Assembly: GCA_964437615.1 (NCBI GenBank)
Contig: CAYTHL010000017.1
Span: 9,995 to 23,499 of the forward strand
Direction: 5' to 3'
Origin: an uncultured Lachnospiraceae bacterium
GTDB taxonomy: Bacteria > Bacillota > Clostridia > Christensenellales > UBA1242
Length of the DNA stretch: 13,505 bases
The notes under the pieces are model-generated. The model saw only the letters and a program-made list of their open reading frames with translations, searched no databases and had not been told where the DNA came from. Shown piece after piece: positions 1-13,505 of this stretch. Each line of letters begins with the position of its first letter. Position 1 is the first letter of the stretch. Both the position numbers and the translations under genes were made by a program.

Positions 1-653
1 ATATTTAAGTTTTCTTTTAGATAAATTTTGCTTGCATTTTCTCTAACTGATACGCTATCTATATTTTTTATTAACTCCATAAGCATGTTTTTATTATCTT
101 GCGATAAATTTAGGTTCCCCATGCTTGGGGCATAAGCAATTTTATATTTTTCATTTGCGCTAGCAAAGTTAAGAAAGAAGTTGTCATCATACTTGCCATT
201 AAAATAATAAGATGCCCAAATAACATCACTTTCGCAAATATAAACATCATAATCTAAATTTGCTTGTTTTAAAGTATCGTAGTTATATTTTGTGGTTGTT
301 AAGCTTAGGTTATCTTTAATAAATCTCTGAAATTTTTTAAATCTTGAGTTATACTTAGATTGAAAAAGAAAAATTATTGCACCCTTATAAAAATTTTTTA
401 AGCTTCCTTTTTTAAAATAATTTTTATAAGGATGTTTATAATTAAAATCTTTATAACTGACAGGAATATAATCAATAATATCACATTTATCAACTAAAGG
501 CTGCCGCTTTAAAAACTGTTGCATGGCATAAGAGTGTAACATTGCGCCGTAGTTTAAATCGGAAGTATTTACATTTAGACTAATTGTTGCTACCTTTAAT
601 TTTTTGCTTGGTAAACTGCTACTATTTTTATCATCTTTTGTTATGTCTTTCAC
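1..653 (-). CDS. polysaccharide pyruvyl transferase family protein (partial; C-terminal part lies beyond the window edge)
   Basis: Absent from the ORF track because it is open at the window edge. My minus-strand translation from GTG (653..651) is stop-free to position 1: VKDITKDDKNSSSLPSKKLKVATISLNVNTSDLNYGAMLHSYAMQQFLKRQPLVDKCDIIDYIP... GGAGAA lies 7 nt upstream of the GTG and overlaps the uppS stop. The N-terminal NYGAML-SYA-QQFL pattern is typical of PS_pyruv_trans (PF04230)-type enzymes. Confidence 0.55.
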   Translation of the reverse strand, partial: MKDITKDDKNSSSLPSKKLKVATISLNVNTSDLNYGAMLHSYAMQQFLKRQPLVDKCDIIDYIPVSYKDFNYKHPYKNYFKKGSLKNFYKGAIIFLFQSKYNSRFKKFQRFIKDNLSLTTTKYNYDTLKQANLDYDVYICESDVIWASYYFNGKYDDNFFLNFASANEKYKIAYAPSMGNLNLSQDNKNMLMELIKNIDSVSVRENASKIYLKENLN

Positions 654-663
654 CGCTATTCTC

Positions 664-1365
664 CTATTTTTCTATTGCGCCAAAACGGCGGTCGCGACTT
701 TGATATTCTAAAAGGGCTTGCTTTATATCTTTCTTTTTAAAGTCTGGCCAAAGAGTTTTGCAAAAATAAAGTTCGGCATAAGCTGCTTGCCATAGCATAA
801 AGTTGCTTAGTCTTTGCTCGCCGCCGGTGCGCACAATTAGGTCTAGTGGGGGTTGGCCATTTGTGTATAAATACTTATCTATATCTTGCTCTGTGACATT
901 TTTTAAATTGGCATCAAGCATTAAATTTATGGCGCGCGTTATTTCTTGTTTGCCGCTATAATTTACGCAAAAATTGAGCGTATGTGCTGTAATGTGCTTA
1001 GTTTCCTCCATAATCTCCACCACTTTTTTAGAAATATCTTCCGGAAATTTTGTATGGTCGCCCATTACATTTAGTCTAACATCTGGATATTTTTTTTGCA
1101 AATCTTTGTTTAAGTAATGTCTAAAAATTTTAATTAAGTAATCTATTTCGGCTTGTGGGCGGTTCCAGTTTTCGGTAGAAAAAGCATAAACACTTACACT
1201 TTTTATGCCATATTTGTAAAAACATTCTTTAACTACTAAATCTAGCGTTTTTTTGCCAGCATTGTGCCCCATAGACCTAACAAGCCCACGCTGTTTTGCC
1301 CACCTACCATTGCCGTCCATAATAAAGCCAATATGATCTGGCACCTTTAGTATCTGCTGTTTCAT
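664..1365 (-). CDS. uppS: undecaprenyl diphosphate synthase (cis-isoprenyl transferase)
   Basis: Motifs HIGFIMDGNGRWA, FSTENWNRP and RTGGEQRLSNFMLWQAAYAELYF. I start at the internal ATG 1365 (MKQQILK...), which has GGAGG about 6 nt upstream. The longer track ORF to 1443 would overlap the upstream gene. Confidence 0.95.
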   Translation of the reverse strand: MKQQILKVPDHIGFIMDGNGRWAKQRGLVRSMGHNAGKKTLDLVVKECFYKYGIKSVSVYAFSTENWNRPQAEIDYLIKIFRHYLNKDLQKKYPDVRLNVMGDHTKFPEDISKKVVEIMEETKHITAHTLNFCVNYSGKQEITRAINLMLDANLKNVTEQDIDKYLYTNGQPPLDLIVRTGGEQRLSNFMLWQAAYAELYFCKTLWPDFKKKDIKQALLEYQSRDRRFGAIEK

Positions 1366-1384
1366 GAAGCCTCCAAAATTTATA

Positions 1385-2200
1385 CTAATTAGATTCTTTT
1401 TCTTGTGTACTACTGTGTAATTTTGGCTGATAGTTAAGTACACTATTGTTTGCAGCTAATTGTTTTGCCATGTCTGTGCCAAGGTCGTACTGCTGCTTAG
1501 TAATTTTGCCCGAATTTAGTAGATAATCCTTATATAGACCTTTGCCGCCCGTTTCTGCACCATTTTCAGCCCCGCCAAACATCGCAAAAGGTGTTTTTAA
1601 AATTATCCACAAATCTCTAAAAAAAGTTACCTTTTGCATGTATTTTCTATCTATTTCAAAGGTATCTTCCCAGCTAGCCTTAGACCTGCCACCGCTTACC
1701 TGATCTAGCCCAGTAAGCCCAGGACGTACCCCATATGTTTCAAGTGCCGCTTCGTCGTAAAAGATAACATCTACAAGCATGCGCGGACGCGGCCCCACTA
1801 TACTCATATCGCCTTTTAAAATGTTAAACAGCTGCGGAAGTTCGTCTATGCTGGTTTTGCGCAAAAATTTGCCAAACTTAGTTATGCGCAAATTGTCTGG
1901 CAGCAAATTGCCGTTTTCGTCTGTTTTGTTGGTCATACTTCTAAACTTGTATAACTTAAATACCTTACCGTCTTTGCCCGGCCTATACTGAACAAAAATG
2001 GCTTTGCCGCCGCCTATAAATATTTTATGTAAAACCCAAGTAATAAGTAGCAACGGCGACAGAATTATTATTGCCAGCAAGGACAAAACAAAATCAAAAA
2101 AACGCTTGAAAACCAGCTGATACAGTGTTTTACGCTGCTTTTTTGCAGGTTTTTGTTGTATCTGAGTATTTTCTACTGATATTTTTTCTTTTTTCTTCAT
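1385..2200 (-). CDS. undecaprenyl-phosphate sugar phosphotransferase (small 'bacterial sugar transferase' family, WbaP/EpsL-like)
   Basis: One N-terminal TM segment (FDFVLSLLAIIILSPLLLITWVL), then KFRSM and SIDELPQLFNILKGDMSIVGPRP, the hallmark of the Bac_transf family. ATG 2200 (MKKKEK) has an AGGGG SD-like site. The track start at 2221 is a GTG with no SD. Confidence 0.9.
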   Translation of the reverse strand: MKKKEKISVENTQIQQKPAKKQRKTLYQLVFKRFFDFVLSLLAIIILSPLLLITWVLHKIFIGGGKAIFVQYRPGKDGKVFKLYKFRSMTNKTDENGNLLPDNLRITKFGKFLRKTSIDELPQLFNILKGDMSIVGPRPRMLVDVIFYDEAALETYGVRPGLTGLDQVSGGRSKASWEDTFEIDRKYMQKVTFFRDLWIILKTPFAMFGGAENGAETGGKGLYKDYLLNSGKITKQQYDLGTDMAKQLAANNSVLNYQPKLHSSTQEKESN

Positions 2201-2239
2201 TATTACCCCTAAGCTGGTCACAAATTTATGTATGTAGGT

Positions 2240-2268
2240 ATATTATCATAATATTTAAACAAAAACAA
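2240..2268 (-). promoter_or_regulatory. candidate promoter of the sugar transferase-uppS-pyruvyl transferase operon
   Basis: On the minus strand: TTGTTT (2268..2263), 17 nt spacer, TGaTAATAT extended -10 (TAATAT = 2245..2240). Confidence 0.35.
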
Positions 2269-2351
2269 GTGAAACTAAAAAATTTGCTAAAAATATATTT
2301 ATTTTTTGCAAAATTGTATCTAAATAACATATTTTTATGCAATAAAAAATC

Positions 2352-2789
2352 TTAACTAAATAAATATTTCTGCTCAGCGCTAGAAAATTTCAGTTTTTTT
2401 GCAAGAGGCGGCAGCAGTTCTATAGACTGCTTTAGACAGTTTAAATTTTTTATAAGCGTTTTCTTAGTCGGCTTGCTACTGCCATTAGAGTTTATAAAAA
2501 AATCTTTGTTTTCTACTTGGCTGCACATTAACCAAAAAGATGCATCCATTAGCCCTAGCCTAAATATCATTTGCTTACACATTTTTAGATGTTTAGCGCA
2601 AAGAGTTTCTGCCTTTTTGCAAATATCTAAAAGCCATTTTTCGGTGCCATTGGTTGCCCAATACTTAAACCAATAATCTAGGCGGACAAAAAGTAAATAT
2701 ACATCTATTAAAGACAATTTTAGCTTACTAATGGCCCCGCCCTCCAAATTTCTAGATGCTAAATTATACGCAGTCAAAATTAAAATCAT
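2352..2789 (-). CDS. hypothetical protein (145 aa), coding status uncertain
   Basis: A long stop-free frame in AT-rich DNA argues for a real gene. However, there is no SD before ATG 2789, which sits about 5 nt after the upstream terminator T-tract, and I recognise no motif. Confidence 0.35.
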   Translation of the reverse strand: MILILTAYNLASRNLEGGAISKLKLSLIDVYLLFVRLDYWFKYWATNGTEKWLLDICKKAETLCAKHLKMCKQMIFRLGLMDASFWLMCSQVENKDFFINSNGSSKPTKKTLIKNLNCLKQSIELLPPLAKKLKFSSAEQKYLFS

Positions 2790-2793
2790 ACAT

Positions 2794-2825
2794 AAAAAAT
2801 GGCAATGACATTTGTAATCATTGCC
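2794..2825 (-). terminator. intrinsic terminator after the membrane-protein gene
   Basis: GGCAATGA (2801-2808) and TCATTGCC (2818-2825) form an 8-bp stem with a 9-nt loop. On the minus strand this is followed by ATTTTTT (2800..2794). Confidence 0.6.
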
Positions 2826-2850
2826 AATCTATCTACTTTGTTTTTTTGCG

Positions 2851-3825
2851 CTAAGTTGTTGATTCTTTGGGCGGTTTGCTGCTTGTGTTTTCCATAGACG
2901 CGTCACTTTCTGCTAGTGATCGCTCGCCAGATTTAGATTGGCTAGGCGTATCGACACATGCGGCTTGCTCGGAAACATTAGCACTGCTGCCAGTTGAGTC
3001 ATCTTTTGTTAGTGTTGGCACCAACTTATTGTAAAGCCACTTTTTCTTTCCGCATAGCCAGCTGATGCTAATTAGCACACAGGAGCCAACGGTAGATACT
3101 GTGCACCAAATAATATCCCACATGGTGTCGATGATGCCAATATCTAGGTACCCGCCCTCGATAGTATAAATTATATTTCCGGACGCATCATAAAGCACGG
3201 TTTTGGCAATGCCGTCTATCATTTCAGTGTGCAAATGGTCGTATTCGGGATACAAATAAAACGACCTTATAGAGTTGACAATTGTATCCTCTTGCATGTC
3301 GTAGCTAGGGTTGGTCTGGTCCATAGTAAATTCAAATAGTTCCCAAGCCACTGCCATAATCATGCTAAAACCAATGGCAAACAAAATGCATGCAAAAAAC
3401 TGCTTTTTTGTTTTTGGCTCGCCAATAAACACCTTCATTATTGCAATACCTAGCAGAACAAAGAATACCCCAAAAATAGCATGAGAAATGTTGTCTAGGT
3501 CTGGAATATATGTATAAACATTGTAGCACGCCCCAATAAAGCCGCTAAGAATAAAGACATAAAGCACAAAGGCAAAAAATGTTGGACACTTTATCTTTAA
3601 ATAATACTCCACCACATAAAATGCTGGCACTACTAGAAAATAGCAAATGCACAAAGCAATATCTCTGCTTCTACCAACTATGCAAAAATATATTGCCGAA
3701 CCCAAGCAAAATGCACCAAAAATAAAGGTTATTATTGCAAGAGGTATATTATTTTTAGTTCTATCTACAAAATAATGCCACAGCCCAGAAATTTGCCTGC
3801 CTATAAATTTAAAAAATTTCTTCAT
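2851..3825 (-). CDS. polytopic integral membrane protein with Ser/Thr/Pro-rich C-terminal tail, family unassigned
   Basis: About 7 hydrophobic segments fall in the first 250 aa. Possible conserved motifs are NISHAIFG, AWELFEF and DTMWDIIW. The tail is hydrophilic (TKDDSTGSSANVSEQ...SKPPKESTT). AAGGA SD precedes ATG 3825. Confidence 0.8.
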   Translation of the reverse strand: MKKFFKFIGRQISGLWHYFVDRTKNNIPLAIITFIFGAFCLGSAIYFCIVGRSRDIALCICYFLVVPAFYVVEYYLKIKCPTFFAFVLYVFILSGFIGACYNVYTYIPDLDNISHAIFGVFFVLLGIAIMKVFIGEPKTKKQFFACILFAIGFSMIMAVAWELFEFTMDQTNPSYDMQEDTIVNSIRSFYLYPEYDHLHTEMIDGIAKTVLYDASGNIIYTIEGGYLDIGIIDTMWDIIWCTVSTVGSCVLISISWLCGKKKWLYNKLVPTLTKDDSTGSSANVSEQAACVDTPSQSKSGERSLAESDASMENTSSKPPKESTT

Positions 3826-3871
3826 AACTTTATCCTTTATTGTATAATACGCTAAACACTTCTAAAATGCA

Positions 3872-3900
3872 ATTTTAGTTATAAGTATATAATTTGTCAA
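3872..3900 (-). promoter_or_regulatory. promoter of the membrane-protein gene
   Basis: On the minus strand: TTGACA (3900..3895), 17 nt spacer, TAAAAT (3877..3872). It lies 18 nt after the xfp stop. Confidence 0.5.
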
Positions 3901-3918
3901 GTTAATAAAAAATATTTC

Positions 3919-6282
3919 TTAAATTTTGGCATTGTAGCTCCACGACGCAATTTCTGGCATATCTACTCCATGCTCTACAATGTATTCGCCGTGCGCTTGT
4001 AGTTTCTGCTCCATTTCTTTTATAACTTTTGCCCTTGTGGCTGGTGCTATCTTTACCGCCCGAGCAATTTGCATAAGCAAATGAAATCTGTCTATCTGGT
4101 TGCGGACACGCATATCAAAGCTAGTGGTAATTGTACCCTCCTCTTTGTACCCGTAAACATCAAAATTTTTGTTCTTGCGTCCGTAAACAAGCTGCTTAAT
4201 TAGCCCCGCATAGCCATGAAAATTAAATAATACTGGCTTGTCAGTGGTAAAAATGGCGTCAAACTGTTCGTCAGTTAGCCCGTCCGGGTGGACATCTTTT
4301 GTAGTTAAAGTAAACAGATTAAGTACATTTACAAACCTTATGCTAATATTTGGCAAATATTTTTTTGCAAGTTCCACAGTTGCCACAGCCTCGGCAGTTG
4401 GAGTATCTCCGCAGCACGCCAAAACTATGTCTGGATTATTTGCATCGCCAGTGCAAGCCCATTGCCACACCCCAATTCCGTCTTTTACAAGTTGCTTAGC
4501 TTGCTGCATATTTAGCCACTGATATGTTGGGTGCTTGCTTGCCGTTATTACATTTATTTGGTTTTTGCTTTTTGTGGCTTTGTCAAAGGTTGCAATAAGC
4601 GTGTTTGCGTCTGCCGGCAAATAAATTTTAACAACGCTTGGTGCTTTGCTCGCCATATGGTCCAAAAATCCCGGGTCTTGATGAGTGTAGCCATTATGGT
4701 CTTGCTGCCAAACATTGCTAGTTAGCACCAAATTTAAGCTACTAATTGGCTTACGCCATGGCAAAGTTTGCGCCACTTTAAGCCATTTGCAGTGCTGCGC
4801 CACCATGCTATCTACAACACGTATAAATGCCTCATAACTGTTAAACATTCCATGTCTGCCGGTAAGCAAATAGCCCTCTAACCAGCCCTCGCAAGCATGT
4901 TCGCTTAAATAACTGTCCATAATTCTGCCGCTATTAGACAAACTAACATCGGTAGAAATTATTGGCTCTTCAAAAGTTCTGTTTTCGGCTTCAAATTGCT
5001 GATAAAGCCTGTTACTCATGGCCTCGTCTGGGCTAAAAGTGCGGTAATTTTGATTGTCTTTGTTTAGTTCAAACAGTCTTTTTATATACCCCCCTAGGGC
5101 AAACATATCCTGCTCTTTTACACTGCCCGGACGCGGTACATTAACAGCAACATCACTAAGTTTAGGCGTAATTATTTCTTTAAGTAGCTTGCCGCCGTTA
5201 GCATGCGGATTTGCTGCTATGCGCTTATCTCCCTTTGGCAAAATTGCACTAATGTGAGGTTTAAGTTTATAGTCGTCGCCAAATAGCTCGTTAGGTTTGT
5301 AGCTTTTTAGCCATTCTTCTAGCAACGCTAAATGCTCGGGCTTGGTCATGCTAATTGGTATTTGATGCGCCCTAAAATGCCCTTCAACTTTATTACCATC
5401 CACCACTTTTGGGCCAGTCCAACCCTTAGGTGTGCGCAAGATAATCATTGGCCAAAGCGGCACTCCACTAATTTTTTTGCTCCTTGCCAAATTCCATATA
5501 GCGTGGATTTTTTCTACACACTTATCCATAGCTTCTGCCATAAGCCTGTGCATCTTTTTGGGGTCGTCGCCTTCCACCAAAATTGGCTGATAGCCATATC
5601 CCTCAAATAGCCTTAGTAGCTGCTCTTTTGGCATTCTAGAAAGCACCGTTGGGTTTGAGATTTTGTAGCCATTTAAGTGTAAAATTGGCAAAACTGCGCC
5701 GTCCCTTGCAGGGTTAACAAACTTATTGCTATGCCAACTGGTAGCAAGAGGCCCCGTTTCAGCCTCGCCATCGCCCACTATTACCACCGCAATTAGGTTT
5801 GGATTATCAAAAATTGCACCATATCCGTGCGCCAAACTGTAGCCAAGTTCTCCGCCCTCGTTTATGCTGCCCGGAGTTTCGGGTGCAACATGGCTGGGGA
5901 TGCCGCCAGCAAAAGAGAACTGCTTGCAAAGCCTAGTAAGCCCCGCCTTGTTTTGCCCAACCTTTGGATAGTACTCGCTGTAAGTACCCTCTAAATAGCA
6001 GTTTGCCACAAAAAAGTTTCCGCCATGACCCGGCCCAGATAGCAAAATTAGGTCTTGATTATACTTAGTTATAACTCTATTTGCATGTGCATAAACAAAG
6101 TTTTGCCCAGCACAAGTTCCCCAATGCCCCACTGGTTTGCTTTTTATATGTTCTGGCTTTAACGGCTCTTTAAGTAGCGGATTATCCTTTAAATATAGCT
6201 GCGCAACAGTAAGATAGTTAGCCGCCCTAAAATACTCGTCCAAGGTTTCTAGATATTCGTTAGATAAATATGCGTCTTTCAT
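3919..6282 (-). CDS. xfp: xylulose-5-phosphate/fructose-6-phosphate phosphoketolase
   Basis: 787 aa. The N-terminus is the typical YFRAANYLTVAQLYLKDNPLL. Also present are GHWGT, EGGELGY and the ThDP-binding VGDGEAETGPLATSWH...LNGYKI motif. AAGGAG SD precedes the start. Confidence 0.97.
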   Translation of the reverse strand: MKDAYLSNEYLETLDEYFRAANYLTVAQLYLKDNPLLKEPLKPEHIKSKPVGHWGTCAGQNFVYAHANRVITKYNQDLILLSGPGHGGNFFVANCYLEGTYSEYYPKVGQNKAGLTRLCKQFSFAGGIPSHVAPETPGSINEGGELGYSLAHGYGAIFDNPNLIAVVIVGDGEAETGPLATSWHSNKFVNPARDGAVLPILHLNGYKISNPTVLSRMPKEQLLRLFEGYGYQPILVEGDDPKKMHRLMAEAMDKCVEKIHAIWNLARSKKISGVPLWPMIILRTPKGWTGPKVVDGNKVEGHFRAHQIPISMTKPEHLALLEEWLKSYKPNELFGDDYKLKPHISAILPKGDKRIAANPHANGGKLLKEIITPKLSDVAVNVPRPGSVKEQDMFALGGYIKRLFELNKDNQNYRTFSPDEAMSNRLYQQFEAENRTFEEPIISTDVSLSNSGRIMDSYLSEHACEGWLEGYLLTGRHGMFNSYEAFIRVVDSMVAQHCKWLKVAQTLPWRKPISSLNLVLTSNVWQQDHNGYTHQDPGFLDHMASKAPSVVKIYLPADANTLIATFDKATKSKNQINVITASKHPTYQWLNMQQAKQLVKDGIGVWQWACTGDANNPDIVLACCGDTPTAEAVATVELAKKYLPNISIRFVNVLNLFTLTTKDVHPDGLTDEQFDAIFTTDKPVLFNFHGYAGLIKQLVYGRKNKNFDVYGYKEEGTITTSFDMRVRNQIDRFHLLMQIARAVKIAPATRAKVIKEMEQKLQAHGEYIVEHGVDMPEIASWSYNAKI

Positions 6283-6457
6283 AATTTCTCCTTATTTTTT
6301 TGCGTAATTTTTTTAATTTTTATGAACATTTTTAATATTTTATCCAAATTTGCAGTATAATAACATAATTTTTGCAGATTTTATTGATTTAATTGGCTAA
6401 ATTAATTAGTTTTTTGCTTATTTTTTGCAATTTAGATGTAAATTTGGTTAAATTTTG

Positions 6458-7723
6458 CTATTTTTTACCATTACTACGCAGTAAATTTGTTAAAGCAACA
6501 AGTATTCCAAGTTTGCCTTGGCTATAAGTTATCCCGCCTTGCATGTAGCAAATATATGGCTCTGTTAGCGGCCCGTCACAAGACAAATCTATGGTGCTGC
6601 CAGTGATAAAACTTCCACTTGCCATAACTTCTTCGTCGGGGTAACCCGGCATTGGAGCGGCCTCTGGCACAACAAAATTTTCTATTATCATACCCTTTTG
6701 CATACCTTGGCAAAACCCAACTAGTGCGTCCGCCGAGCCAAGCCGGATAGTTTGAATAATGTCGGTACGTTCTTCTAGCGGCGTTGGGCTAACATCATAG
6801 CCCAGTTTTTGTAGTAAAAAGCTTGCAAGCGTCATAGTTTTTAGGCTGCTTTCCACGGCACTTGGCGCATAATATAGGCCCATAAACATTTCACGATTGG
6901 TGTTTAAGTTGGCGCCAAGGTCTTTGCCTATCCCGGGTGCAGAAAATCTTTCGCTAACCTGCCAAACTAAGTCTTTTTTGCCAACAATGTATCCGCCAGT
7001 GCGCGTTATGCCGCCAGATAAATTTTTCATCAGCGAGCCAACTATAATATCTGCACCAACATGAGTTGGCTCTCTATCTTCTACAAAGTCACCATAGCAG
7101 TTGTCTACCAGCACAATAACGTTAGGGTCGGCAGCCTTAATAGCTTTTATAACCTTTTCTATTTTTTCTATGGTTAAGCTCTTTCGGCAAGCGTAGCCCC
7201 TAGACCGCTGAATAGCCATTAGGCTTACACCGCCACGCTTGATGCGGTTTACAATGGCCGCAATATCAAAGTCGTCGTCAACCAAATCTATCTGCTCGTA
7301 ATTTACCCCATGGGCGATAAGCGAATTTTTGCTCTTGCCGCTAATACCTATCATGGTAGTTAAACTATCGTATGGCCTGCCAGATATAGACACCATGGTG
7401 TCGCCAGGGCGCAACAGCCCAAAAAATGCCAGTGCCAGCGCATGCGTTCCGCTCATAATTTGCGGACGAACAAGGGCGTCTTCGGCACCAAAAAGCTGTG
7501 CATAAACTTGCTCTAACTTATCGCGTCCGCCGTCATAATATCCGTAGCCCGTAACCTCGGCAAAATCTGGGCTAGCAAGTCTGCAATCACCAAACGCTTT
7601 AATAACTTTGGCCATTATCGCCAAACTTGTCTGCTCGTATTTTTTAAAAACTGGGGCAAGCTCCTTTTCTGCCTCGTCCGCCATTTCTACCAACTTTTGA
7701 TCAATGTCTAGCCCTAAATACAT
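6458..7723 (-). CDS. PLP-dependent C-S lyase-like protein of the YnbB / 'aluminium resistance protein' (Met_gamma_lyase, PF06838) family
   Basis: It has the family-typical length and a GSLMKNLSGG motif with a candidate PLP lysine. Strings such as VTGYGYYDGGRDKLEQVYAQLFGAEDALVRPQI and SGTHALA also fit. I start at ATG 7723 (MYLGLD...), which has AAGGAG 6 nt upstream. The track start at 7741 is a TTG. Confidence 0.85.
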   Translation of the reverse strand: MYLGLDIDQKLVEMADEAEKELAPVFKKYEQTSLAIMAKVIKAFGDCRLASPDFAEVTGYGYYDGGRDKLEQVYAQLFGAEDALVRPQIMSGTHALALAFFGLLRPGDTMVSISGRPYDSLTTMIGISGKSKNSLIAHGVNYEQIDLVDDDFDIAAIVNRIKRGGVSLMAIQRSRGYACRKSLTIEKIEKVIKAIKAADPNVIVLVDNCYGDFVEDREPTHVGADIIVGSLMKNLSGGITRTGGYIVGKKDLVWQVSERFSAPGIGKDLGANLNTNREMFMGLYYAPSAVESSLKTMTLASFLLQKLGYDVSPTPLEERTDIIQTIRLGSADALVGFCQGMQKGMIIENFVVPEAAPMPGYPDEEVMASGSFITGSTIDLSCDGPLTEPYICYMQGGITYSQGKLGILVALTNLLRSNGKK

Positions 7724-7792
7724 AATATCTCCTTTGTGCAACTATTTTTTAGATATGTTTGCTTAAAAAACATAGCCTTTCTCTTACTCGGC

Positions 7793-7822
7793 ATTTTAGC
7801 ATGATTTTTGGTCATTTGTAAA
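7793..7822 (-). promoter_or_regulatory. candidate promoter of the YnbB-like gene
   Basis: On the minus strand: TTTACA (7822..7817), 18 nt spacer, TGcTAAAAT (TAAAAT = 7798..7793). Confidence 0.35.
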
Positions 7823-7952
7823 ACATTTTAGCCAACTTAACCAGCCCTACCGCAAAAAATAAAAAATTCTACCCTTTTCGCCCCCCCATTTTGCCCCAAA
7901 ATGCAAATACAAAATTGTTTATATATTTACAGTTAACTCAAAGTATGCAAAC

Positions 7953-7992
7953 AAAAAACAAAGCAACCAATTTTATGGTTGCTTTGTTTTTT
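7953..7992. terminator. bidirectional intrinsic terminator
   Basis: CAAAGCAACCA (7959-7969) pairs with TGGTTGCTTTG (7976-7986) across a 6-nt loop. A6 (7953-7958) and T6 (7987-7992) flank the stem, so a U-tail follows the hairpin on either strand. It sits 13 nt after the stop of the 379-aa gene. Confidence 0.8.
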
Positions 7993-8004
7993 ATCATAAC
8001 TTTG

Positions 8005-9144
8005 TTACAGCCCAAATATGTCTTCTTCGGTAAACACTTCGGCGGCGTTGCCAACCCCTGCCCGTTTTGAAATATTCAAAAGCTGTTTTTTTATTGGCGC
8101 TAAATTTTCTAGCGGCTCACACAACTCTATTATGGCGTCAATTTCTTCCTTAGCCACATAAACACTGTCAAATTTAGGGATTTTGCCGTTGGCACCAAAT
8201 ATGTAGTCACTTAAAATAACAGATAGCTTACCATTTCTATCAAATACACCTTCGTTAGATTTATCAATTCTGCTTATAAGTTTATTAAGTTCTCTGCAAA
8301 CCTCTAACGCCAATTGACTTTTGCCGTCAAGCTGCATGCAAGCATGTTCGTGTGCAGAAATAAGTTTTTGAATGCCACTGTTTTCTTCTGGCGATAGAGA
8401 AAGAGCATTTTTCTGCAACTCTATTTTGCATTTTCTTTGGCGAGATGCCAATATTTCCAGTCTTTTGCTCTCGGCTAGGGCAATGTCAGCTAGTTGCGAC
8501 AGTTCGGCTTTGCTAACTAAACAAATCCCGTCTATTGGTTGCAAACGCCAGTCTTTATTTTTAATTTTGCCACTTTTATAAACATTTATTAAACTTTTAC
8601 AAACCTTAATTTTTGCTTTAATTCTGTTATAAATAGGTAGGTAACCCATGTATTCTTCAGTGCAGTCTGCAAAAGCTTCGGACTTACCGTCTTTAGAAAA
8701 CTTACCAGTTTCCATATTGCGTTTACCTTGCAGTATAATGTTAATAATTTTGTCATCTACTATTGAGTGGCCTTTGCAATAATCTTCTTTATTTCCCATT
8801 TTGCCGCTAAAATATCTGCACCACGCTATAAAATCTTCTTCTAAACTTTTGTATAGCCCTTCATTTGATGCGCTTAATTTTTCTAAGTTTGCAAGATCCT
8901 CAGTAATTAAATCGTTGGTATGCAAAATAGCGGCATCACGCATTGCTTTGATATACTCTGCGCCTATTATTCCTGCGGATTTGCCTAACTTTTCAAAAAC
9001 TCTTTTTTGGTATTCGTTTAAAACCCAGTAAATTTGGTTAATTGTTTGCGACAACATAGCTTCACTATGTATCATTGCGATAATTTTTATGGCGTTATTG
9101 TTGCCGCCGTTTCCCCACATAGTTTCCACCGATGTATCTACCAT
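8005..9144 (-). CDS. hypothetical protein (379 aa), no recognisable family
   Basis: ATG 9144 (MVDTSVETMWGNGG...) has AAGGAGA about 5 nt upstream. The longer track ORF starts at a TTG and would run through the gene's own promoter. The protein is soluble, largely helical-looking and Cys-containing. Confidence 0.8.
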   Translation of the reverse strand: MVDTSVETMWGNGGNNNAIKIIAMIHSEAMLSQTINQIYWVLNEYQKRVFEKLGKSAGIIGAEYIKAMRDAAILHTNDLITEDLANLEKLSASNEGLYKSLEEDFIAWCRYFSGKMGNKEDYCKGHSIVDDKIINIILQGKRNMETGKFSKDGKSEAFADCTEEYMGYLPIYNRIKAKIKVCKSLINVYKSGKIKNKDWRLQPIDGICLVSKAELSQLADIALAESKRLEILASRQRKCKIELQKNALSLSPEENSGIQKLISAHEHACMQLDGKSQLALEVCRELNKLISRIDKSNEGVFDRNGKLSVILSDYIFGANGKIPKFDSVYVAKEEIDAIIELCEPLENLAPIKKQLLNISKRAGVGNAAEVFTEEDIFGL

Positions 9145-9172
9145 TTTTGTTCTCCTTTTAGTTATCGGTTGC

Positions 9173-9201
9173 ATTTTAGCACAGGCAAAAGCTAAAATCA
9201 A
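9173..9201 (-). promoter_or_regulatory. promoter of the 379-aa gene
   Basis: On the minus strand: TTGATT (9201..9196), 17 nt spacer, TGcTAAAAT (TAAAAT = 9178..9173). Confidence 0.55.
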
Positions 9202-9251
9202 TACCCAATTTAAAAAAATTTGCGGCAAGCTTGCTTTTGTTTAAAAAGTGC

Positions 9252-9279
9252 TTGACAACTTGCAAATTTTTGGTATAAA
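9252..9279 (+). promoter_or_regulatory. metG promoter
   Basis: TTGACA (9252-9257), 16 nt spacer, TGgTATAAA (9271-9279). It is divergent from the promoter at 9173-9201. Confidence 0.6.
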
Positions 9280-9283
9280 CTGC

Positions 9284-9433
9284 AGTCATGATTAATTTTG
9301 CCCAACAACAGCAACAGTAATTGCATGGGATAACCCGTATGCAACTATTTTGGGTGCTTTGGGGTAAAATATAATAGGTAAATCTCAAGGCACCGCAAGG
9401 TGCTTTTTGCGTTTTATAAAAAGGAGAAAATTT
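9284..9433 (+). promoter_or_regulatory. metG 5' leader with terminator/antiterminator alternative (attenuator; riboswitch or T-box-like class not assignable)
   Basis: The leader is about 150 nt. It has a hairpin TTGCAT-GGG-ATAA-CCC-GT-ATGCAA (9321-9344). The 8-mer GGTGCTTT occurs twice (9353-9360 and 9399-9406), and both copies are complementary to AAGGCACC (9387-9394). Confidence 0.55.
9387..9408 (+). terminator. leader (attenuator) terminator upstream of metG
   Basis: AAGGCACC, a GCAA loop and GGTGCTTT form an 8-bp stem (one G-U) with a GNRA loop. The stem runs into T5 (9404-9408), 26 nt before the start codon. Confidence 0.6.
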
Positions 9434-11440
9434 ATGAATAGTTTTAATGACCCAAGGTTAGATGCCATGATATCTCACCGTCCAGTTTTTGCTAAGCGTG
9501 CCATGATAACCAGCGGCATGCCTAACGGCAACAAATATCTGCATATGGGGCATGCTATGATGGCGGTGCATGCAGACATTTTTGCGCGCTTTATGCGGGA
9601 TAGAATAGGAGCAGAAAATGTGCTGCATGTGTCTGGCACTGACAGTTTTGGCAGCCCCGTAGAAGAAGGTTACAGAAAGGCGGTCGAGGCCAAAGAGTTT
9701 AGTGGCAGCATAAAGGAATTTGCCCTAAGCAAACGAGAATTTCAAAAAAAGACCTTTGACGAGTACCAAATTGGCATAAATTTGTACTCTGGTAGCTGCA
9801 CAGATGAGGCTTTGCCCTTTCATGAAGAAACAGGGGCATGGATTTTTGACACTCTTCTTAAAAATGGCCATTTAAAAAAGCTATCTACCTATCAGTTTTA
9901 CGACCAAAGGCTTGGCTGCTTTTTAAACGGGCGTCAGGTTGTTGGCAAATGTCCAATAGACGGCTGCACGGCCGAGCGCGGATATGCCGACGAGTGCGAC
10001 CTTGGGCATCAGTACATGCCAAGTCAATTAATAGACCCAATCAGCGTGCAGAGCGGCGAAAAACCTATCTTAAAAAAGGTGGACAACTGGTACTTTGACC
10101 TAGATAAGCACACTGCCCTGCTGCAAGACTGGACAAATTATTTAAAATCTAATACACCTACGCGCGACTACATTATTAAAACAATAAATGAGTTTTTAAA
10201 GTTGCCCGAAATTTACATTAAAAAGGATTTTGAGGCAAAAGTTGACAAAATGAGCAGCACTCTGCCGCCATTTATCAAAAAAGGCGACACAAAAAACAGC
10301 TTCACCATTGTTTTTGACAAACTAGAAGACCGTGAAGATGCATGCGAAAAACTTACGGCGGCGGGCATTACCTACCGAACAGGCAAAACCCTTGTGCCGT
10401 TTAGGCTAACAGGGGACTGCCAGTGGGGTCTTAAATGCCCTAAAACTGCTGGGGATAACCTCACTTTTTGGGTGTGGCCAGAAAGTCTTTGGGCGCCAAT
10501 AAGTTTTACTAAGCAGTGGTTAGCCCAAAACGGAAAAAATAAAGACCGTTGGGTGGATTATTGGTGCAGTAAAGACTGCAAAGTCTACCAGTTTATCGGC
10601 GAAGATAACATATATTTTTACGGCCCAGCGCAAACAGCCATGTGGCTATGCATGCAAGGCGAAAATCCAAGCATGGATATACCCACGGGAGGTTTAACAA
10701 TTCCGCAAATTGTCAGTGACAAGCACTTGCTATTTTTGGGCAAGAAAGCCAGCAGTAGCGGAAGCGTAAAACCGCCGCTAGCGCACGAGTTACTAAATTA
10801 TTACACGGCCGAGCAACTGCGCATGCACTTTTTGGGACTTAATGTGGCAAACAATCCAGCAAGTTTTTGCCCTAAGCCATTTAACCCAGAAGCCAAGCCA
10901 GAAGACGCCGACCCCGTTGTTAAAGAAGGCAATCTACTAACCAATGTATTTAACCGTGTTCTGCGCTCTTTGTGCTATACATGGCAAAAGGACTATAGCG
11001 GCATTATGCCTTATGGCGAGCCAAGCGTAGACGTTCAAAAAGAGGCAACTTTGGTGCTGCTAAAATACGAAAAACTGATGAGCGAGCAGAAATTGCACAT
11101 GGTTAGTTACGAACTAGACACATATATAAGAAATATGAACAAACTTTGGGCTAAAAATTCGGCACTTTTTGCAAACGACCAAGGCCTAGAAACACAGACC
11201 ATTGTTGACGAACTACACATGGTGCGCACGGCGCTATTAATGCTCCACCCTGTTGTGCCTGTTGGAACGCAGTTTGTTGCAGACTTTTTGGGGCTAGATA
11301 GCGGCATCTTTAACTGGCAAAATGTAGACAAAAATATTTATGCCTTTGTAAAGGATGCAAAAAATCACAAGCCAACTTTTCTAGAACCTAAAACCGACTT
11401 TTTTAAAAAACACCCAAGCCAATACGAAACCGAGGAATAA
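9434..11440 (+). CDS. metG: methionyl-tRNA synthetase, divergent form
   Basis: It aligns by eye along E. coli MetRS. The HIGH region is YLHMGH and the knuckle region is GKCPIDGC...ADECDLGH. Other matches are FWVWPESLWAPIS, QFIGEDNIYFY and an anticodon-domain NKLWAK. The KMSKS position reads KASSS. ATG 9434 has AAGGAG 7 nt upstream, whereas the track start at 9407 is a TTG inside the terminator. Confidence 0.85.
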   Translation: MNSFNDPRLDAMISHRPVFAKRAMITSGMPNGNKYLHMGHAMMAVHADIFARFMRDRIGAENVLHVSGTDSFGSPVEEGYRKAVEAKEFSGSIKEFALSKREFQKKTFDEYQIGINLYSGSCTDEALPFHEETGAWIFDTLLKNGHLKKLSTYQFYDQRLGCFLNGRQVVGKCPIDGCTAERGYADECDLGHQYMPSQLIDPISVQSGEKPILKKVDNWYFDLDKHTALLQDWTNYLKSNTPTRDYIIKTINEFLKLPEIYIKKDFEAKVDKMSSTLPPFIKKGDTKNSFTIVFDKLEDREDACEKLTAAGITYRTGKTLVPFRLTGDCQWGLKCPKTAGDNLTFWVWPESLWAPISFTKQWLAQNGKNKDRWVDYWCSKDCKVYQFIGEDNIYFYGPAQTAMWLCMQGENPSMDIPTGGLTIPQIVSDKHLLFLGKKASSSGSVKPPLAHELLNYYTAEQLRMHFLGLNVANNPASFCPKPFNPEAKPEDADPVVKEGNLLTNVFNRVLRSLCYTWQKDYSGIMPYGEPSVDVQKEATLVLLKYEKLMSEQKLHMVSYELDTYIRNMNKLWAKNSALFANDQGLETQTIVDELHMVRTALLMLHPVVPVGTQFVADFLGLDSGIFNWQNVDKNIYAFVKDAKNHKPTFLEPKTDFFKKHPSQYETEE

Positions 11441-11772
11441 AAATTTTTTAGCAACACTAAATTGATAAAATTTGCAAACTTATTTTTAGCAAAAACGCAG
11501 AACTTTTAATTGATGCATTTTTGTTGCCAAAAATATACTAACATAAATTGCCTTTATGTAAATAATCACTTTATTTGCAAAATTTTTTACAAATAATTTA
11601 ATAAAATTGTTTGTACTGCCGCAGCTGTGTTATTTATTAATTTTTAATAATTGTTATTCCTCATAGAAATAATTTTAATTTACCAATGTTTCACAAAAAG
11701 TATAAATGTTTAATTGCAAAAATTGATATAAATTTGGGCAATTTTAGTCATATAAACAAATTAAAATGACAA

Positions 11773-11785
11773 AAGTTATTAACAA
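11773..11785. repeat. extra copy of the palindrome half-site AAGTTATTAACAA
   Basis: This 13-mer is identical to the left arm of the 29-nt palindrome 73 nt downstream. Confidence 0.7.
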
Positions 11786-11801
11786 TTTCAACAAAAACTA
11801 T

Positions 11802-11841
11802 GTTAAAAACTACCAACTTTTGTTAATTTTACCCCACTTTT
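11802..11841 (+). repeat. two adjacent related 20-mers (GTTAAAAACTACCAACTTTT / GTTAATTTTACCCCACTTTT)
   Basis: The two units are direct tandem repeats with 13/20 identical positions. A third related unit, GTTAATAACTTCCCCTTTT, lies at 11864-11882 and overlaps the right palindrome arm. Confidence 0.45.
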
Positions 11842-11845
11842 CAAC

Positions 11846-11874
11846 AAGTTATTAACAAATTTTGTTAATAACTT
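11846..11874. repeat. perfect 29-nt palindrome AAGTTATTAACAAA-T-TTTGTTAATAACTT (operator-like)
   Basis: I checked it base by base: 14-bp arms, a single central nucleotide and no mismatch. Confidence 0.9.
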
Positions 11875-11988
11875 CCCCTTTTGCTCAAAAATTCAATTAT
11901 TTTTTACTATTTTACCATTTTGCCCTAAAAATGATTATTGTAGCCCAAAACTACATTTTTATTTGCTGCCATTTAGTGTCCGCCAAGT

Positions 11989-12042
11989 ATGGATAAAAAA
12001 TATTCTTTTATAGCCGGTATAAACAGTTTCTTCTACTGGTAG
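11989..12042 (+). pseudogene. possible 5' remnant of a cas9 gene (17 codons, MDKKYSFIAGINSFFYW*)
   Basis: The first six residues equal the MDKKYS start of S. pyogenes-type Cas9. The following I..NS...W loosely echoes the RuvC-I IGLDIGTNSVGW motif, but the catalytic Asp is absent. There is no SD and a stop follows after 17 codons. It lies 53 nt upstream of the tracrRNA-like promoter. Confidence 0.25.
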
Positions 12043-12094
12043 GCATTTCACTTCCACAACACCTGCTTAAAAACATAAAATATTATTAAAAAGG

Positions 12095-12123
12095 TTGACA
12101 AAATTATACTTATATTGTATTAT
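12095..12123 (+). promoter_or_regulatory. promoter of the tracrRNA-like small RNA
   Basis: TTGACA (12095-12100), 17 nt spacer, TATTAT (12118-12123) directly preceded by TG. Confidence 0.65.
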
Positions 12124-12129
12124 AAAAAT

Positions 12130-12250
12130 GTAACTTATACCATACCAAATTAAAATAGGTTACTAAAATAAAGATAATCGTAAGATTATCGTAGGTAATT
12201 CTTAATGAATTATCCAGTAAGTGGCAGCAACTATGGTTGCCGCCTTTTTT
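12130..12250 (+). ncRNA. tracrRNA-like small RNA (type II CRISPR anti-repeat plus three 3' hairpins)
   Basis: It is bounded by the promoter above and a terminator. Positions 12135-12169 can pair with the repeat at 12319-12351 (about 28 bp by hand). ACTAAAATAAAGA (12162-12174) matches the anti-repeat/nexus junction of the C. jejuni Cas9 tracrRNA as I remember it. The 3' hairpins are GATAATC-GTAA-GATTATC (12173-12190), GTAATTC-TTAAT-GAATTAT (12195-12213) and the terminator. Confidence 0.65.
12223..12250 (+). terminator. intrinsic terminator of the tracrRNA-like RNA
   Basis: GGCAGCAAC, a TATG loop and GTTGCCGCC form a 9-bp stem with one A/C mismatch, followed by T6 (12245-12250). Confidence 0.7.
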
Positions 12251-12260
12251 GTTGTTTAAC

Positions 12261-12288
12261 TTGCCCCTTTATTTTGGTATGGTATAAT
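12261..12288 (+). promoter_or_regulatory. repeat-embedded promoter in R0 (would start the crRNA inside the spacer)
   Basis: TTGCCC (12261-12266), 16 nt spacer, TGgTATAAT (12280-12288). The predicted start near 12293-12296 would leave about 23-26 nt of spacer followed by R1. Confidence 0.55.
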
Positions 12289-12343
12289 TGTAAGTGCCCC
12301 GTTTCGCCAAGCAATGTCGTTTTAGTTCCCCTTTAAATTTGTT

Positions 12344-12352
12344 TGCTATAAT
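12344..12352 (+). promoter_or_regulatory. extended -10 element embedded in R1
   Basis: TGcTATAAT sits at the 3' end of the repeat with no good -35. This matches the repeat-internal promoters described for type II-C arrays. Confidence 0.4.
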
Positions 12353-12414
12353 TTTTACCCTCATAACAATATAAAAACGATGCTTTAGGCTTTTTGTTGC
12401 AAAATTTTTCCCTA

Positions 12415-12443
12415 TTGACAGAAAGAAAAAAGTATGATACAAT
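12415..12443 (+). promoter_or_regulatory. promoter of the 345-aa gene
   Basis: TTGACA (12415-12420), 17 nt spacer, TGaTACAAT (12435-12443). AAGGGAG (12454-12460) lies 7 nt before ATG 12468. Confidence 0.65.
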
Positions 12444-12467
12444 GCTACCTGTTAAGGGAGAAAAGAT

Positions 12468-13505
12468 ATGGAATCTATTAATTTAGAATCATCAATTAAT
12501 AATTACCTAAAATTAAAGTTAAAAGAACAAAAAATAAATAAAGCCATAATGAAAATTACTGACGAGATTGGCACTAATAATTCTCTTCAAAAGATAATGG
12601 AATCTCATGAAATTATTGATAAGTCTGCTAATGAGGCTTTTGCAAAGGATTGCGAACCCGTTATGGATCGGTTAAATCAATATGTTAAAATAATTGTAAC
12701 CCCAGGGGTTGAGTATAACTGTAAAAATATTATTGTTAATCTTATGGGCTCAGATTATCTTTTGGCTAATTTTCCAAGTGAATCTAATGTTTTATATCTA
12801 GATGAAAAATCAACAGCAGCGCTAAGCAAATTTGAACAAATAGTAAATCTTTCACCAGAAGTTCAGTTGGGTGTTTTGGGTATGAAAATGAAAAAATATT
12901 ATGAGAATATTTGTTTTGATAATGAGGAATATGAATTAAAAGTTAAAATATATAATAGCCAAAAATTTCCAGCCGATAATAAGGTCACCCGCCATCTTTT
13001 TAAAAGTAAACTAAGGTATAAAGACAGACTTCAAGAAGAAATTAATAACTACAAAGTTTCTCATGATTATTATGAAGAAAATAAAGAAACAATTAAAGCT
13101 GTGCTTAATGATGATAAAATTGTGCTAAGAAAATTAATTGATGCAAATATTGCTAAGTTTTATGAGATAAAAAAATTAATTGAAGAATTTTGTGAACTTC
13201 GCAAGAAACATTTTGAATCTAAGGAGTATAAAGAGTCCTCGCAAAAATTAGAATTTGCAGTTCAGGCAGAAAATAAAAAGAAAGAATTACAAAAAAATTT
13301 AGGTGTAATTAAAAAACAGAGTAAAAATGAGTTTGAAAATATTGAAAATTTAGCTATATCATGCGCTAAAGAAAATACAAACAAGGTAATGGATGTTTTA
13401 CAATTAATAGATGAATCTAAGTTATCAAAAGAAGACAAAGACAAGCTAAAAGATCATGTTTATTCTTCATTGTCTTCAAATTTGGTAAATGTATATAACG
13501 GATAG
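12468..13505 (+). CDS. hypothetical Lys/Glu/Asn-rich, probably coiled-coil protein (345 aa), no recognisable family
   Basis: The ORF is complete, and its TAG stop is the last codon of the window. It has a strong SD and promoter. A 345-codon open frame in DNA this AT-rich is very unlikely by chance. No signal peptide, TM segment or catalytic motif is recognisable. Confidence 0.8.
   Translation: MESINLESSINNYLKLKLKEQKINKAIMKITDEIGTNNSLQKIMESHEIIDKSANEAFAKDCEPVMDRLNQYVKIIVTPGVEYNCKNIIVNLMGSDYLLANFPSESNVLYLDEKSTAALSKFEQIVNLSPEVQLGVLGMKMKKYYENICFDNEEYELKVKIYNSQKFPADNKVTRHLFKSKLRYKDRLQEEINNYKVSHDYYEENKETIKAVLNDDKIVLRKLIDANIAKFYEIKKLIEEFCELRKKHFESKEYKESSQKLEFAVQAENKKKELQKNLGVIKKQSKNEFENIENLAISCAKENTNKVMDVLQLIDESKLSKEDKDKLKDHVYSSLSSNLVNVYNG

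Follow-up and report, generated by a model that had tools for sequence, protein, structure and literature searches.

Neisseria meningitidis reportedly has a type II-C system with promoters inside each repeat, as described by Zhang et al. in 2013. In the type II-C system of Campylobacter jejuni, each repeat carries a promoter and crRNAs begin inside the spacer (Dugar et al. 2013, PMC3656092). Degenerated C. jejuni CRISPR loci have also been described, in which cas9 was lost or inactivated and CRISPR parts were left, and in one strain the CRISPR locus was replaced by low-G+C genes (PMC3656092). In Enterococcus faecalis, the orphan array CRISPR2 works with CRISPR1-Cas9 in trans (PMC4894674, PMC4580645), and phages carry Cas9 RNAs for types II-A and II-C, comprising RNA anti-CRISPRs, viral single-guide RNAs and viral scaRNAs (bioRxiv 10.64898/2026.06.01.729453).

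Here, we analysed a 13,505-nucleotide stretch of an uncultured Clostridia genome (the window), in which ~1 kb of non-coding, AT-rich DNA (26% G+C) separates a methionyl-tRNA synthetase gene and a 345-aa ORF. As judged from its sequence, our analysis supports the identification of positions 12095–12352 in this region as a real type II-C tracrRNA gene followed by a one-spacer mini-array with repeat-embedded promoters and no cas genes in view. All elements lie on one strand, in the order promoter, anti-repeat, three hairpins including the terminator, first repeat (R0), spacer and second repeat (R1):

9407–11440, plus strand: methionyl-tRNA synthetase gene, the upstream flank
12095–12123, plus strand: tracrRNA promoter TTGACA-17-TATTAT, from a consensus scan
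12130–12250, plus strand: tracrRNA gene of ~120 nt, its start predicted ~7 nt past the -10 box
12135–12169, plus strand: anti-repeat TTATACCATACCAAATTAAAATAGGTTACTAAAAT, 35 nt, scoring 46 against the family repeat when reverse-complemented
12173–12243, plus strand: tracrRNA tail, with hairpins at 12173–12190 and 12194–12214 (both perfect) and the terminator hairpin at 12221–12243
12221–12250, plus strand: terminator from a terminator scan, with the stem at 12221–12243 and T6 at 12245–12250
12254–12288, plus strand: R0, the first repeat, with worn 5′ half and intact 3′ half, scoring 48 against the family repeat
12289–12318, plus strand: single spacer, 30 nt, 53% G+C inside the 26% G+C intergenic region
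12319–12352, plus strand: R1, the second repeat, with intact 5′ half GTTTTAGTTCCCC and worn 3′ half, scoring 48.5 against the family repeat
12468–13505, plus strand: 345-aa ORF, the downstream flank

Nearly all of the sequence features proposed in an earlier note on this DNA were recovered in place. The other ORFs in the window are either housekeeping genes or without an assigned family. For the 345-aa ORF, no homologue except itself was found among 5.8 billion proteins; its structure model, with a mean pLDDT of 54.5, was too poor to serve as a search query. Promoter-like and T-rich motifs are common in the AT-rich region.

A degenerate repeat pattern, run against a single genome of each species, recovered true arrays in MAGs of uncultured Christensenellaceae, Christensenella, Clostridia and Eubacteriales, as well as in C. 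jejuni and Helicobacter. The Clostridia arrays, of 4–22 copies at at least ten MAG loci, are built from a 36-nt family repeat, GTTTTAGTTCCCTTTT and TGGTATGGTATAAT separated by 5–7 variable positions. They are adjoined by a Cas9 of ~1100 aa with HNH and RuvC domains, Cas1 and Cas2, and are therefore type II-C systems. Their layout is tracrRNA-cas9-cas1-cas2, then a convergent array beyond cas2. The tracrRNA, directly upstream of cas9, has a TTGACA-type promoter and a 5′ arm (GTAAC/GCAAC) that pairs with GGTTAC/GGTTGC; after this arm come ATACCATACCAA...AGGTTNC.AAA.AAGGG and a two-hairpin tail running into the cas9 ribosome-binding site, with the motif GGG-loop-CCCGAAAAGCTCTRTCCC...GGGAYATCTTTT. 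Within these genuine arrays, full inner copies of the repeat are identical, or differ by a single base in loci L126 and L136. The last, cas-proximal repeat is perfect; at the cas-distal end, wear of the 5′ half with retention of the 3′ promoter is common in the first repeat, as in L129, L144, L139 and L126.

Scoring the window against the family consensus gave only three high sites, R0, R1 and, on the minus strand, the anti-repeat. R1 corresponds to the family 5′ block and R0 to the family 3′ block; read as its reverse complement, the anti-repeat provides a third copy, and both R0 (48) and R1 (48.5) conform to the family pattern GTTTTAGTTCCC...TGGTATGGTATAAT. As the three sites score 46–48.5 against a background maximum of 34.5 (2606 windows, mean 15.5, sd 3.8), and as they belong to a cas-linked family, the identification is correct. 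Homology to cas9-linked loci thus upholds the earlier recognition of a type II tracrRNA with CRISPR repeats. The earlier note had also allowed that the repeat might be a generic intergenic element scattered without cas association; the family is cas-associated, with Cas9, Cas1 and Cas2 beside its arrays. Chance resemblance, or a generic intergenic repeat that has nothing to do with CRISPR, might be suspected in a region so rich in promoter-like and T-rich motifs, where no Rfam model matches at its gathering score. This reading is already refuted by the three site scores against the background maximum, a covariance-model match (E ~1e-5), a blastn match (E 3e-11) and the linkage of the family to cas9, and we regard what is left of its probability as negligible.

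On sequence grounds, the nearest relatives of the locus are the Christensenellaceae/Clostridia type II-C systems, not those of Campylobacter. Nine Clostridia loci (L134, L136, L138, L146, L150, L151, L153, L157 and L168) have the repeat family in common with the window. The Clostridia type II-C loci and the window also share the extended -10 box at the repeat 3′ end, the tracrRNA promoter, GTAAC stem, anti-repeat and AAAATAA junction, an array unit of 65–66 nt, and a cas-distal first repeat that is worn over its 5′ half. They differ in three respects. The Clostridia loci have cas9-cas1-cas2, whereas the window has no cas genes; their tracrRNA tail consists of two hairpins leading into the cas9 ribosome-binding site, whereas that of the window has three hairpins of unrelated sequence; and their array lies ~5 kb away on the opposite strand, whereas that of the window lies on the same strand, 3 nt past the terminator. 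The resemblance to C. jejuni pointed out in the earlier note is correct: the C. jejuni repeat is GTTTTAGTCCCTTTTTAAATTTCTTTATGGTAAAAT, the tracrRNA junction ACTAAAATAAAGA is identical in the two, the repeat of each starts GTTTTAGT and ends in an extended -10 box, and in both cases tracrRNA and array are adjacent on one strand. The order differs, however, with array, tracrRNA and then convergent cas genes in C. jejuni, and tracrRNA followed by array without cas genes in the window, which overall is less similar in sequence to C. jejuni than to the Clostridia family. Since a single deletion from either the family or the C. jejuni layout cannot give the order seen in the window, the parent locus had an architecture that our searches did not retrieve.

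The 5′ half of the tracrRNA is homologous to that of genuine ones in its -35 box, GTAAC 5′ stem and anti-repeat, keeping 26/26 family-invariant positions through AAAATAA. At genuine loci, a TTGACA/TTGACT box lies upstream of the anti-repeat at the same distance as in the window, and 12095–12171 matches the tracrRNA region of L146 with 79% identity over 77 nt (blastn, E 3e-11). A covariance-model comparison, which the earlier note had put forward as a check, agrees: a model built from 8 genuine tracrRNAs, with the window sequence excluded, matched 12128–12206 with 35.8 bits (E ~1e-5), and its second match in the window was the reverse complement of R0. Across the locus, Rfam returned nothing at gathering score. 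After AAAATAA, neither sequence alignment nor covariance-model alignment matched the window to the family tail; where the family tail leads into cas9, the window has three different hairpins, with the sequence AAAGATAATCGTAAGATTATCGTAGGTAATTCTTAATGAATTATCC. The predicted RNA (12130–12250) folds with -32.8 kcal/mol (z -4.9) and the tail with -26.4 kcal/mol (z -5.4), and in each case 0/200 shuffles were as good. The features claimed for this RNA in the earlier note are thereby borne out, with the TTGACA/TATTAT promoter found at 11/12 consensus matches, the T6 hairpin terminator located by scan, and the predicted ~120-nt RNA folding into three hairpins.

The array consists of two non-identical repeats and one spacer, instead of a run of identical repeats. 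R0 and R1 are 81% alike over 26 nt, with indels elsewhere, and each departs from the family at ~3 otherwise invariant positions. From the start of R0 to the start of R1 is 65 nt, compared with a unit of 66 nt in genuine arrays. R0 had been described as degenerate with an exact 15-nt complement of the anti-repeat, and this holds: its 3′ 20 nt are 95% complementary to 12135–12154, the exact 15-mer included. The reported arrangement of repeat, spacer and repeat behind the T-tract on the same strand also stands, with R0 in its best alignment starting 3 nt past the T-tract. Both repeats do end in an extended -10 box, as does every family repeat; that of R0 is TGGTATAAT at 12280–12288, part of a promoter identified by scan as TTGCCC-16-TATAAT with TG, and that of R1 is TGCTATAAT. 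R1, which begins GTTTTAGT, gave the only relevant Rfam match, a weak one to the Neisseria type II-C repeat CRISPR-DR34 (22.8 bits, E 0.1, gathering score 35). A possible third worn repeat at ~12381–12443, suggested by a direct-repeat scan, was rejected because its score of 17 with the family repeat lies at background level, as was a derivation of the R0 5′ flank from 11860–11881, for which the likeness is weak (21/1000 shuffles as good).

No convincing target was found for the spacer. An 18-nt exact match of its 3′ end in one IMG/VR contig did not extend and is about what chance would give by a rough, uncomputed estimate, and 12-mer matches in the sequences L001 and L094 are likewise chance. 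Elsewhere in the window, there was no seed match of at least 9 nt to the spacer 3′ end.

As in type II-C systems, the tracrRNA anti-repeat pairs with the repeat, well in the case of R0 and of intact repeats from foreign genomes, and weakly in the case of R1. Genuine repeat:tracrRNA pairs reach -37 to -42 kcal/mol, and intact repeats from foreign genomes reach -31 to -33 kcal/mol on the window anti-repeat. The R0:tracrRNA duplex has -26.7 kcal/mol (z -4.7), and the R1:tracrRNA duplex -13.8 kcal/mol (z -2.7, 8/500 shuffles as good). For R1, this is the cofold comparison with shuffled sequence that the earlier note had named as a check. Its count of about 28 of 33 paired positions between R1 and the tracrRNA was overstated, as we find ~26 pairs interrupted by five loops or bulges. 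In a read-through transcript, the anti-repeat would fold onto R0 at -54 kcal/mol.

We compared the genomic neighbourhood with that of relatives. In the closest one, the synthetase is 81% identical and synteny extends over at least ~11 kb upstream, to the start of its contig, ending exactly at the synthetase stop codon; beyond it, this relative differs in having HTH and NUDIX genes. Its intergenic DNA after the NUDIX gene is homologous to window positions 11706–11815, and in this stretch three independent contigs (L001–L003) all end, ~200–250 nt past the NUDIX gene. More distant relatives (synthetase 69–74% identical) have other genes after the synthetase. As far as the contigs reach, no cas genes or tracrRNA were found in the post-synthetase neighbourhood of the relatives. 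The segment is thus lineage-specific, and within the 13.5-kb window nothing marks it as a mobile element: the window contains no tRNA, its four ORFs without Pfam domains, including the one directly downstream of the locus, had no match in PHROGs, and blastn against phages and plasmids gave no meaningful matches for the locus. Scans of IMG/VR with the anti-repeat, the repeat and a loose pattern returned nothing or chance single matches, and a metagenome scan for the tracrRNA junction returned three matches, all chance, inside unrelated sequence.

In tblastn searches of the 13.5 kb with Cas9, Cas1 and Cas2 from genuine loci, there was no credible match, the lowest E among the matches listed being 0.06. 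The match with this E value is an unrelated ORF. Searches with at least five Cas9 queries gave no credible match in the window, with E of at least 0.4 among the matches listed, and the same is true of Cas1 and Cas2 among the tblastn matches listed. In the 650-nt region 11441–12094, no Cas pseudogene remnants were found among the matches listed. The earlier note had reported no cas9, cas1 or cas2 near the locus, and among the tblastn matches listed this orphan status holds over the 12 kb before the locus and the 1.15 kb after it. The contig is 24,353 bp long, and a cas operon may be encoded in the up to 10.8 kb of it beyond the window or in another part of the genome. Whether vestigial or not, a locus of this kind would escape annotation pipelines that require cas genes or three or more repeats.

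With somewhat better than even confidence, we favour the reading that a type II-C CRISPR-Cas9 locus has decayed here to a cas-less vestige. The survivors would be a tracrRNA gene complete with promoter and terminator, followed directly by the oldest array end (R0, spacer and R1); the cas operon and the younger part of the array would be gone. Wear in the 5′ half of R0 is normal for cas-distal first repeats, and the surviving piece is therefore assigned to the old array end; the worn 3′ half of R1 is not normal for a working array. As the lineage-specific, low-G+C segment begins right after the synthetase, the locus probably arrived by horizontal transfer, with later loss of the cas operon. The tracrRNA would be made from the promoter at 12095–12123, starting at 12130 and ending at the T-tract. 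By analogy with C. jejuni (PMC3656092), transcription from the -10 box in R0 would begin about five bases inside the spacer, near 12293–12296, giving a crRNA of ~60 nt that consists of a 23–26 nt guide and R1. Both RNAs are probably still transcribed, judging from these signals. Given the absence of Cas9 in cis and the weak pairing of R1, we infer that the locus no longer provides immunity.

The vestige reading is supported by the lack of a credible Cas remnant among the tblastn matches listed, the drifted repeats, the weak duplexes and the absence of cas genes from the neighbourhood in relatives. Against it stand the 26/26 invariant positions of the tracrRNA, as opposed to ~10% change in the repeats, and the three unbroken hairpins of the tail. 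The probability that the tracrRNA would escape wear under an equal drift of ~10% is ~0.07, which is no more than suggestive of constraint. Also against it, the R0 promoter and the R1 5′ handle that survive are exactly what one crRNA unit needs, neither the tail nor the co-directional order can be derived from the family layout by one deletion, and a cas operon might still be encoded outside the 13.5 kb. The earlier note had offered a choice between a maintained RNA-only module and a freshly decayed locus; the evidence leans towards decay, but the decay is not fresh, because each repeat has ~3 changes at invariant positions and R1 pairs poorly, while the repeats of genuine arrays are near-identical. 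The degenerate C. jejuni loci come from strains of a single species whose intact reference is known, whereas no intact counterpart of the locus described here was found.

The survival of the R0 promoter and the R1 handle keeps a trans-acting reading alive. The tracrRNA and single crRNA may form a maintained RNA-only guide cassette, loaded onto a Cas9 that is encoded elsewhere, a possibility that we rate well below decay and still take seriously. The promoter, anti-repeat invariants, three hairpins and terminator are all intact, as the earlier note had judged of the promoter and terminator signals (11/12 consensus matches, stem with T6, and the R0 promoter present), and so are the R0 promoter and the first 12 nt of R1. 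In the engineered single-guide RNA of CjCas9, the truncated repeat keeps the part corresponding to these first 12 nt. A tail unlike that of the family would be expected for a different Cas9, and E. faecalis CRISPR2 offers a precedent (PMC4894674, PMC4580645). Like the window locus, CRISPR2 is a type II array without cas genes, and it can be used by a Cas9 encoded elsewhere; it is, however, multi-spacer and species-wide, whereas the window has one spacer, worn repeats and a private tracrRNA. To our knowledge, CRISPR2 has no tracrRNA of its own. Pairing of R1 far below that of genuine pairs, with a z of only -2.7, argues against such a cassette, as do the differences between R0 and R1, unlike the repeats of working arrays, and the failure to find a spacer target. 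Moreover, metagenome and IMG/VR scans and the best 120 matches of a Cas9 profile search gave no partner Cas9 and no second locus with this tail. A broader formulation, in which selection keeps a cas-less guide-RNA cassette of a private three-hairpin tracrRNA and one self-promoted crRNA that arms or titrates a Cas9 elsewhere, we consider doubtful.

Titration could also serve a mobile element, with the tracrRNA and repeat carried as cargo and acting as a decoy that soaks up or misdirects the host Cas9. The lineage-specific, low-G+C segment beside a gene found nowhere else would suit this, as would the read-through fold of the anti-repeat on R0 (-54 kcal/mol), and such elements are documented for types II-A and II-C (bioRxiv 10.64898/2026.06.01.729453). 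The phage Cas9 RNAs have in common with the window that they are stand-alone Cas9 RNA parts away from cas9. They occur, however, in prophages beside anti-CRISPR genes, which were not seen at the window locus, and they either fold guide, repeat and anti-repeat in one molecule or mimic the repeat with a short guide; neither form was seen in the window. Only ~5 nt separate the predicted start (12130) from the anti-repeat (12135), unlike in viral single-guide RNAs or tracr-L, and family-repeat scoring found no repeat-like site upstream of the anti-repeat in the window, so no single-guide fold can form. Together with the lack of phage or mobile genes and of a tRNA in the window, the PHROGs result for the four Pfam-less ORFs, and the absence of the family repeat or tracrRNA from IMG/VR and of phage or plasmid matches, this makes a decoy improbable. 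Less probable again is a regulatory pair of the scaRNA type, in which the worn R1 and its guide would make Cas9 a repressor of an endogenous promoter instead of a nuclease against foreign DNA. A worn repeat beside a tracrRNA is the pattern seen in Francisella novicida and by Feussner et al. 2026, and the Cas9-proximal handle is kept in R1. The predicted guide is nevertheless of full length (23–26 nt) and not the ~11–15 nt of scaRNA short guides, the window offers no seed match of at least 9 nt to the spacer 3′ end outside the spacer itself, and a Cas9 is not in view.

If the locus is a vestige, it would be a clean example of type II-C decay, in which the cas operon and the young array end are lost and the tracrRNA and old end are kept. 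Should the selected cassette be true instead, the phage single-guide and scaRNA decoys would have a counterpart on a chromosome or mobile element, made from a full tracrRNA and a mini-array. A tracrRNA under selection would join the stand-alone Cas9 RNAs, that is, orphan tracrRNAs, viral single-guide RNAs and scaRNAs, and would be a candidate for a trans-acting or anti-Cas9 function in gut Clostridia. The locus flags a Clostridia type II-C lineage whose tracrRNA tail and gene order are absent from the ~ten related loci examined.

By comparing the window tracrRNA with those of genuine type II-C cas9 loci from uncultured Christensenellaceae and Clostridia, we observed that the genuine tracrRNAs form base pairs between their 5′ arm and the anti-repeat, in its GGTTAC bulge region (L136, L138, L146, L151, L153 and L157). 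Among genuine tracrRNAs of the family, this 5′ stem shows a compensatory change, GTAAC/GTTAC versus GCAAC/GTTGC, and it is retained in the window tracrRNA as nine base pairs between positions 12130–12138 and 12155–12163.

The 3′ end of the window spacer matches IMG/VR contig 3300021387_000895 (L167) exactly over 18 nt (4658–4675) with no further extension, the bases that follow being GCAAGTG; by a rough estimate, this is about the chance level for a database of this size. Downstream of R1 lies a 345-aa ORF (12468–13505), rich in lysine and glutamate and mostly helical, for which we detected no homologue among 5.8 billion proteins and no match in Pfam or PHROGs. A strong predicted promoter (12415–12443), TTGACA-17-TACAAT with a TG, is located 5′ of this ORF, into which the R1 −10 box is likewise directed.

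Upstream of the tracrRNA module, a perfect 14-nt palindrome (AAGTTATTAACAAA / TTTGTTAATAACTT) occurs together with an additional half-site (11846–11874 and 11773–11788). The palindrome is kept at the contig ends of the nearest relative (L001 12740–12796 and L002 6633–6696), with an XRE-type HTH gene near it, and contig breaks coincide with this spot in three independent assemblies; the palindrome may represent an operator. The 5′ flank of R0, TTTTGTTGTTTAACTTGCCCCTTT (12246–12272), resembles the right arm of the palindrome plus CCCCTTT (11860–11881); this likeness is weak, being equalled by 21 of 1,000 shuffled queries, and could reflect either a recombination junction or chance. The content immediately following the methionyl-tRNA synthetase gene is different in each relative examined. 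A tRNA-Leu gene stands directly 3′ of it in L169 (3955–4043), from a relative whose synthetase is 74% identical.

Cas9 in L136 (RUG767 contig) is encoded in two separate open frames, one of 788 aa and one of 378 aa, owing either to a faulty assembly or to a frameshift that made it a pseudogene; the repeats of the adjoining array are not identical. In Campylobacter sp. MIT 97-5078, a single C. jejuni-type repeat (L158, 2895–2930), with no second repeat, tracrRNA junction or Cas9-sized ORF within the 8 kb, is possibly another CRISPR leftover. An identical 35-mer, GTTTTAGT[T/A]CC[T/A]ATTTCTGAGAGAGTTGCTAAAAT, is present in one copy per locus in five cyanobacterial genomes (L127, L133, L148, L160 and L163), from Okeania, Trichodesmium and other cyanobacterial MAGs; it is a conserved element and has no direct or inverted partner nearby in any of the five loci.

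In genuine loci, the ribosome-binding site of cas9 and its start codon come shortly after the tracrRNA T-tract, as in these regions:

L138, 5835–5900
L153, 330–383
L157, 3680–3730
L168, 3150–3205

Because only ~20–50 nt separate the two, read-through from the tracrRNA promoter may help cas9 expression in genuine loci.
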